Below are positions 1-64,000 of a DNA stretch of 64,000 nt, piece by piece. Positions within the stretch are counted from its first letter, which is position 1, and each line of letters starts with the position of its first letter. The notes beneath the pieces were generated by a model that did no database searches, had not been told where the DNA came from, and was given only the letters and a program-made list of their open reading frames with translations. The position numbers and the translations under genes are program-made. This stretch comes from an uncultured cyanobacterium (GTDB taxonomy: Bacteria > Cyanobacteriota > Cyanobacteriia > Cyanobacteriales > Cyanobacteriaceae): assembly GCA_963710605.1 (NCBI GenBank), contig CAVQBA010000007.1, positions 320,001-384,000 on the forward strand, read 5' to 3'.

Positions 1-86
1 CCCCCGCTCATCCCTATCCCCCTCTATCCCCCGCGCGTTCGGGGGAAGATAAGCAGATGCTTCGCTTTTATGTCTGGGGACTTGGA

Positions 87-124
87 AATAAAAAATGTAC
101 CTCGTAAATATGGGAAAGGCTATA
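87..124. mobile_element. Probable terminus of a TATAGC-ended MITE-like repeat
   Basis: Reverse complement reads TATAGCCTTTCCCATATTTACGAGGTACA, the same TATAGC end as the elements at 47615 and 50754. The other end is not visible in the window. Confidence 0.4.
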
Positions 125-316
125 TCAAAACTAACTAATAATTAATACTCACTATAAAAGCTGAAAACTAGTTTGTTTTTAAGATAAATTTTGTTAAATA
201 ATCAACCGCAGAAAATAAAGAAAAAATGGAAGAGTCTAATAGTTATAAAATTCAAAAATATATAGGGATAATTAGTTTAAAAAAACGATCGATTTACTCT
301 ACTTTCTGATTATTAA

Positions 317-1258
317 TTATTCCACCGTTACACCATGAGGACACATTTGAGTAATCCAAAAATCTAAATTAGGATCATTAATTTGTTGTTTAACTGTAGC
401 GGTAACTGTTTGGGCTTGTTCTTTTGTCTCACACAAAGCGAACACAGTGGGGCCTGAGCCAGACATCATTGCCCCTAAAACATTTTGAGCCTTAAAAGTA
501 TCAATTAGGGAGGCAACGGCTGGATATTCGTTTAAAACAATCTTTTCTAAATCATTACGTAACAAACTACCTACTTTAGTCGTATTTTGCTCGGCAATAG
601 CTTTAACTATATCTCCAGTATGGATTAAATCACTACGATGGGTCAAATCTTGAGGATTAGTAACATAAAGATGATTAAATTGCTCTCGATAACTTTTGTA
701 TGCCCAAGGGGTAGAAACAGTTAGATTACTGTATTTAGCTAAAATAACGTACATATTAGTTAAGTCTGGTAAGGGAGTTATTTTTTCTCCTCTACCTGTA
801 GCGATCGCAGTACTACCTGAAACACAAAAGGCTACATCAGAACCGAGTGAAGCGGACAAATCACGTAATTCAGGTTGAGTTAATCCTAAAGACCAAATTA
901 AATTTATCCCAACTAAAACAGCGGCCGCATTAGTCGAGCCACCTGCTAAACCTGCGGCAACGGGAATATTTTTTTCAATGACAATATCTAATCCGCCTAA
1001 ATTGTTACTAACAGTCGCAAAATTTTTTTGCATCAAACGAGCGGCTTTGTAGGCTAAATTAGTTTCATCAAGAGGTACTAATGAGTTTTCACACTCAAGT
1101 CTAATTTTATCGGTACCATTGGCTCTAAGATGGATGATATCGCCTAAAGTGACACTTTGCATAATCATCACTAATTCATGATAACCATCAAGACGATCGC
1201 CGAGTATTTCTAAATGAAGATTAATTTTTGCCGGTGCGAATAAAGAGTAAGATTGCAT
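317..1258 (-). CDS. ispE: 4-(cytidine 5'-diphospho)-2-C-methyl-D-erythritol kinase
   Basis: APAKINLHL N-terminus, GHMP motif KNIPVAAGLAGGS, LGSDV, MSGSGPTVF. Confidence 0.97.
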   Translation of the reverse strand: MQSYSLFAPAKINLHLEILGDRLDGYHELVMIMQSVTLGDIIHLRANGTDKIRLECENSLVPLDETNLAYKAARLMQKNFATVSNNLGGLDIVIEKNIPVAAGLAGGSTNAAAVLVGINLIWSLGLTQPELRDLSASLGSDVAFCVSGSTAIATGRGEKITPLPDLTNMYVILAKYSNLTVSTPWAYKSYREQFNHLYVTNPQDLTHRSDLIHTGDIVKAIAEQNTTKVGSLLRNDLEKIVLNEYPAVASLIDTFKAQNVLGAMMSGSGPTVFALCETKEQAQTVTATVKQQINDPNLDFWITQMCPHGVTVE

Positions 1259-1309
1259 AGAATATAAATGATGAACTATATATACTTAAAGCCAAAATAA
1301 CAATAACAT

Positions 1310-1597
1310 ATGAGTCGTGACCAAAAACATCCCCTTGCTCATCTCGATAGAGTAATAATTAAAAAAGCATTTGTGGAGGGTAAAACTGATTATAATTTAG
1401 CCGAAATTGCTAGATTAAAAATACGTTATCATAATTTTCCCGGTGCTAGAGATGTTCAACACGATCTAGATTCTATTTTAGAACAATGGGAGATGAGTCC
1501 AGAAGAATTATTTGCGACTACTCGAAATTTACATCAAAACAAAGGTATCTACGGACGTAAAAAAACCCTAACTCAAGATATAGAAGATTGGAGTTAG
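1310..1597 (+). CDS. Conserved cyanobacterial protein (DUF3288-like)
   Basis: DQxHP..DR and LAEIARLKIRYHNFPGARD motifs recalled for this family. Confidence 0.75.
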   Translation: MSRDQKHPLAHLDRVIIKKAFVEGKTDYNLAEIARLKIRYHNFPGARDVQHDLDSILEQWEMSPEELFATTRNLHQNKGIYGRKKTLTQDIEDWS

Positions 1598-1791
1598 TAA
1601 TAGTTAAAAGTTAAGAGTTAAGAGTTAAAAGTTGAAAAAGGCAAGAGGCAAGAGTTAAATTATTAATTCTCAATTCTCTCACTGAACAATTTATACTGAG
1701 CGTAGCCGAAGTATTCTCCATTCAAAAAAACAACCTAAAACCTAAAACCTAAAACTTATTCAAAATCAGTAAATTTCAAACCGAGCTAAAG

Positions 1792-2298
1792 TTAAGAGAA
1801 GTATTTTTTGACTGAGGGGGGATTAATTCCTATTTCGTTTAATAGTTGTGCTTGGGTGTTTAACATATATTCGAGAGAATTATCGTCGGGATGATTGTAT
1901 CCTAACAAGTGTAATAATCCGTGACTGGCTAACCATGCTAATTCGATTTCTAAGGTATGGTTTTCTAATTTAGCTTGTTTAGTAGCAGTTTCAATTGAAA
2001 TAATAATGTCTCCTAAAACGATCGATTCTATTTCCACTATCTCAGGAAAATCATCTTCTAAACCAGCAAAAGACAACACATCAGTTGGTTTATCTTGATG
2101 ACGAAATTGTCTATTTAAAGACTGTATGTCTCGATCGTCTGTTAGCCTCAAACTAATTTCATAGGTTTTATCTGGCTCTAAATCTAAACCCAAATAATTA
2201 AACCATTGATTAAACCAATACTGCCATTGTGATTCTTCAATGTTAGTGTTTTGCGGATATAAATTTTCTAAATAAATTTCTAAATAATACTGATTCAT
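1792..2298 (-). CDS. ybeY: rRNA maturation endoribonuclease YbeY
   Basis: LNRQFRHQDKPTDVLSF, LGDIIIS, HGLLHLLGYNH. Confidence 0.96.
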   Translation of the reverse strand: MNQYYLEIYLENLYPQNTNIEESQWQYWFNQWFNYLGLDLEPDKTYEISLRLTDDRDIQSLNRQFRHQDKPTDVLSFAGLEDDFPEIVEIESIVLGDIIISIETATKQAKLENHTLEIELAWLASHGLLHLLGYNHPDDNSLEYMLNTQAQLLNEIGINPPSVKKYFS

Positions 2299-2474
2299 TA
2301 AAAGTTAAAAGTTAATAGTTAAAAGTTAATAGTTAAGAATAGATCTAAAAAACAAGTTCGGTATTTAGTTTGTAAATATATTTAATTATTAATTATCCAA
2401 CTAAAGGAAGATGTTTTTAAGTATGTCTTAATGATATACTTCGATATCTTTTAAAAAAAATTGAAAAACTGGTT

Positions 2475-3812
2475 GTGAAAAACTTGTGGAATAATCCCCT
2501 AATTCAAAAATTGCTCAACAAACCAACTCGAGTTGTCTTGATTGGATATGCAGGTTATGTATTATTGACTTGGATTTTACTTTGTTTACCCTTTACTTGG
2601 AAAGCAGAGCCAATTAGTGCTTTAGATAACTTGTTTATCGCCACCTCAGCAATCAGCACTACGGGTTTAGTGACTGTTAATACCCCCGATGCCTATAACT
2701 TTTGGGGGCAATTTATTGTTGCTTGTGCATTTCAAGTAGGTGGCTTAGGTTATATGACTCTTGGCTCTTTTGTAATTTTAGCTAGAGAAAAAAACTTACC
2801 ATCTCGTAATACTGAAATTGGTGAAACAGTTTTTTCGTTACCTGATAATTTTGATCTCAAATCGTTTATTAAATATACGATTATGTTCACTTTACTCATC
2901 GAAATCGCTGGTTTTATTGGTCTGTATATTGCTTTTTCAATTGAAGATGTAGATGGTGCTTTATGGGCGGCGATATTTCATTCAATCTCTGCTTTTTGTA
3001 CCGCAGGATTTAGTGTTTTTCCTGATAGTTTGATGGGTTTTCGAGATAATCTGCTTGTCAATGTCATTATTACGCTTTTAAGTTTATTTGGTGCGATCGG
3101 TTTTATTGTCTTGTCTGATTTTTGGTTGAGTATCAAACGCCCTGATAGACAAGTTAGTTTAACAACCAAGATTATTTTATCGGCTACTTTTAGTATCATT
3201 ATTTTTGGTTGGATTTTTCTTTTTCTATTTGATGGCTCAATTACACCATTACCATTTTATTCAAGATTTTTAACTTCTGGATTTCAATCAATGACGGCGA
3301 TGACTACAGTCGGTTTTAACACTCATCCGATCGAAGATTTAACTGCCGCTTCCATACTTGTCGTCTTAATTTTAATGGTTATCGGGGCTTCTCCATCAGG
3401 AACGGGAGGAGGATTGAAAACAACATCCATATCGGCGGCGTTAGGTGCTGTTTGGTCATCTCTGACAGGACATCAAGATGTTAACTTTGGTGGTCGTCGT
3501 ATTCCTAATAATCGTATTTTGGGTGCTTTTTCAGCTTTAGTATTTTATCTCCTGATGTTTTTAGCCGGTAGTACTTTGTTACTTATGTTCCAACAAGGAC
3601 AAAACTTTGAAGATGTTATTTTTGAAGCGGCATCAGCGTTGGGTACAGTTGGTATTTCTCGTGGAATTACAGGCGATTTAACGGCTTGGGGTAAATTAGT
3701 AACGATCGCCTTAATGTTCATCGGACGTATTGGCCCGATTACTTTTGGCTTAGCCTTATTCAGTCAATCTAAACCTAGTGTTCGTTATGTTAAAGAAGAT
3801 ATTGCGATTTAA
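2475..3812 (+). CDS. TrkH/KtrB family potassium uptake membrane protein
   Basis: Four pore-loop motifs (STTGL, SAFCTAGF, TTVGF, SALGTVGIS), GASPSGTGGGLKTT, MFIGRIGP. Confidence 0.92.
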   Translation: MKNLWNNPLIQKLLNKPTRVVLIGYAGYVLLTWILLCLPFTWKAEPISALDNLFIATSAISTTGLVTVNTPDAYNFWGQFIVACAFQVGGLGYMTLGSFVILAREKNLPSRNTEIGETVFSLPDNFDLKSFIKYTIMFTLLIEIAGFIGLYIAFSIEDVDGALWAAIFHSISAFCTAGFSVFPDSLMGFRDNLLVNVIITLLSLFGAIGFIVLSDFWLSIKRPDRQVSLTTKIILSATFSIIIFGWIFLFLFDGSITPLPFYSRFLTSGFQSMTAMTTVGFNTHPIEDLTAASILVVLILMVIGASPSGTGGGLKTTSISAALGAVWSSLTGHQDVNFGGRRIPNNRILGAFSALVFYLLMFLAGSTLLLMFQQGQNFEDVIFEAASALGTVGISRGITGDLTAWGKLVTIALMFIGRIGPITFGLALFSQSKPSVRYVKEDIAI

Positions 3813-3911
3813 GATAAAACTTAATTTGTGATCACGCTTTTATTAATCAGCAAAAAAAGACAGCAAACAGCTAATAATTAATTTTTTACTGTAAACTGTC
3901 TTTTACTGTAG

Positions 3912-4931
3912 TTAGGACAACAACCTTGCTTGAGCAGTCGGATGAGGTAGAGAAGAAGAATTTTTTTCGTTTAAAGAATTATATAAAGCAAAACCACCGA
4001 GTGCTAGAGCAAGTATCCCTACAACCATACCAGCTATTTTTAATTTACTAGTCCCAACATTTTCTTCATCAATATCATCATCATCAGCCGGCTCTTCACT
4101 GTGGGCAAAACGGTTATAAAGAAAATCTAAAGCATAGTTACGTAATTCATAGTAACGAGGATCTTCGGTGATACGACCACGTTTACGAGGACGATCGAAA
4201 GGAATCTCAACAATTTCACCAATATTTGCGGCAGGGCCGTTTGTCATCATCACTAATCGATCGGCTAAAAATAAAGCTTCATCAATATCGTGAGTAATCA
4301 TCAGAATAGTTAGATTATGATCACGCCAAATTTCTAATAATTCTTCTTGCAATTCTTCTTTGGTAATTGCATCTAAAGCTCCAAATGGCTCATCTAAAAT
4401 AAGCACTTCAGGACGAATAGATAAAGCACGAGCGATCGCAACTCTTTGTTTCATCCCCCCTGAGATTTGAGTTGGTTTTTTTTCAGCGGCTTCGGTTAAA
4501 CCAACCATTGCCAAATGTCTTTCTACAATCTCATTTTTTTCTTCTTTACTTTTATCAGGATAAACTGTGTTAACTGCGATATAGACATTATCATAAACTG
4601 ATTTCCAAGGTAAAAGACAATAGTTCTGGAACACCATCATCCGATCAGGGCCTGGTGAAGTGATTGTCTCGTTTTTGAGTTTAACCGTTCCTGTCGTCGG
4701 TTGATTAAACCCTGAAACCATATTTAATAGAGTCGATTTACCACAGCCAGAGTGACCAATAACACAGACAAATTCTCCTTGTTTTATCTCAAGATTAACT
4801 CCATCAAGTACAACATAATCGCCATCAGGAGTTGGATAAACTTTGGAGACATCTTTGATACTGACAAAAGAACTTTTGTCTAAAGTTGAAGTTGAAGAAC
4901 TAGTCGAGTTGCTATTCATTAAAGATGACAT
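3912..4931 (-). CDS. nrtD: Nitrate-type ABC transporter ATP-binding subunit (NrtD-like) with C-terminal acidic linker and hydrophobic helix
   Basis: GHSGCGKST, ISGGMKQRV, LDEPFGALD, MMTNGPAA; last gene of the nrt-type operon. Confidence 0.85.
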   Translation of the reverse strand: MSSLMNSNSTSSSTSTLDKSSFVSIKDVSKVYPTPDGDYVVLDGVNLEIKQGEFVCVIGHSGCGKSTLLNMVSGFNQPTTGTVKLKNETITSPGPDRMMVFQNYCLLPWKSVYDNVYIAVNTVYPDKSKEEKNEIVERHLAMVGLTEAAEKKPTQISGGMKQRVAIARALSIRPEVLILDEPFGALDAITKEELQEELLEIWRDHNLTILMITHDIDEALFLADRLVMMTNGPAANIGEIVEIPFDRPRKRGRITEDPRYYELRNYALDFLYNRFAHSEEPADDDDIDEENVGTSKLKIAGMVVGILALALGGFALYNSLNEKNSSSLPHPTAQARLLS

Positions 4932-5033
4932 TTGGTAGTTATTTGGAGTTTATAGTTTATAGTTTACAGTTAGTTAATTAATAAGTTCAGATAAATTGCT
5001 CACAACTAAAATACAAGTTGCGATTACTGACAA

Positions 5034-7061
5034 TTATTTTTTACTAATGAGTTTGTTGTTATCGTCGATTAAAATTTCAGCTACTTGATAATCACGAGTA
5101 ATTGAGAATCTTTCTAAATAACCGATCGGATCATCAGGACTAAAGACCATTTTGTCAAATAACTCAAAGTTTTGACGATCGGGTTCAATATGGGGTATTC
5201 CTAATTGGCGACAAGCCGTACCAAAAAGATCAGGGCGACGTACTCGTTCTAAAATTTCGATCCAATTACGAGGGAAGGGAATATAACCCCAACGAGCTAA
5301 TTGAGTCAAAATCCATAAACCCTCTGCTCTACCCGGGCAGTTGGAGTGATCTACATAAAACTGATGGAATCTTAATAATGATTCAGGTTCAGTTTCCAAG
5401 TTACGAGAAAATGGTCCAACCAAACCCGGACGAATATATTCTGCTTGAACACCAACATAATCAGGTAAAGTTAGTAATTCTAATATTTCTTCACGATTAC
5501 GACGATCGTCACAATATTCACAAGCTTCAATCAAAGCTTTAACTAAAGCAATATGAGTATTAGGATGAGAGGCTATCCAATCTTCTTTGACACCCAAAAC
5601 TTTTTCAGGATGTCCGGGCCATATTTCAAAATCAGTGGCAATCACATAACCTAAATCTTCTAGTACCGCACGAGAATTCCAAGGCTCACCAACACAATAA
5701 CCATCGATGTTACCAGCTTTTAGGTTAGAAACCATTTGTGGTGGGGGAATAACCATCAAGTTGACATCTAAGTCAGGATCGATTCCACCTGAGGCTAACC
5801 AATAACGTAACATTAAGTTGTGCATCGAGGAAGGATGCACCATGCCAAAGTTATGAACTTTATCAGGAGTATGGTTTAAAGCTTGTTTAAGTTCCTCTAA
5901 ACTACTTACGCCCATTTCAGCAAATGTTTTACTCAAAGTGATAGCGTTACCATTACGACTTAAAACTAATGCTGTAACGATCGGTATAGCGGTTTGAACC
6001 CCTGCTCCTCCTACTCCTAAGGTCATACTAAAAGGCATTCCTGCTACCATTTGGGCGGCATCTAAGCGTCCTGTGGCTACCCCGTTAGCAATTTCTTTCC
6101 ATGATGGTTCACGAACTAAATTAACTTCTTCTAATCCATGAGCTTTAAAAAAACCTTTTTCTTTAGCAATAATTAAAGGTGCACAATCACTAAGAGGAAT
6201 AAAACCAATATCGAGGTTGATTTTTTCTAAACCATTTGCTTTGATTTCCAGAGTTTTTGCTTCAACTTGTCCCACTTTTTTGGAACGTTTTTGTTGATTA
6301 AGGAAGTAAACTATTTCATTACGTAAGGTGTAATATTGAGGATGATTGACTACTTCTAATCTTTTACGTGGTCTAGCCATCGGCACTTCTAATATCTGCC
6401 CGATATGTGCTTGTGGGCCTGTTGTTAGCATCACGACTCGATCGGATAACAATAGTGCTTCATCCACATCATGAGTAACCATAACGCAAGTAACCTGGTT
6501 TTCTTGAACAATCTCCATTAATTTTTCTTGGAGATTACCACGAGTAAGAGCATCTAAAGCACCAAATGGTTCATCTAAAAGCAAGACTTTGGGTTTGATT
6601 GCTAAAGCACGAGCGATCGCAACCCTTTGCTTCATCCCCCCTGATAGTTCTTCAGGACGTTTATTAGCGGCGTGTCTAAGACCAACTAAACTAATATTTT
6701 CATTGACGATCGTTCTTTTTTCTTTATCTGAACGATCTTTAAAAACTCGATTTACCGCCAAAGCGATATTTTGTCTTACAGTCAACCAAGGTAACAAAGA
6801 GTAGTTTTGAAATACAACCATTCTTTCAGGGCCTGGTTCAACTACCTCCTTTCCTTCTAAGACAACCCCTCCTGTACTAGCAGGATACAAACCCGCAATG
6901 ATATTAAGTAAGGTAGATTTACCACAACCTGAGTGACCAATCAAAGAGATAAATTCACCTTTTTGGATTTTTAAATCGATATTTTTTAAAGCAATATATT
7001 CACCACCATCGGGTAAACCAAACACTTTATCGACATTATCTATTTCTATAAAAGAAGACAT
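5034..7061 (-). CDS. nrtC: Nitrate-type ABC transporter ATP-binding subunit with C-terminal NrtA-like regulatory domain (NrtC/CmpC family)
   Basis: ABC domain plus GFIPLSDCAPL...IPPPQMV..YCVGEPWN domain; 675 aa. Confidence 0.88.
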   Translation of the reverse strand: MSSFIEIDNVDKVFGLPDGGEYIALKNIDLKIQKGEFISLIGHSGCGKSTLLNIIAGLYPASTGGVVLEGKEVVEPGPERMVVFQNYSLLPWLTVRQNIALAVNRVFKDRSDKEKRTIVNENISLVGLRHAANKRPEELSGGMKQRVAIARALAIKPKVLLLDEPFGALDALTRGNLQEKLMEIVQENQVTCVMVTHDVDEALLLSDRVVMLTTGPQAHIGQILEVPMARPRKRLEVVNHPQYYTLRNEIVYFLNQQKRSKKVGQVEAKTLEIKANGLEKINLDIGFIPLSDCAPLIIAKEKGFFKAHGLEEVNLVREPSWKEIANGVATGRLDAAQMVAGMPFSMTLGVGGAGVQTAIPIVTALVLSRNGNAITLSKTFAEMGVSSLEELKQALNHTPDKVHNFGMVHPSSMHNLMLRYWLASGGIDPDLDVNLMVIPPPQMVSNLKAGNIDGYCVGEPWNSRAVLEDLGYVIATDFEIWPGHPEKVLGVKEDWIASHPNTHIALVKALIEACEYCDDRRNREEILELLTLPDYVGVQAEYIRPGLVGPFSRNLETEPESLLRFHQFYVDHSNCPGRAEGLWILTQLARWGYIPFPRNWIEILERVRRPDLFGTACRQLGIPHIEPDRQNFELFDKMVFSPDDPIGYLERFSITRDYQVAEILIDDNNKLISKK

Positions 7062-7189
7062 AATTTTTAATAATGGAGAATGGAAAATGGAGAATTGAGA
7101 ATAATTCTACAAACTCAGTGAACACTAATACGGATATTGAGCGAAGTTGAAATTCGGTATATCTAAATTGAGAACAATAATTGTTAGAA

Positions 7190-7210
7190 GTAGGGTGGAC
7201 AATGCCCACC
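7190..7210 (+). repeat. REP-like GTAG palindrome
   Basis: GTAG-GGTGGACA-A-TGCCCACC imperfect hairpin. Confidence 0.6.
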
Positions 7211-7249
7211 ACCACCTCAAAATTATCACTAAGAAACTAACTCGATCGA

Positions 7250-8639
7250 TTACCCTCTCATGGCAAAGAAACTAGGTTTATTAGCACGAATATCAAAACC
7301 ATTAAGATATTCAACTGGCTTACTAGGATCAAATTCTTTATTATCAATGAAAACACTAGCCGGTTCTACTTTCATTACCTCACTTGGTATATCTATACCT
7401 AAAGCCCCAGCGACTTCAGTATAAATATCTCTAGGATAAATAGTATCGATAATTTCATCAGCATTAGCCGGATATTCTCTCATATCGATTTGATTCCAAC
7501 GAATCATTTGAGTAAGTAACCATACCCCATGAGAACGCCAAGGATAGTTCGCATTATCTGGACGTGTTAGGTAGTCCGTGTCAATAAAATTAAATAAGTT
7601 AAAGTCGGGAATATCGGTGTTACGATCGGTTTCATCAAATCCACCGTAGTTATATTTTCCTAACATAGATGCTTGAGCATATTCAACTTTGGCATTTACA
7701 TAAGGACGACGAGAAATAATTTCGACGACTTCCAAACGATTTTCCGGTACATCACAGAATTGACAAGCCTCAATCACAGCCGCAACTAATGCTTTAGCTG
7801 TATTTGGGTTAGTATCAATCCACCCTTGCATTGTACCTAATACTTTTTCAGGGTGTCCATTCCAGACATCTCGATCGACTGTTGCTGTATAACCTGCACC
7901 GTCAAATACTGCTCTTTGATTCCAAGGCTCACCTACACAATACCCATCCATAGTACCTGCTTTAAGGTTTTCTACCATTTGTGGTGGTGGAATAACGATT
8001 AGTTTGACATCTTTTTCTGGATCAATTCCCATCGCACTCATCCAATAACGAGTATTGTAATTGTGCATCGAAGAAGGGAATACCATCGCAAAAGTAGGTG
8101 GTGTGCTTTGCCCTTTGATGTATTTACTATAAGCGGCTCCAAACTCATCAAAGTTAGCATAATCGATCATAGGGCGAATACCAGCATCCCACGCATTTCT
8201 CGATAATGTCATCGCATTACCGTTCAAATCTAACATCATCAACGATCGCATCGGTGCTTGTTCAGGACCTAGTTCGCTGAGCATTGGCATCCCACATAAA
8301 GCATGAGAAGCATCAAGACGACCTTTGACTAAACCATCTCTAACTGTTGCCCAACTAGCTTCTTTACTGATAGTTACGTTAAGACCATGTTTTTCAAAAA
8401 ATCCTTTCTCTTTAGCGATTACTAATGGAGCACAATCAGTTAAAGGAATAATACCAACTGTCAAATCTGTTTTTTCTAATGCTACCAAAATCTGGTGCAT
8501 CGGTACTAGTCCCTGCTGGATTTTCTGATGAATTTGAAGGTGGATTTTCTGCTGGTTGATCTGATTCTCCCGTACAAGCGGCGACTGCAAATCCTGCTGT
8601 TGCCAATCCTGAATATTTAATAAATTTGCGACAATCCAT
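7250..8639 (-). pseudogene. CmpA/NrtA family substrate-binding lipoprotein, interrupted by a +1 frameshift near 8483 (possibly a sequence error)
   Basis: ORF 8436-8639 gives a Tat-like lipoprotein signal (MDCRKFIKY...VAAC). Removing one base joins PDFG to ALEKTDLTVGIIPLTDCAPL of ORF 7250-8590. Confidence 0.85.
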
Positions 8640-8705
8640 ATTTTTTTAATTTTTCTTGAGAATAATTTTAAACAATACTTGAATAATGAAAATGATAGTT
8701 AATAA

Positions 8706-9551
8706 TTAACCAACTGTTCGATCTCCAACTACTAGTTTTTGAATGAATGCTACAAATTGGTCTAACAAAAGCCCAACTACACCAATAATGATTAGTGACA
8801 AAATTACTAAACTAATTTCGCCTGTGTTATAAGTATCCCAAACGAAGAAACCGATACCTGTTGTTCCTGTAAGCATCTCTGCGGCTACAATTACCAACCA
8901 AGCAATCCCCAAGCTAAGTCTTAAGCCTGAAAAAATGTAAGGTAAAGTTGAAGGAATCATAATCTGTTTAACAACATCAAATTTAGATAAATTGAGTACT
9001 TTAGACACGTTCCAATAATCTTTAGGGATACTAGCAACTCCTAAAGCAGTATTAATCAATGTTGGCCATAATGATGTAATAACGATTACAAACACAGCAG
9101 GTGCTAATTGTCCGGGGAAGACGACAATACCGATCGGTAACCATGCTAAAGGTGAAATTGGTTTACCAATAGCTACTAAGGGCATCATCATTTTAGAAGC
9201 CTTTTCAGAAGTACCAACTAAAAAACCTAATGGTACAGCAATCAATGTAGCGATGACAAACCCGATGGCAACTCTTCCTAAACTAAATAAAGTGAGGAAG
9301 AAAATTCCTTCGTCTCCAGGAGTTAATGAAAAGGCATTTTTTAGATAAGGAATACTTTCTGTGATAGTTGTTAGAGGATTAGGTAAAACACTTAACTCGC
9401 CTTCGGTGCTTTTAGCGACTATACTCCAAATAATTACGACAGCGAATATACCTAACACAGGTAGGATTAGATTTTCTCCGTTTCTACCTAAAAATTTTCC
9501 CCAATCAACTAGAGGTTTTTTATTAACATTTGATTCTTTAGCTATACTCAT
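8706..9551 (-). CDS. nrtB: Nitrate-type ABC transporter permease (NrtB family)
   Basis: KPISPLAWLP, WPTLINTALGV, GLRLSLGIAWLVIVAAEML. Confidence 0.85.
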   Translation of the reverse strand: MSIAKESNVNKKPLVDWGKFLGRNGENLILPVLGIFAVVIIWSIVAKSTEGELSVLPNPLTTITESIPYLKNAFSLTPGDEGIFFLTLFSLGRVAIGFVIATLIAVPLGFLVGTSEKASKMMMPLVAIGKPISPLAWLPIGIVVFPGQLAPAVFVIVITSLWPTLINTALGVASIPKDYWNVSKVLNLSKFDVVKQIMIPSTLPYIFSGLRLSLGIAWLVIVAAEMLTGTTGIGFFVWDTYNTGEISLVILSLIIIGVVGLLLDQFVAFIQKLVVGDRTVG

Positions 9552-9723
9552 TAATTTAAGTTTTTGGTTTGATTACTTCTAATTAAAGTTATGAAAATTA
9601 AATTTGTTTTTTTCACAACCAAGGACAAATTCAGATCTCTTGTTCACGCAAAATAGCGGTGATTTTAATCTTTGATTTATTAACTTTGATGTAGTTATTT
9701 AAAACTTTTCTTTTTCTTAAGAT

Positions 9724-9739
9724 TGTATTTTTTGTAACA
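9724..9739. promoter_or_regulatory. Possible NtcA-like site upstream of the nrt-type operon
   Basis: TGTA-N8-AACA, one mismatch to GTA-N8-TAC. No clean TAN3T -10 box at the canonical spacing. Confidence 0.3.
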
Positions 9740-9918
9740 AAATATGAATTTAATGTTAAATCAGAATTAGTTTGATGCACTAAACGAATAATAAATAGAT
9801 AAATAGATAGTTGACAATTGAACCTTATTTTTCTATGATCGCCACAAAAGTTATCCTTGCTGTTACTTCTAAGTAAATACCAGTAAATTATTATTATGGA
9901 TGATGAATTTAATTGTTT

Positions 9919-11323
9919 ATGAATCAAAAAATACGGATCGAAAAAGATAGTCTAGGTGAGATTGAAGTACCACAAAATCGTTATTGGGGTGCACAGACGC
10001 AACGATCGTTACATCACTTTAGTATCGGTGAAGACATTATGCCGCTCGAAGTTGTTTATGCTTTAGCGATCGTGAAAAAAGCTTCGGCAATCACAAACCA
10101 CGAATTGGGTAAATTGTCAACAGAAAAAAAAGAATTAATTGTTCAAGTAGCTGATGAAATCACAGCAGGAAAACTAAACGATCATTTCCCTCTGTATGTG
10201 TGGATGACAGGTAGCGGTACGCAGAGCAATATGAACGTCAATGAAGTGATTGCTAATCGTGGCATTGAAATAACAGGTGGTGAATTAGGCAGTAAAAATC
10301 CGCTCCATCCTAATGACCATGTTAATATGTCTCAATCTTCTAACGATACTTTTCCTACCGCCATGAATATTGCCGCGGCGATCGCAATTAACGATCGATT
10401 AATACCTAAAGTAACTAAACTAAGAGACGCTTTAAACGAAAAAGCCCAAGAATGGAAAGAGATTATTAAAATTGGTCGGACACATTTACAAGATGCTGTA
10501 CCTTTGAGTTTAGGACAAGAATTTTCAGGTTATGTCGGGATGTTAGATGATAACATAGAGCGAATTCAACAAGCCCTCCCCGGTATTTATCAACTAGCTT
10601 TAGGAGGAACAGCTTTAGGTACAGGAATCAATGCCCCGAAAGGTTTTGCCGAGAAATCAGCCCATCATATCGCTCAACTAACAGATTTACCTTTTGTCTC
10701 TGCACCGAATAAGTTTACCGTAATGGGTTCTCATGACGCTATGGTAATGTTAAGTGCTGTTTTAAAAACCTTAGCAGGTTCGTTGTATAAAATTGCTAAC
10801 GATATTCGTTTACTTGCTTGTGGTCCTAGAGCGGGTTTAAATGAGTTAGAATTACCTGTAAATGAGCCGGGTTCGTCAATTATGCCCGGTAAAGTCAATC
10901 CAACTCAATGTGAAGCTTTAGCAATGGTAGCGGTGCAAGTGATGGGTTATGACAATGCGGTTGCTTTTGCGGGTGCTAGTGGTTATTTAGATATGAATGT
11001 TTATAAACCGATGATGATTTATAATGTTTTGCAATCGATCAAAATTTTAGCTGATAGTTGTAATAACTTTACTGATTTTACAATTAAAGACATCAAAGCT
11101 AATCAAAGTAGAATTAGCGAGTTAGTAAACCAGTCGTTAATGTTAGTAACTGCTCTCAATCCCAAGATTGGTTATGATAAGGCTTCTAAAATTGCTCATT
11201 TAGCCTACGAAAACGATCTTACCCTCAAACAAGCCACAATCGCAGTTAGGTTATCTTAGTGAAGCTGAATTTGATGATTGTATCGATTTACAAAAAATGG
11301 CATACCCACACAACAATGAGTAA
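9919..11323 (+). CDS. fumC: Fumarate hydratase class II; apparent +1 frameshift near 11245 removes the last 25 codons as written
   Basis: [28 protein letters not shown] signature. The shifted frame continues [18 protein letters not shown] to TAA at 11323. Confidence 0.95.
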
Positions 11324-11399
11324 TGAGTAAGGAGTAAGGAGTTAAGAGTTAAGAGTTAAGAGTTAAGAGTTAAGAGTTAAGAGTTAAAAGTTAAGAGTT
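11318..11399. repeat. Heptamer tandem repeats (GAGTAAT/GAGTAAG/GAGTTAA; STRR type)
   Basis: Directly visible tandem 7-mers. Confidence 0.9.
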
Positions 11400-11461
11400 G
11401 TATTTGAAGGTAGAGATAATTACTTAATTCTAAATTCTGAATTCTATGCTATATTATTAAT

Positions 11462-11487
11462 AACATCTGAATACACGTTCAGATATT
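11462..11487. promoter_or_regulatory. SmtB/ArsR-type operator (12-2-12 inverted repeat)
   Basis: AACATCTGAATA-CA-CGTTCAGATATT with a TGAA...TTCA core, immediately upstream of the metallothionein RBS. Confidence 0.8.
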
Positions 11488-11517
11488 CATTTAATTAAAC
11501 AAAGGAGAAAAATTAAG

Positions 11518-11688
11518 ATGGTAGTTGAAACCAAAGAAGTAGTATGTGATTGTGGTTCTTGTTCTTGTAAAGTAGATATGAGCGATGCAATTTTCTCAGA
11601 AGGAAAATATTACTGTTGCCAAAATTGTGCCAATGGTCACATTAATGGTGATAGCTGTAAGCACGATGGTTGTAAATGTGGTGGCTAA
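11518..11688 (+). CDS. smtA: Bacterial metallothionein (56 aa), not in ORF track
   Basis: MVVETKEVVCDCGSCSCKVDMSDAIFSEGKYYCCQNCANGHINGDSCKHDGCKCGG; 10 Cys and 2 His; AAGGAG RBS. Confidence 0.95.
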   Translation: MVVETKEVVCDCGSCSCKVDMSDAIFSEGKYYCCQNCANGHINGDSCKHDGCKCGG

Positions 11689-11764
11689 AATTTGAAGTAA
11701 ATTACATTCGTGTAATGATGGATTGATAGTTGGTGTGCAACATGAACAATCACAAAATCAATTA

Positions 11765-12166
11765 TCAATCTACTTCTGCTAAATGTTCCACCACAGCATG
11801 ATATAAGTCTAAGACATGATGATCTAATAGACGATAATAAACTTTTCTGCCTCTTTTTTGATAAGCAACTAAACGCATCACTTTTAATGTTCTTAATTGA
11901 TGAGAGACAGCAGATTCACTCATATTTAATGTAGCGGCTAAGTCACAAACACATAATTCTTGTTGAGCTAAAATCGATAAAATTCGTAAACGGTTAGAGT
12001 CACCTAAAAGACTAAAAAATTCTGCCATTCGTTGGGCTTTTTCTACATCTAAGGTTTGGTTTTGATATGTTTCGATTAAGTCTGATTCGATAATGTGTGG
12101 GCTACAAGAAGCTAAATTGTTAGTATCGGTAGTTATAGGTAAATTTGGTTTGAGTGATTTAGACAC
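11765..12166 (-). CDS. smtB: ArsR/SmtB family zinc-sensing repressor
   Basis: MAEFFSLLGDSNRLRILS, ELCVCDLA, SESAVSHQLR, alpha5 site DHHV...EHLAE. Confidence 0.88.
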   Translation of the reverse strand: MSKSLKPNLPITTDTNNLASCSPHIIESDLIETYQNQTLDVEKAQRMAEFFSLLGDSNRLRILSILAQQELCVCDLAATLNMSESAVSHQLRTLKVMRLVAYQKRGRKVYYRLLDHHVLDLYHAVVEHLAEVD

Positions 12167-12335
12167 TTTTTGTTTTTTGCAGATCGAATATTTACTTAAT
12201 CATTGTAACAACTAACCCTCGATCGACAATGAATTCTTTATTGTATCAAACACCTTTAGTATTATCCAGATGATTACATATCATTATTTCGATCGACATG
12301 ATGAATTAAGTCAAATCATAATTAAGACGTAATTC

Positions 12336-12363
12336 GTAGGGGTAGAATATATTCTACCCTTAC
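12336..12363 (+). repeat. REP-like GTAG palindrome
   Basis: GTAGGGGTAGAATATATTCTACCCTTAC. Confidence 0.6.
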
Positions 12364-12468
12364 CACTTTTTAAGTCATACCAAATTTAAAGAACAAAAGA
12401 ACTAATCCCCCCTAGCCCCCTTAAGTAAGTGGGGAACAAGAAAATCGTTAATTACTAATTAATCATTG

Positions 12469-13887
12469 CTAATTATTCCCATTAGTAATTTCTAATTCAA
12501 TACCCACAAAATCACTAATTCTTTCTCCTATTTCTTGTAACTGGCTTTGGTAAAGCAGTTTAGAACTAATATGATATTCATCAATATTACCTAAATAGTT
12601 AGGTACACCAAGATAGATACGAGAGTAAAATTGAATCGGTTTACTTCTAGCAATCGCACCTGCCCTATCATGATATTCTTTAAGTAAAAATGCAGGGATA
12701 AATTTAACGGTGCTAATATTTTCGCTCAAAGACGATTGCTTATCCCATGTAATATTACCAAAAAATTGATGACGAATTCCTAATTTTATCTGACCATCTA
12801 AATCGATCGATAATACTCGTTCAAACTTATGAATAAAAAGAGAAGGAAACAAATACTCTGCTATTGCTAAAAAAGGAAAGATAAAAGCAGTTAATATTAA
12901 TACATAAATACTTGAAAAGATTGAGCCTATCATAAACAGTGTAATAACAAGCCAAAAACAAGGACTGTAATCAAGACGATCGCAATCGGGATAATAAATC
13001 TCTATCTTATCCGAATCTTGTTTTACCTTAACACGATGAGGATAAAATGGAATTTTGCCAAAAGAATCTTTTTCTAAAACGTCTGATTTACCTTCTAAAG
13101 CAGTTTTAGCTGACTGTGCCGACTCAAAACGTTTATCTAAACTAGAAGCAGTCATTTGTTTGAGCCAACGACGAAAATAAGAAGAAAGATTTTTACGATC
13201 GTATTTTATTTGTCCTTGTACAGATGGTAAGCTACTCGGATGAGAACCAGTTAAAGCATAGATAATCGTCATTCCGAGGCTATACAAATCCGATGCACGA
13301 GTTGTCTGCCCTCCAAATTGCTCTAAGGGCATATAACCATAACTACCGACAATAGTAATTGTGCCTTCTGCTTTTTGAGCTACCGTTTGCACCGAACCAA
13401 AATCGACGAGATAAACTTCCCCAACACTATTTCCCGATCGATTAGTGATTAAAATATTACTAGGCTTAATGTCTCGATGTATTACAGGGGGGTTTTGTTG
13501 ATGGAGATAAAGTAATATATCAAGCATTTTCTGAGCAAATTCAATTAACTCTGCTTCAGTAAATCTTCTTCCTCGATCGATAATATTCTGTAAAGAATCA
13601 GCATTGATATAACTTTGCACTAAAGCAAAACCGTGTGTATCTTCAGTTTCAACTTCAAAGTAATCGATATATTGAGGAATAGCAGGATGAGTTAGATTTT
13701 TTAAGATATTTGCTTCTCGCTCAAATAATTTTAAATCATCCCAACCAAAATCATCATTAAAACGTAATATCTTGATTATCACCGAACAGTTATTAATAGT
13801 ATCTTGAGCTAAAAAAGTTGTCCTACCTGATTTGTGACTTAATTGTTGTTCGATTCTGTATTTACTTTTAAGTATTAAATTTTTCAT
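12469..13887 (-). CDS. Hanks-type Ser/Thr protein kinase with C-terminal transmembrane segment (paralogue 1)
   Basis: IHRDIKPSNI, DFG, GSYGYMPLEQ. Start set at MKNLILK by alignment with the neighbouring paralogue. Confidence 0.92.
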   Translation of the reverse strand: MKNLILKSKYRIEQQLSHKSGRTTFLAQDTINNCSVIIKILRFNDDFGWDDLKLFEREANILKNLTHPAIPQYIDYFEVETEDTHGFALVQSYINADSLQNIIDRGRRFTEAELIEFAQKMLDILLYLHQQNPPVIHRDIKPSNILITNRSGNSVGEVYLVDFGSVQTVAQKAEGTITIVGSYGYMPLEQFGGQTTRASDLYSLGMTIIYALTGSHPSSLPSVQGQIKYDRKNLSSYFRRWLKQMTASSLDKRFESAQSAKTALEGKSDVLEKDSFGKIPFYPHRVKVKQDSDKIEIYYPDCDRLDYSPCFWLVITLFMIGSIFSSIYVLILTAFIFPFLAIAEYLFPSLFIHKFERVLSIDLDGQIKLGIRHQFFGNITWDKQSSLSENISTVKFIPAFLLKEYHDRAGAIARSKPIQFYSRIYLGVPNYLGNIDEYHISSKLLYQSQLQEIGERISDFVGIELEITNGNN

Positions 13888-14038
13888 ATAGCACTCGTCG
13901 GCAAAAAGGTAAAGGGCAAGTGGTTCAACAATTTTAATCGCAATCGCTCGAATCAATCGTGTAGTAATAGCTTCTAGCTATTTTCGGCTAACAAAAATGA
14001 AACAGCCCTGCTTAAGTAAGGGCGGAACAAGACAATAG

Positions 14039-15469
14039 TTAATTAGAACTTCTTTTAGGATTAGAAGCACTACCACCATTGATAACATCCAATTTAATCC
14101 CAATAAAATTACTAATTTTTTCTCCTAACTCCCATAATTCACTTTGAGAAAGTACACGAGAGGTGAGATGATATTCATCAAATTTACCTGCATAAAGAGA
14201 AACACGAGGATTGACTTTAATTGGATTACTTTTAACGATCGCACCAGTAGAGTCATGATATTCTTGAAGTACAAATGCCGGAATAAATTTAAGCGATCGT
14301 ATATTGTCAGTAAAAGACGAATTTTCATCCCAAATTATTTGACCTGACTTATTACGTACTCCTGATTTAATTACACCATCTAAATCGATCGATAATATAC
14401 GTTCAAACTTTTTGATTAAAAGAGAAGGGAAAAAATGCTCGACTAATTTAACAGCAGGAAAACCATAAATTAAAACGACAAAGAAAAAATCAATTCCCAA
14501 AATACCTGAAACAATAAAGGCACTTACCCAAAAACCAATACCAAAATTAACACGATCGTGATCAGGATAACAAATTTCCATAGTATCCATATCTTGTTTT
14601 ATCTCAGCACGACTATGAGTTAAAGGAATAATTTGCTCGCAAAACTCTGTATCTGTTTCCAAGATAGCCGATTTTGCTTCTAAAGCAGTTTTAGCTAACT
14701 TCACTGACTCATAACGTTTGTCTAAATGAGGATAAGTCATTTTCTTCAGCCAGCGACTAAAACCGTGAGAAAGATGCTCATCATTAAATTGTATTTGCCC
14801 TCTTACCGATGATAGATTATTAGGATGAGAACCAGTTAGAGCATAAATAATCGTCATACCGAGGCTATATAAATCAGATGCGGGGGTAGTTTGCCCACCA
14901 AATTGTTCTAAAGGCATATAACCATAACTACCGACAATAGTAATTGTACCTTCAATCTTTTGAGCGGCTGTTTGCACCGAACCAAAATCAACTAAATAAA
15001 CGTCCCCTATACTATGAGACGATCGATTTGCCATTAAAATATTACTCGGTTTGATATCTCGATGTATTACAGGAGGGTTTTGTTGATGGAGATAAAGTAA
15101 GATATCGAGCATTTTCTGAGCAAATTCAATCAATTCAGATTCACTAAATCTTCTTCCTTGAGTAATAATAGTTTGTAACGACTCAGCAGGGATATAACTT
15201 TGCACCAAAGCAAAACCATGAATATCTTCAGTTTCAACTTCAAAATAATCGATATACTCAGGAATAGCAGAATGAGTTAAATTTTGTAATGTACTTGCTT
15301 CTCGTTCAAATAATTTCAAATCATCCCAACCAAAATCATCATCAAACCTGAGTATTTTGATTACTACAGGGCGATTATTAATCGTGTCTAGGGCGATAAA
15401 AGTTGTTCTGCCTGATTTGTGACTTAATTGTCGTTCGATTTTGTATCGATTTTTAAGTATCGGATTCAT
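14039..15469 (-). CDS. Hanks-type Ser/Thr protein kinase with C-terminal transmembrane segment (paralogue 2)
   Basis: Same kinase motifs; collinear with 12469-13887. Confidence 0.92.
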   Translation of the reverse strand: MNPILKNRYKIERQLSHKSGRTTFIALDTINNRPVVIKILRFDDDFGWDDLKLFEREASTLQNLTHSAIPEYIDYFEVETEDIHGFALVQSYIPAESLQTIITQGRRFSESELIEFAQKMLDILLYLHQQNPPVIHRDIKPSNILMANRSSHSIGDVYLVDFGSVQTAAQKIEGTITIVGSYGYMPLEQFGGQTTPASDLYSLGMTIIYALTGSHPNNLSSVRGQIQFNDEHLSHGFSRWLKKMTYPHLDKRYESVKLAKTALEAKSAILETDTEFCEQIIPLTHSRAEIKQDMDTMEICYPDHDRVNFGIGFWVSAFIVSGILGIDFFFVVLIYGFPAVKLVEHFFPSLLIKKFERILSIDLDGVIKSGVRNKSGQIIWDENSSFTDNIRSLKFIPAFVLQEYHDSTGAIVKSNPIKVNPRVSLYAGKFDEYHLTSRVLSQSELWELGEKISNFIGIKLDVINGGSASNPKRSSN

Positions 15470-15784
15470 AATAGTTAACAGTTAAGAGTTGATGTAGTTG
15501 AGTGCATTTAATTCTCACAGAATGACTACAAGGTAAGAATTTATCTCAATTATTTTTTATCCTTAATTTCATTTATACTCAGCCTTAGCTGAAGTAAGTT
15601 GAAGTATCTTTCCTCTCTCACCCTAAATAATAGGCGTAGTTTTTATTATGCCAAATCAACTATTGGTAATTGAGGATTAGCGATCGATTTTTACTAATTT
15701 TTAACAATTGTTTTAGTTTGTGTGGAGAGCGACAAATTTTGTTAACATAAAACAGTGAAATTTTATGCTTAGCTAAGTAGAAAC

Positions 15785-17587
15785 ATGGCGTTAATTGTCC
15801 AAAAGTATGGTGGTAGTTCGGTTGGTACAGTCGATCGCATCAAATCTGTGAGCCAAAGAATTTATCGTACCGCCCAATTAGGGAATCAAGTAGTTGTCGT
15901 CGTTTCGGCTATGGGTAAAACAACCGATGGTTTAGTTAAGTTAGCTAATCAAATTTCATCTAATCCCGATCGTCGGGAAATGGATATGTTACTCTCTACA
16001 GGAGAACAAGTGTCAATCTCTTTACTTAGTATGGCACTCCAAGAATTAGGACAACCCGCAATCTCTTTAACGGGTGCGCAAGTAGGAATTGTGACAGAAG
16101 CACAATATAGCAAAGCACGTATTTTAGAAATAAAACCCGATCGTATCAACAAACAATTACAACAAGGGCAAGTTGTTGTCGTCGCTGGATTTCAAGGCGT
16201 TAGTAACTGCCAAGATTTAGAGATAACTACCCTCGGTAGAGGTGGCTCAGATACATCCGCAGTCGCTTTAGCCGTAGCTATTGGGGCTGATTGTTGCGAG
16301 ATTTATACTGATGTACCTGGTATTTTAACAACTGATCCTCGTATTGTTCCTTCTGCTAAACTAATGGACGAAATAACCGCCGATGAAATGTTGGAGTTAG
16401 CTAGTCTAGGTGCAAAAGTACTTCATCCTCGTGCTGTTGAAATTGCCCGTAATTTTGGTATGCCTTTAGTGGTTAAATCTAGTTGGACGGATGATGCAGG
16501 CACAAAAGTAGTTTCTCCTGCTGATCAAGGAAAATCATTAATCGGACTAGAACTGACAAAAGCCGTGGATGCGGTGGAATTAGACTCAGATCAAGCTAAA
16601 GTTGCCTTACTACGAGTACCAGATCGTCCCGGAGTTGCCGCCCGTCTATTCGGCGAAATAGCTCGTCAGGAAGTTGATGTCGATTTGATTATTCAATCAA
16701 TACATGAAGGTAATAGTAATGATATTGCCTTTACAGTGATCAAAAAAGAATTAAATCGTGCTGAATCTGTGGCGATGGCGATCGCTCCTATACTACATGA
16801 AGATACGACAGATATTTTAGTTGAGAAAAATATTGCCAAAATAGCGATCGCAGGGGCAGGAATGATTGGTCGTCCGGGGATTGCGGCGAAAATGTTTCAA
16901 TCTTTAGCCCAAGCGGGAGTCAATATTCAAATGATTTCTACTTCTGAAGTTAAAGTAAGCTGTTTGGTAGAACAAGAAGAATGCGAAAAAGCAATTAAAG
17001 CTTTATGTGAAGCATTTGAGATTTCTTGCTCTAATATTAACCTCAGAAATAGTAAGAACGAAAATACTATTCTAGTCCCAGTCAGAGGAGTAGCTTTAGA
17101 TCAAAATCAAGCTCAAGTAGCTATTTTGTATGTTCCTGATATACCCGGAATGGCGGCTAAAATATTCACAATATTAGCAGAAGAAAGTATCAGTGTGGAT
17201 ATGATTATTCAATCGCAAAGATGTCGTATAGTTGATAATACTCCTATGCGTGATATTGCATTTACCGTCAATCAAAGTGATGCACCTTTAGCCAAACAAG
17301 TTTTAGAAAAACTGCAATCAGAAATTAAATTTAAAGAAGTAGTAGTTGACTCAAATATAGCTAAAGTTAGTATCGTTGGTTCAGGAATGGTTGGTCGTCC
17401 CGGGATTGCGGCTCAATTTTTTCAGGCTTTAGCGGATGAGAATATCAACATTTATATGATTACTACTTCTGAGATAAAAATCAGTTGTGTGGTAGCCGCC
17501 GATGAAGGTATTAAAGCCCTAAAAGCAGTACACGAAGCTTTTGATTTAGGTGGAGAGACAATACTTGAAGTACCATCAAAGGAATGA
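15785..17587 (+). CDS. lysC: Aspartate kinase, cyanobacterial type with duplicated ACT region
   Basis: [27 protein letters not shown], two STSE/TTSE ACT pairs; 600 aa. Confidence 0.96.
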
Positions 17588-17681
17588 GTAAGAAGTTAAG
17601 AGTTAAGAGTTAAGAGTTAAGAGTTAAAAGTTAGAAGAGATCAATTGTTCATTGTTCATTGTTCATTGTTCATTGTTCATT
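17586..17681. repeat. Heptamer tandem repeats (GAGTTAA and TTGTTCA) between convergent genes
   Basis: Directly visible. Confidence 0.85.
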
Positions 17682-18719
17682 GCCTTGTGTTTGATTTCTG
17701 ATTAATTCTTGTACATGGGCGATCGCACTATTAAGCTCATAATTACGTAAACTAGGATTATTCTCAAAAGCCTCTTGCTCTTGTTTAATCATCTCGATAT
17801 CTTGCTCTATCAAACCTTTTAGTAATCCATTAGCCGCCCCATAGACGCTATTTTTAATCCAGCGACGAAACCAAATAGGTAACTTGTGTAACCGCCAAAA
17901 TGGTTTTAAAGAAGTGAAATGAATTAGATAAGCCTTTGTTTGGGTTTTGCTAATCGGGCAGAAAAGACAACAAATTTTAAACTCTTCTCCTAAAGTAGAA
18001 TGCCAATGAGGATAAGCATAAGTAACTGTTAAAGGCTCAGGATGAAGTTTTCTTAAAGAGGGGAAAAATAATTGTGAAATAGACCAAATTTTATCGATCT
18101 TATAATAACTTTGGGCTTCATACAATACTTCTACAGACTTATTATCGCTATGAATATCTTTTAAAGAAGCTTCTGCCCATGCTTGATAATTATCATGTAA
18201 ATGCCCGTGATACATATCCATCAAATTCTCAATTAAATAAGAAAAATGCCCAGGACAATCGATCGAAGCCATACTACAAATATAGTTAAGATGATCCCAT
18301 TCAGGCATTCCCATTGGTTGAACAACTTCGCTATCTCCATCACCGGGAAACAACCAAATAAAGCCATCTAATTCTTTGACAGGATACGTTTTTAATTGAC
18401 AATTGGGTAACTTTTGTTTCTCGTTTAAATAAGGTACAAAAGCACATTTACCTTCTTGGTTAAAACGCCAACCGTGATATGCACATTCAATCTTGTTATC
18501 AACTACTTTACCTTCACTTAGTTTTACCTGACGATGAGGGCATCTATCTTCAATTGCTTGGATTTCTCCTTGTGTATCTCTAAACAAAACAATTTTTTGA
18601 TACCATATTTCGACGGCGAAGGGTTGCGTTGTCACTTCAGGGCTACTTGCAACGACATACCAGTGATTAAGATTGATTCCGCAATTACGAATGTGTTGTT
18701 TTTGGTTTAGCTGGATCAT
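17670..18719 (-). CDS. Rieske non-heme iron oxygenase (aromatic ring-hydroxylating alpha-subunit-like)
   Basis: CPHR...CAYHGW Rieske ligands; ENLMDMYHGHLH mononuclear Fe site. Confidence 0.9.
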   Translation of the reverse strand: MIQLNQKQHIRNCGINLNHWYVVASSPEVTTQPFAVEIWYQKIVLFRDTQGEIQAIEDRCPHRQVKLSEGKVVDNKIECAYHGWRFNQEGKCAFVPYLNEKQKLPNCQLKTYPVKELDGFIWLFPGDGDSEVVQPMGMPEWDHLNYICSMASIDCPGHFSYLIENLMDMYHGHLHDNYQAWAEASLKDIHSDNKSVEVLYEAQSYYKIDKIWSISQLFFPSLRKLHPEPLTVTYAYPHWHSTLGEEFKICCLFCPISKTQTKAYLIHFTSLKPFWRLHKLPIWFRRWIKNSVYGAANGLLKGLIEQDIEMIKQEQEAFENNPSLRNYELNSAIAHVQELIRNQTQGNEQ

Positions 18720-19101
18720 CAAAATAGCCAATACAATAAAAAATGAGTAGATGGAAACAGTGTAATTTTTATTTATTTTAGCAAAATTTCGGCTATAAAG
18801 CCTCGTACTTCGACTGATGCCTTTTTTAATCGCTATGACAGATAATTTCTTCTGTGTTTAAGTAAGATAAGGAAAGTTTGCCAAGATATCTAAACTCACT
18901 TATCGACTATTGTCAAAATATTATTTGTTCTTAACTGATTTTTACTTTTATACCTACGTATAACTGAAAGTACTATTTTATCTGAGAATATTTTTTTAAA
19001 ACTAATAATAAAAAGCAAGTATTTTTTTTATATTGTATTTCTTACAAATCTATAATTATAGATTATTTTATTTGTCCAAATTTAATTTAGAGAGAATTTA
19101 C

Positions 19102-20931
19102 TTAATAAATTGTATAGCCATTTCTCCCTTTTTCTTTAGTAATATAAAGTGCTTTATCTGCTTTATTAATTAGGGTATCTACTGTACTACCATGCTCAGG
19201 AAAAATAGCGATACCAATACTTGTTGAAGTTGTGACGATCGTTTTGTTACACACAAAAGGATTATTAATCGACTTAATTATACGCTCAGCAATGGATATA
19301 ACTTGTTGAGTATCAATAATATCAAGTAGTAAAATGACAAATTCATCACCTCCCCAACGGGCAACATAATCTCTTTTCTTGACATTATTTTGTAATCTTT
19401 GAGCAAATTGTTTGAGTATCATATCACCAACATCATGCCCATAATTATCATTGATTTTCTTAAAATAATCTACATCAATAAACATAAATGCTAATGGTGT
19501 ATTTTTTTGATGACTACTTTCTAGGGTTTTAGCAAAAATATTCCGAAAATAATTTCGTTTGTACAAACCTGTTAAACTATCGTGATAGGCTTGATATTTT
19601 AATTCATCTTCTAGTTTTTTGCGTCGGCTGATATCTCTAAAAACACAGCAAAAAATAATTTTTTGATCGTAATTGATTATATTAACACCAAACTCGACAT
19701 CGATCGGTTGATTATATTTTACTTTGAACTTGGCTTCTTCTCGGAAACTCGATCTGGTTTGTTTTAATAATTTTAATTTATATTCAAAATCTACTTTCTT
19801 ATTGATGATAAAAAAATCGATCGAATTACTAGTAATCTCACTAAGAGAATAATTCAACATTCTTGATGATGCGGAATTTGCTTCAATAACTTGTAAATTA
19901 TCGGCATCGAACAATAAAATACCTTCAGAGGTTTGTTCGACAACTGCTCGGTATTTCTCTTCACTATATTTAAGTTGAGATTCTATTTCTTTACGACGAG
20001 TAAAATCAAAAATATAACTTCTAATTAGTTGTAATTCTGGTAAATAATGGATGTATTGTTCAAATACTTTGTCTTGATAAGTAACTTCTCTAACAAAAAG
20101 GTTTCCTTGTATTTTATGTTCGGCTGTTAATAAATTAGAAAGTAGAGGGTGACTCATCGTTTCTTTTTTCAACTCAGGAAATAACAAATTAGCTGAAGGA
20201 TTATAATAAGTTAATGTTCCTTGTAAATTAACTTCAAAAATAGGGTATGGGCTTAATTCGGCAAAAGAAACAACTTTAGAAATATACCCAATAACTTTTT
20301 CATTATCTTTATTAATATTTATTTTTTGATTTTTAAATGGCGAATCTATTAGCGTTTTTTTAGCATAGATATCAGCATTAAAATTATCATCTAGTTGATT
20401 ATCAATATCAGTAAATAATGATTGATTAGTCGAATTTTTATCAATAATAAAAAAGCGAGCTACCGTATTTTTACTTAAGCAAATAATGTCACCATGTTCT
20501 AAGTATTTACTCTGATAATATTTACCATTAATTATAATACCATTTTTGCTTTTTACTCCTGATAAACTACCATCGATTAATTTATAAAAAAACAAGTTAT
20601 TTTCTTGATTATGTTCCTTGAGTAAAGTAGCGTGGTGACGCGATAGTAGCTCGTCTTTAAGGATAATATCGGCATAATCAGAACGACCAATATTGTATAG
20701 TTTTTCTTCGAGATAAACTACATAATTATTATTTTTCTCTTCAATAATTAATACATGAGAATATTCACAATTTCTTTTCAGATTGTCAATTCCAAATACT
20801 TGATAATCAGTTAATATAAGGTTTGATTTTTCAACGTTATTATGTGAACTACTACCATTTCCCTGATTATTAAGTTGTTTATTCTGGGATTTTTTGTCTT
20901 TCATTCTCAATCTGATTAAACGGGATAACAT
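19102..20931 (-). CDS. FHA-PAS diguanylate cyclase
   Basis: FHA (IGRS..SRHHA..SKNG), PAS (EEKYRAVVEQ..RDIS), GGDEF with DVDYFKKINDNYGH. Confidence 0.9.
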   Translation of the reverse strand: MLSRLIRLRMKDKKSQNKQLNNQGNGSSSHNNVEKSNLILTDYQVFGIDNLKRNCEYSHVLIIEEKNNNYVVYLEEKLYNIGRSDYADIILKDELLSRHHATLLKEHNQENNLFFYKLIDGSLSGVKSKNGIIINGKYYQSKYLEHGDIICLSKNTVARFFIIDKNSTNQSLFTDIDNQLDDNFNADIYAKKTLIDSPFKNQKININKDNEKVIGYISKVVSFAELSPYPIFEVNLQGTLTYYNPSANLLFPELKKETMSHPLLSNLLTAEHKIQGNLFVREVTYQDKVFEQYIHYLPELQLIRSYIFDFTRRKEIESQLKYSEEKYRAVVEQTSEGILLFDADNLQVIEANSASSRMLNYSLSEITSNSIDFFIINKKVDFEYKLKLLKQTRSSFREEAKFKVKYNQPIDVEFGVNIINYDQKIIFCCVFRDISRRKKLEDELKYQAYHDSLTGLYKRNYFRNIFAKTLESSHQKNTPLAFMFIDVDYFKKINDNYGHDVGDMILKQFAQRLQNNVKKRDYVARWGGDEFVILLLDIIDTQQVISIAERIIKSINNPFVCNKTIVTTSTSIGIAIFPEHGSTVDTLINKADKALYITKEKGRNGYTIY

Positions 20932-21335
20932 TTAAACTGTTATTAACTATGTTAAATTATTTTTTCAATAATGAAGATTATTAAATATTTTGTTCAAGAT
21001 TATTTAAATTAAAGTTAGTACAAATACTTTTCTAATCTTAGGTCGAAAAAAGAATAAGCTGATTGATAATTATTTATTTTTGAGATAAAAAAACTGATAG
21101 ATCACAATCATACTAGATAATTTATGATTTTATTGATAACTTTCTCCAAATGATAATCGACTCTTATTTAATCTTAGTAGTACAAAAACATTGAATAAGA
21201 TGAAGGTTCATTTTTAGCAAAAATAATACTTAATAGATTATAAATAACAGACAACAGCATTTAAAGTGTTTACTGCTGAATGATTAAAAGTTGAGCTTGC
21301 TTTATTTAACTCACTATTTTTGCTTGATTGGTTTT

Positions 21336-22958
21336 TTAGCTATTATTTTTTCTTTCTTGTAGTTGAAGACGAATTTGACTATGATATTCACGAGTGATGG
21401 GGTAAAAGTAAGCAAGAATCATACCCGCAACTAAAATGACAGCAGGTAAAGGGGCAACCACTAAACGAATAGCCCATAATGCACTATCTGGTTGTGTAGG
21501 TGCTAATTCTCCTGAAATAGTTTTGATAAAACCAGATGTCTCTAAAGCGATTCCGACTAAAAACAAGCCTAAAGCTAAACCAAATTTTTGTAACAACACC
21601 ATAAATCCATAAAAAAGTCCTTCTCTTCTTTTTCCTGTGTTTAATTCGTCTAAATCGATAACATCCGGTATCATAGACCAAGGAATGAGATAAGCTACAG
21701 AAACACCACAGCCAGCTAACATTGCTAATAGATAAAGTAATAATGTTTGTCCAGGCTGAACCAGAAATAAACCAATTTGAGCAAATATCCAAATAGTTGA
21801 ACCAAGGAAATAAACGATTTTTTTATCTAGTTTCTGACTAATTTTTTGCCAGACAAATAACATGACTAATGCTGTACCTTGAACTGCGATCGCTACAGTG
21901 GGAAAGGAAGATTCTGGTAGCCCCATCCAATCAACGACAAAGTAAAGTAAAATTGAAGCGGTTAATTGTACAGCTAACCAAGAGCATAAATAAATACCAA
22001 CTACATAGACGAAAGGTTTGTTTTGAAAAACTATTTTTAATTGTTGGAAAAAAGGTATATTTTCTTCGGCTGAATTTTCTAGATTATTATTTGAGTTCGA
22101 TAAATGAGGTTCTGTTTTAGCAATAATTAAACTAACTGCGATCGCACCTACTAAAATCATTACCAAAATACCCATCAATGCCCAAAATTTTTGAATCGCA
22201 TCAGTTGAAGTTAGTAAAGTAAAAAGAGAAATAACCGCCACAATTGTCGCAATACCAACCAAGACAAAACCTGTTGTTTTACGAGTTTTAGGAGTTAGTA
22301 AAGGTTGATAACCTCTTTCTTTGATAATTAAAGGACACCAAAACAAAGGAATAGTTGAAAAAATAGTAGATATAATACCTAAAACAAGATATTTTTGTTG
22401 ACCATCTTGAAAAACTTGAAAGACAAATCCGGCGAGGATTAGAGACAGAATACTAGCACCGATCGAAAAACTAAAGCGAACACTATTCAAATTTGTCCGT
22501 TCGTTATAGTCTTGAGTTAATTCGGGGGTTAGTGCTTGATATGGTAAATTAACCGCTGTGTAAAAAAGATTAAAGATAATCCCGATAACCAAATAATAAA
22601 TGAAAAGTAATGTATTATTTAATTGTGGATCTTGACTAAAAGTTGGTACTAACCATTGCAAAAAAAAGACCAACCCAAAAGGAATAGCCGAAAAAATAAT
22701 CCAAGGTAAACGTCTGCCCCATTTAGTTTTAGTCCGATCGCTAAACATACCAATTAAAGGATCATTCACCGCATCGGCAATCTTACCAATAAAAAGGATA
22801 CTACCTGCCCAACTAGGGCTTAAACCCGCCACATTAGTAAAAAAAGGCAAAAGAAAGAATACTAATAAATTAGCAGTTAAAGCAGGTCCCATATCACCTG
22901 CACCAAAAGCAAGTTTAGTAGTTAAATATAATTTTTCTGATGTTTGATTAGATTTCAT
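21336..22958 (-). CDS. GPH family (MelB-like) MFS sugar:cation symporter
   Basis: DAVNDPLIG..SDRT..WGRR, PYQALTPELT, RREGLFYG. Confidence 0.9.
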   Translation of the reverse strand: MKSNQTSEKLYLTTKLAFGAGDMGPALTANLLVFFLLPFFTNVAGLSPSWAGSILFIGKIADAVNDPLIGMFSDRTKTKWGRRLPWIIFSAIPFGLVFFLQWLVPTFSQDPQLNNTLLFIYYLVIGIIFNLFYTAVNLPYQALTPELTQDYNERTNLNSVRFSFSIGASILSLILAGFVFQVFQDGQQKYLVLGIISTIFSTIPLFWCPLIIKERGYQPLLTPKTRKTTGFVLVGIATIVAVISLFTLLTSTDAIQKFWALMGILVMILVGAIAVSLIIAKTEPHLSNSNNNLENSAEENIPFFQQLKIVFQNKPFVYVVGIYLCSWLAVQLTASILLYFVVDWMGLPESSFPTVAIAVQGTALVMLFVWQKISQKLDKKIVYFLGSTIWIFAQIGLFLVQPGQTLLLYLLAMLAGCGVSVAYLIPWSMIPDVIDLDELNTGKRREGLFYGFMVLLQKFGLALGLFLVGIALETSGFIKTISGELAPTQPDSALWAIRLVVAPLPAVILVAGMILAYFYPITREYHSQIRLQLQERKNNS

Positions 22959-23141
22959 ATAATTTCAATTTAAAATTAAAAATAGTAACTATAACAGCGT
23001 ACAGTTAATAATAGATCCTCGATCGTTTAACTAACTTTTAAACTCAAAAATTGTCAACTATTAACTGTTAACTTTTAACTCTTAACTAAAATAAGATCTG
23101 AATTATAATAAACAAGAAAGTCAGAACAAGAAATAAAAAAA

Positions 23142-23372
23142 ATGGAAGCGTTTTCTCGTATTGCCCCAGAATGGACTCACTCTGCTGTACATGCTATGAG
23201 TTTTCATTGTCCTAACTGTGAAGCGTCTCCTCATGAAGCTAAAAAGGTATGGCTGAATCGATATGCACCTGTAACCAGTGAAGATAGAGTTCGTAAATGG
23301 CAAGAATTTTATTTGTGTGAGTGCGATCGAGCTTGGTGGGGATGGAGTAACGATCGAGTAACGATAGAGTAA
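23142..23372 (+). CDS. Small conserved cyanobacterial protein with CxxC...CxC (possible zinc ribbon)
   Basis: CPNC and CEC motifs; WQEFY..WWGWS pattern. Confidence 0.7.
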   Translation: MEAFSRIAPEWTHSAVHAMSFHCPNCEASPHEAKKVWLNRYAPVTSEDRVRKWQEFYLCECDRAWWGWSNDRVTIE

Positions 23373-23440
23373 GGAGTAAGGAGTAGGGAGTAAGGAGTAA
23401 GGAGTAAGGAGTAAGGAGTAAGGAGTAAGGAGTAAGGAGT
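23368..23440. repeat. Heptamer tandem repeat (GAGTAAG)n
   Basis: About 10 copies visible. Confidence 0.9.
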
Positions 23441-23541
23441 GTCTTGGTGGACATTCCCGTCTTGGTCAGCCTTCCCTTGCGACTTGCCGTCGTCGCGGGT
23501 TCTGACCGCTTGCGTCTTACGCCGACGCGGGCTTCCACCGC
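23441..23541. mobile_element. Two nested copies of a ~50-nt GC-rich structured repeat inserted in a heptamer array
   Basis: Inner copy 23459-23509 lies inside outer copy 23441-23458 + 23510-23541; same architecture with compensatory stem changes. Confidence 0.7.
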
Positions 23542-23700
23542 AAGGAGTAATGAGTAATGGAAAAGTTGATGCTGGATAGTTGATAGTTTACATACATAAA
23601 AAGTATTAGTTCATTATTTTTCTTTAATCTAATTCCTAATTCCTAATCTCGGCTTTTTTCTATTAAGAAAGATTAAGTTCATAATTATCATCTAGTCAAT

Positions 23701-23719
23701 TATGAGAGAAATATGAAAA
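23701..23719 (+). promoter_or_regulatory. ManR-like direct-repeat operator
   Basis: TATGAGAG-AAA-TATGAAAA matches the recalled (T/A)ATGA(G/A)A(A/G)-N3 direct repeat, just before mntC. Confidence 0.7.
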
Positions 23720-23728
23720 GAAAGTGAT

Positions 23729-24753
23729 ATGATAAAAAAATCAAGTTCACTTATTTTTCTATGGCGAAATCTGATTTTGAGGCGAGGCATAATCTTATTC
23801 TTTGGTATAAGCCTAGGGATGATGTTATAGGCTGTAACCAAAGACAAGTAACTTCACCAACAACTACATCAAATACAGAGGCAGAAGATAGTACAGACAA
23901 TTCTTCAGTACGGACAGAAGGTAAATTGAAAGTACTTACTACCTTTAGCGTTTTAGCAGATATTGCTCAAAATGTAGCAGGAGACAAACTTAATGTCGAA
24001 TCTATTACCCGTATTGGTGCAGAAATACATGGTTATGAACCGACACCTAGTGATATAGTCAAAGCTCAAGATGCGGATTTGATTTTATACAACGGCATGA
24101 ATTTAGAACGTTGGTTCGAGCAATTTTTAGGTAATCTAGAGGATGTTCCTTCTGTATTACTAACCGCAGGAATTGAGCCGATTGCGATCGCGCAAGGACC
24201 GTACACAGACAAACCGAATCCTCATGCTTGGATGTCTCCTCGTAATGCACTGGTGTATGTAGAAAATATTCGCCAAGCTTTTATCGAACTTGATCCAGAT
24301 AATGCTGAGACTTATAACGCTAATGCCCAAGCTTACAGCGAAAAGTTAAAAGCAATTGATACCCAGTTACAGGCAGATTTAGAACGAGTACCACAAACTC
24401 AACGTTATTTAGTTAGTTGTGAAGGTGCATTTTCTTATCTTGCTCGTGATTATAACCTCAAAGAGATTTATCTATGGCCGATTAATGCTGAACAGCAATT
24501 TACTCCTAAGCAAATACAAAGAGTAATTGAAAAAGTGAAAGCAAATAATGTGCCAACTATTTTTTGTGAAAGTACGGTTAATGATGAAGGACAAAAACAG
24601 GTTGCTAAAACCACAGGGGCAAGGTTTGGAGGAAATCTTTATGTAGATTCTCTTTCAACTGAAGAAGGAGCGGTGCCTACTTTTATCGATTTACTCGAAT
24701 ACGATGCGCGAACTATCACTAATGGTTTGCTAGCCGGGAGTAAAACTCCGTAG
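23729..24753 (+). CDS. mntC: Mn ABC transporter substrate-binding lipoprotein; apparent 1-nt deletion near 23827 separates the signal peptide
   Basis: EIHGYEPTP, NPHAWMSP, CEGAFSY, LYVDSL. The upstream frame MIKKSS...GIILFFGISLGMML joins IGCN (lipobox) if one A is restored. Confidence 0.88.
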
Positions 24754-24961
24754 TGATTCATTTTAGATTGAAGTTTTGTTACCGAAAAATTTTGGCTATC
24801 TGCCTCCCCTTAAAAGAAGAAAAAAAGAGAATATTTCAGATTTCTAGCCTCTTACTTCAGCTAGAGGTACTAATAACTTATAACTGATAACTTATAACTG
24901 ACTTCAATATTTAACTAACTGCCCAAATCGACTTTTTATGTAAAACTAGGAAAAAATCATT

Positions 24962-25747
24962 ATGCAATCTGCAACTCAAGCACTCGATATCTGCGTCAAT
25001 AACCTCACTGTTACCTACAGTAACGCTAATAGGCTCGCTCTTTATAATGCTAATTGCGTTGTCGAACAGGGGACAATTACAGGTTTAATCGGTCCTAATG
25101 GTGGTGGTAAATCGACTTTGTTTAAATCGATTATGGGTTTTTTAAAACCCCGTCAAGGGCAAATTAGGGTAGGTGGTATCTCTATTGAAAAAGCTCAGAA
25201 AAAGCAGTTAATGGCTTATGTACCCCAGTCTGACGAAGTTGATTGGGATTTTCCTGTAAGTGTTTATGATGTAGTCATGATGGGGCGTTATGGCTATATG
25301 AATTTATTACGTATTCCTAGTACAAAAGATCGTCGTTTGGTAATCGAAAGCTTAGAAAGAGTTGGCATGAGTGATTTTCGTAATCATCAAATTGGTGAAC
25401 TATCTGGAGGTCAGAAAAAAAGAGCGTTTTTAGCCCGTGCTTTAGCTCAAGAAGGTAAGGTGATTTTATTGGATGAGCCTTTTACGGGGGTGGATGTGAA
25501 GACAGAAAAACGAATTATTGATTTATTGATCCAGTTGCGAGAAGAAGGGCATACTATTTTGGTCTCTACTCACGATTTAGCTTCTATTTCTACATTTTGC
25601 GATCGGACTATTTTACTCAATAAAACTATTCTTGCCTCTGGTACAACTGAAGAAACTTTCACTGAAGAAAATTTAACCATGACTTTTGGTGGTTTACCTG
25701 TAGCTAGTTTACGTCAGATGTTTAATTCGTCTGAGGTGGACGCATAA
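24962..25747 (+). CDS. mntA: Mn ABC transporter ATP-binding protein
   Basis: [35 protein letters not shown]. Confidence 0.88.
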
Positions 25748-25748
25748 G

Positions 25749-25976
25749 GAGTAATGAGTAATGAGTAATGAGTAAGAAGTAAGGAGTAAGGAGTAAGGAG
25801 TAAGAAGTAAGGAGTAAGAAGTAAGGAGTAAGAAGTAACAAGTAAATTATTTTTATTCCCTATTCCCTATTCCCTAATCCCTAATCCCTATTCCCTAATC
25901 CCTAATCCCTAATCCCTAATTCCTAATTCCTATTCCCTATTCCCTAATTCCTAATTCCTAATTCCCAATTCCTAAT
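25749..25976. repeat. Two adjacent heptamer arrays (GAGTAAN/GAAGTAA, then CCTATTC/CCTAATC/CCTAATT)
   Basis: Directly visible between mntA and mntB. Confidence 0.9.
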
Positions 25977-26014
25977 CTCTTCGGTCAAAAAAAAATAATT
26001 ATCCTTTAATAAAT

Positions 26015-26033
26015 TATGAGAGAAAAATGAGTT
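26015..26033 (+). promoter_or_regulatory. Second ManR-like direct repeat overlapping the mntB start codon
   Basis: TATGAGAG-AAA-AATGAGTT; shares AATTATGAGAGAAA with the mntC site. Confidence 0.5.
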
Positions 26034-26929
26034 ATCTAGTTGCTAATATACCGCTAATAGATTGGTTGGTTGAGCCTTTACAATATGGTTTTTTAAGACA
26101 AGCGATTTGGGTAAGTGCCTTTGTTGGTTTGGTCTGTGCTGTGCTTTCTTGTTATATTACTCTCAAAGGTTGGTCATTGATGGGAGATGCGGTATCTCAT
26201 GCTGTTGTACCCGGAGTGGTGGTGGCTTATGCACTTAATATTCCTTTTGCGATCGGTGCATTTGTTTTTGGTTTTGGGGCGACGGTAGCTATCGGTTATA
26301 TCAAGTCCAAAACTCGCTTGAAAGAAGATGCGGTTATTGGTGTTGTTTTTACTGGTTTTTTTGCCTTAGGTTTGGTGATGGTGACTAAAATTCCTAGTAA
26401 TATTGATTTGTTTCATATTCTGTTTGGTAACGTTTTAGGTATTTCTCAACAGGATATTATTCAAACTTTGATAGCGGGTATGATTACTTTGGTCGTTATT
26501 TTGATTCGCCGAAAAGATTTATTACTCTTTTGTTTTGACCCAAATCATGCTCAAGCGATCGGTCTTAATACTCAGTTTATGTATTATACTTTGCTTTGTG
26601 TACTTGCTCTGACTATTGTCACTGCGTTACAAACTGCGGGGATTATTTTAGTGATTGCGATGTTGGTGACTCCCGGCTCGACTGCTTACCTCTTAACTGA
26701 TCGTTTTGATCATATGCTTTTGATTTCGATCGCTACAAGTATTTTTTCTTGTATTGGTGGAACTTATCTAAGTTATCATTTTGATGTCTCCACAGGTGGC
26801 TCGATCGTTGTTTTACTCACAGTTGTATTTATGGTAGCCATGATTTTTGCCCCTAAATACGGTGTGTTGGCTCAGAATTATTATCAGCACAAAGAGCCTG
26901 TTTTCGATCGAACTGAGAATAAATTATAA
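26027..26929 (+). CDS. mntB: Mn ABC transporter permease
   Basis: LMGDAVSHAVVPG, EDAVIG, LFGNVLG. Confidence 0.88.
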   Translation: MSYLVANIPLIDWLVEPLQYGFLRQAIWVSAFVGLVCAVLSCYITLKGWSLMGDAVSHAVVPGVVVAYALNIPFAIGAFVFGFGATVAIGYIKSKTRLKEDAVIGVVFTGFFALGLVMVTKIPSNIDLFHILFGNVLGISQQDIIQTLIAGMITLVVILIRRKDLLLFCFDPNHAQAIGLNTQFMYYTLLCVLALTIVTALQTAGIILVIAMLVTPGSTAYLLTDRFDHMLLISIATSIFSCIGGTYLSYHFDVSTGGSIVVLLTVVFMVAMIFAPKYGVLAQNYYQHKEPVFDRTENKL

Positions 26930-27027
26930 AAAGACGATCGGCGATTGATAAATCGTATTATTGCTTGTCTTGTTATAAGTAAACTGATTGTATTACTATG
27001 AAAATAAAAGCGACAAAAATAATCATT

Positions 27028-27363
27028 ATGACAGAATTATTTAAAGCTGAATTAAGACAACCGAGAAAATACAAAACAATTGTTGCTGATTGGATGGGTC
27101 AACATTTTGGTTGGGAAAATGCTCCTAAAATTAGCGATCAGATTCAACCTCTTGGCAATAATATAATCATTTGTGAACAGAAAAATAATCTTGATGAATC
27201 AGATCATAGATTAGAAAAATTTCTGAACTTGATAGAAAAAGATATAGCTAAAAATCCTCAACACAGAAAAGCAATTACTTCTTCTACTGTAGAACGTGTG
27301 CGATCGCTTATTGGTGATATATCGGTAGATTTAGATGCACCATTAGAAGATGAGGAAGAATAA
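27028..27363 (+). CDS. PrlF-family type II antitoxin (divergent)
   Basis: C-terminus FLNLIEKDIAKNP...RSLIGDISVDLDAPLEDEEE typical of PrlF; followed by a YhaV-like start. Confidence 0.7.
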   Translation: MTELFKAELRQPRKYKTIVADWMGQHFGWENAPKISDQIQPLGNNIIICEQKNNLDESDHRLEKFLNLIEKDIAKNPQHRKAITSSTVERVRSLIGDISVDLDAPLEDEEE

Positions 27364-27365
27364 TA

Positions 27366-27443
27366 TTGTCAGTAAAAGAGCCCTTAATTATTAACGACTG
27401 GAAAATTTATGGTCATATTTATCTAAGCTATCATTATCAGTAA
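27366..27443 (+). pseudogene. Truncated YhaV-family toxin remnant
   Basis: TTG-start LSVKEPLIINDWKIYGH resembles the YhaV N-terminus (PLxIxGWxIxAH), then diverges and stops after 25 codons. Confidence 0.55.
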
Positions 27444-27992
27444 AAATCGGTACGCCAATCTTTTTAAACAATTCGATACAAGCTGTTGCAAATACATCGT
27501 CGTCCATCATCTCAACATATTATTTTCCATTGACAAAACAATAAATAAGTCCTGTATGATATTTAGATTCTTGAATAGCACAATAGTTTTCAATAGCAGT
27601 GCAAGAAGTTAAAACATCTATTATATATTGATCGGAAATTTTTTTTGCTTGTTTTAATCAGTATTTTCTACTTTTCACTTGAATACTACATCTTCTTTTT
27701 TTTATCTAATCTACCGAAATATTGAATATCCTCAAATCTTATAAATCCGTGATATAGACAATGGTATCAAATAAAATCGATCGCTCTTTGAATTTAACTG
27801 TTAAATATTCATTGTCTTGAATTCAATTATGTTACCTAATTAATGATCATTGATAATTGTTAATCTTAGTCAAATTATATTAATATGTATCAGTGAAAAC
27901 TATTTAATCGATCAAAAGACGAAACAGATATTCGCACCCATTGAATCAATAGCAATAGTAATATCTTGAAAATCACTAAAAACGTTAAATTC

Positions 27993-30900
27993 ATGAACAA
28001 TTTTAATAATGTAGAACAAATAATCGATCAATCGTTATTAACTGTTTCTAACTTATTAACACAAATTTTAGACAACGAACTTGTTCCACAAATAGTCAAA
28101 GAAGTTTTCGGTAATCAAGCAGATGTTATTGATGGACAAAATTTAATCGGTAATGTAATCACTAATAACTATCTTTCATCTAAAATAGAAATTCGTTCGG
28201 CTTCACAAATAAATAATGCTTTAGGTGCATTTTCAAGTACTACAGGTAAAATCTATCTTGCTCAAGAATTTATCGAACAAAATAAAAATGATGTTGACAA
28301 AATAACGGCAGTCATTCTAGAAGAGATTGGGCATTATCTAGATTGGAATTTAAACTTAAGTGATACAAATGGAGATGAAGGAGAAATATTTTCGGCTTTA
28401 GTTAGGGGTATCAGTTTGAGCGATAGTGATTTAAATCGTATCAAGCAAGAAAATGATCACGCTAATATTATTCTTGACGGACAAACAATTGAAATTGAGC
28501 AAGCTAGAGTTTCTCGCCCGACAGACATTCGCATTGGTAGTCTTCTAAGAGGTTATAAATGGAGTACTAACACAATAACTTATAGTTTCTTTTCAGGAGA
28601 TGATTATTACGGTAGCCAATCAGGAGTCGCTACTGTTAGTGATGGGATTAAAAATAATGTTAGACATTTTTTAGAAAATATCATTGAACCGTTAATCAAT
28701 CTCGACTTTGTCGAAGTAGCCGATTCAAACTCTGATTATGGACAAATTCGTTATCTATTATCGAATGGCCCTAATTATGCCTATGCCTATACACCTTATT
28801 CAACCACAGATAATAATCAAGGAAACCCTAACGATCGAGCAGGAGATATACATTTTAATCCAAATTATGATCATACTTCAACGACTAATGGTTTTCAAGG
28901 CGGTATCGGTACTCATGGATATACAAGTATTCTTCATGAAACACTTCATGCTTTAGGTTTAAAACACCCGGGTAATTACAACGGTGATAATAGTGGAATA
29001 GCACCTTATGTAGCTTTGGCTGAAGATAATCTAGACAATACAGTGATGACTTATAACTTTGAAGGAGCAAAGCCTGCTACTCCAATGCCGTACGATATCC
29101 TTGCTCTACAATATCTTTACGGTACTAACTCTTCATCGAATGCTAGTGATACTGTTTATAACTTTACTAGTACTTCAGGCTATTTTGATGGTGTTAATAA
29201 TAGAGGAAGTGATAATAATGACACCAAACTAAGTATCTGGGATAGTGATGGTATTGATACTTTAGATTTTTCTCGTCTCGATTTTGATGCTGATGGGTAT
29301 AGATTTGATCTTAATGAAGGAGGATGGATAACAACATCGAATGCTTTTAGAAGCGATTACTATCAAGCTAGTGGCGATTCTATGGCTAGATATTATGCGG
29401 TAACCAATTTTGGAACGAGAATTAGTTTTGGGGTTACTATTGAAAATGCGATCGGCACTTCTAGTAATGATACCTTTTTTGGTAACTCTTTAGATAATTC
29501 TTTTGTTGGTGGAGGGGGTATAGATTGGGTTATCTATAGCGGTAATCGCTCTCAATACCAAATTTCTAATCTTAATGGTATTTTTACGGTTTTAGATCTG
29601 ATTAATAATCGTCATGGTATAGATACATTAAGCGAAATTGAGCATCTTCAATTTGATAATCAAGTTGTTAATTTGATTGACTTGATCAATTTACCGACTT
29701 TATCGATCGATAATATTACAGTCATCGAAAATTTTAACCAAACAATTGAAACTGTTTTCACAGTAACTCTTTCAGAGAATACAAATCAGCAAATTAGCGT
29801 TGATTATACAACAGTAAACGGTACAGCTACCGCACCAATAGACTTTAATAATATAAATGGTACTTTAATATTTGCTCCTAACCAAACCTCAAAAACGATC
29901 GTTGTTTTAATAGAACCAGATACACTAGTAGAAGATCAAGAAAGCTTTTTTGTTAATTTAACCAACCCTCACAATGCAACTATTATTGATGCTCAAGGTG
30001 AAGGCATAATTTTGGATAACGATGATGATCTCATTTTAGAATCTTTCATCGGTGATACAACTGACAACTATCTCCAAGGTAATTCTAATGATAATAACTT
30101 AATTGGTAATGCTGGTAACGATACCTTAATCGGAAATGCGGGTAATGATACTTTAGATGGCGGTGTAGGTAATGATAGTTTAGTTGGTGGTAGTGGTGAT
30201 GATATCTACTTAGTTGATAATAAATACGATCGAGTAAAAGAAATCGCCAATCAAGGAATTGACACAATCTTTAGTAGTGTTAATAAGTATCGACTAAATA
30301 ATCATGTTGAAAATTTGACTCTTGTCGATATTAGTAAACAGGGTATAGGTAATAAATTTGATAACCTTATCATCGGTAATAATAGTAATAATCATCTAGA
30401 AGGTAGAGATGGTAATGATACGATTATTGGTGGTAGTGGCAATGATAAGATTATTGGCGGTAATGGATTAGATTCTCTTGTTGGTGGTATTGGTAATGAT
30501 ACATATTTAATTTTCACTAATAATAACGATCACGAAGTGGCACTACTCGATCTAATTGTTGAAGACAGTAACGAAGGATTTGACAAAGTTAAAACAAATC
30601 AAAATTATAGTTTACCAAAAAATATCGAGAGCTTAATCTTGACTGGTAAAGCACATATTAACGGTAATGGAAATGAGCTGAGTAATTATTTACGAGGTAA
30701 TAGTAAGAGTAATGAACTTAATGGTTTAAGCGGAAATGATACTATCAGCGGAGGAAATGGAGATGATACTTTACTTGGCTCAAGTGGTAACGATTTATTA
30801 TTAGGAGGAGGTGGAGATGATACTTTAATCGGCGGAAATGGTGATGATATCCTCAAAGGAGGAAAAGGCAATGACTATTATCATTTTAATTCTGATAGCG

Positions 30901-31175
30901 AAGGAGTAGATACTATTACCAATTTTTCAATCAATGATGATAAGATTACGATCGATTTAGATGGTTTTAGTAATGGCTTATCTTTAGGCACATTAGAAAC
31001 AAACCAATTTCGTTTAGGTGTATCCGCAACTACGGCTAGTCATCGTTTTATTTATAATCAAAATAATGGTGACTTATTCTTTGATGCCGATGGTGATGGT
31101 AATAATTCGGCAGTACAAATAGCCAGTCTAAGAAAAAGATTATCTTTAACTGAAAACCATATTATCGTTATTTAA
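27993..31175 (+). CDS. Serralysin-like M10 metalloprotease with Calx-beta domain and RTX Ca-binding repeats
   Basis: HETLHALGLKHP (HExxHxxGxxH), Met-turn TVMTY, IWDSDGIDTLDFS, Calx-beta (VDYTT.NGTA..DF..GTLIF), GGxGNDxL nonapeptides. Confidence 0.9.
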   Translation: MNNFNNVEQIIDQSLLTVSNLLTQILDNELVPQIVKEVFGNQADVIDGQNLIGNVITNNYLSSKIEIRSASQINNALGAFSSTTGKIYLAQEFIEQNKNDVDKITAVILEEIGHYLDWNLNLSDTNGDEGEIFSALVRGISLSDSDLNRIKQENDHANIILDGQTIEIEQARVSRPTDIRIGSLLRGYKWSTNTITYSFFSGDDYYGSQSGVATVSDGIKNNVRHFLENIIEPLINLDFVEVADSNSDYGQIRYLLSNGPNYAYAYTPYSTTDNNQGNPNDRAGDIHFNPNYDHTSTTNGFQGGIGTHGYTSILHETLHALGLKHPGNYNGDNSGIAPYVALAEDNLDNTVMTYNFEGAKPATPMPYDILALQYLYGTNSSSNASDTVYNFTSTSGYFDGVNNRGSDNNDTKLSIWDSDGIDTLDFSRLDFDADGYRFDLNEGGWITTSNAFRSDYYQASGDSMARYYAVTNFGTRISFGVTIENAIGTSSNDTFFGNSLDNSFVGGGGIDWVIYSGNRSQYQISNLNGIFTVLDLINNRHGIDTLSEIEHLQFDNQVVNLIDLINLPTLSIDNITVIENFNQTIETVFTVTLSENTNQQISVDYTTVNGTATAPIDFNNINGTLIFAPNQTSKTIVVLIEPDTLVEDQESFFVNLTNPHNATIIDAQGEGIILDNDDDLILESFIGDTTDNYLQGNSNDNNLIGNAGNDTLIGNAGNDTLDGGVGNDSLVGGSGDDIYLVDNKYDRVKEIANQGIDTIFSSVNKYRLNNHVENLTLVDISKQGIGNKFDNLIIGNNSNNHLEGRDGNDTIIGGSGNDKIIGGNGLDSLVGGIGNDTYLIFTNNNDHEVALLDLIVEDSNEGFDKVKTNQNYSLPKNIESLILTGKAHINGNGNELSNYLRGNSKSNELNGLSGNDTISGGNGDDTLLGSSGNDLLLGGGGDDTLIGGNGDDILKGGKGNDYYHFNSDSEGVDTITNFSINDDKITIDLDGFSNGLSLGTLETNQFRLGVSATTASHRFIYNQNNGDLFFDADGDGNNSAVQIASLRKRLSLTENHIIVI

Positions 31176-31178
31176 TTT

Positions 31179-32018
31179 TCAGCGTATAAATTTGGGGCGT
31201 TGCAATTGAGTGTTGGTTAATATATCTTGCAATTTGTCCCATTTTTCGGTTTCAATATCATTAATCATTTCTTGTAAATTAGATTGATATTCTTTCAGAC
31301 AAGCTAACAATTCTGCTTGATTATATTGTGCCATCATTAATCCTAAATCTATATTGCCACCGCCTACTCGACTAGTATCTTTAAAACCTGAGCTGGCAAT
31401 TTTTTGTGCTAATTCCACTACTTCTTGGTTTTCGTGTTGAATACAACTAGCAATCAAGTTTGCACTTATCATCACAGGTAAATGAGAAATCCAAGCTACC
31501 GATCGATCGTGTATTTCTGGTGTAGCTTGATATATATTACAATTTAGTTGTTGCCAAATCTGACTAACTTTTTCCACTGCATCCAGATTAGTTTCCCGGA
31601 TGGGTGTAATCACACAAGGTGCATCCTTAAAAAGCTCATACTCAGCCGCTTCAATTCCCTGATTAGCTGTGCCTGCCATTGGGTGACTACCAACAAAATT
31701 TGACCATAATTGCGTTGCCGGATAAACGATCGCACTTTTAACTGAAGCAACATCAGTGATAATTGTCTTAGGAGATAGATAAGTAATTATTCTCTCTATA
31801 CTACTTAAAATAGTCGCAATCGGCGTACAAACAAAAATTAGGTCTGTTTTGCTCAAAATATCCCAATCGATCGAAGCATGAGTTACTACTTGTTTTTTAA
31901 TAGCTCGATCGCAAGTTGATTGTTGACGAGAAACACCAACAACTTCATACCCTAATTTAGTTAACTCTAATCCTAACGAACCACCAATCAAACCTAAACC
32001 GACAATACCTATTTTCAT
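31179..32018 (-). CDS. tyrA: Prephenate/arogenate dehydrogenase
   Basis: GLGLIGGS, TDVASVK, HPMAG, HD..VA.ISHLP, SGFKDTSR. Confidence 0.95.
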   Translation of the reverse strand: MKIGIVGLGLIGGSLGLELTKLGYEVVGVSRQQSTCDRAIKKQVVTHASIDWDILSKTDLIFVCTPIATILSSIERIITYLSPKTIITDVASVKSAIVYPATQLWSNFVGSHPMAGTANQGIEAAEYELFKDAPCVITPIRETNLDAVEKVSQIWQQLNCNIYQATPEIHDRSVAWISHLPVMISANLIASCIQHENQEVVELAQKIASSGFKDTSRVGGGNIDLGLMMAQYNQAELLACLKEYQSNLQEMINDIETEKWDKLQDILTNTQLQRPKFIR

Positions 32019-32053
32019 TGATACTTTTATTGACAATAAACCACAATCTTAAT

Positions 32054-32089
32054 CAGGATTTTGAGGATTTTCAAGATTTTCAGGATTTT
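32054..32089. repeat. Four tandem 9-mers (consensus CAGGATTTT)
   Basis: caggatttt gaggatttt caagatttt caggatttt. Confidence 0.75.
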
Positions 32090-32394
32090 TATTGATTTAT
32101 CGGGGAATATAATTTTTCTCAATTTTATTTTTACCGAATAATGAAGGCAACAAATATTTCATATTTTTAACTCTCTGTCAATCTAAACTTAACCTATTCT
32201 TAAACCAAGTTTTATTGTTTTGTTGATAGAATAACTTTGAAGTTAAATATTAAACACGATCGTAATTTATCGCTAATGAAGCTAAAGGTAATAAAAGCTA
32301 TCTATAAATAAGTAGCGATCGATGTTGAGCTTTTTTTTTATTCCATTAAACAAGTTTTCTTGTTGAGTAATAATCTAAATTCAGAGTAATTTTT

Positions 32395-33390
32395 ATGCGT
32401 ATAGGTATAAATGGTTTTGGTAGAATTGGCAGACTCGCTTTAAGGGCAGGTTGGGGTAAACCTAATTTGGAATTTGTCCATATTAACGAAGTAAAAGGGG
32501 GTATAGAAACCGCCGCACATTTATTGCAATTTGATTCTGTGCATGGGCGTTGGGGTGTACCAACTAAAGTCGCTGAGGATAAAATCTGGATAGAAGACAA
32601 ACCTCTTACCTTTAGTGAATATTCAACACCACAAGAAGTACCTTGGCAAGATTTGGGAGTAGATTTAGTGATTGAAAGTTCGGGTAAATTTCGCACACCT
32701 GAAACACTACATCCTTACTTGGAAAATGGCGTAAAAAAAGTTGTTGTTGCCGCCCCCGTCAAGGAAGAAGCTTTAAATATTGTTTATGGTATCAATGACG
32801 ATTTATACGAAGCCGATAAACACCATCTGGTTACTGCCGCTTCTTGCACAACTAATTGTCTTGCTCCTGTCGTTAAAGTAATTCAAGAAAATTTAGGTAT
32901 CAAACATGGTGTTATCACCACGATTCATGATGTCACAAATACTCAAGTAATTGTCGATGCACCCCACAAAGATTTACGACGGGCAAGAGCTTGTTCGGAG
33001 TCTTTAATCCCCACGACAACAGGCTCAGCGACTGCGATTACGATGATTTATCCTGAATTGAAAGGTAAGCTCAATGGTTTGGCTGTTAGAGTGCCTTTAT
33101 TGAATGCGTCTTTAACTGATTGTGTTTTTGAGGTAAACCGAAAAACGACTGTAGAAGAAGTTAATAGTTTATTTAAGCAAGCATCACAGACTTATTTAAA
33201 AGATATTTTGGGTTATGAAGAATTACCTTTAGTTTCGATCGATTATAAAGACGATCCACGCTCTGGTATTATCGATGCACTTTCAACGATGGTGATCGAC
33301 GATACCCAAGTCAAAATTTTAGCATGGTACGACAACGAATGGGGTTACTCTAATCGTTTGATTGATTTGGTTTGTAAAATTGCTAGTTAG
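32395..33390 (+). CDS. ArsJ-associated glyceraldehyde-3-phosphate dehydrogenase
   Basis: [37 protein letters not shown]; directly upstream of arsJ. Confidence 0.92.
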
Positions 33391-33478
33391 ACAGGTTTTG
33401 CTAAAACTTTTGTACTTTTTATCTTCAGTAACAGTTATCCCGATTAAATAAACACAATTAATTATTAATGCAAATGTG

Positions 33479-34717
33479 ATGGATAAAAATTTAGGTAATT
33501 ATATTTTAGTAACTCTTGCTTATTGGGGCTTTACTGTTACCGATGGGGCGTTAAGGATGTTGGTGTTGTTGCATTTTCATCAATTAGGTTATACAACGAT
33601 TGAAATTGCATCTTTATTTTTATTTTACGAAATATTTGGTATTTTTACTAACTTTTTAGGTGGCTGGATTGGCTCTCAATTTGGTGTAAGGTTAACTCTT
33701 TATAGCGGAATTGGGTTACAAATTTGTGCCTTAATTATGTTAGGTTTACTAAATCCTAATTGGGTAGTTTGGATGCAAGTAATATACGTCATGGTATCTC
33801 AGGCATTTTCAGGAATAGCTAAAGATTTAACCAAGATGAGTTCAAAAACGGCGATTCGTTTAGTAGTGCCTAAAGAAGCAGAATCAAAATTATTTAAATG
33901 GGTGGCTGTCCTTACTGGCTCAAAAAATGCCCTCAAAGGATTTGGTTTTTTTGTGGGGGCTATTTTGTTGCAATCATTTGGCTTTAGAAATGCTTTATTT
34001 ATTCAAGCATCTGTTTTATTACTTATCTTTTTTACAGGGAAATTATTACCTAAAAATATGGGTAAAATCAAAGCTAAAGTTGAATTTAAACAGTTGTTTT
34101 CTAAAAGTAAAGCAATCAATATTTTATCCGCCGCTCGGTTTTTCCTTTTTGGGGCGAGAGATGTTTGGTTTGTCGTGGCGTTACCTGTCTTTTTTTCGGA
34201 GCAATTAAAGTGGGATTTCACCCAAGTTGGTACTTATATGGCTTGTTGGGTAATTGGTTATGGATGTGTGCAGTCTTTTTCGCCCATACTATTAAAACAA
34301 AACGACAAAGCTAAAGCACCGACTGAAAAAACGATCGTTTTTTGGACTTCTATTTTGGCGATAGTTATGGCTTTAATTGCTATAAGTTTCAGGTTAGGTT
34401 TTCCTGCCCAGATAGTTATTACAGGTGGCTTGATTATTTTTGGGATTGTTTTTGCTTTTAATTCTGCGGTTCATTCCTATTTAGTTCTAGCTTATACTGA
34501 AGATGATGATGTTGCCTTAAATGTCGGTTTTTATTACATGGCAAACTCAGGCGGACGTTTGATTGGTACAATCACCTCAGGAGTAGTGTATCAATTAGCA
34601 GGTATTCAAGGTTGTTTGTGGGTTTCTTTTTTGTTTGTTTTGTCAGCTTCTTTGGTTTCAACTGGTTTACCAGCGGTATCTGTTAATGATGAGCAAGAAG
34701 AGAATGTATTAGTTTAA
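33479..34717 (+). CDS. arsJ: Organoarsenical efflux MFS transporter ArsJ
   Basis: YWGFTVTDGALRMLVLLHFH, GIAKDLTKMSSK, LTGSKNALKG, RDVWFVV, VGFYYMAN. Confidence 0.93.
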   Translation: MDKNLGNYILVTLAYWGFTVTDGALRMLVLLHFHQLGYTTIEIASLFLFYEIFGIFTNFLGGWIGSQFGVRLTLYSGIGLQICALIMLGLLNPNWVVWMQVIYVMVSQAFSGIAKDLTKMSSKTAIRLVVPKEAESKLFKWVAVLTGSKNALKGFGFFVGAILLQSFGFRNALFIQASVLLLIFFTGKLLPKNMGKIKAKVEFKQLFSKSKAINILSAARFFLFGARDVWFVVALPVFFSEQLKWDFTQVGTYMACWVIGYGCVQSFSPILLKQNDKAKAPTEKTIVFWTSILAIVMALIAISFRLGFPAQIVITGGLIIFGIVFAFNSAVHSYLVLAYTEDDDVALNVGFYYMANSGGRLIGTITSGVVYQLAGIQGCLWVSFLFVLSASLVSTGLPAVSVNDEQEENVLV

Positions 34718-34939
34718 AAAATATTTGTGGGGATATATTTATTACTTATATTGCGATCGAGTTTTTTCTTTGATCGTTAATTTTCACCAATGATACAGCA
34801 TATTAAAGATCAAAGTGGTTTAATGATGGAATATCAGACAAGAAGAATTATTATCTAATTGAAAAAGTCGCAAAAACTAAAGTAATTGCAACTGTTGAAC
34901 ATTTATTTTACTTTTAATTTAATAATTATTAAAATTTTT

Positions 34940-35155
34940 TTATCCTTCTTCTCCTCCTTCTCCTCCTTCTTCTTCAATTTCTTCTCCTTCTTCGATTTCT
35001 CCTCCTTCTACTGCTTCTGGTGGATTAACTTCTTCTTGATTAATACCATCGTCAATAGCTTCACCTCCTTCATCTTCTGGAGTACAACCACCAATCATTC
35101 CTAAAGAAGAAATCAAACTGGCTGTCAAAAAAATTTGTACTGCTTTCTTATTCAT
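34940..35155 (-). CDS. Small, extremely acidic lipoprotein with EGGEGG tail
   Basis: Basic N-terminus, hydrophobic core, IGGC lipobox, Glu/Gly-rich mature part. Confidence 0.75.
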   Translation of the reverse strand: MNKKAVQIFLTASLISSLGMIGGCTPEDEGGEAIDDGINQEEVNPPEAVEGGEIEEGEEIEEEGGEGGEEG

Positions 35156-35227
35156 ATTAATATAGTTTGTTAACTAAAAAATTATTATTAATAATATAAT
35201 AGTTTATTTTTAATAAAAAAAACCGAA

Positions 35228-35896
35228 ATGATCATTACTATAGACAATGTTTTAACTATTAATCAATTAAATAAAATAAATGAGACACTCAATCACAGTA
35301 ACTTTATTTCGGGAAAAAAAACAGCCGGTTGGTATGCCAAAACAGTTAAGAATAATCTGCAATTAGAACAAAAGCTTAATGATGAACCACAATTAAAGGA
35401 ATTAGTCAAGAATCAACTACTCAATCATCCTTTAATACAAAGTTGTTGTTTACCCAAAATAATTCATTCTCTTTTGTTTAGTCGCTATGAAGTGGGGATG
35501 TCTTATGGAAGACATATTGATAATGCAATGATGGGTAAACAAAATTTCTGGCGATCGGATATTTCTTTTACTTTGTTTTTGAATCCTCCCTCAAGTTATC
35601 AAGGAGGAGAATTAGTAATTGAAGGAGTACAAAAAGAAGATAGTTATAAGTTATCTGCTAACTCGATGATTGTTTATCCTTCTTCTAGTTTGCATCGAGT
35701 TGAGGAAATTACCCAAGGTGTTCGTTATGTGGTGGTAGGTTGGATGCAAAGTTTAGTTAGAGATGCCTCTAAACGAGAAATATTGTTTGAATTAGATACT
35801 GTTAGACGATTGTTATTTGCTCAATCTGGTAAGACAAACGAATTTGATCTTTTGTCGAAGAATTACGCTAATTTGTTACGTTTATGGGGTGAATAA
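35228..35896 (+). CDS. PKHD-type Fe(II)/2OG dioxygenase (PiuC/YbiX family)
   Basis: G..TAG..A..VKNNLQ, YGRHIDN, RSDISFTLFL, LHRV, WMQSLVRD, NLLRLW. Confidence 0.92.
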   Translation: MIITIDNVLTINQLNKINETLNHSNFISGKKTAGWYAKTVKNNLQLEQKLNDEPQLKELVKNQLLNHPLIQSCCLPKIIHSLLFSRYEVGMSYGRHIDNAMMGKQNFWRSDISFTLFLNPPSSYQGGELVIEGVQKEDSYKLSANSMIVYPSSSLHRVEEITQGVRYVVVGWMQSLVRDASKREILFELDTVRRLLFAQSGKTNEFDLLSKNYANLLRLWGE

Positions 35897-36069
35897 TCTT
35901 TAATTTGCTTGAATAATTATAGATAATATAGTTGTAATCAAATGTGGTGCGATGAGTAATAACGTTGTTGTTTAAATTTATTTGAAAAAAGTTTTTAGTG
36001 ATGGTTGCATATTTATTTCAAACCGACTGGAGAAAGAAATAGAAACAATCAAACAAAAGGAAACTTATC

Positions 36070-36867
36070 ATGACAATGCTTCAATCTCGTGATCATAATC
36101 TATTTACCTCTATTTTTAACGATCGTCGTGAATATGCCCATTTAATCATTAAACTACTTTTAGTTTTAGAAACCGAAAAATTAGTTCCCTTATTTGAATT
36201 AAACACCAAAGACAAAAATAAACCGCAAATAGGTATAGACGCAACTATCATCAATAATAAAAATAAAGTTGTTTGTGTTCAAGATATTATTGCTAAATTT
36301 GGTCATCGTATTAGCCCTTTAGTTTTGTTTTTTGGTTCTAATTTTCAAGTTGACTTTCAAGAAAATAGCCACGATAAAACTTCTCAAACAAATACTTTTA
36401 ATACTTCGATTATTTTCACTAAACAAGGATTAATTTTAGAATGTCCACAAATCAACCAACATCCCTTTAATGAATCAGTTGATAATCAAATATCGGAAGA
36501 ATATAACTTATTTTTCTGGGAAAATTGGCAAAAAGTATCGATTGATTTTGCCCAAAAAGAACCTGTATGTACTTTAATCTTTACTGGTAATAAAGGAGAA
36601 CAATTAAAAATTAATCAAAAATCTTCGAGCGGTTCGGAAACAGAACAAATAGAACAACAATTGCCTTTATTATTTGCTTATTTTGTCATGAAAAATTTAT
36701 GGAAATATATTCGCAAAATATCTAATCATTCTTTTTCTATTTATAATCCCGATGATTTTCTCTATTTAGATCAAGACAGACTAAATTATTTTACCGAACA
36801 AGTTTTAGACAATATTAATATTACCGAAAAAGATTTAGAAAATTTGGTCAGAAAAGTAAATCCTTAA
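36070..36867 (+). CDS. Hypothetical protein
   Basis: 265-aa ORF with AAGGA RBS; no motif recognised. Confidence 0.6.
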   Translation: MTMLQSRDHNLFTSIFNDRREYAHLIIKLLLVLETEKLVPLFELNTKDKNKPQIGIDATIINNKNKVVCVQDIIAKFGHRISPLVLFFGSNFQVDFQENSHDKTSQTNTFNTSIIFTKQGLILECPQINQHPFNESVDNQISEEYNLFFWENWQKVSIDFAQKEPVCTLIFTGNKGEQLKINQKSSSGSETEQIEQQLPLLFAYFVMKNLWKYIRKISNHSFSIYNPDDFLYLDQDRLNYFTEQVLDNINITEKDLENLVRKVNP

Positions 36868-37113
36868 TCAAAATAAATTTATAATCTAAACTAATCAGCC
36901 TTGTAATCAATTAAATTAACAAGGCACTTTAGATAACGTGCATAAAAATGAACTACTTTCTGTTTAATAAAGTCATTCTAATTTAGACTAAGACACTTTT
37001 TTCTCTATTTCTGAAAATGAAAAGCTTTAATTAATAGATTTGCCAAAATTTGTATTGTTTCATTGTTATTTGAAATGACTATAAAGTTTAATTCATTAAA
37101 CGATTTATGTTAG

Positions 37114-37187
37114 CCTTGAATTTCAATTCAAGGTGGGTTTAAAACCTTCGTTGGTTTAGATAAGGGTGTAAGCGAATGCACCCCTAC
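37114..37187. repeat. Two REP-like palindromes
   Basis: CCTTGAATT-TC-AATTCAAGG, and minus-strand GTAGGGGTGCATTCGCTTACACCCTTA. Confidence 0.55.
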
Positions 37188-37237
37188 ATTTAAAATTTTT
37201 AACTATTAACTATTAACTATTAACTATTAATTATTAA

Positions 37238-38860
37238 TTATTTCTCGATTGTCCATAAAGGAAATAATTGACTAGGATTAATCGCTACTCCATCAACACC
37301 ATTTTGAGCGAAAGCATAATCTTTGTTTTGCCATAAAGGTAAATAAGGAACTTGTTGGGCTAAAATTGTTTGAATCTCGGCAAAAATTTGCTCACGTGCT
37401 TCAGGATTAGATTCTTGTCTTTGCTCATCAATCAACTCATTTAACCGAGCATCATAAAAAAATGAGCCTTGTGTTTGTGCGCCACCTTGAATACAACCAT
37501 CAGTTTCATTTCCTTCAGTGCATTGCAAAAATGGTTGAATATAATTATCCGCATCCAAAAAGTCAGGATACCAATCACCTAAAAAACTCGGATAAATACC
37601 CTTACCAACATTACTAAAAGCCGTGGCACTTTCCACACCATTAGGAATAAATTGAATCATACCGTCTAATTGTCGATCGCCGATCGCTTTAAGGGTATTA
37701 GCAACACTACTACGAGTTTTAGAAGCCGAAGGATACCATACCTCTACTTGCGCAGGATTACTAACAGAATAACCAGCCTCAGTTAGAAGTTTTTTGGCTA
37801 AATCAAGATTATTATTTTCATATTCTGCTTCAAAAGCTGGTTGATATTCTTCAAAAACAGTCGGAATCAAACTATATAAGGGATCAGATTGATTTTGTAA
37901 AACTCTTTCCACAATCAAATTACGATCGAGTAATGCCGCAATAGCTTGTCTAACTCTCACATCATCTAACGGAGGTTGATTACGATTAAGCACCATATAA
38001 CTAACCACTGTACCCTCACCTTCAATTACCTGAAATTTGTCTGCTTCACCGTCTGTGAGTAAAGTACTAATTTGTTCAGGGGCAAAAGTTTGATAAGCAA
38101 CATCGATCGCACCTGTGAGAAAACTATTGTAAAGGTTAGCTGAATTACCCGCATAGATTTGGACATTAACACCCTCATTGACAGGTTTTTCGCCCCAATA
38201 ATCTTCAAATACATCTAAAGTAACCGAATCACTGTTAAAAGCGACTAATTTATATGGACCAGTTGCCACTAATTCACTTGGTTTAAATTCACCATTACCG
38301 ATCGTATAAGCCCCAGGAGAAACAGCACAAGCACCAGGAAAAGCCAATAAAGACGTAAAAGCCGCAAAAGGTTTATTTAAAACAATCGTTAATTCATTCT
38401 CTCCCGTTGCTTGAATTTCTTTGATAGTATCGCTTAATAAAAAAGAAGGTTTACCACCATTTTGAATAAATCTATCTAAAGAAAACTTCATCGCTTCGGC
38501 ATTAAATGTTTCTCCATCATGAAAGGTAACTCCTTCTCTTAAACCAATAGTATAAGTTAAACCATTATCACTAATTGTTGGCATATCGGTAGCTAATAAT
38601 GGTTGCAATTGTGTTGTACCCAATTGATAACTGTAAAGACTTTCAGCAACATTATAAATTAAATTTAAACCAGCAATTTCGTAGCTATCAGCTGGATCTA
38701 ATGTTCTAGCTTTGAGGGTTGTACCGACGCTTATTCTACCATTATTATTGGTTGGTGTGTTGTTAACATTAGGATTTGAATTAGAATTACAACCGATAAT
38801 TAATCCGCAACAGGCTAACGCTAATCCTAGATACTTGAATAGATTCTTAATTTTTCTCAT
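37238..38860 (-). CDS. ABC transporter substrate-binding lipoprotein, family 5 (peptide/nickel type)
   Basis: IIGC lipobox, TLDPAD, LREGVTFHDG, TGPYKL. Confidence 0.9.
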   Translation of the reverse strand: MRKIKNLFKYLGLALACCGLIIGCNSNSNPNVNNTPTNNNGRISVGTTLKARTLDPADSYEIAGLNLIYNVAESLYSYQLGTTQLQPLLATDMPTISDNGLTYTIGLREGVTFHDGETFNAEAMKFSLDRFIQNGGKPSFLLSDTIKEIQATGENELTIVLNKPFAAFTSLLAFPGACAVSPGAYTIGNGEFKPSELVATGPYKLVAFNSDSVTLDVFEDYWGEKPVNEGVNVQIYAGNSANLYNSFLTGAIDVAYQTFAPEQISTLLTDGEADKFQVIEGEGTVVSYMVLNRNQPPLDDVRVRQAIAALLDRNLIVERVLQNQSDPLYSLIPTVFEEYQPAFEAEYENNNLDLAKKLLTEAGYSVSNPAQVEVWYPSASKTRSSVANTLKAIGDRQLDGMIQFIPNGVESATAFSNVGKGIYPSFLGDWYPDFLDADNYIQPFLQCTEGNETDGCIQGGAQTQGSFFYDARLNELIDEQRQESNPEAREQIFAEIQTILAQQVPYLPLWQNKDYAFAQNGVDGVAINPSQLFPLWTIEK

Positions 38861-39152
38861 ACTTGATCTTTTAACATCCTCAAACTTTGACACAAATGTG
38901 GTAAATAATGTTAACACAACTTCATTAGCAATTAGCAATTAGTAATTAGTAATTAGCAATTAATACTCATTACTCCTTACTCAAAAAACTGTTAATTGTT
39001 TTTTATACTGTTGATGACCGAGAAATGGTAAAATTAGCTTCAATTGTAGATTAAGTCTAGTTATAATCAATAATTCAGTTTTTTGAATAGATGACTAGCT
39101 GTAGATACAAATTTAGTTTGCCTAACTTTAAAAATTATATTTTTTCTAACCT

Positions 39153-39461
39153 ATGCCAGAAGCAGTAGGAGTAATACAAACATTAGGTTTTCCCTCTATC
39201 CTCGCCGCCGCTGATGCTGTTGTAAAAGCCGCACGAGTCACTTTAGTTTTTTTTGATAAAGCCGAAAGTGGTCAATTTATGATCGTCTTTCGTGGTCCTG
39301 TCTCAGAAGTAAAACGATCGATGCAGGAAGGATTAAGGGTAGCCGAAGAAACTATAGGAGGGCAGGTTATGACTCATTATATTGTTGCTAATCCGCCACC
39401 TAATGTTGTTGATGTTTTACCAATCCATCATAACGAAACTAGTGATGCTTATCGTCTTTAA
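39153..39461 (+). CDS. ccmK3: Carboxysome shell protein CcmK3
   Basis: BMC domain MPEAVGVIQTLGFP; upstream partner of ccmK4. Confidence 0.88.
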   Translation: MPEAVGVIQTLGFPSILAAADAVVKAARVTLVFFDKAESGQFMIVFRGPVSEVKRSMQEGLRVAEETIGGQVMTHYIVANPPPNVVDVLPIHHNETSDAYRL

Positions 39462-39741
39462 TTATTAATCTAGTTCGATCGTTGTTAGTTAATCGGTTCA
39501 ATTTTATTAACTATTTATTCTCATTATTAACTCATGATTGATGATTAATTAATCGGCTCAATTTTTGAGGAATTATTAAGGAGAAATAATCAGTTAAAAA
39601 CTAAATCAATAACTTTTAGTTGACTGATTGATAAACTATTACTAACTACGGTAACGAAAAAGAGGACATTTATCGACAATAATTTAATCGATACGTTTAT
39701 TTTTATTTTTAATTATTATCAATTTTAGGAGAATATCATTT

Positions 39742-40101
39742 ATGCCTATACAATCTGCTGTTGGTTCGCTTGAAACAAAAGGATTTCCCGGAGTTTTAGC
39801 CGCCGCCGATGCGATGGTTAAAGCAGGAAGAGTTACCCTCGTCGGTTATATCCGTGTAGGAAGTGCTCGTTTTACTGTTAATGTTCGTGGTGATGTTTCT
39901 GAAGTTAAAGCCGCTATGGATGCAGGAATTGATGCGGTGAAAAAAGCTGAAGGTGCAACCCTAGAGTCATGGGTAATTATTCCTCGCCCTCATCAAAATA
40001 TTTGTGCTGTACTTCCAATCGACTATAACGATGAAGTTGAAGTTTACCGTCAAGCAGTTGATGGGATTGCTTTACCTAGTAGTAGTAGTCGCCGCCCATA
40101 G
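39742..40101 (+). CDS. ccmK4: Carboxysome shell protein CcmK4
   Basis: QSAVGSLETKGFPGVLAAADAMVKAGRV...SWVIIPRPH. Confidence 0.92.
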   Translation: MPIQSAVGSLETKGFPGVLAAADAMVKAGRVTLVGYIRVGSARFTVNVRGDVSEVKAAMDAGIDAVKKAEGATLESWVIIPRPHQNICAVLPIDYNDEVEVYRQAVDGIALPSSSSRRP

Positions 40102-40213
40102 TTTAGAATAAGGCAATTGTCAATTAAAATTTAGCTTTAAATAATTGACAATTGGAAATAAGATAAATGTATGATGATATGGTTGAAAACTCAATATCTA
40201 ATTATTTCAAATT

Positions 40214-40456
40214 TTATTGAGAATAGTCAGCGATCGCTTTAATATAAATTAAGTGGAAAACCAAGATAGCAGTCCAAATTAAACTAAATTGAGTTGCCCA
40301 TATCCATTCAGGATGGCTAAAATTATGAAAAAACCAAATTCCTGAGTTAACCGCCGCAAATAGGGCTACATGGAAAGCAAAATTGATTAAATCCTCTGCT
40401 TTTCTAAAATCAGGATCAGTTTTTCGATCGGGTTGTCTGGGCCAACGTGGAGGCAT
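40214..40456 (-). CDS. 2TM domain-containing conserved cyanobacterial protein
   Basis: MPPRWPRQPDR..DP N-terminus and two hydrophobic helices. Confidence 0.8.
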   Translation of the reverse strand: MPPRWPRQPDRKTDPDFRKAEDLINFAFHVALFAAVNSGIWFFHNFSHPEWIWATQFSLIWTAILVFHLIYIKAIADYSQ

Positions 40457-40652
40457 AATTGCAATCAGTTATGTAATGAATATCTATCATAATTGTACAA
40501 TAGAGAATTAAAAATTGATATTTGATAATTATTTTTTCCTTATCAAAAGTGAGGTTGAATAACTTAAAAGTTTTAAGTGATTAAGATCAATTTCTAATTT
40601 TTCTTTGGCGATTGGCGATAGTTAATCGATAACCTTTGTCTTGAATTAAATT

Positions 40653-41843
40653 ATGAATGAAGATAAATTAATACCTAAAGAATCAACAAATACCAGTCAA
40701 GAAAAATCACCTTGGTGGGATACAGTTACATCTAAAGTGAAAGATTTAGGTAATATTTTAGAAACAAATGTTAGTCAAGCAAGCGAAATGGTCGAAAAAA
40801 CTCTCTCAGATTTGGGTGAGACAATAGCTTCTAACACCACCGAAGTACAAAAAGTAGCTCAAAAAACAACTTCAGACATCACAGGAGCAATAAATTATAC
40901 AACGAACAAAGTAGGCTTAGACATTGGTTCAATCGGAATCAAAACAGAAGGATTACTAGGCAATAGTGCCAAAGCAATTATCGAAAATCCCTTACTTGAA
41001 AGAATTATCGATCACGTAGATTTAGATAAGGCTCAACGCTCTTTAACTAAGTTACAACAAAAATACCCTCAAGAAACTTCTTCTCAAATTGCTCATCGTT
41101 TGATGTTTGAGAAAGCTACCTTAGCTAGTAGTTCAGGCTTAGCTAGTAGTTTATTACCTGGAATTGCGGCGGCGTTGATTGCCTTGGATTTAACCGCAGT
41201 GGCGGCTTTACAAGCTGAAATGGTTTATCAAATTAGCGGTATTTATGGATTTGATTTGAAGAAAGAAGAGCGAAAAGGAGAAGTGTTAGCGATTTTTGCA
41301 ATTGCTTTAGGAGGCTCTTATGGAATTAAGACTGGTTTGAAGTTGCTACAACTAACTCCTGTTATTGGTGCTGTAGTCGGTGCTAGTGCTAATGCGACTA
41401 TGATTTATTCTATTGGTTATGCCGCTTGTAAATTTTATGAAGCACAAGTTAATGATACTAGTTTGGAATATGCTATTGCTAATTCAGCCGAAGCTAGTCA
41501 AAAATTTTTAAAAATAGCGATCGAACAAGAGCAAATTATGGATCAAATTCTGATTCAGATTTGGTTAGCTGGTAATCCTCAAAAATCTATTATTGATTTA
41601 TTACCTCATATTAATAAATTAAATTTAAGTCCTACCTCAGTAGAAATAATTGTTGCGATTGCAAAAAAAGAACAAGAAATAATGTCGGTTGATTTGCTTT
41701 TAAACCAGCTTAATCAAGACTTTTCCGTTTCTTTATTCGCTCAATGCGAACAATTAGCTAATGCGAATGGAATGATTAACAATGAACAAGAACAAATTTT
41801 AAATCTTATTCGCAATCGATTACAAGAAGATATTAGTAAATAG
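40653..41843 (+). CDS. EcsC/DUF697-like protein
   Basis: LQAEMVYQI..YGFDL...RKGEVLAIF, PVIGAVVGASANA. Confidence 0.65.
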   Translation: MNEDKLIPKESTNTSQEKSPWWDTVTSKVKDLGNILETNVSQASEMVEKTLSDLGETIASNTTEVQKVAQKTTSDITGAINYTTNKVGLDIGSIGIKTEGLLGNSAKAIIENPLLERIIDHVDLDKAQRSLTKLQQKYPQETSSQIAHRLMFEKATLASSSGLASSLLPGIAAALIALDLTAVAALQAEMVYQISGIYGFDLKKEERKGEVLAIFAIALGGSYGIKTGLKLLQLTPVIGAVVGASANATMIYSIGYAACKFYEAQVNDTSLEYAIANSAEASQKFLKIAIEQEQIMDQILIQIWLAGNPQKSIIDLLPHINKLNLSPTSVEIIVAIAKKEQEIMSVDLLLNQLNQDFSVSLFAQCEQLANANGMINNEQEQILNLIRNRLQEDISK

Positions 41844-41877
41844 TTAACTGAATCTTTCGTTATAAATTAATTCCTTT

Positions 41878-42897
41878 TTATAACTCAAATTTATCTAAAT
41901 GCCATTTGACGATCGTCTTCATATTAACTAAAGATAATTTATCATTTTTAACAGCAGAAGCGATCGCCTCGCCAGTAAATTGACTGGTAGTAACAATATA
42001 ACCACGCCATGCTTCGTTTTCTTCAATCACCCCTTTAAATTGTTGAATAGCTGGTCTGCCAACAGAGTTATTGTCACTATATCTTTTACATTGAACAATA
42101 ATTAATCCTTCTGGATGTCTAGCGAAACCATCAACTCCAGCATCATTTGACTTTTTAGTTACCCACGCTAACATTCCTTGATTTTGAAAAAATCCCATAA
42201 TATGTCTTTCAAATTCATAAGGATTCATTGCTAATAGTTTTTTCCTTAACTCCTCTTCTTTTTCAGGCATAACTTTAAACTCAGGCGAAGCAGGCTCTGA
42301 TTTCATCGCCTCTTGAAGATCTTTTTTAGCTCTTCTTAAAATTTCATCTTTAGTAATTAAAGCAACGACAACACTAAGATAATCTTGTGATTGTGATGTG
42401 CCTAAAAAAGTCTCTATGATTGAAGTTATACCAGCCGTACCTAAAAATATTAAAAGTAATACAGGTAATCCAATCCCCGTACCAAAAGCAACAATACCTG
42501 CACCCTGACCACCAACGACAGTGGCGGCAGTTAATGTAGCGGGGATAGCTATTTTCATTGGCAGGGATAAGTTAGAGTTTTGATAGCTTTTTACCATAGT
42601 CACCACACTATTAAACATTGCTTTGATGGTTTTTGCTGAGTCAATAGAAGAATATATTTTTTGACTTTTTTGAGTTAGAGAATAAGAAGGATTATCAATG
42701 ATTTCTCTAATTAACGTTAACCACAAAATAGCATCCAAACGATCTTGTTCTTCCGAAAAAGAAGCGATCGCAGAGTTAAATAGGCTGACTATCCATTCTC
42801 TTACTTGGTCGGTCATATTTGATTGATTTGCGATTAAAGAATCTTTTTTTTGATTAAAATCTTTCGTTGTTTGTTGCCAAAATTTATTAAAATCCAT
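41878..42897 (-). CDS. Mrr-like restriction endonuclease domain protein with central hydrophobic segment
   Basis: MNPYEFE, T..SNDAGVDG, VQCKRY, VG.PAIQQF.G, VTTSQFT..A. Confidence 0.85.
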   Translation of the reverse strand: MDFNKFWQQTTKDFNQKKDSLIANQSNMTDQVREWIVSLFNSAIASFSEEQDRLDAILWLTLIREIIDNPSYSLTQKSQKIYSSIDSAKTIKAMFNSVVTMVKSYQNSNLSLPMKIAIPATLTAATVVGGQGAGIVAFGTGIGLPVLLLIFLGTAGITSIIETFLGTSQSQDYLSVVVALITKDEILRRAKKDLQEAMKSEPASPEFKVMPEKEEELRKKLLAMNPYEFERHIMGFFQNQGMLAWVTKKSNDAGVDGFARHPEGLIIVQCKRYSDNNSVGRPAIQQFKGVIEENEAWRGYIVTTSQFTGEAIASAVKNDKLSLVNMKTIVKWHLDKFEL

Positions 42898-43063
42898 TGT
42901 CGATTAAATTTTCCCTCTTGATAAAAATTACGCTCTTAATTTGACTTAAAAATAATTTATACCATTCAAATATCATTAGTTGTGTAACTTGTAATTCGTA
43001 ATTGGTCGTGGAGATCGGGTATAATTATTGACTTGAATAGTCTATAAAAAATTTGTAAACTAA

Positions 43064-44422
43064 ATGATTCACGATATATTTATGCCAGCCCTGAGTTCGA
43101 CGATGACCGAGGGAAAAATCGTTTCATGGGAAAAAAAGCCGGGCGATAAAGTTGAGAAAGGAGAAACCGTTGTTGTCGTAGAATCAGACAAAGCGGATAT
43201 GGATGTCGAATCATTCTATTCTGGATATTTAGCCACTATTTTAGTCTCTGCAGGAGAAGAAGCACCTGTGGGAAATGCGATCGCATATATTGCCGAAACA
43301 GAAGCAGAAATAGAAGAAGCAACTAAAAAAGCAAGTTCAGGTAACACAAAATCTTCTGGTGATTCCCAAGAAATAGTCAAAGGTACAATCAAAAAAACTG
43401 AAGCAAAATCAGAGCCTCAGCCTGTTGCCTCTAATGGAGTTGCCTCAGCTACTACTACTAATACTTCACCAACTTCTGCACCTCCTGAGCGTAATGGTAG
43501 AATTATCGCCTCTCCACGAGCGAAAAAATTAGCTAAAGAATTAAAAGTCGATTTAGCTACTATTCAAGGCACGGGTATTAGAGGGCGTATTGTTGCTGAG
43601 GATATTGAAAAATCCGTAGGTCAAACTTCTACCACCACTACGGCTAAGCAAGTAACTTCATTTACACCAGCAACAACGACTTCAGCACCTACAACTACGA
43701 CTTCAGCACCTAGCCCTACCCCTGCACCAACACCTCAAAATAACCACGCAGGAGAAACCGTACCGTTTACCAGTTTACAACAAGCGGTAATACGGAATAT
43801 GATGGCAAGTTTACAAGTACCAACTTTCCAAGTTAGTTACGCCATCAATACCGACGCTTTAGATGAACTTCATCGTCAAATCAAACCTAAAGGTGTTACA
43901 ATCACCAATTTATTAGTAAAAGCGATCGCTGTTACTTTACAAAAACATCCTGTAGTTAATGCTAGCTTTACCTCTGCAGGTATTAAATACAACGAATCAA
44001 TTAATGTATCGATCGCTGTCACTATGCCTGATGGTGGTTTGATTACACCAGTAATTCAAAAAGCAGATCAAATTGACATTTATTCTTTAGCTCGTAACTG
44101 GAAAGATTTAGTTGCTCGTGCCAGAAGTAAACAATTACAACCAGATGAATATTCTAGTGGTACTTTTACCTTATCTAATTTAGGTATGTATGGTGTGGAT
44201 CAATTTACAGCTATCTTACCCCCAGGGCAAGGTTCAATTTTAAGTATCGGTGGGGTGACTCCTACTGTTGTCGTTGGCGGTAATGGTTTATTTGGTGTTA
44301 AAAAGCAAATGAAAGTTAACATTACTTGTGATCACCGTATTATTTATGGTGCTGATGCGGCGGCATTCCTCAAAGATTTAGCCGATTTAATTGAAAATAA
44401 TCCTCATTCTCTAACTCTGTAA
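43064..44422 (+). CDS. pdhC: Pyruvate dehydrogenase E2 dihydrolipoamide acetyltransferase
   Basis: Lipoyl motif VESDKADM, E3-binding ASPRAKKLA, catalytic DHRIIYG. Confidence 0.96.
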   Translation: MIHDIFMPALSSTMTEGKIVSWEKKPGDKVEKGETVVVVESDKADMDVESFYSGYLATILVSAGEEAPVGNAIAYIAETEAEIEEATKKASSGNTKSSGDSQEIVKGTIKKTEAKSEPQPVASNGVASATTTNTSPTSAPPERNGRIIASPRAKKLAKELKVDLATIQGTGIRGRIVAEDIEKSVGQTSTTTTAKQVTSFTPATTTSAPTTTTSAPSPTPAPTPQNNHAGETVPFTSLQQAVIRNMMASLQVPTFQVSYAINTDALDELHRQIKPKGVTITNLLVKAIAVTLQKHPVVNASFTSAGIKYNESINVSIAVTMPDGGLITPVIQKADQIDIYSLARNWKDLVARARSKQLQPDEYSSGTFTLSNLGMYGVDQFTAILPPGQGSILSIGGVTPTVVVGGNGLFGVKKQMKVNITCDHRIIYGADAAAFLKDLADLIENNPHSLTL

Positions 44423-44479
44423 ATAGATTTAGATCGTATTTTTAATAGCGTTTATCAATCATATTTAGTACAGCTCGAT

Positions 44480-44510
44480 CCCCCTAAATCCCCCTTGTGA
44501 AGGGGGACTT
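44480..44510 (+). repeat. Cyanobacterial dispersed palindrome (CCCCCTAAATCCCCCTT..AAGGGGGACTT); may act as terminator
   Basis: Hairpin TCCCCCTT/AAGGGGGA; related copy at 12407-12434. Confidence 0.65.
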
Positions 44511-44590
44511 ACCATTGTTTATTGTTCGTAGTTGAGGCTTTAGCCTTAATTCTTAATTCTCAATTCTCAATTCTCAATTCTCAATTATAT

Positions 44591-45721
44591 ATGTACGATT
44601 GTATTATTGTCGGAGCAGGTCCTGCTGGAGCGAGTGCGGCTTATCATTTAGCGAAGAAGGGGGCATCGGTTTTACTGTTAGAACAAGCAAGTTTACCCCG
44701 TTATAAGCCCTGTGGCGGTGGTGTTTCTCCTGTTATTCAAGAATGGTTTGATTTTGATTTTTCTCCTGCTATTTCTCTTAAAAGTCCACGAGTTTATTGT
44801 ACTTGGGGCGATGAGGAAAAAGTAGAAGTTGATCTTGAAGATACGCCAATTTGGATGGTGAGAAGAGATGTATTTGATCATTTTTTAGTTAAACAAGCGA
44901 TCGCTCAAGGTGCTACTCTCAAAGACCAAACCCCCGTAACTTCGATCGAATTCAAAAATGATAGTTGGTTGGTTAATACAGCCAATGAAGTTTTTTCGGG
45001 ACGTTATTTAATCGGTGCTGATGGCTCAAAAGGCTCGATGGCAAAATGGTTAGGATTTACCAAACAAAAAAAATCGGTGGTGGGTGCATTAGAGTTAGAA
45101 ATACCTTCAACCTCACCTGTCAATGATGATACTTATTTTGAATTTGGTTTAGTCAAAAACGGTTATGCGTGGAATTTTCCTAAAGCTGATGGTTATTCGA
45201 TCGGTGCAGGTAGTTTCGCTAAAAAACGTCAAGCACAAAGTTTTCATAATCTGATTGAAGGTTATACTAATTCATTTAATTTAGATTTAGAAACGGGTAG
45301 TGAACATGGATATCCGATCGCATTATGGGATGGTAACCAAAAACTACATACCCAAAACGCTGTTTTAGCAGGAGAAGCGGCTTGTGTAGTCGATCCCTTT
45401 ACTGCCGAGGGGATTCGCCCTTCTATCTTTAGTGGTATTAAAGCCTCAGAAGCGATCGTTTCTGCATTAGCAGGAGAAACCAATGCTTTAGCTAAATACA
45501 GCGAAATTATGACCCAAGAATGGGGTACACAAATGGCTTGGGCATCTAAATTAGGAGGATTATTTTATCGTTTTCCCAAATTAGGTTATCAAGTTGGGGT
45601 CAAAAATCCCGCAGGAGGTAAAACCATGATGCAAGTATTTACCGGAAAATTAACTTATGAAGAAGTAGCAAATAAAGGAATTCGTTTGTTAACTAAAAAA
45701 GCAACATCTTTTATTCATTAA
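44591..45721 (+). CDS. Geranylgeranyl reductase family FAD-dependent oxidoreductase
   Basis: VGAGPAG, PRYKPCGGG, GYAWNFPK, GEAA..VDPFTAEGI. Confidence 0.9.
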   Translation: MYDCIIVGAGPAGASAAYHLAKKGASVLLLEQASLPRYKPCGGGVSPVIQEWFDFDFSPAISLKSPRVYCTWGDEEKVEVDLEDTPIWMVRRDVFDHFLVKQAIAQGATLKDQTPVTSIEFKNDSWLVNTANEVFSGRYLIGADGSKGSMAKWLGFTKQKKSVVGALELEIPSTSPVNDDTYFEFGLVKNGYAWNFPKADGYSIGAGSFAKKRQAQSFHNLIEGYTNSFNLDLETGSEHGYPIALWDGNQKLHTQNAVLAGEAACVVDPFTAEGIRPSIFSGIKASEAIVSALAGETNALAKYSEIMTQEWGTQMAWASKLGGLFYRFPKLGYQVGVKNPAGGKTMMQVFTGKLTYEEVANKGIRLLTKKATSFIH

Positions 45722-45795
45722 CAATTGAAAGAAATCTCTTTTAAAATAAATCCTATTTCAAATTCGTCTATATTTATTTATCATAATAATCTTCA

Positions 45796-46923
45796 ATGAC
45801 GGCTAACGAAACTCGTTCAACTAATGGGGTTAATAACACACCCACCAATATTTCCTTAAATTATTTTTACGATCGCCCCGGAAGCTTACCTGGGACAATT
45901 TCTGTTGTCAAAAAAGCGAAAACTCCTGAAATTGTTTTAACTGAATACAACGAAAATCAATATAAACGTCTGGCTAATATAACACCAGTTGAATGTGCCT
46001 CTTCTATTAATTCTGAATTTGTGTCTTGGATTGATGTACGTGGTTTAGGTGATCAAACTACTTTAGAACAGTTAGGAGAAGTTTTTCAGCTTCATCCTTT
46101 AGTATTAGAAGATATAGTTAATGTACCTCAACGTCCAAAATTAGAAGATCATCAAAACCAATTATTAATTATCACTCAGATGGTAAACCTTAAATCTAAA
46201 AAGAAGGGGTTTTGGTTAGAACAAGTAAGTTTTGTTTTAGGTAAAGATTACTTATTGACAGTACAAGAAGAGCCAAAAAGAGATTGTTTTAATCCTATAC
46301 GCGATCGCTTAGAGAAAAGTAAAGGAAATATTCGTACCTCTCAAGCCGATTACCTCACTTATGCACTTTGGGATACTATCATTGATGGCTATTATTTTGT
46401 TTTAGAAATGTACAGTGAAAAAATCGAAACATTAGAAGACTTAGTCGTTAAAAACCCAACAGAGAAAACCTTAGCTAAAATTCATCGTCTCAAACGTGAA
46501 CTTCTTACTTTACGCCGTGCTATTTTACCTCAAAGATATGCTTTGAATACTTTGATTAGAGATGGACATTCTTTAGTGGATGATGATCTTTTGCGTTATT
46601 TTAAAGATTGTTATGATCACACAGTCCAAATTATCGACACGATCGAAATTTATCGAGAATTAGCATCTGGCTTAATGGATATTTATCTATCGGCGGCTAG
46701 TAATAAAATGAATGAGGTGATGAAACTACTCACCATTATTTCGACCATATTTATCCCCTTGACTTTCATTGTCGGGGTTTATGGTATGAATTTTAACCAC
46801 GAAGCTTCTCCTTGGAATATGCCCGAATTAGATTGGTATTGGGGTTATCCTCTTTGTTTAGCTATCATGCTGGTGATTGCAATTGCTTTATATATTTATT
46901 TTTGGCGAAAAGGATGGCTGTGA
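45796..46923 (+). CDS. corA: Magnesium/cobalt transporter CorA
   Basis: LHPLVLED, QRPK, YGMNF, MPEL. Confidence 0.95.
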   Translation: MTANETRSTNGVNNTPTNISLNYFYDRPGSLPGTISVVKKAKTPEIVLTEYNENQYKRLANITPVECASSINSEFVSWIDVRGLGDQTTLEQLGEVFQLHPLVLEDIVNVPQRPKLEDHQNQLLIITQMVNLKSKKKGFWLEQVSFVLGKDYLLTVQEEPKRDCFNPIRDRLEKSKGNIRTSQADYLTYALWDTIIDGYYFVLEMYSEKIETLEDLVVKNPTEKTLAKIHRLKRELLTLRRAILPQRYALNTLIRDGHSLVDDDLLRYFKDCYDHTVQIIDTIEIYRELASGLMDIYLSAASNKMNEVMKLLTIISTIFIPLTFIVGVYGMNFNHEASPWNMPELDWYWGYPLCLAIMLVIAIALYIYFWRKGWL

Positions 46924-47079
46924 GAAAAATGGAGAATTGAGAATTGAGATGAATTCTTGCTTAAAGCAATTATTCGGTGAGAATTGAGATGAATTATATA
47001 TATCTATAGCCAAAAACTGAAAAATCAATTATGATAAATTTTTGATTAATAAAATCATTGTGAACCTAACTAATCAGTT

Positions 47080-47400
47080 ATGAGTGAAAATGTGGAGCAG
47101 AGTTTACTAAAAGAAGAATTACATAAATCAATTCAAACTATCGAAGAGTTAGCTGAAAAATCAGAAGATGATATTTTTGCGATACTTTTGATTTTGAGAG
47201 AGTTAGAATCGCTACACCGAACTATTAGGACTCAAATGTTTGAACCGAGTTTACCTGATACCCGTCATCATCTTTATATATTGATGAAACACCTTGAGGA
47301 AGTTGGTGGCTGGCCATATATTGAAAGGATGAGACTTAGAAGTATTTGCCAGAATTTGGTTGTCAAAGAGGAAAACACGTCTTCAACTGAAACTGACTAA
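47080..47400 (+). CDS. Conserved cyanobacterial hypothetical protein
   Basis: LRELE.LHR.IR...F..SLP..R..LY..L..EE.GGWPYIERM pattern. Confidence 0.75.
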   Translation: MSENVEQSLLKEELHKSIQTIEELAEKSEDDIFAILLILRELESLHRTIRTQMFEPSLPDTRHHLYILMKHLEEVGGWPYIERMRLRSICQNLVVKEENTSSTETD

Positions 47401-47614
47401 TAATATCTATTAAGAAGGTGGTTGTTGATCCAATTTTTTGATTAATTAACCGCCTTTGACGATCGTACTATTTCTTCTTCTAATCTATCTTCATTGTAAA
47501 GTGCTTCAATAGATATCGATCGGGCTTTTGCCTGCCACTACGTAATTGATGTTTTTTAGTTATTTGAGCGAATGCGTTGGTCAAATAATGGAGCTACTTT
47601 TGAGCGATCGTATC

Positions 47615-47706
47615 TATAGCAAAGGGCACTCGTGCAAAGGTAAAATGCTTATATATTAATAGTTTGAGCCTTTACATTTGTCCTAACTGTTATGGCTACT
47701 GCTATA
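47615..47706. mobile_element. MITE-like element with TATAGCA terminal inverted repeats
   Basis: TATAGCA...TGCTATA, 92 bp, non-coding. Confidence 0.55.
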
Positions 47707-47862
47707 TTACCTAAAGAAAATAAATATAATTCGCTTCTAAGTACAGGACAAAAAATTAAGAGAAAATTGACTGTAGTAGGATAGTTAATCATTTTGCGTT
47801 ACTATTAATCAATAATAGTTTAATTTTATTTAATTAACTTCACAGGTTTTTTTGTACTAGCT

Positions 47863-48315
47863 ATGTATATTGGCACGAAAGAAGCATCGACTTTATTAAA
47901 TATTTCTCAAAATAGACTCTCTCAGCTATTACTTCAAAAAAGAGTCAGAGGAGCTTACAAGTCTGGTGGTATTTGGATTATTCCCCTTTATGGTCAATTA
48001 CCTGAAATTATTGATGGTCAACGAGGAAAAAAAGGAACTTGGAATCGTCAACGTAAACAGCGTAAATCGATCGTTCACGTTAATTCTCAAAACATAAAGC
48101 ATAATAGTAAGCACAAAGATAAACCAAAACCTGTAATCATCGTCAAAGGTAAAGAAAAGGGTTGTGTGAGTTATTTAGAAATTCCCTGTGCTTCTCGAAT
48201 ATATTATCGGTCTGATAAGCCATTACATTCTGGAGCAAAAGTTTGGATTGAAGTAGATTGTCCTAATTTAATCAGTTTACAACCCAAAAATAATATTATG
48301 AATCATCTTGCCTAA
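47863..48315 (+). CDS. Helix-turn-helix DNA-binding protein (excisionase-like N-terminus)
   Basis: IGTKEAS.LLNIS..RL.QLL...RV.GAYK.G..W.IP; C-terminal HVN..I...PVI..GAKVWIE. Confidence 0.7.
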   Translation: MYIGTKEASTLLNISQNRLSQLLLQKRVRGAYKSGGIWIIPLYGQLPEIIDGQRGKKGTWNRQRKQRKSIVHVNSQNIKHNSKHKDKPKPVIIVKGKEKGCVSYLEIPCASRIYYRSDKPLHSGAKVWIEVDCPNLISLQPKNNIMNHLA

Positions 48316-48396
48316 GTAAGAAACCTGCCTATAAGTAAAGTAGCAACTAAGCGAGGTTAATAATGATATTTGATTTTGGTAGTTTGTGCGATCGTA

Positions 48397-48954
48397 CTAT
48401 ATATCTTTTTTTTCTTGTTTAATTTTTTGTAATTCTATTTTAAATTCTAATATTAAATATTTTAAAAACATTGGGATATAAAAACCTATTAAAGACCAAA
48501 TAATTGCCGAAATTGCTAACCAAGCTCTGTAATTTAATAAGTATTTTGTGTAGGAAAAAAATAAACCTCCGAATAAACTTATAGATATTAGCAATAAAAT
48601 AGGAATAGTTTCAAGACAATAATACATATATGTGTATCTCGATAATATTTCATTATTTTCGGTGCTAATAGTAATATTGCCACCAAAAATATTATAAAAT
48701 GTCTTTGTTATGGCAGTATGCTTTTGATACTTTACAATGATAAAAATATACTCTACAGCTAGAAAGTTAAAAGAAGAATCGTATAATAGGTAATTATCTA
48801 AAAAATCTGGCTTCTCTTCTTACAGATTAACTTTAATTATTTTATACTTATCTGGATATTTAACGAGATTATAAAAATTTGTTATCCAAATAAATAAAGT
48901 AACAAAAATACCGATACATAATTCAGTTATCATACATATAATGATTGATTTCAT
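48397..48954 (-). pseudogene. Possible degraded membrane-protein gene
   Basis: Hydrophobic fragments on the minus strand (MKSIIICMITELCIGIFVTLFIWI... and the 76-aa ORF) broken by stops and frameshifts; very AT-rich. Confidence 0.3.
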
Positions 48955-49005
48955 GATATTAAAATTATTTTTTCGATTTAGATAATAATTTACTTCAATT
49001 ACTCA

Positions 49006-50490
49006 TTAATCCTCTTGTTTCCATTCAGGTTTTGACTCAGCGGCTTTAGGAGATTGAAAATTTTCTGGTTTTTTCAATCGATATGACACTACATTACTCG
49101 GCTTTTGTGGTGCTACTTTTGGTTTAATCGCTTCTTTTCTTTTATCAGATGTTCTTTCTTCACTTGTGTCTTGTGCAATTAATTCATAAAGGATAGCTAA
49201 TTTATCGGTTTCTCCTTTTCGTAATATTCGCCCTAGTCTTTGGACATATTCTCGATTTGAAGCTGTACCTGAAATGATGACAGCTATTTTCGCCGAAGGC
49301 ACATCAACTCCTTCATTTAAAACATGAGAAGCAACGATCGTTTTATACTCTCCTGCTTTATACTTAGTTAAAATTAAATGACGCTCTTTCACTGGAGTTT
49401 GATGAGTAATGGCAGGTATTAAATATTCTTGAGAAATACGATAAACCGTAGCGTTATCGTTAGTAAAAATCAGCATCTTATCTGGATAATGCTTTTGAAT
49501 TAGTTCGGTTAAAACTTTTAATTTAGCAGTTGTACCTAAAGCTATTTCTTTCGCTCGACGATGGGCTAACATTGCTCTTCTTCCTGCTTGAGATGAGGCA
49601 CTAGCTTTAACAAACAATTCCCATCCTTTTAAACTTGATAGGTAGATATTGTTGTTACGTAAAAAAGTATTTCTAGTTTCGATCGCTTTGGTATATTCAG
49701 TTTTCTCCTCTGTAGTTAACTCAACCTTAATTGGTTTGACTTGATATTTAGCTAAAGTATTACCCGATAATTCCTGCGGTGTTTTACGATAAACAACCTT
49801 CCCGATTAATTGATTTAATTGCTGATGTGAGCCATCTTCTCTTTCAGGTGTAGCTGTTAAACCCAGACGATAAGGGGCGATCGATTCTTCGGCAATAACT
49901 CGAAAAAAATCGGTAGGTAAATGATGGCATTCATCGAAAATAAGTAAACCATAACTACTACCTAAAGTTTGAGCATGAATTGCCGCACTATGATAAGTAG
50001 AGATTAACACAGAAGTTCGATCGCTACTGCCTCCTCCTAATAAACCTAATTCGACGTTCTCAAAACAAGCCTCAATTTCTGCATACCATTGGTGCATCAA
50101 ATCTAAAGTTGGCACCATAATCAAAGTATTACGAGGAGTAGAAGCCATCGCTAGTTGGGCTAAATAGGTCTTTCCTGCTCCTGTAGGTAGCACAACTACC
50201 CCCTGACGATTTGCTTGTTTCCATGCTTCTAAGGCTTCAGTTTGATGGGGATATGGCTCTTTTGGCGATCGCATCACCATTTCTAAAGGAAAAAAGTCTT
50301 TAGCAACATCAATAAAGTCAATATTATTCTTTTGTAATGTTTCAACTAAAGCCCGATAATCTGTGGCTTGGATTCTAAATTTTTCGATTCTGTCATCCCA
50401 AACGGCGTAATCTATCCATGCTTTACCTTTTGGCGGTGGGTGTAATATTAATGTTCCTCGATCGTAACTTAATCTACTTTTTCGAGCCAT
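49006..50490 (-). CDS. SF2 DEAD/DEAH helicase (XPB/Rad25-like)
   Basis: LPTGAGKT, DECHH, GLTATPER, EGVDVP, QRLGRILR. Confidence 0.92.
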   Translation of the reverse strand: MARKSRLSYDRGTLILHPPPKGKAWIDYAVWDDRIEKFRIQATDYRALVETLQKNNIDFIDVAKDFFPLEMVMRSPKEPYPHQTEALEAWKQANRQGVVVLPTGAGKTYLAQLAMASTPRNTLIMVPTLDLMHQWYAEIEACFENVELGLLGGGSSDRTSVLISTYHSAAIHAQTLGSSYGLLIFDECHHLPTDFFRVIAEESIAPYRLGLTATPEREDGSHQQLNQLIGKVVYRKTPQELSGNTLAKYQVKPIKVELTTEEKTEYTKAIETRNTFLRNNNIYLSSLKGWELFVKASASSQAGRRAMLAHRRAKEIALGTTAKLKVLTELIQKHYPDKMLIFTNDNATVYRISQEYLIPAITHQTPVKERHLILTKYKAGEYKTIVASHVLNEGVDVPSAKIAVIISGTASNREYVQRLGRILRKGETDKLAILYELIAQDTSEERTSDKRKEAIKPKVAPQKPSNVVSYRLKKPENFQSPKAAESKPEWKQED

Positions 50491-50753
50491 GTTTAAATAA
50501 TTGATAATTAAAAATTTTAGTGCAAGAAGTTTGGTTACACAAGCATCAATTGTCAATTGTTTTATAGATCTATTTAGGACTATTCAATTTACTAGGAAAC
50601 AAGGCACTTAGACCTGATCATAGTGAGATTCACATAGTAGTCATCGATGTAGTATAAAATGAAATAGAAAGACCAAAAAAAATAGAAATTATTCAATCTT
50701 ACTTATGGAGAAAGAAATAGACAAATTTGCCCAAAAATAAGTTTAATTACAGC

Positions 50754-50870
50754 TATAGCATTCCTGAATCATTCATGAGAATTTACCATACATGAATAAC
50801 TTAGGAAATTGAAAAATTTGTTTATGAGTTACAAACTCAAACAAATATTTAACTATCTAGGATTGCTATA
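50754..50870. mobile_element. MITE-like element with TATAGCAWTCCT terminal inverted repeats
   Basis: TATAGCATTCCT ... AGGATTGCTATA (11/12 match), 117 bp. Confidence 0.65.
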
Positions 50871-52086
50871 TTAACTCAAAATCAGTAAATCTTTCTACAC
50901 AACGAGCAAAAATTTCTACACCCATACTTAAAACGGTCTCATCAAAATCAAAACGGGGGTGATGATGAGGAAAATCTAAACCTAAATTACTGTTAGCCGA
51001 ACCTAAGAAGAAATAACAGCCGGGTACTTTCTCTAAAAAGAATGACATATCTTCTCCCCCCATAGTTTGACATTCAGGCACTACTCCCAAAGGAGTTTCC
51101 ACCACTTCCAAAGCTATAGATTTAACTAGTTGAGTTATTCGAGGATGATTAATAACCGGAGGACATAAGCACCAATAATTTAATTCATATTGAGCTCTAT
51201 GACATTGACAAATTCCTGCAATAATCTCTTCTATTCTCTGCTTCATGAATTTTTTTAAGCCAAGATTAAAATAACGGACAGTACCACTTATTTTTGCTCT
51301 ATCAGCAATCACATTTAAGGCAGTACCAGCATGAAATTCACCGACAGTTACTACCGCCGAATCGATGGGCGAAACATTACGAGAAACTACAGTTTGTAAA
51401 GCATTAACAATTTCTGCACCGACTACCACAGAATCGATCGTTTGTTGAGGGATAGCTCCATGTCCTCCTTTCCCAAAAAGATTACATTTAAACGATTCCG
51501 ATGCCGCCATTAATGCTCCTTCTCTGACTCCCACAGTACCTAAAGGCAAATGATTCCACAAATGCAGACCGATAATAGCAGAAACATCCGGATTAGATAG
51601 TACCCCTTCTTCAATCATTGCTTTAGCACCACCTGCCCCTTCTTCTGCGGGCTGAAAGATAATTTTGACCGTTCCAGACCATTTATTGGTATTATGTGCC
51701 AGATAATAGGCAATTCCTAAGGCGATCGCTGTGTGTCCATCATGACCACAGGCGTGCATAATACCATCATGACGAGAACAATAGGATACTTGATTTTCTT
51801 CTTGAATTGGCAACGCATCCATATCGGCACGAATAGCTAAGACTTTACCTGGATTATTACTAACGATCGTAGCGACAACACCTGTTTTAGCAACTTGTGT
51901 CTGATGAGGTATATTCCATTGCTGTAATTTTTGAGCGATAAAACCAGCCGTAAATCGTTCCTGAAAACCTAATTCTGGATTTTGATGAAATTTTCTTCGC
52001 CATTGTGCTAGCTGAGGTTGTAATTCTAAAATTGAAGGGCGAATTTCTTGAGTGTTGACTTTTAAGAGATTATTTTTTCTTTCCAT
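50866..52086 (-). CDS. M20D family amidohydrolase (N-acyl-L-amino acid amidohydrolase type)
   Basis: HQNPELGFQE, RADMDALP, MHACGHDGH, FQPAEEG, GKGGHG, EDMSF, HHPRFD. Confidence 0.93.
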   Translation of the reverse strand: MERKNNLLKVNTQEIRPSILELQPQLAQWRRKFHQNPELGFQERFTAGFIAQKLQQWNIPHQTQVAKTGVVATIVSNNPGKVLAIRADMDALPIQEENQVSYCSRHDGIMHACGHDGHTAIALGIAYYLAHNTNKWSGTVKIIFQPAEEGAGGAKAMIEEGVLSNPDVSAIIGLHLWNHLPLGTVGVREGALMAASESFKCNLFGKGGHGAIPQQTIDSVVVGAEIVNALQTVVSRNVSPIDSAVVTVGEFHAGTALNVIADRAKISGTVRYFNLGLKKFMKQRIEEIIAGICQCHRAQYELNYWCLCPPVINHPRITQLVKSIALEVVETPLGVVPECQTMGGEDMSFFLEKVPGCYFFLGSANSNLGLDFPHHHPRFDFDETVLSMGVEIFARCVERFTDFELI

Positions 52087-52296
52087 TTTGATAATTAGTT
52101 AGATTCCTATAACGCAAGAACCTATCCTACTATTCTTGAAATATTTCACCTAAGTTGCTAGTTATCAAAAATCATCTAAATTAGAGATAAAAAAGCGTTA
52201 TTCGAGAGAAAAATAACAGTAATTTTAGATAGTAAGTAGAAACTTGCGTTATTTATATTTACATTGTGACCAATCTAATCTATTAGACTAGTTTTC

Positions 52297-52768
52297 TTAA
52301 AATTCTATTAGCATAGGCTTTTCTAACTCTTGAAGAATATTAGGAGAAATTGCAATGGAATAACTCAAATCACCTGCATTAAAATAAATTTTATCAACAT
52401 TGAGTAAATCTCGATCCATAACTAATTTAAGTCCAAAAGCTTTTGCTAATGGTGGGAGTTCTCCAAAATTACATCCCGTAACCTCTTTTAGCTGTTCTAT
52501 ATTTGCTAATCTCACACTTTTAGAACCAATAGCACGATTAATTTTAGATAGATCAGCTTTTCTTGTTCGCAGGAAGGGCGACAATAACAAATCCTTTTTC
52601 TCCTTGTTTTTTATACCGAACAAAAAGAGCTTTTGCTTGTTGCTCATATTTTGTACCTAGAGTTTGATGGTACTCTTCTGCACTACCTGCTGGTTCATGA
52701 TGAATTTCTTCGTATTCTACATGATTATCATCTAAATAGCATTTTACTAATTCTTTTACACTTTTCAT
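52297..52768 (-). pseudogene. YbaK/ProX-family aminoacyl-tRNA deacylase, split by +1 A in a run at 52558-52561 (possibly a sequence error)
   Basis: N-half YEEIHHEP...QAKAL..VALPANKK joins C-half ADLSKI..VRLA..TGCNFGELPPL..MD..IYFNAG; about 156 aa when repaired. Confidence 0.85.
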
Positions 52769-52804
52769 TTTTTTACCTAATAAAATTAACATTTGAAAAA
52801 TCAC

Positions 52805-54007
52805 TTAACCTCTTTTGAGGATGTGTGATGTAGAAATCTCAAAAAAATCTCCATACGAAAAACTAGAGAAATTTTCTGTAATTTGTCGCTCGAGACTGTG
52901 CAAGTCTAAGCTTTTTGGTGAATCGATCGCTGAGATGAAAACATTACCGGGAGAATAAGTAAGTACAACACGACCTGATATGTAGATACAAATTTCACGA
53001 ATAAACTCATCAATTGCTTTTTTTAATGGAGAATACCAGTGTCCGCCAACCACTAATTCTGTCCACTCATAATCTAATGATGTCTTTACTCTTAGCTCTC
53101 TTTGAGTCAGATTTGCTGTAGCAAGAGCTTGGAATGAACTTAATATCGCTTTTGCCCCCGGTGCTTCTCTTACTTCATGGTTTTTAATTTGCCCTAATGG
53201 TATGTCTTCAAGACCATTGAATCGACCAACACCATATAAATTACCGATAAAGTTTAATTCTTCTATTATCTGTAATAGTGTTTTATTTTCTCCGTTAATA
53301 GCGACTGGGAGTCCAGATTCAAAAGTTAATGATATGGTTTGATTCTTTTGAGGGCTATCGTAAGGGCTATTTGTCCAACTAAATGCTTCTTCAGGGACAA
53401 AATATTGCAGATTGTCGAGTGAACCGTTTTCAATCACTCTACCCCAGACATTTTGGTCAACACTAAAAATATTTTTTTCATCAAGTAATGATAATTTTTT
53501 TAGCTCTCTGAGTTTGGTCTCACGACAAATATTTTCTTTTAGAAAAGGGTTGCCAATATTTAACTCTGGAGCAAGAGTTCTGATGGATAGATTAAACCTC
53601 GAAGCACTATTTTGATGATAACAGCTAGTATGAACTATGCAGTCCGCTTGATATTGTCTGGCTATATCAACGGCTTTTTTTGCCATTAATGGTCGGCTCA
53701 AAGACGAACAAATCGGAAATACATTCTGATAGAGACAATTTACTTTTATACCTTGAGTAATAAAATCATCGACAAATTCATCGACAGCATTAATGTAAAG
53801 ATATTCAACTCCTAATAATTGGGCTTTTTTAGCAATGTCACTCTTTGGCGACGATGACTCTAAGTTAATGTGTAATGCAATTACGTCTAGATTATTTTGC
53901 ACTGCCCAATGCAAAAAATAGGTACTATCAAGACCTCCAGAATACAAAACAATAGACTTGTTTGTTTGTTTCATATCGTGTAAATTATCAATAAGACTAC
54001 CGACCAT
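52805..54007 (-). CDS. Argininosuccinate synthase-like ATP-dependent enzyme (divergent paralogue)
   Basis: PP-loop LYSGGLDS, SLSRPLMAK, FSVDQNVW, GVGRF..LE..K..EAPG. The aspartate loop TGKGNDQ is replaced. AGGAGG RBS before ATG 54007. Confidence 0.85.
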   Translation of the reverse strand: MVGSLIDNLHDMKQTNKSIVLYSGGLDSTYFLHWAVQNNLDVIALHINLESSSPKSDIAKKAQLLGVEYLYINAVDEFVDDFITQGIKVNCLYQNVFPICSSLSRPLMAKKAVDIARQYQADCIVHTSCYHQNSASRFNLSIRTLAPELNIGNPFLKENICRETKLRELKKLSLLDEKNIFSVDQNVWGRVIENGSLDNLQYFVPEEAFSWTNSPYDSPQKNQTISLTFESGLPVAINGENKTLLQIIEELNFIGNLYGVGRFNGLEDIPLGQIKNHEVREAPGAKAILSSFQALATANLTQRELRVKTSLDYEWTELVVGGHWYSPLKKAIDEFIREICIYISGRVVLTYSPGNVFISAIDSPKSLDLHSLERQITENFSSFSYGDFFEISTSHILKRG

Positions 54008-54118
54008 ATGTGACCTCCTAATTACTTTTATTTTTTTGTACGATGTTTTTGAGTCAATTAGGTAGAGCAAATGAGCAAAACCATTGCCCTACCTACCTAC
54101 TTGACTAATAAAAAACAA

Positions 54119-55134
54119 TTAAAAATTTAGAGTCCGAGGCGAGCAAAAGTGATCTCGCACAGACCATAAATCATTTTTAATTAGCGTTCTTTGCAACCAA
54201 CGACAATTATTACTAGCGAATTTAGATTCAAATGCTACTCGACCGTGGAACGATTTTCTGTTGTTTATTAACAACATATCTTTAGCTTCGAGAACAATAT
54301 TTTTCACAACAAAAGATTCAAGACAAATACTTTTAAATTCATCTAATGCTTTTTGAGCGTCACCATTAACACCTTTCATGTCTGTAAATTCAACATTAAA
54401 TTGCGGAACAATCAAATTACTACCTTCAATTACCGGCATCAATTTAGCAACAAACATCTCTTCTGTATCGCTATCTGTTTGAAATGACTCGGGAGGTGTA
54501 ACATAAAACTGTTTTTTCTTCAGCTTATCAATCAATTGACAGGATAAATTTTTAATAATGTCCTTTCCATTGACGATTTTAGTAACAACCTTTACTTTTG
54601 GTTCTTCCCTAAGGCATAACACTGCCAAGTGATCCGGGCTGTCACCGCCTAGGTGTACGTCCTCGCAGTGAAGTGGAAGAGCTCTAAGCGAACCCGCATT
54701 AGATATTTGCTCTATAGATTCTTCCTGAGGATAGAGATTATGTACTAATTGACCCTCCTTCTCATTCTTATAAGCAATCGGTTCACCCACCAACTGTGCC
54801 ATTGCTAGTAAAGAGCCTTCGCTAATTTTATTAATAAAATGACTATCATCATTGGGCTTCATATTTGCTACATTACCAATAGGAATATTTTTAATCAAGA
54901 GATACCCATCACCAGACAAATCTCGTTTGAGATTAATCACTTTTTCGTAAATACGATCTGGTAATTCTTTGCGAAAGACATGTAGTACTTCGTATAAAAA
55001 AGCTTCGAGGTTTTCGTTGGGATTAGATTTTATCTTTCTTAAAGATTGCTCTAAACTAAAACTTTCCTTATCTGATAGTTCTGCTACATTGTGTTCTGTT
55101 TTGGGAGTTACCGTAGTGTAGTTGTCAATAACAT
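54119..55134 (-). CDS. Clavaminate-synthase-like (TauD superfamily) Fe(II)/2OG dioxygenase; 5' end apparently frameshifted
   Basis: LPLHCED (HxE), L.INN...HGR, RWLQR. The frame stays open about 65 codons upstream of the GTG at 54940; the nearest ATG (55134) is off by one base. Confidence 0.82.
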
Positions 55135-55652
55135 TTTTTTAGTTTTTTTTTAGTTGTGTGTTCGTGTCATAAGTCCTTAATATTTTTCCTGGACAACTCC
55201 TTTATAATTTCTGGAAACGTAGAAAAACAACTCCAAACCTCGCAAAAACGTTACTTCATCTATTAGCCTAAAAGTCTTGTCTAGTAATAATTTCAACGTT
55301 CGATCGAAGTACCAAGTTATTATTGAAACGATAACTTGATATTTTTCTTTAATTCAGGTAACTATGACTTTTTTATGTTTTACTCATCAGTCATTAACGT
55401 TAATGAGTAGTTTTGTAATATTTCTTTACACTTATGATGAAAACTCAAAGGTTAGTTTGAATATTTGAGTGCTGTTGTATCCTTTGACTGAATTTGTCAA
55501 CTTAATTTTCAGGCAAAGCTTCTGATAAGATAAAGCCCAAAAATTTTAATCAACTTTTAGAAAATTAATATAAGTCTTAATTCAAATTAACTGTCGTCTA
55601 AGATATTTCGTTTAAATTCGATCGTCATCAGTTTGAACTGAGATACAATTAC

Positions 55653-58600
55653 TCAAATTTCCTCTAGCCACGTTTTTAAAGCTGACTCCAAATTTTCTTG
55701 TTCGGGTAAAAATCCTCTCAATGGAGGTTCGATTGGCTCTTGGGTAATAAAAGCAATAGCAACAACACAACCTTGTTGTAAAAATTGACAAATCTTTTCG
55801 ATCGTATCAGTTAAGACACAATTATCAATAATAATGCTTTTAATGGCAGAAGGTTGACGTGTTCTATTCTGATTTAAAAATTGACGTTTAAGTTCAGGTA
55901 ACGAATTAATTTCAGGAAGATCGAGATCTGAAAATGTACTCTCAAATAAGAGGTTAGAAAATTCTTGTCTTATTTCTTGTTCTTGGGTCAAATATGTCAG
56001 ACTAGAAGCGTCAATATAAATTAGTTCTGGATGCTCTTGTAAAAGTACAAAATCTGAATTTTTTCTATTTATAGAAATTATATTTTGAGATGAAGTTACT
56101 TGTTGAAAAAAGACTGGATATAAAATTTCGTGTGACATTACCCATAGTGCTTCCACAACAGACGATTGCACCCACTCAGATTGATCTTGAAGTAAGGGAA
56201 TCAGCTCTTGAATTGCTTTGTCACTTCCAATTTTCGCTAATGCTACCACAACAGACGATTGCACCCACTCAGATTGATCTTGAAGTAAGGGAATCAGCTC
56301 TTGAATTGCTTTGTCACTTCCAATTTCCCCTAATGCTGCCACAACAGACGATTGCACCCACTCAGATTGATCTTGAAGTAAGGGAATCAGCTCTTGAATT
56401 GCTTTGTCACTTCCAATTTCCCCTAATGCTGCCACAACAGACCGTCGCACTCGATCAGATTGATCTTGAAGTAAGGGAATCAGCTCTTCAATTACTTCTT
56501 CACTTCCAATTTCCCTTAATGCTGCCACAACAGACCGTCGCACCCACTCAGATTGATCTTGAAGTAAAGGAATCAGCTCTTCAATTACTTCTTCACTTCC
56601 AATTTCCCTTAATGCTGCCACAACAGACGGTCGCACCCATGTAGATTTATCTTGAAGTAAGGGAATCAGCTCTTTGATTGCTTTGTCACTTCCAATTTCC
56701 CTTAATGCTACCACAACAGACGATCGCACATCTTCAGATTGATCTTGAAGTAAGGGAATCAGCTCTTGAATTACTTCTTCACTTCCAATTTTCCCTAATG
56801 CTACCTGAACAGACCGTCGCACTCGATCAGATTCATCTTGAAGTAAGGGAATAAGCTCTGGAATTAATTCTTCACTTCCAATCTTCCCTAATGCTTTCAC
56901 AACAGACTCTCGCACATCTTCAGGTTGATCTTGAAGTAAGGGAATCAGCTCTGGAATTACTTCTTCACTTCCAATTTCCCCTAATGCTACCACAACAAAG
57001 TATCGCACCCACTCAGATTGATCTTGAAGTAAGGGAATCAGCTCTTGAATTACTTCTTCACTTCCAATTTTCCCTAATGCTTTCACAACAGACTCTCGCA
57101 CATCTTCAGGTTGATCTTGAAGTAAGGGAATCAGCTCTGGAATTACTTCTTCACTTCCAATTTCCCCTAATACTTCCACAACAGACCGTCGCACTCGATT
57201 AGATTCATCTTGAAGTAAGGGAATCAGCTCTGGAATTACTTCTTCACTTCCAATTTCCCCTAATGCTATCTGAACAGACAATCGCACCCACTTAGATTGA
57301 TCTTGAAGTAAGGGAATCAGCTCTGGAATTACTTCTTCACTTCCAATTTTCCCTAATGCTTCCACAACAAACGATCGCACCCGCTCATATTCATCTTGAA
57401 GTAAGGGAATCAGCTCTGGAATTACTTCTTCACTTCCAATTTTCCCTAATGCTTTCACAACAGACGATCGCACCGAATCAGATTGATCTTGAAGTAAGGG
57501 AATCAGCTCTTTGATTGCTTTGTCACTTCCAATTTCCCCTAATGCTTCCACAAGAGACGATCGCACATCTTCAGATTGATCTTGAAGTAATCCTTCCACA
57601 AGAGACGATCGCACCCATGTAGATTTATCTTTAAGTAAGGACACAAAAATAGGAACGGCTTCCTCGGTTCTTATCTTAATCAGAGATTGCTTTATAGGTT
57701 CTTTAATTCGATCGTCTTGAATATAGATAACAATTTTATCAGTAATTGCCTTTTTTAAATCTGCCGAACAATTTTCATATTCTGTAATACCTTCTAAGGC
57801 TAATAAATATAACTTAATTTGATAAAAATCAATATCGCAATCAATTCCCGATTCAAACCTTATCATTGATTGATATAAAGCCAGTTTATGTTCTTCTAAG
57901 TCTTTGTTATCCAACCCTAACCAAAATAAATAAACTTCTTTCCACTGGCTATCAAATAGACGATAACTTCCTGTTGCCACCGAAGATGAGGTGACGGGTA
58001 GTTGGTGATTCAAGAAAAATTTATGACTATCGATGGCTTTTGCGGCAAAAAACTCATGTAAAGTAGTGTGAGGAAAAGCATAAACTTTTTCGTCATTAGT
58101 AGGATATCTATCCACCAAATTTAACCAACCAAACTGACAAGCCAAAAGAAATTGTTCTTCAGAAATATGATCGAGAATAAAACTTTGACTCAAACGAAAA
58201 CGACTCGGATTATCCATTGCTTTTAAAGCTATTTTCGCCAATGCGGAAAACAAACTTCTTTGCTTTGTTTGAGTTAATGATGATTGATTTTGATTCCATC
58301 GCTCACTATACTTATTTACGAAACTTTGAAATAATTGAGCTTTGGCGGTAGGAAGCGTTTGGCGAACACTCCACATTTCACATAACAAACATAGATATAG
58401 CGGATTGCGAACTACCTCATTAATATTTTGATATTTTGTATCTTTTAATTTCTCGATTAATGAAGTTGCTGTAGTTAATTCGGAAAAATTACCAAGTTGA
58501 TTATTTTGTTTCCATTCATCAAAAAATTTGAGAATATATTCTTTTATCTGTTCATTATCAAATTGTTTGGCACGAAAAGTAGAGTAATTAGTGAGATTAT

Positions 58601-59774
58601 GATTACTTTGACTATCCCATGTTGTCAGTCTTGAGGCGATAATGATTTTGGCTTTCTTTTTAATCCAATCTTTCTCCTGACTTAATTTATCATTTAACCA
58701 AGAAGTTGGTTGACTACCAATTAGGGCAATTTCATCTAAGCCATCTAGTATAAAATAAATCTTACTTTGATTAAAATCATTGTTTAAAAACTCTTGAATA
58801 TGAGCAGTTTGGTCTTCTTCTGTCGGATATTTATCATCAATTTCCTGACGCAAAAGATTCTTGCAATATTTCTCAACAGAGCAGTCTTTTTCTTTTAATG
58901 AAGCGATACTAATATAAATAGGATAACCAATATCTTCTCTTAAAATATACTCAGCTATTTTAGTAAGTGATGTAGTTTTTCCTGCACCTGCTTCTCCGAT
59001 TAAACAGACATCTTTTTTGAAATCTGTAGTTAAGATAGTATCTAAAAATTCTTGAAATAAATATTCTTGAACAATAACATTTTTATCTTCTTGTAAATCA
59101 TCGTAATTTAAAGGATTGTTAGGTTCACAGTTTTGTTTGCGTGTGGGTTGGTTTTTTCTTTCTATTAATTCCAAACGCACAAAAATATCTAAGTCTCTGC
59201 CTTTCGGTAATAAAGGACGACGAATATTTTCTATTTGTTTGATTAAAATATTGTTGAAAATACTCTTCCAATCACTATTAACAGGAAAAAGTTTATTTTT
59301 GAAGTATTCAAAGTTTTTATCGATCGAATTACTATCTTTTAGGTCGTATTTTAAAGGTATATTAATTATGAAAAATCCTGTATCGTTCTTTTTTTTAAAT
59401 ATTGTCAAGCTAATTAACTGTAATGTATCTAACTCAATTAAAGCTTTTTTTATTTTCTGTTTATACTTTGTTAGTTCCTTATCCGATATTTCTGGCTCAT
59501 TTTTACAAATGACATGATATAGATTACCAATAATAAAACCTATTTCTGTTCCATCTTTTTTATTTTTACCTGAAATTTTTAAAGACGTTATTTGGCTTTG
59601 GTTTTGTTCTAATTTCAGAAAAGGAACAATATTTCTTCTTGACTGCTCGTATTCTCCTAAATCACTACTTATATCTATTTCACTTTGTTGATTTTGATTT
59701 ATCTTTGTAAAATATTTTTGGAGGATCTCGAATATAGCACTAAGTATTTCTAAACAGGGCAAAGTATTCGTCAT
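55653..59774 (-). CDS. NACHT NTPase with HEAT-repeat array (NLR-like STAND protein)
   Basis: Walker A LIGEAGAGKTT, Walker B FILDGLDE, NPLYL, F.H.TLHEFFAA, 31-aa HEAT repeats. Confidence 0.92.
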   Translation of the reverse strand: MTNTLPCLEILSAIFEILQKYFTKINQNQQSEIDISSDLGEYEQSRRNIVPFLKLEQNQSQITSLKISGKNKKDGTEIGFIIGNLYHVICKNEPEISDKELTKYKQKIKKALIELDTLQLISLTIFKKKNDTGFFIINIPLKYDLKDSNSIDKNFEYFKNKLFPVNSDWKSIFNNILIKQIENIRRPLLPKGRDLDIFVRLELIERKNQPTRKQNCEPNNPLNYDDLQEDKNVIVQEYLFQEFLDTILTTDFKKDVCLIGEAGAGKTTSLTKIAEYILREDIGYPIYISIASLKEKDCSVEKYCKNLLRQEIDDKYPTEEDQTAHIQEFLNNDFNQSKIYFILDGLDEIALIGSQPTSWLNDKLSQEKDWIKKKAKIIIASRLTTWDSQSNHNLTNYSTFRAKQFDNEQIKEYILKFFDEWKQNNQLGNFSELTTATSLIEKLKDTKYQNINEVVRNPLYLCLLCEMWSVRQTLPTAKAQLFQSFVNKYSERWNQNQSSLTQTKQRSLFSALAKIALKAMDNPSRFRLSQSFILDHISEEQFLLACQFGWLNLVDRYPTNDEKVYAFPHTTLHEFFAAKAIDSHKFFLNHQLPVTSSSVATGSYRLFDSQWKEVYLFWLGLDNKDLEEHKLALYQSMIRFESGIDCDIDFYQIKLYLLALEGITEYENCSADLKKAITDKIVIYIQDDRIKEPIKQSLIKIRTEEAVPIFVSLLKDKSTWVRSSLVEGLLQDQSEDVRSSLVEALGEIGSDKAIKELIPLLQDQSDSVRSSVVKALGKIGSEEVIPELIPLLQDEYERVRSFVVEALGKIGSEEVIPELIPLLQDQSKWVRLSVQIALGEIGSEEVIPELIPLLQDESNRVRRSVVEVLGEIGSEEVIPELIPLLQDQPEDVRESVVKALGKIGSEEVIQELIPLLQDQSEWVRYFVVVALGEIGSEEVIPELIPLLQDQPEDVRESVVKALGKIGSEELIPELIPLLQDESDRVRRSVQVALGKIGSEEVIQELIPLLQDQSEDVRSSVVVALREIGSDKAIKELIPLLQDKSTWVRPSVVAALREIGSEEVIEELIPLLQDQSEWVRRSVVAALREIGSEEVIEELIPLLQDQSDRVRRSVVAALGEIGSDKAIQELIPLLQDQSEWVQSSVVAALGEIGSDKAIQELIPLLQDQSEWVQSSVVVALAKIGSDKAIQELIPLLQDQSEWVQSSVVEALWVMSHEILYPVFFQQVTSSQNIISINRKNSDFVLLQEHPELIYIDASSLTYLTQEQEIRQEFSNLLFESTFSDLDLPEINSLPELKRQFLNQNRTRQPSAIKSIIIDNCVLTDTIEKICQFLQQGCVVAIAFITQEPIEPPLRGFLPEQENLESALKTWLEEI
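56146..57640 (-). repeat. 93-bp coding tandem repeats (HEAT): 15 full units plus truncated first and last
   Basis: Near-invariant TCTTGAAGTAAGGGAATCAGCTCT core every 93 bp. Confidence 0.92.
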
Positions 59775-60085
59775 TATTTATTACGATCGATTCTTCTTTC
59801 TCTTAATATAGCTAAAAATCTTTGACGATCGATAATCTTAGTAAGATTAAGATATATTTTCAAAAATTGATAGAAGTCTTTTCTTTTGAAGGGAAAATTT
59901 AGAAGGGTTGTTTAGCTAATTTACGATATTTTTCTCATCACTATCGATTGAGGCTCAATGGTTGATAAATTCTCTATACTTGTTCAGATTGCTATTTCAG
60001 GATTCATTTTTTATTATTTACGATCGATTATCAATTGATAACTGATTTTGGTACAATTTTTTTAGTGTAAAAAGCAAATAGAGAT

Positions 60086-61405
60086 ATGTTAAGTAATTCA
60101 GAAATTATTGCTCAGTTAGATGGTATCAAGACGATTCAAGAACCAGAACAAATCAAAAAACTATCTTTGGATTACTATTATTTTAGCCCTATATTAGAAG
60201 ATAAATTACAAGATAAAAGAGCCGATTTAGTTGTCAAACCAATAAATGAAGCAGAAGTTTTACGAGTTGCTCAAATATGTGTCAAGAATAAAATTCCCTT
60301 AACAGTTAGAGGTGCAGGCACTGGTAATTACGGGCAATGTATCCCCTTAAATGGTGGGATTGTGATGGATATGAGCCAAATGAATAAAATTCACTGGATT
60401 AAATCGGGAATTGCCTGCGTGCAGTCTGGTATCAAAATGGGTGCATTAGAAAAAGAAACTAAAAAGCAAGGGTGGGAATTGAGAATGATACCTTCTACTT
60501 ATAAAACAGCAACTTTGGGCGGTTTTATTGGTGGTGGTAGTGGCGGTATTGGTTCGATTAATTATGGGCAATTAAGAGATAGAGGTAATGTAAATCGTGT
60601 TAGAGTTGTTACCTTAGAAAACGAGCCTAGAGCGATCGAATTAACAGGAGATGAAACTAATCAAGTTAATCATGCCTACGGCACAAATGGCATTATTACT
60701 GAAATTGAAATACCTTTAGCTGTTACTCATGATTGGGTTGATGTAATTGTCGTTTTTGATGAGTTTATGACAAGTGCTAAGTTTGGTCAAGCTTTATGTG
60801 ATGGTGATGGCATTACCAAAAGACTAGTTAGTATTCACAGCTATCCTATTCCTAGTTATTTTACTGCTCTTCAAGCCTATTTACCTGAAAACAAAAGTTG
60901 TGCTTTATTAACTGTTGCTCAAAATTCGTTGGTAGGATTAAAAGAATTAGTTGCTGAGTATAATGGAGAAATTACTTATCAAAAAGATTTAACTGAGAAT
61001 CATAATTCACATTTAATCGAATTTACTTGGAATCATACTACTCTTCATGCTCGTAATGTCGATCGTAATTTAACTTATCTGCAAACTTTCTTTTTCAGTT
61101 TAGATACTGTCGAACAAATGTATAACCATTTTGCTGAAGAGGTAATTATGCACTTAGAATTTTTAAGAGTTGGAGGCAAAGCGATTCCTGCTGGTTTACA
61201 GTTAGTCCAATTTTCCACACCAGAAAGATTAGACGAAATTATTAAATTCCACGAAGACAACGGGGCGATGATTGCTAATCCGCATACTTATATATTAGAA
61301 GATGGTGGTAGAAAAAAAGTTGAACCAGAACAACTAAAATTTAAACAAATGGTCGATCCTTTTGGTTTAATGAATCAAGGTAAGATGAAAGCATGGAATC
61401 AATAA
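60086..61405 (+). CDS. FAD-binding oxidoreductase (VAO/PCMH, GlcD-like)
   Basis: PLTVRGAGTGNYGQ, ATLGGFIGGG, GTNGIITE, DPFGLMN. Confidence 0.88.
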   Translation: MLSNSEIIAQLDGIKTIQEPEQIKKLSLDYYYFSPILEDKLQDKRADLVVKPINEAEVLRVAQICVKNKIPLTVRGAGTGNYGQCIPLNGGIVMDMSQMNKIHWIKSGIACVQSGIKMGALEKETKKQGWELRMIPSTYKTATLGGFIGGGSGGIGSINYGQLRDRGNVNRVRVVTLENEPRAIELTGDETNQVNHAYGTNGIITEIEIPLAVTHDWVDVIVVFDEFMTSAKFGQALCDGDGITKRLVSIHSYPIPSYFTALQAYLPENKSCALLTVAQNSLVGLKELVAEYNGEITYQKDLTENHNSHLIEFTWNHTTLHARNVDRNLTYLQTFFFSLDTVEQMYNHFAEEVIMHLEFLRVGGKAIPAGLQLVQFSTPERLDEIIKFHEDNGAMIANPHTYILEDGGRKKVEPEQLKFKQMVDPFGLMNQGKMKAWNQ

Positions 61406-61482
61406 TTGACAATTGACAATTGACAATTGACAATTGAGAATAACTTTTTACTTTTTACTTTTTACTTCATACTTACCCATTA

Positions 61483-61661
61483 CCTATACCCTATTCCCTA
61501 TACCCTATTCCCTATACCCTATTCCCTATACCCTATTCCCTATACCCTATACCCTATTCCCTATACCCTATTCCCTATACCCTATTCCCTATACCCTATT
61601 CCCTATACCCTATTCCCTATACCCTATTCCCTATACCCTATACCCTATACCCTATTCCCTA
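61483..61661. repeat. Heptamer array CCTATAC/CCTATTC (about 25 units)
   Basis: Directly visible between convergent genes. Confidence 0.92.
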
Positions 61662-62255
61662 ATTAATGTTGCCAAGGTGTTGGAATGGCCAAAAAATAAA
61701 TGTGGCTTTGCCGATGACGTTTTCGGCGGGTAAAAATCCCCAGATGTGTGAGTCATTACTGTTGTTGCGATTATCACCCATGACAAATAATTTTCCTTCA
61801 GGTACAGTTAAAGATGGTAATTCATATTGTGGTTTATCGTTGATGTAATTTTCTGTTAATGGTTCGTTATTCACGTAAACAACACCATTTTCTACTTTCA
61901 CTGTATCGCCTCCGTGAGCAATGATACGTTTAATAAATGCTTGAGATTTATCATAACCGATCGCTTGTAATTGTAACGGTGGTGTAAAAACGACAATATC
62001 TTGATTATCTGGTGGGTGTAAATGATAAGAAACTTTTTCGACTACAAGTCGATCGCCAATATCAAGAGTAGGAAACATCGACTCAGAAGGAATAAAACGA
62101 GGCTCAGCGACAAAAATACGGATAATAATGGCTAAGACTAAACCTAAACTGACAATTAAAAAATTCTCTTTAAATAGAGTGGCAATTGAAGAAGTAGATT
62201 TTGGCTCATTAGTTGATGTTTTGGTTGTCTCGGAAGTATCTGAGGATGTACCCAT
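61659..62255 (-). CDS. lepB: Signal peptidase I
   Basis: IPSESMFPTL (catalytic Ser), FIKRII (catalytic Lys), GDNRNNSNDS. Confidence 0.95.
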   Translation of the reverse strand: MGTSSDTSETTKTSTNEPKSTSSIATLFKENFLIVSLGLVLAIIIRIFVAEPRFIPSESMFPTLDIGDRLVVEKVSYHLHPPDNQDIVVFTPPLQLQAIGYDKSQAFIKRIIAHGGDTVKVENGVVYVNNEPLTENYINDKPQYELPSLTVPEGKLFVMGDNRNNSNDSHIWGFLPAENVIGKATFIFWPFQHLGNIN

Positions 62256-62732
62256 AAAAGATAACTAAAATTAATGTTAAATAAAAATTATAAATATTGT
62301 TAAGAAAGACTCGGATTGGAAGTCGAACTGATTAAGATAAGTGTTAATTCATCAATAATAAGCGATCGAACTTGACTATAACCCTAGCCGGTTGTGACTA
62401 GCCGATTTTTTTGAATTTGTGAATAGCTATTTAATAATCTAGTTTAATTGATTTCAATGGCAGAAAACAAACAACTTTTAATCATTCAAAATTAAAAGAA
62501 GAAACAATAGCGTTTTAAATAAAGAGCGTTTATTAATTAAAATAAGAGTGTTAATCTATATTTAGATGGATGCAAATACATTACTATTAGGTAACAATTG
62601 CAATAAATCTTTCTGCTCATTATCGAGAACTATTTGATAATATGAGCAAAAGTCAGTCGATAAAATTATAATTGCTGACTATGATATCCGAATCGGATAA
62701 CCTTGTACATTTTCTTTTGGAGATAAATTTTT

Positions 62733-63134
62733 ATGGAATCTACTAAAGTTGAAGAATCAATGCCCCAAATTACAGATGACACACCAGGTGTCATTACAAC
62801 AACTAATGTTCCCACAGAGGAACCTGTCTGGCAGGAATACTTAGATGTTATTAATAGTTTTTTGACAACTTTACCTGATGAGTTGGCTAGTTTTTTCTCG
62901 GACAACAAAAAACCTTTAACTAGTATCGGTTTAATCATAGCAGGTGCGATTGCTGTTTATATTACTATTGCTGTATTAGATGCAATTAACAATATTCCTC
63001 TTTTATCACCTATTCTTGAACTAGTTGGTATTGGTTATTTTGTTTGGTTTGCTAGTCGTTATCTAATCAACAAATCTGCTCGCTCTGAATTAATTGCTGA
63101 GTATGAGAGTCTCAAGCAACGAATATTAGGCTAA
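62733..63134 (+). CDS. curT: CAAD domain protein (CurT/CURT1-like thylakoid curvature protein)
   Basis: AVLDAINNIPLLSPILELVGIGY..WF..RYL...AR.EL. Confidence 0.8.
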   Translation: MESTKVEESMPQITDDTPGVITTTNVPTEEPVWQEYLDVINSFLTTLPDELASFFSDNKKPLTSIGLIIAGAIAVYITIAVLDAINNIPLLSPILELVGIGYFVWFASRYLINKSARSELIAEYESLKQRILG

Positions 63135-63447
63135 TTATTCATTAGTTTAAGTTTTGATTTTTTGTTTGGAGGTGAACTTTATTTTGTTTGCCTCTATTCT
63201 GAAGACAAATCATCAGTCTTTGAATTCGGAATTAGGAATTCTAAATTCGGAATTAACACTCGTAATAAAACCGCAACTATACTATTTTTAAGTATTTATG
63301 GCGGACAAAAGCGGTGTAAGGGATACGGTAATTCTCTAACCCTCTACTCTAACTCTTAAATTCACGAATCCATTAACTACTTTCGAGAGCAAGGTCTAAT
63401 TATTTTAATTGTCCATTGTCAATTGTCAATTGTCAATTGTAAACCCT

Positions 63448-64000
63448 ATGTTTCACTTCCGTATTCAAGCTGGTAGCCAAGTTTCTTCTTCTCAACAATT
63501 AGTTGACCAAATTCAATTTGCGATCGCTTCTCGCCAATATCACCCTGGTCAAAAATTACCTAGTACAAGACAATTAGCACAAATAACAGGTTTACACCGC
63601 AACACTATTAGTAAAGTTTATCGTCAGTTAGAAGAAAACGGCTTAGTAGAATCAATTACAGGCTCAGGTATCTATGTTAAAGCCCAAGGGCATGAGGGAG
63701 GCACACTTTTAACTTCTGCACCAATTTTAGAAGCCTATCCGGCGACACAAAATATTATTAAACAAAGTTTGGATGAGTTGTTATTACAAGGATTTAATTT
63801 AGAACAAATCAAACAATTGTTTTTAGCAGAAATTGATTGGCGATTACATTGTAATGCTTTGGTGATAGTTGCTGTTCCTTTTAATGATATGGGTGCAGGA
63901 AAATTAATCACCTTAGAGTTAGAAGAAGCATTATTAATTCCGATTGAATTAGTAACTATCGAAGAATTAAATCAAGTATTAAAAACTTCTGAATCGGCAA
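63448..64000 (+). CDS. plmA: GntR family regulator, PlmA subfamily (partial, runs off window; not in ORF track)
   Basis: MFHFRIQ...QLVDQIQFAIASRQY.PG.KLPSTRQLA..TGLHRNTISKVYRQLEE.GLV....GSGIYV. Confidence 0.88.
   Translation, partial: MFHFRIQAGSQVSSSQQLVDQIQFAIASRQYHPGQKLPSTRQLAQITGLHRNTISKVYRQLEENGLVESITGSGIYVKAQGHEGGTLLTSAPILEAYPATQNIIKQSLDELLLQGFNLEQIKQLFLAEIDWRLHCNALVIVAVPFNDMGAGKLITLELEEALLIPIELVTIEELNQVLKTSESA

Follow-up and report, generated by a model that had tools for sequence, protein, structure and literature searches.

The element described here lies in the spacer that separates two genes of the + strand in a cyanobacterial genome. The gene upstream, taken from the ORF list, is a small conserved ORF of 76 aa (23142..23372, +) whose 3' end overlaps the start of a heptamer array and which has homologous coding sequence in three relatives (G001, G011 and G019). 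The one downstream, from the same list, is an ORF of 330 aa (23761..24753, +) with a homolog on another contig of the congener G001. Positions are those of the window, which is the whole stretch of 64,000 nucleotides that was analysed (C7:320001-384000); the source genome (G000) comprises 3,930,250 bases in 7 contigs with 33% G+C. It contains 708 copies of GCGATCGC against 9.4 expected, an excess of the type which PMC5861425 gives as the HIP1 hallmark of cyanobacteria. The window also holds 86 tandem-repeat rows, many of which are period-7 arrays in spacers, and at 56137-57590 a 93-nt tandem repeat of 15.6 copies with 88% matches.

Direct reading of 23101-23900 places 101 G+C-rich bases at 23441-23541, where they split a GAGTAAG array at GGAGT^AAGGAGT. 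The left part of this array, the host of the insertion, runs from 23367 to 23440 (period 7, 10.6 copies, 97% matches), and the array is resumed in register with AAGGAGTAATGAGTAATG at 23542..23559, of which 23545-23559 are scored as period 7. The block is composed of two units, one inside the other. The 5' part of the outer unit (23441..23458, +) consists of a GTCTT tail, the stem-1 arm GGTGGA, the internal loop CATT and the stem-2 arm CCC, and its 3' part (23510..23541, +) of TT, stem 3 (GCGTC/GACGC) with the loop TTACGCC, GGG, CT, the stem-1 arm TCCACC and the tail GC. A whole inner unit of 51 nt (23459..23509, +) separates the two parts, splitting CCC from TTGCG; it was recognised by direct reading, by its fold and by a covariance model (R1), which scores it at 65.8 bits (G000:C7:343459-343509, E 1.2e-13). 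The layout of this inner unit is GTCTT-GGTCAG-CCTT-CCC-TT-GCGAC-TTGCCGTC-GTCGC-GGG-TT-CTGACC-GC, in which TTGCCGTC is the loop. Once the insert is subtracted, the outer unit measures 50 nt and has a layout identical to that of solitary copies elsewhere. The two units differ in both main stems by compensatory changes (GGTGGA/TCCACC versus GGTCAG/CTGACC and GCGTC/GACGC versus GCGAC/GTCGC). An earlier note on this DNA had described the block in these terms, and its coordinates, the lengths of 50 and 51 nt, the stems, their compensatory differences and the in-register break of the array all proved exact on re-reading. In the window there are two matches to the 5' pattern GTCTTGGT..CCCTTGCG, where 100 shuffles lead one to expect 0.00.

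The unit is a hairpin in three tiers. Its 5' tail, (N)TCTT, is followed by a stem of 6 bp, the internal loop C-N-T-T / N-T, the CCC/GGG helix, the TT bulge and a stem of 5 bp closed by a loop of 7-8 nt; the 3' tail is GC. As DNA, either strand of the inner unit takes up the proposed fold, with energies of -10.0 and -10.4 kcal/mol and z values of -2.4 and -2.5. The fold of the composite as an RNA of 121 nt (z -3.25, with 1 of 200 shuffles as good) likewise has the inner unit folded as proposed, and in this minimum-energy fold the outer arms pair with local alternatives and not with each other. That the composite is more than chance follows from another observation, since in all 13 nests of the source genome a perfect outer unit is recovered when the inner one is removed; the insertion of the element into a copy of itself, as the earlier note had read it, is therefore upheld.

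A structural parser, which cuts out complete units repeatedly and parses the remainder again, found 46 cleanly parsed units at 33 loci of the source genome. The model R1, for which 68 distinct units from many genomes were aligned, gave 46 contiguous matches in the same genome, and a 23-base pattern with at most one mismatch gave 41, against 0 for the reversed control. The units are mostly intergenic (31 of 33 loci) and show no bias in orientation towards the flanking genes, with 12 loci antisense, 8 sense, 7 divergent and 6 convergent. On contig C4 a run of 9 of 9 units lies on one strand, but the cumulative GC skew, flat in each of the 7 contigs, offers no replication strand to set this against; along one contig of the relative G002 the unit strands alternate. 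A search of Rfam 15 found no match on the element beyond a chance match of 11.7 bits (ALIL, E 2.7) that overlaps its last 31 bases only. In 24 public sequencing runs just 0.05 of the sampled words were present.

The pairing is strongly supported by covariation. In the alignment of the 68 distinct units 98.1% of cells are paired, compared with 85.7% after shuffling (none of 500 shuffles reached the observed value) and with 33-49% when the partner was slid by 1-3 columns. Double changes occur in 8 of the 14 pairs, so that compensatory stems, noted at first between two units only, are a trait of the family. Column 9/47, for example, is GC in 41 units and CG in 27, column 10/46 is AU in 30, CG in 29 and GC in 8, and column 24/36 is UA in 22, AU in 16, CG in 16 and GC in 3, with 11 unpaired. 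Because the unit parser had demanded a paired outer stem, pairing was retested from matches to the 5' pattern alone. An exactly complementary 3' arm was found downstream in 33 of 34 cases in the source genome and in 87 of 113 in other genomes (among the matches listed), while control arms taken from other stem classes were found in 13 of 136 and, among the matches listed in other genomes, 33 of 904 cases. Invariance, found in 21 of the 52 alignment columns, is concentrated in the internal loop, the TT bulge, the CCC/GGG helix and the unpaired tails, and sequence and fold are therefore both constrained. The suggestion that selection acts on structure rather than on sequence thus holds in its first half, by the covariation, and fails in its second, by the invariant columns.

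Host sites in the source genome are of several kinds. Sixteen of the 33 loci lie in heptamer arrays (GGAGTAA, AATTCTC, AATTGTC, AATTGAC, TATCAAC and CTCTTAA), two of these arrays being imperfect, and in such insertions the register is always kept, with one phase per array type (AGT^AAG, GTC^AAT, CTC^AAT and so on). For another 8 loci the host is a hairpin, GGGTGCAAACC^TTGCACCCCTAC, entered in its loop, and for 6 it is a palindrome, CCCCTCT^CCT...AGGAGAGGGG; of the rest, 2 are in unique sequence and 1 is a partly parsed nest. The other strand of the first hairpin begins with GTAGGGGTGCAA, which makes it a GTAG-tagged REP of the kind that PMC3733652 reports from cyanobacteria. This REP-like family, GGGTGCAAACCTTGCACCCCTAC, whose reverse complement starts with GTAGGGGTGCAA, is found for example at C1:39130 and C4:183081. 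The full palindrome reads CCTCACCCCCAA-CCCCTCTCCT-nnn-AGGAGAGGGG (for example at C1:337007 and C4:40021), and entry takes place inside its 5' arm.

Both repeats also occur empty within the same genome, the hairpin in 35 empty versus 11 filled copies and the palindrome in about 10 empty (20 matches over both strands) versus 5 filled copies. Comparison of empty and filled hosts gives junctions without duplicated bases, in agreement with the lack of a target-site duplication first noticed at the window locus; in other genomes there is one extra T, ambiguous between a base of the unit and a 1-nt duplication. The empty alleles that the earlier note had proposed to look for were obtained in the form of host repeats within the genome, but not as an orthologous site, as a query with the 3-kb region returned no clean empty site in G001 and four other relatives. 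The coding parts of this region are 69-76% identical in relatives (76% in the congener G001), and the spacer in G001 and G019 contains neither array nor element and is too diverged to define an empty site. The left flanks vary in the source genome (GGAGT, TTGTC, TTCTC, TCAAC, AAACC, TTCCC, CCTCT) and show a C/T^T/A tendency only. Elsewhere, in 86 distinct flanks among the matches listed, T occupies position -1 in 77, C position -2 in 54 and T position +1 in 69, a preference with which the CCC^TT bulge and the TCT^TT loop of the unit itself agree.

In each of the 13 nests of the source genome the inner unit has its start at offset 18 within the outer. Elsewhere, among the matches listed, the start is at offset 19 in 18 of 21 nests and at offset 26, in the terminal loop, in the other 3; units of other genomes have one more 5' T, or one T duplicated. 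The outer and inner stems occur in 13 different combinations. One locus holds a triple nest, and more triple and decayed nests are visible in the source genome. In G019, which belongs to another genus of the same family, GGTGGA units lie inside GGTCGG units, the reverse of the arrangement in the window. Self-nesting is accordingly a property of the family and not an accident of the window locus.

The sub-family of the inner unit, GGTCAG-CCTT with the core GCGAC..GTCGC, has 9 copies in the source genome, all of them inside other units. The outer units that carry it are more diverse in internal loop, core and context than the inner units themselves, which fits repeated entry by a young sub-family. 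Some composites have probably also spread as one piece, since two are identical, the window copy and the one at C4:1252497, each in a GGAGTAA array.

Decayed nests were seen at C1:111441(-), C4:50809, C4:1143697, C6:367903 and C6:823351 of the source genome and at three loci of G019 (L153-L155). In them 5' halves are stacked up with a smaller number of 3' halves, and the hybrid 3' halves resemble deletions between neighbouring units. Deletion derivatives that combine two 5' halves with a single hybrid 3' half occur in both genomes, and these hybrid forms indicate that recombination too shapes the family. A recurrent variant of the junction reads ..TTCGGT^GTCTTGG.. in place of ..TTCCC^GTCTTGG... 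A second element of about 47 nt (GAAAAGTGTGGTCTTGGGGG..CCCCCATGAACAACTTTT.CAAGA), also found elsewhere, enters the 50-nt unit after TTGCG (G000:C7:410085, C4:1172043, C5:248675 and others); several of its copies have themselves been entered, in the loop, by a third insert of about 55 nt, which brings three families into one nest.

An exact-pattern scan with one genome per species matched at least 117 stretches, and among the matches listed all but one are of cyanobacterial source. The exception (L020), from a Flavobacteriales bin, is a 5' half without a complementary 3' arm and is for this reason a chance match or a mis-binned fragment. The carriers among the matches listed include Okeania, Dapis, Xenococcus, Xenococcaceae, Waterburya, Pleurocapsa, Hyella, Crocosphaera, Cyanothece sp. 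BG0011, Prochloraceae, Baaleninema, one Rivularia bin and others. The layout of the unit is common to the carrier genera, with nests among their loci too. Cultured strains are found among the carriers, namely Xenococcus sp. PCC 7305, Baaleninema simplex PCC 7105, Cyanothece sp. BG0011, Hyella patelloides LEGE 07179 and Okeania hirsuta. At the scanned loci at least 116 units were parsed (among the matches listed), 21 of which were revealed only by cutting out an inner unit. The pattern matches in 7 of 41 relatives and, besides the source genome, in 4 of 19 genomes of the window's own family. With R1 under stricter filters, matches were obtained in 6 of 151 genomes sampled across the phylum, all of the window's order; under the same filters one family of 17 genomes in this order (f7) and one of 50 genomes gave none. 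The search of plasmids returned a single partial match of 35 nt, in Stanieria. The covariance search which the earlier note had proposed, the parser and the pattern scan together confirm a dispersed family, present at 33 loci of the source genome and in many other cyanobacterial genera, and its spread is wide but patchy within one cyanobacterial order.

Copies also occur inside genes of other cyanobacteria. Among the matches listed, 51-nt units, equal to 17 codons, lie in frame in tnpB-like genes at at least 5 positions and always antisense to the gene (loci L012, L022, L050, L061, L065, L119, L120 and L125). At L022 and L050 the unit occupies the identical tnpB position, although the two TnpB proteins are only 33% identical. 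Among the matches listed, 17 of the 20 units within long ORFs are antisense; this bias may reflect selection, as a sense copy followed by a T-rich 3' flank would resemble a terminator.

Taken together with the absence of a match in Rfam, the unbiased orientation in the source genome and the copies within genes favour selfish spread over a cellular function at specific sites. We take the unit for a miniature insertion element, non-autonomous and recognised through both its fold and its conserved unpaired bases. The block in the window is probably a pair of such elements, each of about 50 nt and non-coding, moved in trans, most plausibly by the cutting and joining of single-stranded DNA. The outer unit would first have entered the GGAGTAA array between GGAGT and AAGGAGT, without target duplication; a second unit, of another sub-family, would then have entered the outer one between the CCC helix arm and the TT bulge, again without duplication. 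The finished pair may instead have arrived as one piece.

As the units encode nothing, we infer that a protein supplied in trans must move them, and this protein would recognise the folded single strand along with the conserved unpaired bases. Junctions are precise and free of duplicated bases, the unpaired bases at the hairpin foot are conserved, and the hosts chosen are loops, bulges and slippage-prone arrays; all this points to a reaction on folded single strands, of which the HUH-type (Y1) nucleases are a known example. The likeliest chemistry would be a cutting and joining of single-stranded DNA similar to that of these nucleases, at pyrimidine-rich ..C(T)^T.. sites that become accessible in bulges, in the loops of hairpins and in repeat arrays that have slipped. 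TnpA-REP of E. coli is reported to cut at CT beside a hairpin, and CT precedes most units in other genomes (among the matches listed). Several points speak against this explanation, among them the lack of a fixed target word, the form of the unit, a single hairpin without separate left and right ends, the want of strand asymmetry in the mismatches, the deletion derivatives, and the failure to find a mobilising gene or a clean orthologous empty site.

The search for the mobiliser was less rewarding. Y1_Tnp is present in 35 of 41 relatives, in 7 of 7 with units and in 28 of 34 without, and RVT_1 in 19 of 21 genomes scored, whatever their number of units; both are near-universal with or without the element and therefore uninformative as candidates. 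The link to HUH/RAYT transposases or to reverse transcriptases that the earlier note had in mind could not be demonstrated. The source genome has 10 Y1_Tnp matches and 17 RVT_1 matches, the latter more than any of the 20 relatives scored, many of them in ORFs of about 600 aa that resemble those of group II introns. It also encodes two paralogous RAYT-like ORFs of 180 aa (G000:C2:30776-31318 and C4:589590-590132). No units lie beside either of these genes and no gene is bracketed by units; between close unit pairs we found only housekeeping genes. Clustering of 1098 ORFs from 117 loci (among the matches listed) gave tnpB-like ORFs as the top cluster, with 20 loci, but the units there are in-frame passengers and this candidate was rejected.

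Another route of spread would be through RNA: a transcript of the unit would enter DNA as such or be reverse-transcribed into it. A conserved fold that covaries suits RNA as well as single-stranded DNA, the absence of target duplication is compatible with it, and the source genome comes first among the 21 genomes scored for RVT_1 (17 matches) and leads in number of units too. This association is not kept in the relatives, however, where G002 has 12 units with 2 RVT_1 matches and G020 has 12 matches with one partial unit. The mismatches of 111 distinct units also give no sign of strand asymmetry, as G:T pairs (13) on the strand of the unit do not outnumber A:C (21), and neither a 5'-truncated series nor A-tails were found. 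Considering moreover that half of the copies are antisense to the neighbouring genes, we regard spread through RNA as unlikely.

The hybrid deletion forms show that units recombine, and it could be argued that true insertions have been few, the copies having multiplied by ectopic recombination or gene conversion between repeats that share flanks, or by carriage in larger mobile repeats. In favour of this are the single fixed phase in each array type, the identical composites in two GGAGTAA arrays and the situation at L140-L149 of G019, where a nest and a TTTTGGA array lie inside two larger repeats with conserved flanks of at least 40 nt, the nest being a passenger of these repeats. Even so, fresh entries would be needed to account for the range of hosts: heptamer arrays of at least 6 types, both hairpin hosts, two loci in unique sequence, several positions in tnpB genes and the unit's own sequence. 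The 13 combinations of outer and inner stems and the 86 distinct flank pairs elsewhere (among the matches listed) tell against it too, and the homology arms available for spread of the inner unit measure merely 18 and 32 nt. As a general account this is in our opinion quite improbable; part of the copy number may nevertheless come from carriage in larger repeats or from array recombination and not from fresh insertion.

It is very doubtful that the unit is an immobile functional motif selected at each site, such as a terminator, an RNA-stability element or a protein-binding site, for although its unpaired bases are strongly conserved (21 invariant columns) and the T-rich 3' flank in other genomes makes a sense copy terminator-like, its orientation is unrelated to that of the flanking genes, copies lie within ORFs, within one another and within other repeats, the element is absent from most relatives (including 15 of the 19 genomes of its own family) and from the congener's orthologous spacer, and it has no match in Rfam.

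Our preferred reading, that of a miniature insertion element moved in trans on a folded single strand, brings the family close to several known classes of repeats. Elhai et al. in 2008 reportedly described eight families of small dispersed repeats (SDRs) of 21-27 nt in Nostoc punctiforme; some of them are said to share a hairpin with compensatory changes and to be hosted often by heptamer arrays or mini-transposons, and two to be nested in themselves, with movement through RNA as the favoured explanation. The elements presented here are likewise very small, non-coding dispersed repeats with a compensatory hairpin and an insertion inferred to be precise, they use heptamer arrays as hosts (16 of 33 loci, 2 imperfect) and occur as copies within copies (13 nests, and 21 elsewhere among the matches listed). 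The resemblance to the cyanobacterial SDRs that had been remarked on is therefore real, and extends to nesting, heptamer hosts and compensatory hairpin alike; location within larger mini-elements, often reported for SDRs, is a further likeness. The units differ in their size of 50-51 nt, compared with the reported 21-27 nt, and in their three helices. SDRs of Nostoc are cited in PMC5861425 and PMC4390886, the first of which has them confined to the Nostocaceae, whereas the carriers found here are mostly not Nostocaceae. We provisionally file the family as new beside SDR1-8, from the reported size and spread of those repeats. In the literature searched neither a description of a 50-nt family of this kind nor its 16-mers in print were found, and repeat catalogues may exist in supplements.

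REP and REPIN elements, associated with RAYT (Y1 HUH) transposases (PMC3116915, PMC3733652), are similar in being short intergenic hairpins with conserved unpaired foot bases, no duplication and a presumed handling as single-stranded DNA. The unit has no GTAG or CGTC tag (its tails are (N)TCTT and GC) and does not form inverted doublets, and it is separate from the genome's own GTAG-tagged REP, into whose loop it inserts. With non-autonomous derivatives of IS200/IS605, the palindrome-associated elements, it shares small size, absence of target duplication and hairpin ends. A fixed tetra- or pentanucleotide target is typical of IS200/IS605, whereas the unit has no fixed target word of 4-5 nt and is a single hairpin and not two ends; the units in tnpB genes are in-frame passengers and not the ends of a tnpB element. 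From MITEs, likewise small and non-autonomous, of which PMC3733652 names Nezha, it is distinguished by the lack of terminal inverted repeats and of target-site duplication. The unit of about 50 nt is several times smaller than both MITEs and IS200/IS605 derivatives. The host arrays are of the type of the STRR heptamer arrays of cyanobacteria, reportedly described by Mazel et al. in 1990, but here the arrays are the target and not the element.

The element is an unexceptional member of a rare class that is poorly understood, to which the family adds a widespread and well-defined member with a mapped self-target and empty sites within the genome. For annotation it should be taken into account that units can insert 17 in-frame codons into genes such as tnpB, and that the layered repeats which they build confuse assembly and gene calling. 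How non-coding tiny bacterial repeats spread has been an open question since the small dispersed repeats of Nostoc were described. The present family offers several handles for its study, namely a fixed architecture, strong covariation, the self-target CCC^TT, empty and filled hosts in one genome and cultured carriers.

We are tempted to go further and propose, tentatively and as an idea that we would not yet favour, that order-wide elements of about 50 nt, defined by fold only, home into loops and bulges, their own included, by means of an enzyme newly linked to transposition, possibly a host-encoded nuclease or ligase specific for hairpins and not any known transposase. If this were true, these units would be among the smallest mobile DNAs, and they would provide a tractable entry to how such small repeats move.

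What the first reader, a model, noticed from the sequence alone, without database searches (positions are those of the whole stretch)
52297..55170. Candidate new biosynthetic cassette: CAS-like dioxygenase + ArgG paralogue + YbaK tRNA deacylase
Seen in the sequence: three co-oriented, closely spaced genes (gaps about 110 and 36 bp) with no heptamer repeats, lying between an amidohydrolase and a NACHT gene. Established: HxE-type clavaminate-synthase-like enzymes (CAS, VioC, AsnO, KDO) oxidise free or simple amino acids. ArgG activates a ureido oxygen by adenylation and forms a C-N bond. YbaK/ProX proteins hydrolyse mischarged aminoacyl-tRNAs. Inference: a minimal pathway to a non-proteinogenic amino acid (e.g. 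a hydroxylated or cyclic guanidino/amidino analogue of Arg or citrulline), with the deacylase as self-resistance against misincorporation. That would be an antimetabolite system standard BGC rules would likely miss. The downstream M20 amidohydrolase may or may not belong. I do not recognise this trio as a described pathway, but could not search.
Basis: partly seen in the sequence, partly recalled or inferred. Interest (0 to 1): 0.9.

Follow-up and report, generated by a model that had tools for sequence, protein, structure and literature searches.

The report
Amino-acid-modifying gene trio with tRNA proofreader
Three neighbouring genes in this cyanobacterium form a horizontally spread cassette, found in the same order in distant bacteria, that probably makes an unusual amino acid and keeps it out of the cell's own proteins.

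Summary
Three co-oriented minus-strand genes (52297-55138, gaps 111 and 36 nt) encode a clavaminate-synthase-like Fe/2OG dioxygenase, an ArgG-like PP-loop enzyme and a YbaK-superfamily deacylase.

The same ordered trio occurs in Kordia jejudonensis, Actinokineospora spheciospongiae, an Actinomycetes MAG and three metagenome contigs. In the first two it sits inside NRPS clusters. The dioxygenase-ArgG-like pair lies in 32 of 39 informative loci. None of 40 cyanobacterial relatives has the paralogue, which points to horizontal acquisition.

The ArgG-like protein is not an argininosuccinate synthase. It misses all NCBIfam ArgG cut-offs and has lost the GND aspartate-site motif. It shares QNS and EVRE substitutions and three amide-contacting residues with the fungal nitrile synthetase ArtA (PDB 9LEI). 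I infer side-chain amide or ureido activation, most likely nitrile formation, rather than guanidine ligation.

A deacylase that guards a producer's own non-canonical amino acid is a published principle (FthB; Millar et al. 2026, AlaX family). I found no description of this trio.

Both reading-frame defects are real in the assembly. However, its only thrS and argS are also frameshifted, so assembly errors cannot be excluded. I rate it a new variant of a known kind.

The parts
54119..55138 (-). Clavaminate-synthase-like Fe(II)/2-oxoglutarate dioxygenase. The frame is open for 339 codons. It has no canonical in-frame start before the GTG at 54940, and the ATG at 55134 is in another frame.
   Evidence: Pfam TauD scores 36.2 bits against a cut-off of 27. 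NCBIfam best hits are GntD, VioC and CS1, all far below cut-off. The best solved relatives are AsnO (2og5, 6e-19), Lys 3-hydroxylase (6f2a) and OrfP/VioC. H157, E159, H298 and R313 are invariant in alignment A3, and the N-terminus aligns with the Kordia orthologue from its residue 1.
52805..54007 (-). ArgG-derived PP-loop enzyme (400 aa, intact). It is not an argininosuccinate synthase and belongs to the 'KNHEVRE' clade related to nitrile synthetase ArtA.
   Evidence: P0001. Sequence search of solved structures gives 4u7j ArgG at 204 bits and 9LEI ArtA at 176 bits. The tree is. The model has pLDDT 89.6. By Foldseek, ArtA gives the best TM-score (0.85-0.92) and the lowest rmsd (2.3-2.6 A).
52297..52768 (-). 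Free-standing YbaK/INS-superfamily aminoacyl-tRNA deacylase-like gene. In this assembly one extra A in the run at about 52558-52561 splits it into two frames.
   Evidence: Pfam tRNA_edit hits both pieces. The pieces align with intact Kordia, Actinokineospora and L014 orthologues at 52-68% identity. TIGR00011 YbaK scores only 40-52 bits against a cut-off of 153. The best solved relative is 3op6, an uncharacterised protein.
50866..52086 (-). M20 amidohydrolase, a second copy in this genome. Whether it belongs to the cassette is doubtful.
   Evidence: Pfam M20 and TIGR01891. No M20 hit in any other locus. The copy at C4:1182898-1184094 is 76-85% identical to five relatives' copies (L106-L110), against 73-77% for the window copy.

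Best explanation
The trio is a horizontally acquired cassette for a non-canonical amino acid, of the kind marked by a tRNA deacylase. Only the family assignments, motif states, conservation and gene contexts are shown. Substrates, products and deacylase specificity are inferred.

Step 1 (family shown, reaction inferred). The clavaminate-synthase-like Fe(II)/2OG dioxygenase hydroxylates a free L-amino acid, probably at C-beta, as its nearest solved relatives AsnO, KDO1 and VioC/OrfP do.

Step 2 (family and motif changes shown, reaction inferred). The ArgG-derived PP-loop enzyme uses ATP to adenylate a side-chain carbonyl oxygen (carboxamide or ureido). It has lost the aspartate site and carries the active-site substitutions of nitrile synthetase ArtA. 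The most likely outcome is therefore loss of AMP to give a nitrile. Capture by an amine to give an amidine is the alternative.

Step 3 (family shown, role inferred from published precedents). The YbaK-superfamily deacylase hydrolyses tRNA mischarged with the product or an intermediate, which protects the producer's proteome.

In Kordia and Actinokineospora the cassette is embedded in NRPS clusters, so there the amino acid is a peptide building block. In this cyanobacterium no NRPS is adjacent. Two of the three genes carry single reading-frame defects that cannot be told from assembly errors.
For: Conservation:
- The same order, dioxygenase then ArgG-like then YbaK, occurs in L014, L016, L017, L051, L052 and L069.
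- Of 44 KNHEVRE-type loci, 39 have at least 900 nt upstream. The dioxygenase lies directly upstream in 32 of those 39.
- 33 loci have at least 5 kb on both sides. An NRPS hit occurs in 24 of those 33.
- In L016 the trio abuts an NRPS of more than 3100 aa. In L017 it lies between an A domain and an A-T(x8) protein, with a C-A-T-C-T-TE NRPS, a TE and an ABC exporter nearby.

Horizontal origin:
- 0 of 40 relatives hold the paralogue; each shows only canonical argG at 24-36% identity.
- A YbaK or dioxygenase homologue appears in only 1 of 40 relatives.
- YbaK-like genes occur in 9 of 401 cyanobacterial genomes, the own genome included.
- None of the 37 genome loci is cyanobacterial.

Not ArgG:
- PRK00509 scores 273.7 against a cut-off of 334, and TIGR00032 scores 232.9 against 268.2.
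- The canonical HGCTGKGNDQVRFE reads HTSCYHQNSASRFN here and HTANLSQNSLRRLN in ArtA. The canonical KSREIYE reads KNHEVRE here and KVLEVRE in ArtA.
- ArtA's amide-contacting Q146, S197 and D199 (PMC13060819, Discussion) map to chain residues 175, 226 and 228. These align with Q132, S182 and D184 of P0001, which are invariant in A1.
- On the tree, all QNS proteins lie across a branch of length 1.44 (support 100) from canonical ArgG.
- By Foldseek, ArtA gives the best TM-score and rmsd.

Deacylase precedent:
- AlfC (Fe/2OG Met beta-hydroxylase) with AlfB, and FuzA (Arg hydroxylase) with FuzB (PMC13149037, sections 8 and 9).
- FthB is a ProXp-ST1-related deacylase, which places it in the YbaK superfamily (PMC11295145).
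- A second, divergent dioxygenase + YbaK pair without an ArgG-like gene lies in relative G006.
Against: - No substrate or product is known for any member of this ArgG-like clade.
- Overall sequence similarity is no closer to ArtA than to ArgG. For the protein the scores are 176 against 204 bits, and for the clade profile 272 against 300 bits.
- NF038212 'argG_rel', which fits the true bacterial ArtA-like clade at 399-413 bits, gives only 287 bits here against a cut-off of 425.
- ArtA-like loci never carry the dioxygenase (0 of 10 with at least 900 nt upstream) or YbaK (0 of 8 with at least 500 nt downstream). The two clades may therefore do different chemistry.
- S182, D184 and the Arg of the R(F/L) motif are also conserved in canonical ArgG, so they do not by themselves argue for nitrile formation.
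- YbaK accompanies only 6 of the 44 loci.
- In L014 and in this window there is no NRPS nearby.
- In this assembly the dioxygenase lacks a start codon and YbaK is frameshifted. That is 2 defects in 2.9 kb, more than the background of about 12 flagged genes in 130.
Confidence: 0.55

Rival explanations
1. The ArgG-like enzyme keeps ArgG's ligase logic: it adenylates a ureido oxygen and joins it to an amine other than aspartate, within or between molecules. This would give a guanidino or amidino analogue of Arg or citrulline. In this genome the product would act as a free antimetabolite.
For: - The fold and PP-loop of ArgG are present.
- Several residues aligned with ArgG's citrulline-side motifs are kept: the S-x-D motif, the Arg of R(F/L) and the E of 'LED'.
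- There is no NRPS within 10 kb in this window or in L014.
- Adenylation followed by intramolecular capture by an amine would give a cyclic amidine. From Gln that product would mimic proline, which would suit a deacylase of the tRNA(Pro)-linked YbaK superfamily. This point is inference only.
Against: - The Asp-site GND is replaced by QNS, and the EIYE Tyr by Arg, exactly as in the nitrile synthetase ArtA.
- The only characterised enzyme on this side of the tree is ArtA. It is represented there by the bacterial ArtA-like rows, and it performs dehydration, not ligation (PMC13060819, Discussion).
- Of the three other trio loci with long flanks, two are inside NRPS clusters.
Confidence: 0.2
2. In this genome the cassette is a dead remnant. 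It was acquired with, or cut off from, an NRPS cluster and is now decaying: the dioxygenase start is lost and YbaK is frameshifted.
For: - Two reading-frame defects lie in 2.9 kb, against 12 flagged genes among 130 conserved genes of at least 250 codons.
- No NRPS is adjacent; the only one lies on another contig.
- In-frame CGA-to-TGA stops in mnmG and egtD suggest that some real decay occurs.
Against: - The assembly's only thrS and only argS, as well as argG and aroA, are split by single-base insertions. Loss of both tRNA ligases is not viable, so the assembly carries indel errors.
- Apart from one base each, both affected genes remain fully alignable with intact orthologues.
- The ArgG-like gene is intact.
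Confidence: 0.35
3. The cassette detoxifies or salvages an amino-acid analogue taken up from outside. The two enzymes would degrade the analogue and the deacylase would clear mischarged tRNA, as CtdA does for canavanine users.
For: - A stand-alone deacylase protecting against an exogenous analogue is known: CtdA (PMC10018355 and PMC12449066, seen as search listing and abstracts only).
- In L014 the trio lies beside purine-catabolic genes (uricase, amidohydrolases) and the housekeeping thrS, not beside an NRPS.
Against: - NRPS hits occur in 24 of 33 long loci of the clade.
- The trio is embedded between NRPS genes in L016 and L017.
- No transporter or catabolic partner is conserved across the trio loci.
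Confidence: 0.1
4. The ArgG-like gene is a working spare argininosuccinate synthase, kept because the canonical argG is broken.
For: The canonical argG at C4:431087-432179 is split into two frames in this assembly, while the paralogue is intact.
Against: - The paralogue fails all ArgG equivalog cut-offs.
- The aspartate-site motif is lost.
- The argG frameshift is of the same single-base-insertion kind as those in thrS and argS, so it is probably an assembly error.
Confidence: 0.03

Closest known systems
Nitrile synthetase ArtA/NitB of fungal auranthine biosynthesis (PDB 9LEI/9LEH). Zeng et al. 2025 ACS Catal. and Kishimoto et al. 2025 JACS are known to me only through their citation and discussion in PMC13060819.
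   Same: - Both have an ArgG-derived PP-loop fold.
- Both have QNS in place of GND and EVRE in place of EIYE.
- Equivalents of ArtA's Q146, S197 and D199 are conserved.
- ArtA gives the best structural superposition of the model: TM-score 0.85-0.92, rmsd 2.3-2.6 A.
- Both lie on the same side of the long branch that separates canonical ArgG.
   Different: - The window's clade is distinct (KNH where ArtA has KVL).
- It scores only 176 bits to ArtA, whereas bacterial ArtA-like proteins score 260 bits.
- It scores below the cut-off of NF038212, the model that fits the ArtA-like clade.
- It is paired with a dioxygenase, and sometimes a deacylase, which ArtA-like loci lack.
- Its substrate and product are untested.
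Argininosuccinate synthase (ArgG)
   Same: Both Pfam domains, the PP-loop SGGLDS, the S-x-D motif and the overall fold are shared.
   Different: - It is below every NCBIfam ArgG cut-off.
- The GKGND motif is altered.
- A separate canonical argG exists in the genome.
- It lies on a separate, well-supported branch.
tRNA-deacylase-marked non-canonical amino acid clusters: Alf (AlfC + AlfB), Fuz (FuzA + FuzB), BesG and FthB (Millar et al. 2026, PMC13149037; McMurry and Chang 2017 as cited in PMC11295145)
   Same: A free-standing deacylase sits next to an Fe/2OG free-amino-acid hydroxylase, and the pairing is conserved across genomes. FthB shows that a YbaK-superfamily member can play this role.
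   Different: - Millar et al. mined the AlaX family. 'YbaK', 'argininosuccinate' and 'nitrile' each occur 0 times in their main text. Their supplements could not be seen.
- This cassette adds an ArgG-derived enzyme.
- It uses a distinct YbaK subfamily, whose best solved relative is the uncharacterised 3op6.
Clavaminate-synthase-like free amino acid hydroxylases (AsnO, KDO1, VioC/OrfP, GntD)
   Same: It shares the TauD fold family, the H-x-E...H triad and the C-terminal Arg. These enzymes are also its best solved relatives.
   Different: Similarity is only 6e-19 and 72 bits to AsnO, and it is far below every NCBIfam equivalog cut-off. Its substrate is unknown.
YbaK (Cys-tRNA(Pro) deacylase) and ProXp trans-editing factors
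   Same: It has the tRNA_edit domain (PF04073), is a single domain of about 155 aa, and has lysines that are invariant among the orthologues.
   Different: TIGR00011 scores 40-52 bits against a cut-off of 153, and it scores only 28 bits to H. influenzae YbaK (1dbu). Its genomic context is biosynthetic rather than housekeeping.

Membership tests
Argininosuccinate synthase (ArgG) | Reaches a curated equivalog score | tested here: not met
   PRK00509 scores 273.7 against 334, TIGR00032 scores 232.9 against 268.2, and PRK13820 scores 226 against 512.
Argininosuccinate synthase (ArgG) | Conserved G-K-G-N-D-Q-V-R-F-E motif. Its role in binding aspartate and citrulline is recalled, not tested. | tested here: not met
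   The window has Y-H-Q-N-S-A-S-R-F-N, aligned to the GKGNDQVRFE of 4u7j. Q132 and N133 are invariant in the clade.
Argininosuccinate synthase (ArgG) | It is the genome's ArgG | tested here: not met
   A canonical argG lies at C4:431087-432179. All 39 relatives with a match carry a canonical-type gene only.
ArtA-type nitrile synthetase | Amide-contacting residues Q146, S197 and D199 (PMC13060819, Discussion) | tested here: met
   They map to chain residues 175, 226 and 228 of 9LEI, at a constant offset of 29 by my count on the alignment. These align with Q132, S182 and D184 of P0001, which are invariant in A1. S and D are also present in canonical ArgG.
ArtA-type nitrile synthetase | Closer to ArtA than to ArgG over the whole sequence | tested here: not met
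   Scores are 176 against 204 bits for the protein and 272 against 300 bits for the clade profile. True ArtA-like bacterial proteins give 260 against 132 bits. By structure the result leans to ArtA.
ArtA-type nitrile synthetase | ATP-dependent amide-to-nitrile dehydration | not testable with these tools
   This needs an enzyme assay.
NCBIfam NF038212 argG_rel | Score of at least 425 bits | tested here: not met
   The score is 286.9 bits. Five other proteins from KNH-type loci or clade members (L017, L035, L018, L016, P0005) score 267-309. The ArtA-like L045 and L046 score 399-413 on partial sequences.
Clavaminate-synthase-like Fe/2OG dioxygenase | TauD-family domain plus the H-x-D/E...H triad and a 2OG-binding Arg | tested here: met
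   PF02668 scores 36.2 against 27. H157, E159, H298 and R313 are invariant in A3.
Clavaminate-synthase-like Fe/2OG dioxygenase | Intact gene with a start codon | tested here: not met
   There is no ATG, GTG or TTG in frame between 55138 and 54940. This may be an assembly error.
YbaK (Cys-tRNA(Pro) deacylase, TIGR00011) | Equivalog score of at least 153 bits | tested here: not met
   The window's C-terminal piece scores 40.1 bits, and the intact orthologues score 40-52 bits.
YbaK/INS superfamily (PF04073) | Aminoacyl-tRNA editing domain | tested here: met
   The C-terminal piece scores 59.2 bits, and the orthologues score 79-88 bits.
Deacylase-marked non-canonical amino acid cluster (Millar et al. 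2026) | A free-standing deacylase co-localised with amino-acid-modifying enzymes, conserved across genomes | tested here: met
   Six further loci keep the same order. In addition, six pairs of ArgG-like and YbaK database hits share the same longest-contig length. That is only a proxy for lying on the same contig and was not verified.
Deacylase-marked non-canonical amino acid cluster (Millar et al. 2026) | The deacylase prefers tRNA charged with the cluster's product | not testable with these tools
   This needs aminoacylation and deacylation assays.

The most novel reading that the evidence does not exclude
The trio makes a beta-hydroxylated amino acid that carries a nitrile, or a cyclic-amidine proline mimic. 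An ArgG-derived enzyme would form this group and a dedicated YbaK-superfamily deacylase would keep the product out of proteins. The wider dioxygenase + ArgG-like pair, seen in 32 of 39 informative loci mostly beside NRPS genes in actinomycetes, would then mark an unrecognised family of nitrile- or amidine-bearing bacterial non-ribosomal peptides. A 2026 preprint names fungal auranthine as the only nitrile-containing peptide natural product known before its own report (PMC13060819, Introduction).
Probability: 0.3. Interest if true: 0.8.

Novelty: new variant of a known kind. Interest (0 to 1): 0.6.

Why it matters
If the reading holds, it has three consequences.

1. The deacylase-guided route to new amino-acid pathways was so far mined for the AlaX family. 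It would extend to a YbaK subfamily.

2. It points to a bacterial clade of ArgG-derived enzymes with ArtA-like active sites, for which I found no report on chemistry. The clade sits in dozens of actinomycete NRPS clusters. Nitrile or amidine side chains are useful protease-inhibitor warheads and are almost unknown in bacterial peptides.

3. It gives three intact, culturable or synthesisable test cases (Kordia jejudonensis, Actinokineospora spheciospongiae and Streptomyces spp.). These are better starting points than the doubtful copy in this window.

For genome annotation, the gene should not be called argG.

Tried and rejected
- **Sequencing runs.** None was listed for window:52200-55300. The indels could therefore not be checked against reads, and read laying was not used.
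- **Earlier findings of this scan.** Nothing was shown.
- **Pseudogene reading.** I first favoured decay, because 12 of 130 conserved genes are flagged and some carry CGA-to-TGA stops. I weakened this after finding that the only thrS and the only argS are also split by single-base insertions.
- **ThrRS beside the trio as a resistant second copy.** Rejected. In the genomes of L014 and L048 it is the only thrS. Why the cassette lies beside or near the housekeeping thrS in these two genomes (and near a thrS in the near-identical metagenome contig L054) remains unexplained.
- **M20 as a conserved member.** Rejected as a general feature, because no other locus has an M20 hit.
- **Link to the genome's own NRPS (C1:132-141.5 kb).** It shows only generic similarity of about 32% to the Kordia NRPS and lies on another contig.
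- **Promoter and terminator scan.** Uninformative. It found 9 promoter-like sites against 14.8 expected, and 1 terminator-like site (54089-54073) against 1.7 expected.
- **Longest-ORF gene calling in the high-GC loci.** Unreliable. Contexts there rest on tblastn and on Pfam scans of chosen frames.
- **Random samples of 400 cyanobacterial and 400 actinomycete genomes.** These gave only distant YbaK-like hits and no further dioxygenase neighbour apart from G006.
- **Literature searches for the trio**. No description was found. The library lacks most subscription papers, and supplements are closed.
- **A-domain specificity codes** of the NRPS next to the trio were not extracted, because no reference alignment was at hand.

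Full report
**What is there**

On the minus strand of window 52297-55138 lie three co-oriented genes.
- The first is a dioxygenase. Its frame is open from 55138 to the stop at 54119.
- The second is an ArgG-like gene. The database gene call P0001 starts at the ATG at 54007 and gives 400 aa, with the stop at 52805.
- The third is a YbaK-like gene, from the ATG at 52768 to the stop at 52297.

Pfam assigns TauD (36.2 bits), Arginosuc_synth plus Arginosuc_syn_C (98.5 and 141.3 bits), and tRNA_edit on both YbaK pieces. The flanks are an M20 amidohydrolase and a NACHT/HEAT-repeat gene. Heptamer tandem arrays occur at 16 sites of the window, but none lies between 44586 and 61404. The genome is cyanobacterial: it gives 8 phycobilisome matches.

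**The two defects**

The ATG at 55170 meets a stop after six codons. The dioxygenase frame has no ATG, GTG or TTG before the GTG at 54940, and the ATG at 55134 is in another frame. Even so, the frame aligns with the Kordia orthologue from that protein's first residue, and H157, E159, H298 and R313 are invariant.

YbaK is cut by one extra A in the run at about 52558-52561. Both halves align with intact orthologues at 52-68% identity.

To judge these defects I compared 200 ORFs of at least 250 codons, taken from 20 stretches of relative G014, with this genome.
- 130 had a match of at least 45% identity.
- 112 of those were intact and 6 were partial.
- 12 were flagged: 8 were multi-frame and 7 had a stop inside an aligned stretch, with 3 in both lists.

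The flagged genes include thrS, argS, aroA, tldD, sbcD and a cshA-like helicase. The canonical argG is also split. thrS and argS are each the only copy in the assembly, and each is split in two frames. The junctions look like single inserted bases, mostly outside long homopolymers.

A cell cannot lose both tRNA ligases, so the assembly must carry indel errors. The trio's defects therefore cannot be read as pseudogenisation. On the other side, two defects in 2.9 kb exceed the background, and mnmG and egtD carry CGA-to-TGA stops. Some real decay is therefore possible. No sequencing run was listed that could settle this.

**Conservation elsewhere**

A search of 5.8 billion proteins found 921 relatives of the ArgG-like protein at E <= 1e-20. 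The closest (60-62% identity) come from metagenomes, and named ones come from Actinokineospora, Nocardia, Streptomyces and Micromonospora at 35-43%. Scans with alignment A1 gave 37 genome loci and 20 metagenome loci.

tblastn with the window's proteins gave these results.
- The same ordered trio appears in L014 (an Actinomycetes MAG), L016 (Actinokineospora spheciospongiae), L017 (Kordia jejudonensis) and the metagenome contigs L051, L052 and L069.
- Of the 44 loci whose ArgG-like protein carries the KNHEVRE motif, 39 have at least 900 nt upstream. The dioxygenase lies directly upstream in 32 of those 39.
- YbaK lies downstream in 6 loci.
- 33 loci have at least 5 kb on both sides, and an NRPS hit is present in 24 of those 33.

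The contexts differ between lineages.
- In L016 the trio abuts an NRPS of more than 3100 aa.
- In L017 it lies between a stand-alone A domain and an A-T protein with eight carrier domains. A C-A-T-C-T-TE NRPS, a KAS III, a PhyH, a cupin, a thioesterase and an ABC exporter are nearby.
- Streptomyces-type loci have diverging A-T-C and A-T-R genes and a second TauD dioxygenase, but no YbaK.
- L014 has no NRPS within 10 kb. There the trio is followed by the genome's only thrS.

**Horizontal origin**

None of 40 relatives holds the paralogue; each shows only canonical argG at 24-36% identity. A YbaK homologue and a dioxygenase homologue each occur in only one relative, G006. YbaK-like genes were found in 9 of 401 sampled cyanobacteria, the own genome included, and the others are 23-31% identical. 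None of the 37 genome loci is cyanobacterial.

**What the ArgG-like enzyme is**

It fails every NCBIfam ArgG cut-off. Its best model is NF038212 'argG_rel', at 287 bits against a cut-off of 425.

Against solved structures by sequence, the best hit is a mycobacterial ArgG (204 bits). The 'nitrile synthetase' 9LEI/9LEH follows at 176 bits, ahead of five other ArgGs. Foldseek names that entry ArtA. On a confident model (pLDDT 89.6), ArtA gives the best superposition: TM-score 0.85-0.92 and rmsd 2.3-2.6 A, against 2.8-5.7 A for ArgGs.

The alignment shows two shared substitutions.
- The canonical HGCTGKGNDQVRFE reads HTSCYHQNSASRFN in the window and HTANLSQNSLRRLN in ArtA.
- The canonical KSREIYE reads KNHEVRE in the window and KVLEVRE in ArtA.

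A 2026 preprint (PMC13060819; passages of the Introduction and Discussion read) makes three relevant statements. ArtA/NitB perform only the amide-to-nitrile step. Q146, S197 and D199 are ArtA's amide-contacting residues. Auranthine is the only nitrile-containing peptide natural product known so far. By my count, those residues are chain positions 175, 226 and 228, a constant offset of 29. They align with Q132, S182 and D184 of P0001, which are invariant in the clade. S and D are also conserved in ArgG, so only Q, together with the loss of D and Y, is diagnostic.

True bacterial ArtA-like proteins exist, with the motifs SQNSLRRF and KV[LQ]EVRE. They occur in Frankia, Protofrankia, Actinocrispum and Saprospiraceae. 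They score 260 bits to ArtA against 132 to ArgG, and 399-413 bits to NF038212. None of the 11 such loci has the dioxygenase or YbaK.

I built a tree of 98 rows: loci with matches of at least 300 aa, 25 of the first 47 hits, 10 canonical ArgG hits, and the window.
- It puts the 19 canonical ArgGs across a branch of length 1.44 (support 100) from all QNS proteins.
- The window groups with P0002-P0004 (support 99).
- That group lies inside a 14-row clade (support 93) with Kordia, Actinokineospora, L014, L051/L052 and L048/L054.

I conclude that this is a third ArgG-derived clade. It has ArtA-like active-site changes, but overall it is no closer to ArtA than to ArgG; the clade profile scores 272 against 300 bits.

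**The dioxygenase and the deacylase**

The dioxygenase's best solved relatives are free-amino-acid hydroxylases: AsnO (6e-19), Lys 3-hydroxylase KDO1, and OrfP/VioC. One acidic residue aligns with a side-chain-binding Asp of AsnO and KDO1; that role is recalled, not tested. It is Glu in the trio-type proteins and Asp in the Streptomyces type. This fits a substrate with a side-chain N-H group but does not identify the substrate.

The YbaK-like protein belongs to PF04073 but not to TIGR00011, where it scores 40-52 bits against a cut-off of 153. Its best solved relative is the uncharacterised 3op6. Its subfamily gave 108 database clusters at E <= 1e-10 and 45-99% identity. Six of them share their longest-contig length with an ArgG-like hit (10839, 11408, 6972, 24588, 204949 and 2082). 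This suggests, but does not prove, further linked pairs.

**Published framework**

Millar et al. 2026 (PMC13149037; Main and sections 7 and 8 read, plus passages of section 9) show that free-standing tRNA deacylases mark clusters for non-canonical amino acids and protect the producer.
- AlfC, an Fe/2OG methionine beta-hydroxylase, pairs with the AlaX-type AlfB in a four-gene cluster found in 134 genomes.
- FuzA, a (3R)-arginine hydroxylase, pairs with FuzB.

FthB, the fluorothreonyl-tRNA deacylase, is related to ProXp-ST1, which makes it a member of the YbaK superfamily (PMC11295145, section 4.2.1.4). Millar et al. mined only the AlaX family. Relative G006 carries a divergent dioxygenase + YbaK pair with no ArgG-like gene or NRPS. 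That is the same logic in a minimal form.

**Conclusion**

The proposed guanidine-forming chemistry is not supported. The evidence favours activation of a side-chain carboxamide or ureido oxygen, with nitrile formation the most likely outcome and amidine formation second.

Elsewhere the product is probably an NRPS building block. Here the cassette stands alone, and its functional state is open. The M20 neighbour is a second, more divergent copy: it is 73-77% identical to five relatives' copies, against 76-85% for the C4 copy. It is not part of the conserved set.

I found no description of this trio in six literature searches. I rate it a new variant of a known kind.

Noticed in passing
G000:C1:267629-269339 (thrS), C1:218680-220426 (argS), C4:431087-432179 (argG); also aroA, tldD, sbcD and a cshA-like gene: The assembly's only thrS and only argS, together with argG and other conserved genes, are each split by what look like single inserted bases. 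Completeness is 84.9% in only 7 contigs. Any frameshift in this genome should be treated as a possible assembly error.
   Followed up: yes
G000:C5:65648-67528 (mnmG) and C4:317672-318658 (egtD-like): In-frame TGA codons are aligned to Arg in the relative's protein, within otherwise well conserved genes. I inferred a CGA-to-TGA change. These look like substitutions rather than indels, so some real gene decay may coexist with the errors.
   Followed up: partly
L094 9337-11478 (G006:C2:31337-33478): A relative in the same family carries a stand-alone pair. It consists of a VioC-like Fe/2OG dioxygenase (346 aa) and a YbaK-like protein (181 aa), with no ArgG-like gene or NRPS nearby. It is a minimal hydroxylase + deacylase module, like the published Alf cluster but with a YbaK-type deacylase.
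   Followed up: partly
L042-L046 and L061-L068: Bacterial proteins from Frankia, Protofrankia, Actinocrispum, Saprospiraceae and metagenomes carry ArtA's own motifs (SQNSLRRF, KV[LQ]EVRE). They score 260 bits to the fungal nitrile synthetase 9LEI and fit NCBIfam NF038212 'argG_rel'. They are probably bacterial nitrile synthetases.
   Followed up: partly
L014 11696-13696; L048 2650-4632; L054 1518-3347: The cassette lies directly beside the only threonyl-tRNA synthetase gene of L014's genome, and 5 kb from that of L048's genome; the near-identical metagenome contig L054 has the same layout. The two genomes are distant actinobacterial lineages. This is not a resistant second copy, and the reason is unexplained.
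   Followed up: partly
window 50866-52086 and G000:C4:1182898-1184094: The M20 amidohydrolase next to the trio is a second copy, 78% identical to the C4 copy. The C4 copy is the closer to five relatives' copies (76-85% against 73-77%).
   Followed up: partly
window 55653-59774 (tandem array 56137-57590): A 1373-aa NACHT protein has a C-terminal NCAB1 domain and 15.6 tandem copies of a 93-bp unit that encodes HEAT repeats.
   Followed up: no
G000:C1:131990-141519: The genome's only NRPS has three A domains, in ORFs of 788 and 2295 aa. It lies on a different contig from the trio. No specific similarity to the Kordia cluster was seen.
   Followed up: partly
L017 12067-15450: The Kordia protein downstream of the trio has one adenylation domain followed by eight phosphopantetheine-binding stretches. 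This is an unusually long tandem carrier array.
   Followed up: no
window 47863-48315 and 49006-50556: A 150-aa ORF with no Pfam match at E <= 1e-4, and an XPB/ERCC3-type helicase with a damage-recognition domain, lie just beyond the M20 gene. Together with the trio and the NACHT gene they fall in the 17-kb stretch that lacks heptamer repeats. That stretch may be an acquired island.
   Followed up: no

Follow-up and report, generated by a model that had tools for sequence, protein, structure and literature searches.

An ArgG-like PP-loop enzyme encoded between a dioxygenase and a tRNA deacylase in an uncultured cyanobacterium: a candidate nitrile-forming step in a probable non-canonical amino acid cassette

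Organization of the locus

The window – the whole stretch of DNA analyzed here, 64,000 nucleotides from the genome of an uncultured cyanobacterium – contains three adjoining genes of interest, all encoded on the minus strand:

52297..52768, minus strand: free-standing aminoacyl-tRNA deacylase of the YbaK/INS family, directly downstream of the ArgG-like gene; both of its pieces match Pfam tRNA_edit
52805..54007, minus strand: ArgG-like PP-loop ATP pyrophosphatase of 400 aa, from a dioxygenase-linked 'HQNS / KNHEVREAP' branch (ORF, Pfam, AF2, Foldseek)
54119..55138, minus strand: clavaminate-synthase-like Fe(II)/2-oxoglutarate dioxygenase (Pfam: TauD), directly upstream of the ArgG-like gene and on the same strand

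The reading frame of the ArgG-like gene starts with an ATG at 54007. The longest ORF extends to a TTG at 54070, but the ATG is favored by an alignment of the closest homologs, in which the start MTGLLIDNL falls at the same position. The encoded protein possesses both Pfam domains of ArgG (PF00764 and PF20979, E 5e-28 and 4e-41), and a weak Pfam match to QueC covers its PP-loop region. Its scores fall below the equivalog cut-offs of all ArgG models, i.e. TIGR00032 (233.1 bits, cut-off 268.2) and NF001770 (274 bits, cut-off 334), and also below that of the NCBIfam model NF038212, argG_rel (287.2 bits, cut-off 425). The AF2 model of the protein has a pLDDT of 93.

The cyanobacterial origin of the genome is borne out by six Photo_RC matches; among the control genomes, Synechococcus alone has any. 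A canonical argG, with HGCTGKGNDQVRF and KSREIYEAP, is located on another contig of the same genome. The term paralog, which the first-pass annotation had used for the gene in the window, is therefore correct.

The iron ligands of the dioxygenase (HxE...H, in LHCEDVH and SFHGR) and both C-terminal Arg residues are intact, and the catalytic columns are conserved. Among the NCBIfam models, GntD, VioC and clavaminate synthase are matched, each below its cut-off. The best sequence match in the PDB is AsnO (2og5, 6e-19), followed by Lys 3-hydroxylase and Arg hydroxylases; overall, the protein is roughly equidistant from the Asn, Lys and Arg hydroxylases. The first listed start of this gene is a GTG at 54940, while conserved coding sequence continues upstream to about 55120: the dioxygenase partner from Kordia aligns in frame up to 55120, and the N-terminal region is conserved at the protein level. 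No in-frame ATG, GTG or TTG was found in this conserved region upstream of 54940, and an ATG nearby sits one base out of frame.

The YbaK/INS deacylases form a family associated with ProRS. The gene in the window is the only free-standing match to PF04073 in the genome; the other match lies inside an ORF of 600 aa, which we take to be ProRS. As assembled, the deacylase is distributed over two frames, and direct reading of the DNA places a 1-nt frameshift near 52553-52575. Each piece aligns in its own frame with the intact gene of Kordia, at 57-68% identity.

A frameshifted deacylase next to a dioxygenase that has, as assembled, no in-frame start ahead of its conserved N-terminal region could mean that decay of the cassette is under way in this genome and that the ArgG-like gene has no present role. 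We consider such a non-functional remnant very unlikely. The ArgG-like reading frame has its full length and retains each of the 31 residues that are invariant in the family alignment, the N-terminal region of the dioxygenase is still conserved as protein, and the canonical argG of the host, an essential gene of this phototroph, is likewise split by a 1-nt indel as assembled. Because this gene is broken too, and because the genome has a completeness of 84.9% in 7 contigs, where six relatives from its family reach 99-100%, scattered indels in the assembly are the simpler and likelier cause of the broken frames.

Motifs and substrate-binding residues

Four motifs of the ArgG-like protein are of special interest for its function:

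53924..53941, minus strand: PP-loop SGGLDS, residues 23-28, the ATP site; S23, G24, G25 and D27 are invariant in both family alignments (A1, with 40 sequences, and A2)
53594..53632, minus strand: remodeled loop HTSCYHQNSASRF, residues 126-138; position checked, aligned to ArtA and human ASS
53444..53464, minus strand: SVDQNVW, residues 182-188; S182 and D184 are invariant in A1 and A2
53159..53209, minus strand: EDIPLGQIKNHEVREAP, residues 267-283; E267 is kept, and R280 stands in place of a citrulline-contact Tyr

The first-pass annotation had proposed an ArgG paralog in which the PP-loop, the SxDxNxW motif and conserved Glu positions are retained, whereas the substrate motifs are remodeled and the aspartate contacts lost. 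All of the strings it quoted are present at the positions checked, on an ORF of the minus strand, and the alignments bear out the retained elements (SGGLDS, SVDQNVW, E193 and E267) as well as the altered ones, HTSCYHQNSASRF and EDIPLGQIKNHEVREAP, whose pattern is common to 86 of the 120 best homologs. Besides E193 and E267, the protein keeps E278 and E281, and all four are invariant in the family alignments. In alignment A1, the residues Q132, N133, R137, S182, D184, E193, E267 and R280 are invariant; Q273, on the other hand, is a one-residue insertion in EDIPLGQIKNHEVREAP that occurs in the window protein only.

For human ASS, the contacts listed in the relevant part of PMC13289927 are T119 and D124 for aspartate, and Y87, N123, R127, S189, E191, E270 and Y282 for citrulline. 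Measured against this list, the two aspartate contacts are replaced by C129 and S134 in the window protein, in agreement with the proposed loss, and G122 of the aspartate loop of ArgG corresponds to Q132. Five of the seven listed citrulline contacts are kept (Y93, N133, R137, E193 and E267), and two are changed (Y282 to R280, S189 to V191). The alignment thus supports a loss of aspartate binding in the window protein.

A different comparison is offered by ArtA. According to the sections of PMC13060819 on this enzyme, ArtA is ArgG-like, dehydrates an amide to a nitrile without a second substrate, and has Q146, S197 and D199 as key amide-interacting residues. In an alignment with 9lei, where the chain offset is a constant 29, the triad named in those sections corresponds to Q132, S182 and D184 of the window protein: Q146 is the Q of QNS, and S197 and D199 are the S and D of SxDxNxW.

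What is more challenging is to decide by overall similarity whether ArtA or ArgG is the nearest relative. A sequence search of the PDB found the nitrile synthetase 9LEI/9LEH with E 6e-51 and a mycobacterial ArgG, to which the window protein is 32% identical, with 2e-59. The family profile places 9LEI at the top of the PDB (320.1 bits), with ArgG 4u7j at 319.3 bits. Foldseek, run with the AF2 model, likewise ranks ArtA first (9leh_B, E 1.2e-36, TM 0.87/0.91), with ArgG 4u7j level at 3.0e-36. The two are inseparable by total score or fold, and the motifs alone discriminate between them; ArtA is the only characterized relative with the QNS/EVREAP signature of the window protein. The source paper for ArtA and for PDB 9LEH/9LEI is reportedly Zeng et al., ACS Catal 2025, and ArgG-like nitrile synthetases as such are said to have been first described in 2025.

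Both ArgG Pfam domains and the 32% identity to mycobacterial ArgG would also be expected of a second, ordinary argininosuccinate synthase. Such an enzyme is hard to reconcile with the scores below every ArgG equivalog cut-off (233 vs 268; 274 vs 334), with the loss of the contacts T119 and D124 in a genome that has a canonical argG elsewhere, and with a dioxygenase linkage that occurs at none of the 78 canonical argG loci described below. We regard it as extremely improbable; the window protein is almost certainly not a canonical ArgG.

Phylogeny of the ArgG-like family

A motif survey of the 120 best database homologs of the window protein reveals two prevailing patterns. The loop H-x5-QN[ST]-x2-R is present in 87 of these 120 sequences, 86 of which also contain ExRExP. 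The canonical GND loop is present in 30, and all 30 of them contain ExYExP. Only three sequences fall outside these patterns, i.e. two without a match to the loop pattern and one with an odd loop. This co-variation of the QN[ST] loop with ExRExP indicates that the changes mark a selected subfamily rather than chance or decay.

The phylogeny of the family was inferred with FastTree from 165 sequences, ArtA itself not being among them. An ArtA-type clade, with the loop ANxSQN[ST]LRRL and the motif KVLEVREAP, is recovered with 100% local support; by motifs and tree, its members are enterobacterial, Streptomyces and other sequences. Two bacterial proteins of the ArtA type pass the cut-off of NF038212, namely a Franconibacter protein (588.7 bits) and P0094 (488 bits). 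The window protein is placed outside this clade and is well separated from it. It clusters with three metagenomic proteins (P0003-P0005; 60-62% identity, 99% support), and together these four form the sister clade of a Kordia group (97% support). The window protein is a member of the recently recognized ArgG-like nitrile-synthetase family, in an uncharacterized, dioxygenase-coupled branch that is marked by a tRNA deacylase; it is not an ortholog of ArtA. Since it lies outside the ArtA clade, the chemistry may differ between the clades.

In a sample of 400 further genomes from the phylum, no close homolog was found at E<=1e-75, and a metagenome scan yielded 78 canonical argG loci, but only two loci of the ArgG-like family.

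Gene order across foreign loci

Our comparison of gene order covers 143 foreign loci: 6 of clade A (that of the window), 25 of clade B (actinomycetes), 7 of clade C (Bacillota), 4 unclassed, 23 of the ArtA type, and 78 with a canonical argG. In all six foreign clade-A loci, a dioxygenase gene is located directly upstream on the same strand. It also adjoins the ArgG-like gene in 18 of 25 loci of clade B, in 6 of 7 of clade C and in 3 of 4 unclassed ones, so that 33 of the 42 foreign loci of the non-ArtA branches have a dioxygenase near the ArgG-like gene. No dioxygenase was found beside the gene in any of the 23 ArtA-type or the 78 canonical argG loci. The link to dioxygenase products that had been suggested for the window gains support from this strongly conserved gene order.

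A deacylase of the YbaK type follows in four of the six foreign clade-A loci, which belong to Kordia jejudonensis, Actinokineospora spheciospongiae, an actinomycete MAG and a short metagenome contig. For eight further clade-A homologs, the longest contig has the same size, to the base, as the longest contig for a YbaK-like match. The remaining two loci are near-identical and come from Solirubrobacterales; in place of the deacylase, they have a divergent LeuRS paralog directly upstream (468 bits, cut-off 548), and the genome also contains a canonical LeuRS (940 bits) as well as a second LeuRS paralog. The pair of dioxygenase and ArgG-like gene lies beside NRPS genes in Kordia, Actinokineospora and Streptomyces, but not in the window. 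Across the loci, no conserved amine-supplying gene was found in the cassette.

Two neighboring genes were considered as further cassette members and rejected. An extra, resistant ThrRS beside the cassette in locus L003 turned out to be the sole ThrRS found in that genome and is hence a housekeeping gene. The M20 amidohydrolase downstream in the window has orthologs of 73-77% in all five relatives of the same bacterial family; it is a conserved core gene of that family and absent from all foreign loci. In three of the five relatives, the 18 kb of sequence covered contains none of the window's other neighbors. Synteny with the five relatives did not delimit a clean insertion site. Between positions 40000 and 64000 of the window there is no tRNA gene, and over the cassette no GC anomaly; hence there is no compositional sign of a recent transfer. 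A scan for promoters and terminators returned fewer sites than in shuffled controls and is uninformative, and neither the window nor five related loci contain an Rfam match.

According to the portions of PMC13149037 (Chang laboratory; Millar et al. 2026) that treat them, tRNA deacylases encoded in biosynthetic gene clusters protect the organisms that make non-canonical amino acids and serve as markers of these clusters. Examples given there are FthB (INS family, fluorothreonine) and BesG (AlaX family), and the AlfC and FuzA clusters described in the same portions also contain an Fe/2-oxoglutarate dioxygenase. In the part of that paper on the deacylase survey, the AlaX family is the only one mined; a word search of PMC13149037 for argininosuccinate, nitrile and YbaK returned none of these. 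By its gene context, the cassette in the window fits the pattern of deacylase-marked clusters, and the ArgG-like gene is very probably part of a cassette for a non-canonical amino acid.

Proposed chemistry and alternative outcomes

For the reading as a whole – an adenylating enzyme that does not form argininosuccinate and acts within a cassette of three genes that makes a non-canonical amino acid, with a nitrile as its most likely product – we see about even chances. The protein would be an ATP-dependent PP-loop enzyme of argininosuccinate synthase descent that no longer makes argininosuccinate. Its gene would form the middle of a horizontally mobile cassette consisting of dioxygenase, ArgG-like enzyme and YbaK/INS-type deacylase, with a free non-canonical amino acid as the product.

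From the neighboring genes and the aligned residues we infer the following order of steps. First, the dioxygenase would hydroxylate a polar L-amino acid, for which Asn, Gln and citrulline-type compounds are candidates, and would so supply or finish the substrate of the ArgG-like enzyme. Second, the amino-acid head group would be held by Y93, N133, R137, E193 and E267. Third, the oxygen of a terminal carboxamide or ureido group would be adenylated, as citrulline is by ArgG; such an adenylation of a carbonyl oxygen without aspartate is, in our judgment, probable. Fourth, Q132, S182 and D184 would hold the -C(=O)NH2 group while AMP is eliminated, which would leave a nitrile, or a cyanamide in the case of a ureido group. 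We propose AMP elimination to the nitrile because the aspartate pocket is gone and the triad would hold the amide; as the outcome of the reaction, the nitrile is tentative and falls somewhat short of an even chance. The deacylase, finally, may strip the amino acid analog from mischarged tRNA and thereby shield the producer's own translation.

The first-pass annotation had arrived at a different nucleophile or an intramolecular cyclization. Both are less likely but real alternatives, given that the window protein belongs to another clade than ArtA and that ArtA-type loci have no dioxygenase; what this view overlooked is a nitrile as the outcome, given that ArtA, with the same signature, is described in the sections of PMC13060819 on this enzyme as using no second substrate. 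With a dioxygenase at none of the 23 ArtA-type loci, the dioxygenase-linked branches may indeed treat the adenylated intermediate differently.

In a cyclization, the alpha-amine of the same molecule, or the hydroxyl introduced by the dioxygenase, would capture the activated carbon of the adenylated amide or ureido group and so yield a cyclic amidine or isourea, e.g. one of the iminoproline type. Loss of the aspartate pocket together with retention of the head-group contacts would suit this outcome. So would a dioxygenase partner that is obligate in the branch of the window and missing from ArtA-type loci, which suggests that the hydroxyl matters for this branch. The deacylase family points in the same direction, being associated with ProRS and having its only other match in this genome in the presumed ProRS ORF. 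Furthermore, a pyrrolidin-2-iminium congener co-occurs with auranthine, as stated in the part of PMC3397440 concerned with it. Yet the Q/S/D triad is exactly that of nitrile-forming ArtA, the linkage to a LeuRS paralog does not indicate a proline analog, and no characterized ArgG-like cyclase was found in the literature searched. We therefore rate cyclization as unlikely.

A ligase with another nitrogen nucleophile would stay closer to the ancestral chemistry of ArgG: an external amine or ammonia would attack the adenylated carbonyl, and the product would be an amino acid with an amidine or guanidine group, for instance an arginine analog. The family keeps N133, R137, E193 and E267, and clade A has additional polar residues that could bind a small second substrate, namely H131, N276 and H277 (S, V and L in ArtA-type proteins). 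Q132, however, occupies the position of G122 in the aspartate loop of ArgG, T119 and D124 are lost, the characterized relative ArtA manages without a second substrate in the sections of PMC13060819 cited above, and the cassette offers no conserved amine-supplying gene. Such a ligase seems quite unlikely to us.

Within the favored nitrile-forming reading, an asparagine route can be spelled out, although we give this particular version low odds. An AsnO-like beta-hydroxylation followed by dehydration of the side-chain amide would yield a beta-hydroxy nitrile, 'beta-cyanoserine', which might be tolerated only by means of the INS-family deacylase. 'Beta-cyanoserine' is isosteric with the threonine mimic beta-ethynylserine. 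If true, an ArgG-derived enzyme would for the first time be the source of a free nitrile amino acid, and the dioxygenase-coupled branch would extend over at least five phyla (Cyanobacteria, Actinomycetota, Bacteroidota, Bacillota and Pseudomonadota).

The implications of the favored reading reach beyond the window. It would indicate that the ArgG-like nitrile-synthetase family has much larger, unstudied branches, which are tied to an Fe/2-oxoglutarate dioxygenase; no description of a dioxygenase-linked ArgG-like branch was found in the literature searched, and supplements such as the tR3D tables of PMC13149037 may list clusters of this kind. The branch of the window adjoins translation-proofreading genes and could represent a compact pathway, of three genes only, to a new non-canonical amino acid. 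As an ATP-driven biocatalyst, its ArgG-like enzyme might give access to nitriles, or else to amidines or cyclic products. The use of tRNA deacylases as cluster markers would widen from AlaX to the YbaK/INS family.

Comparison with known systems

ArtA shares with the window protein the fold, a retained PP-loop, the QNS loop (HTANLSQNSLRRL in ArtA) and EVREAP. The two proteins are about 30% identical and belong to different clades, and they differ around the shared signature: the loop reads ANLSQNSLRRL in ArtA and SCYHQNSASRF in the window protein, and the second motif KVLEVREAP and KNHEVREAP, respectively. ArtA-type bacterial proteins pass NF038212, whereas the window protein falls short of it; a dioxygenase adjoins the gene in the branch of the window, but at none of the 23 bacterial loci of the ArtA type.

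With canonical ArgG/ASS1, the window protein has in common the two-domain fold, the PP-loop SGGxD[ST], the SxDxNxW motif, and five of the seven citrulline contacts (Y, N, R, E and E). Unlike in ArgG/ASS1, the positions of T119, D124, G122 and the citrulline-contact Tyr are occupied by C, S, Q and Arg.

QueC and ToyM, in the passages of PMC13060819 that mention them, are PP-loop ATP pyrophosphatases of 7-deazapurine synthesis which form a nitrile via an adenylated amide; QueC is described there as beginning with a carboxylate and using ammonia. Their likeness to the window protein is limited to the N-terminal nucleotide-binding part (Foldseek E 1e-5, TM 0.30).

The dioxygenase of the cassette can be compared with the beta-hydroxylases AsnO, VioC, OrfP and KDO1, with which it shares the HxE...H ligands and the two C-terminal Arg residues at an identity of about 25-30%. 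At the position of D241 in AsnO, which we take to be the Asp that reads the side chain, the dioxygenase in the window has a Glu. The deacylase, compared by gene context, resembles FthB and BesG: like them, it is a free-standing tRNA-editing gene beside genes for enzymes – in the window, probable ones – of non-canonical amino acid synthesis.

Reading frames and assembly quality

The reading frames of two of the three minus-strand genes of the cassette raise questions:

54119-55138, minus strand: dioxygenase
52805-54007, minus strand: ArgG-like enzyme
52297-52768, minus strand: YbaK-like tRNA deacylase

The deacylase is divided into two overlapping frames by one extra base in AAGAAAAGC (52553-52575, minus strand); its copies in Kordia, Actinokineospora and an actinomycete metagenome-assembled genome (L003) are unbroken. 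In the dioxygenase, the first in-frame ATG, GTG or TTG is the GTG at 54940 (region 54940-55138, minus strand), and the conserved N-terminal 60-odd residues are encoded 5' of this codon. The ATG at 55132-55134 lies one base off the frame, and an in-frame ATT is found at 55127-55129. This ATT could serve as an unconventional start codon; alternatively, the frame may have been disturbed by an indel in the assembly or by a genuine lesion.

The canonical argG of the same cyanobacterium is likewise broken by a 1-nt indel (L001, its own locus, 2055-2060; contig C4, around 431,660), and the genome, in 7 contigs, reaches a completeness of 84.9% versus 99-100% for its relatives. Together, these two observations suggest that indel errors are scattered over the whole assembly.

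Repeat-containing open reading frames

Repeats characterize two further ORFs of the window:

55653-59774, minus strand: 1373-aa ORF with a long series of almost identical units, each about 31 residues in length (IPELIPLLQD...VR..V..ALG.IGSEE)
61434-61733, plus strand: ORF built of repeated PIPY(T/S)L(F/Y) units

Long ORFs on the strand opposite the former (56090-56644 and 56891-57202) look like by-products of its repeat. The latter overlaps the 3' end of a minus-strand ORF (61659-62255); it probably represents repetitive DNA and not a gene.

Neighbourhoods of homologous loci

The cluster is fuller in the actinomycete branch, as in Streptomyces sp. NRRL S-31 (L021, 1-10917) and similar actinomycete loci, where A-T-C and A-T-reductase NRPS genes adjoin it. 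Its genes encode:

the dioxygenase
the ArgG-like enzyme
a PF04199 'cyclase'
another dioxygenase, VioC/OrfP-like and with a DPD motif

A short way downstream of the cassette in Kordia jejudonensis (L005, 10067-13450) lies the gene of a 1127-aa protein, an adenylation domain followed by eight phosphopantetheine-binding stretches.

One Solirubrobacterales genome possesses three LeuRS-like genes:

L053 4863-7100 and L068 4863-7100 (near-identical loci)
G402 C1:300605-302716
G402 C1:394195-396456

A divergent paralogue of 745 aa, which scores under the leuS cut-off, is located directly upstream of the pair of dioxygenase and ArgG-like gene (L053, L068), and the pair is followed by an AraC-type regulator and a gene of the glyoxalase/bleomycin-resistance family. 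This paralogue may represent a resistant or repurposed synthetase.
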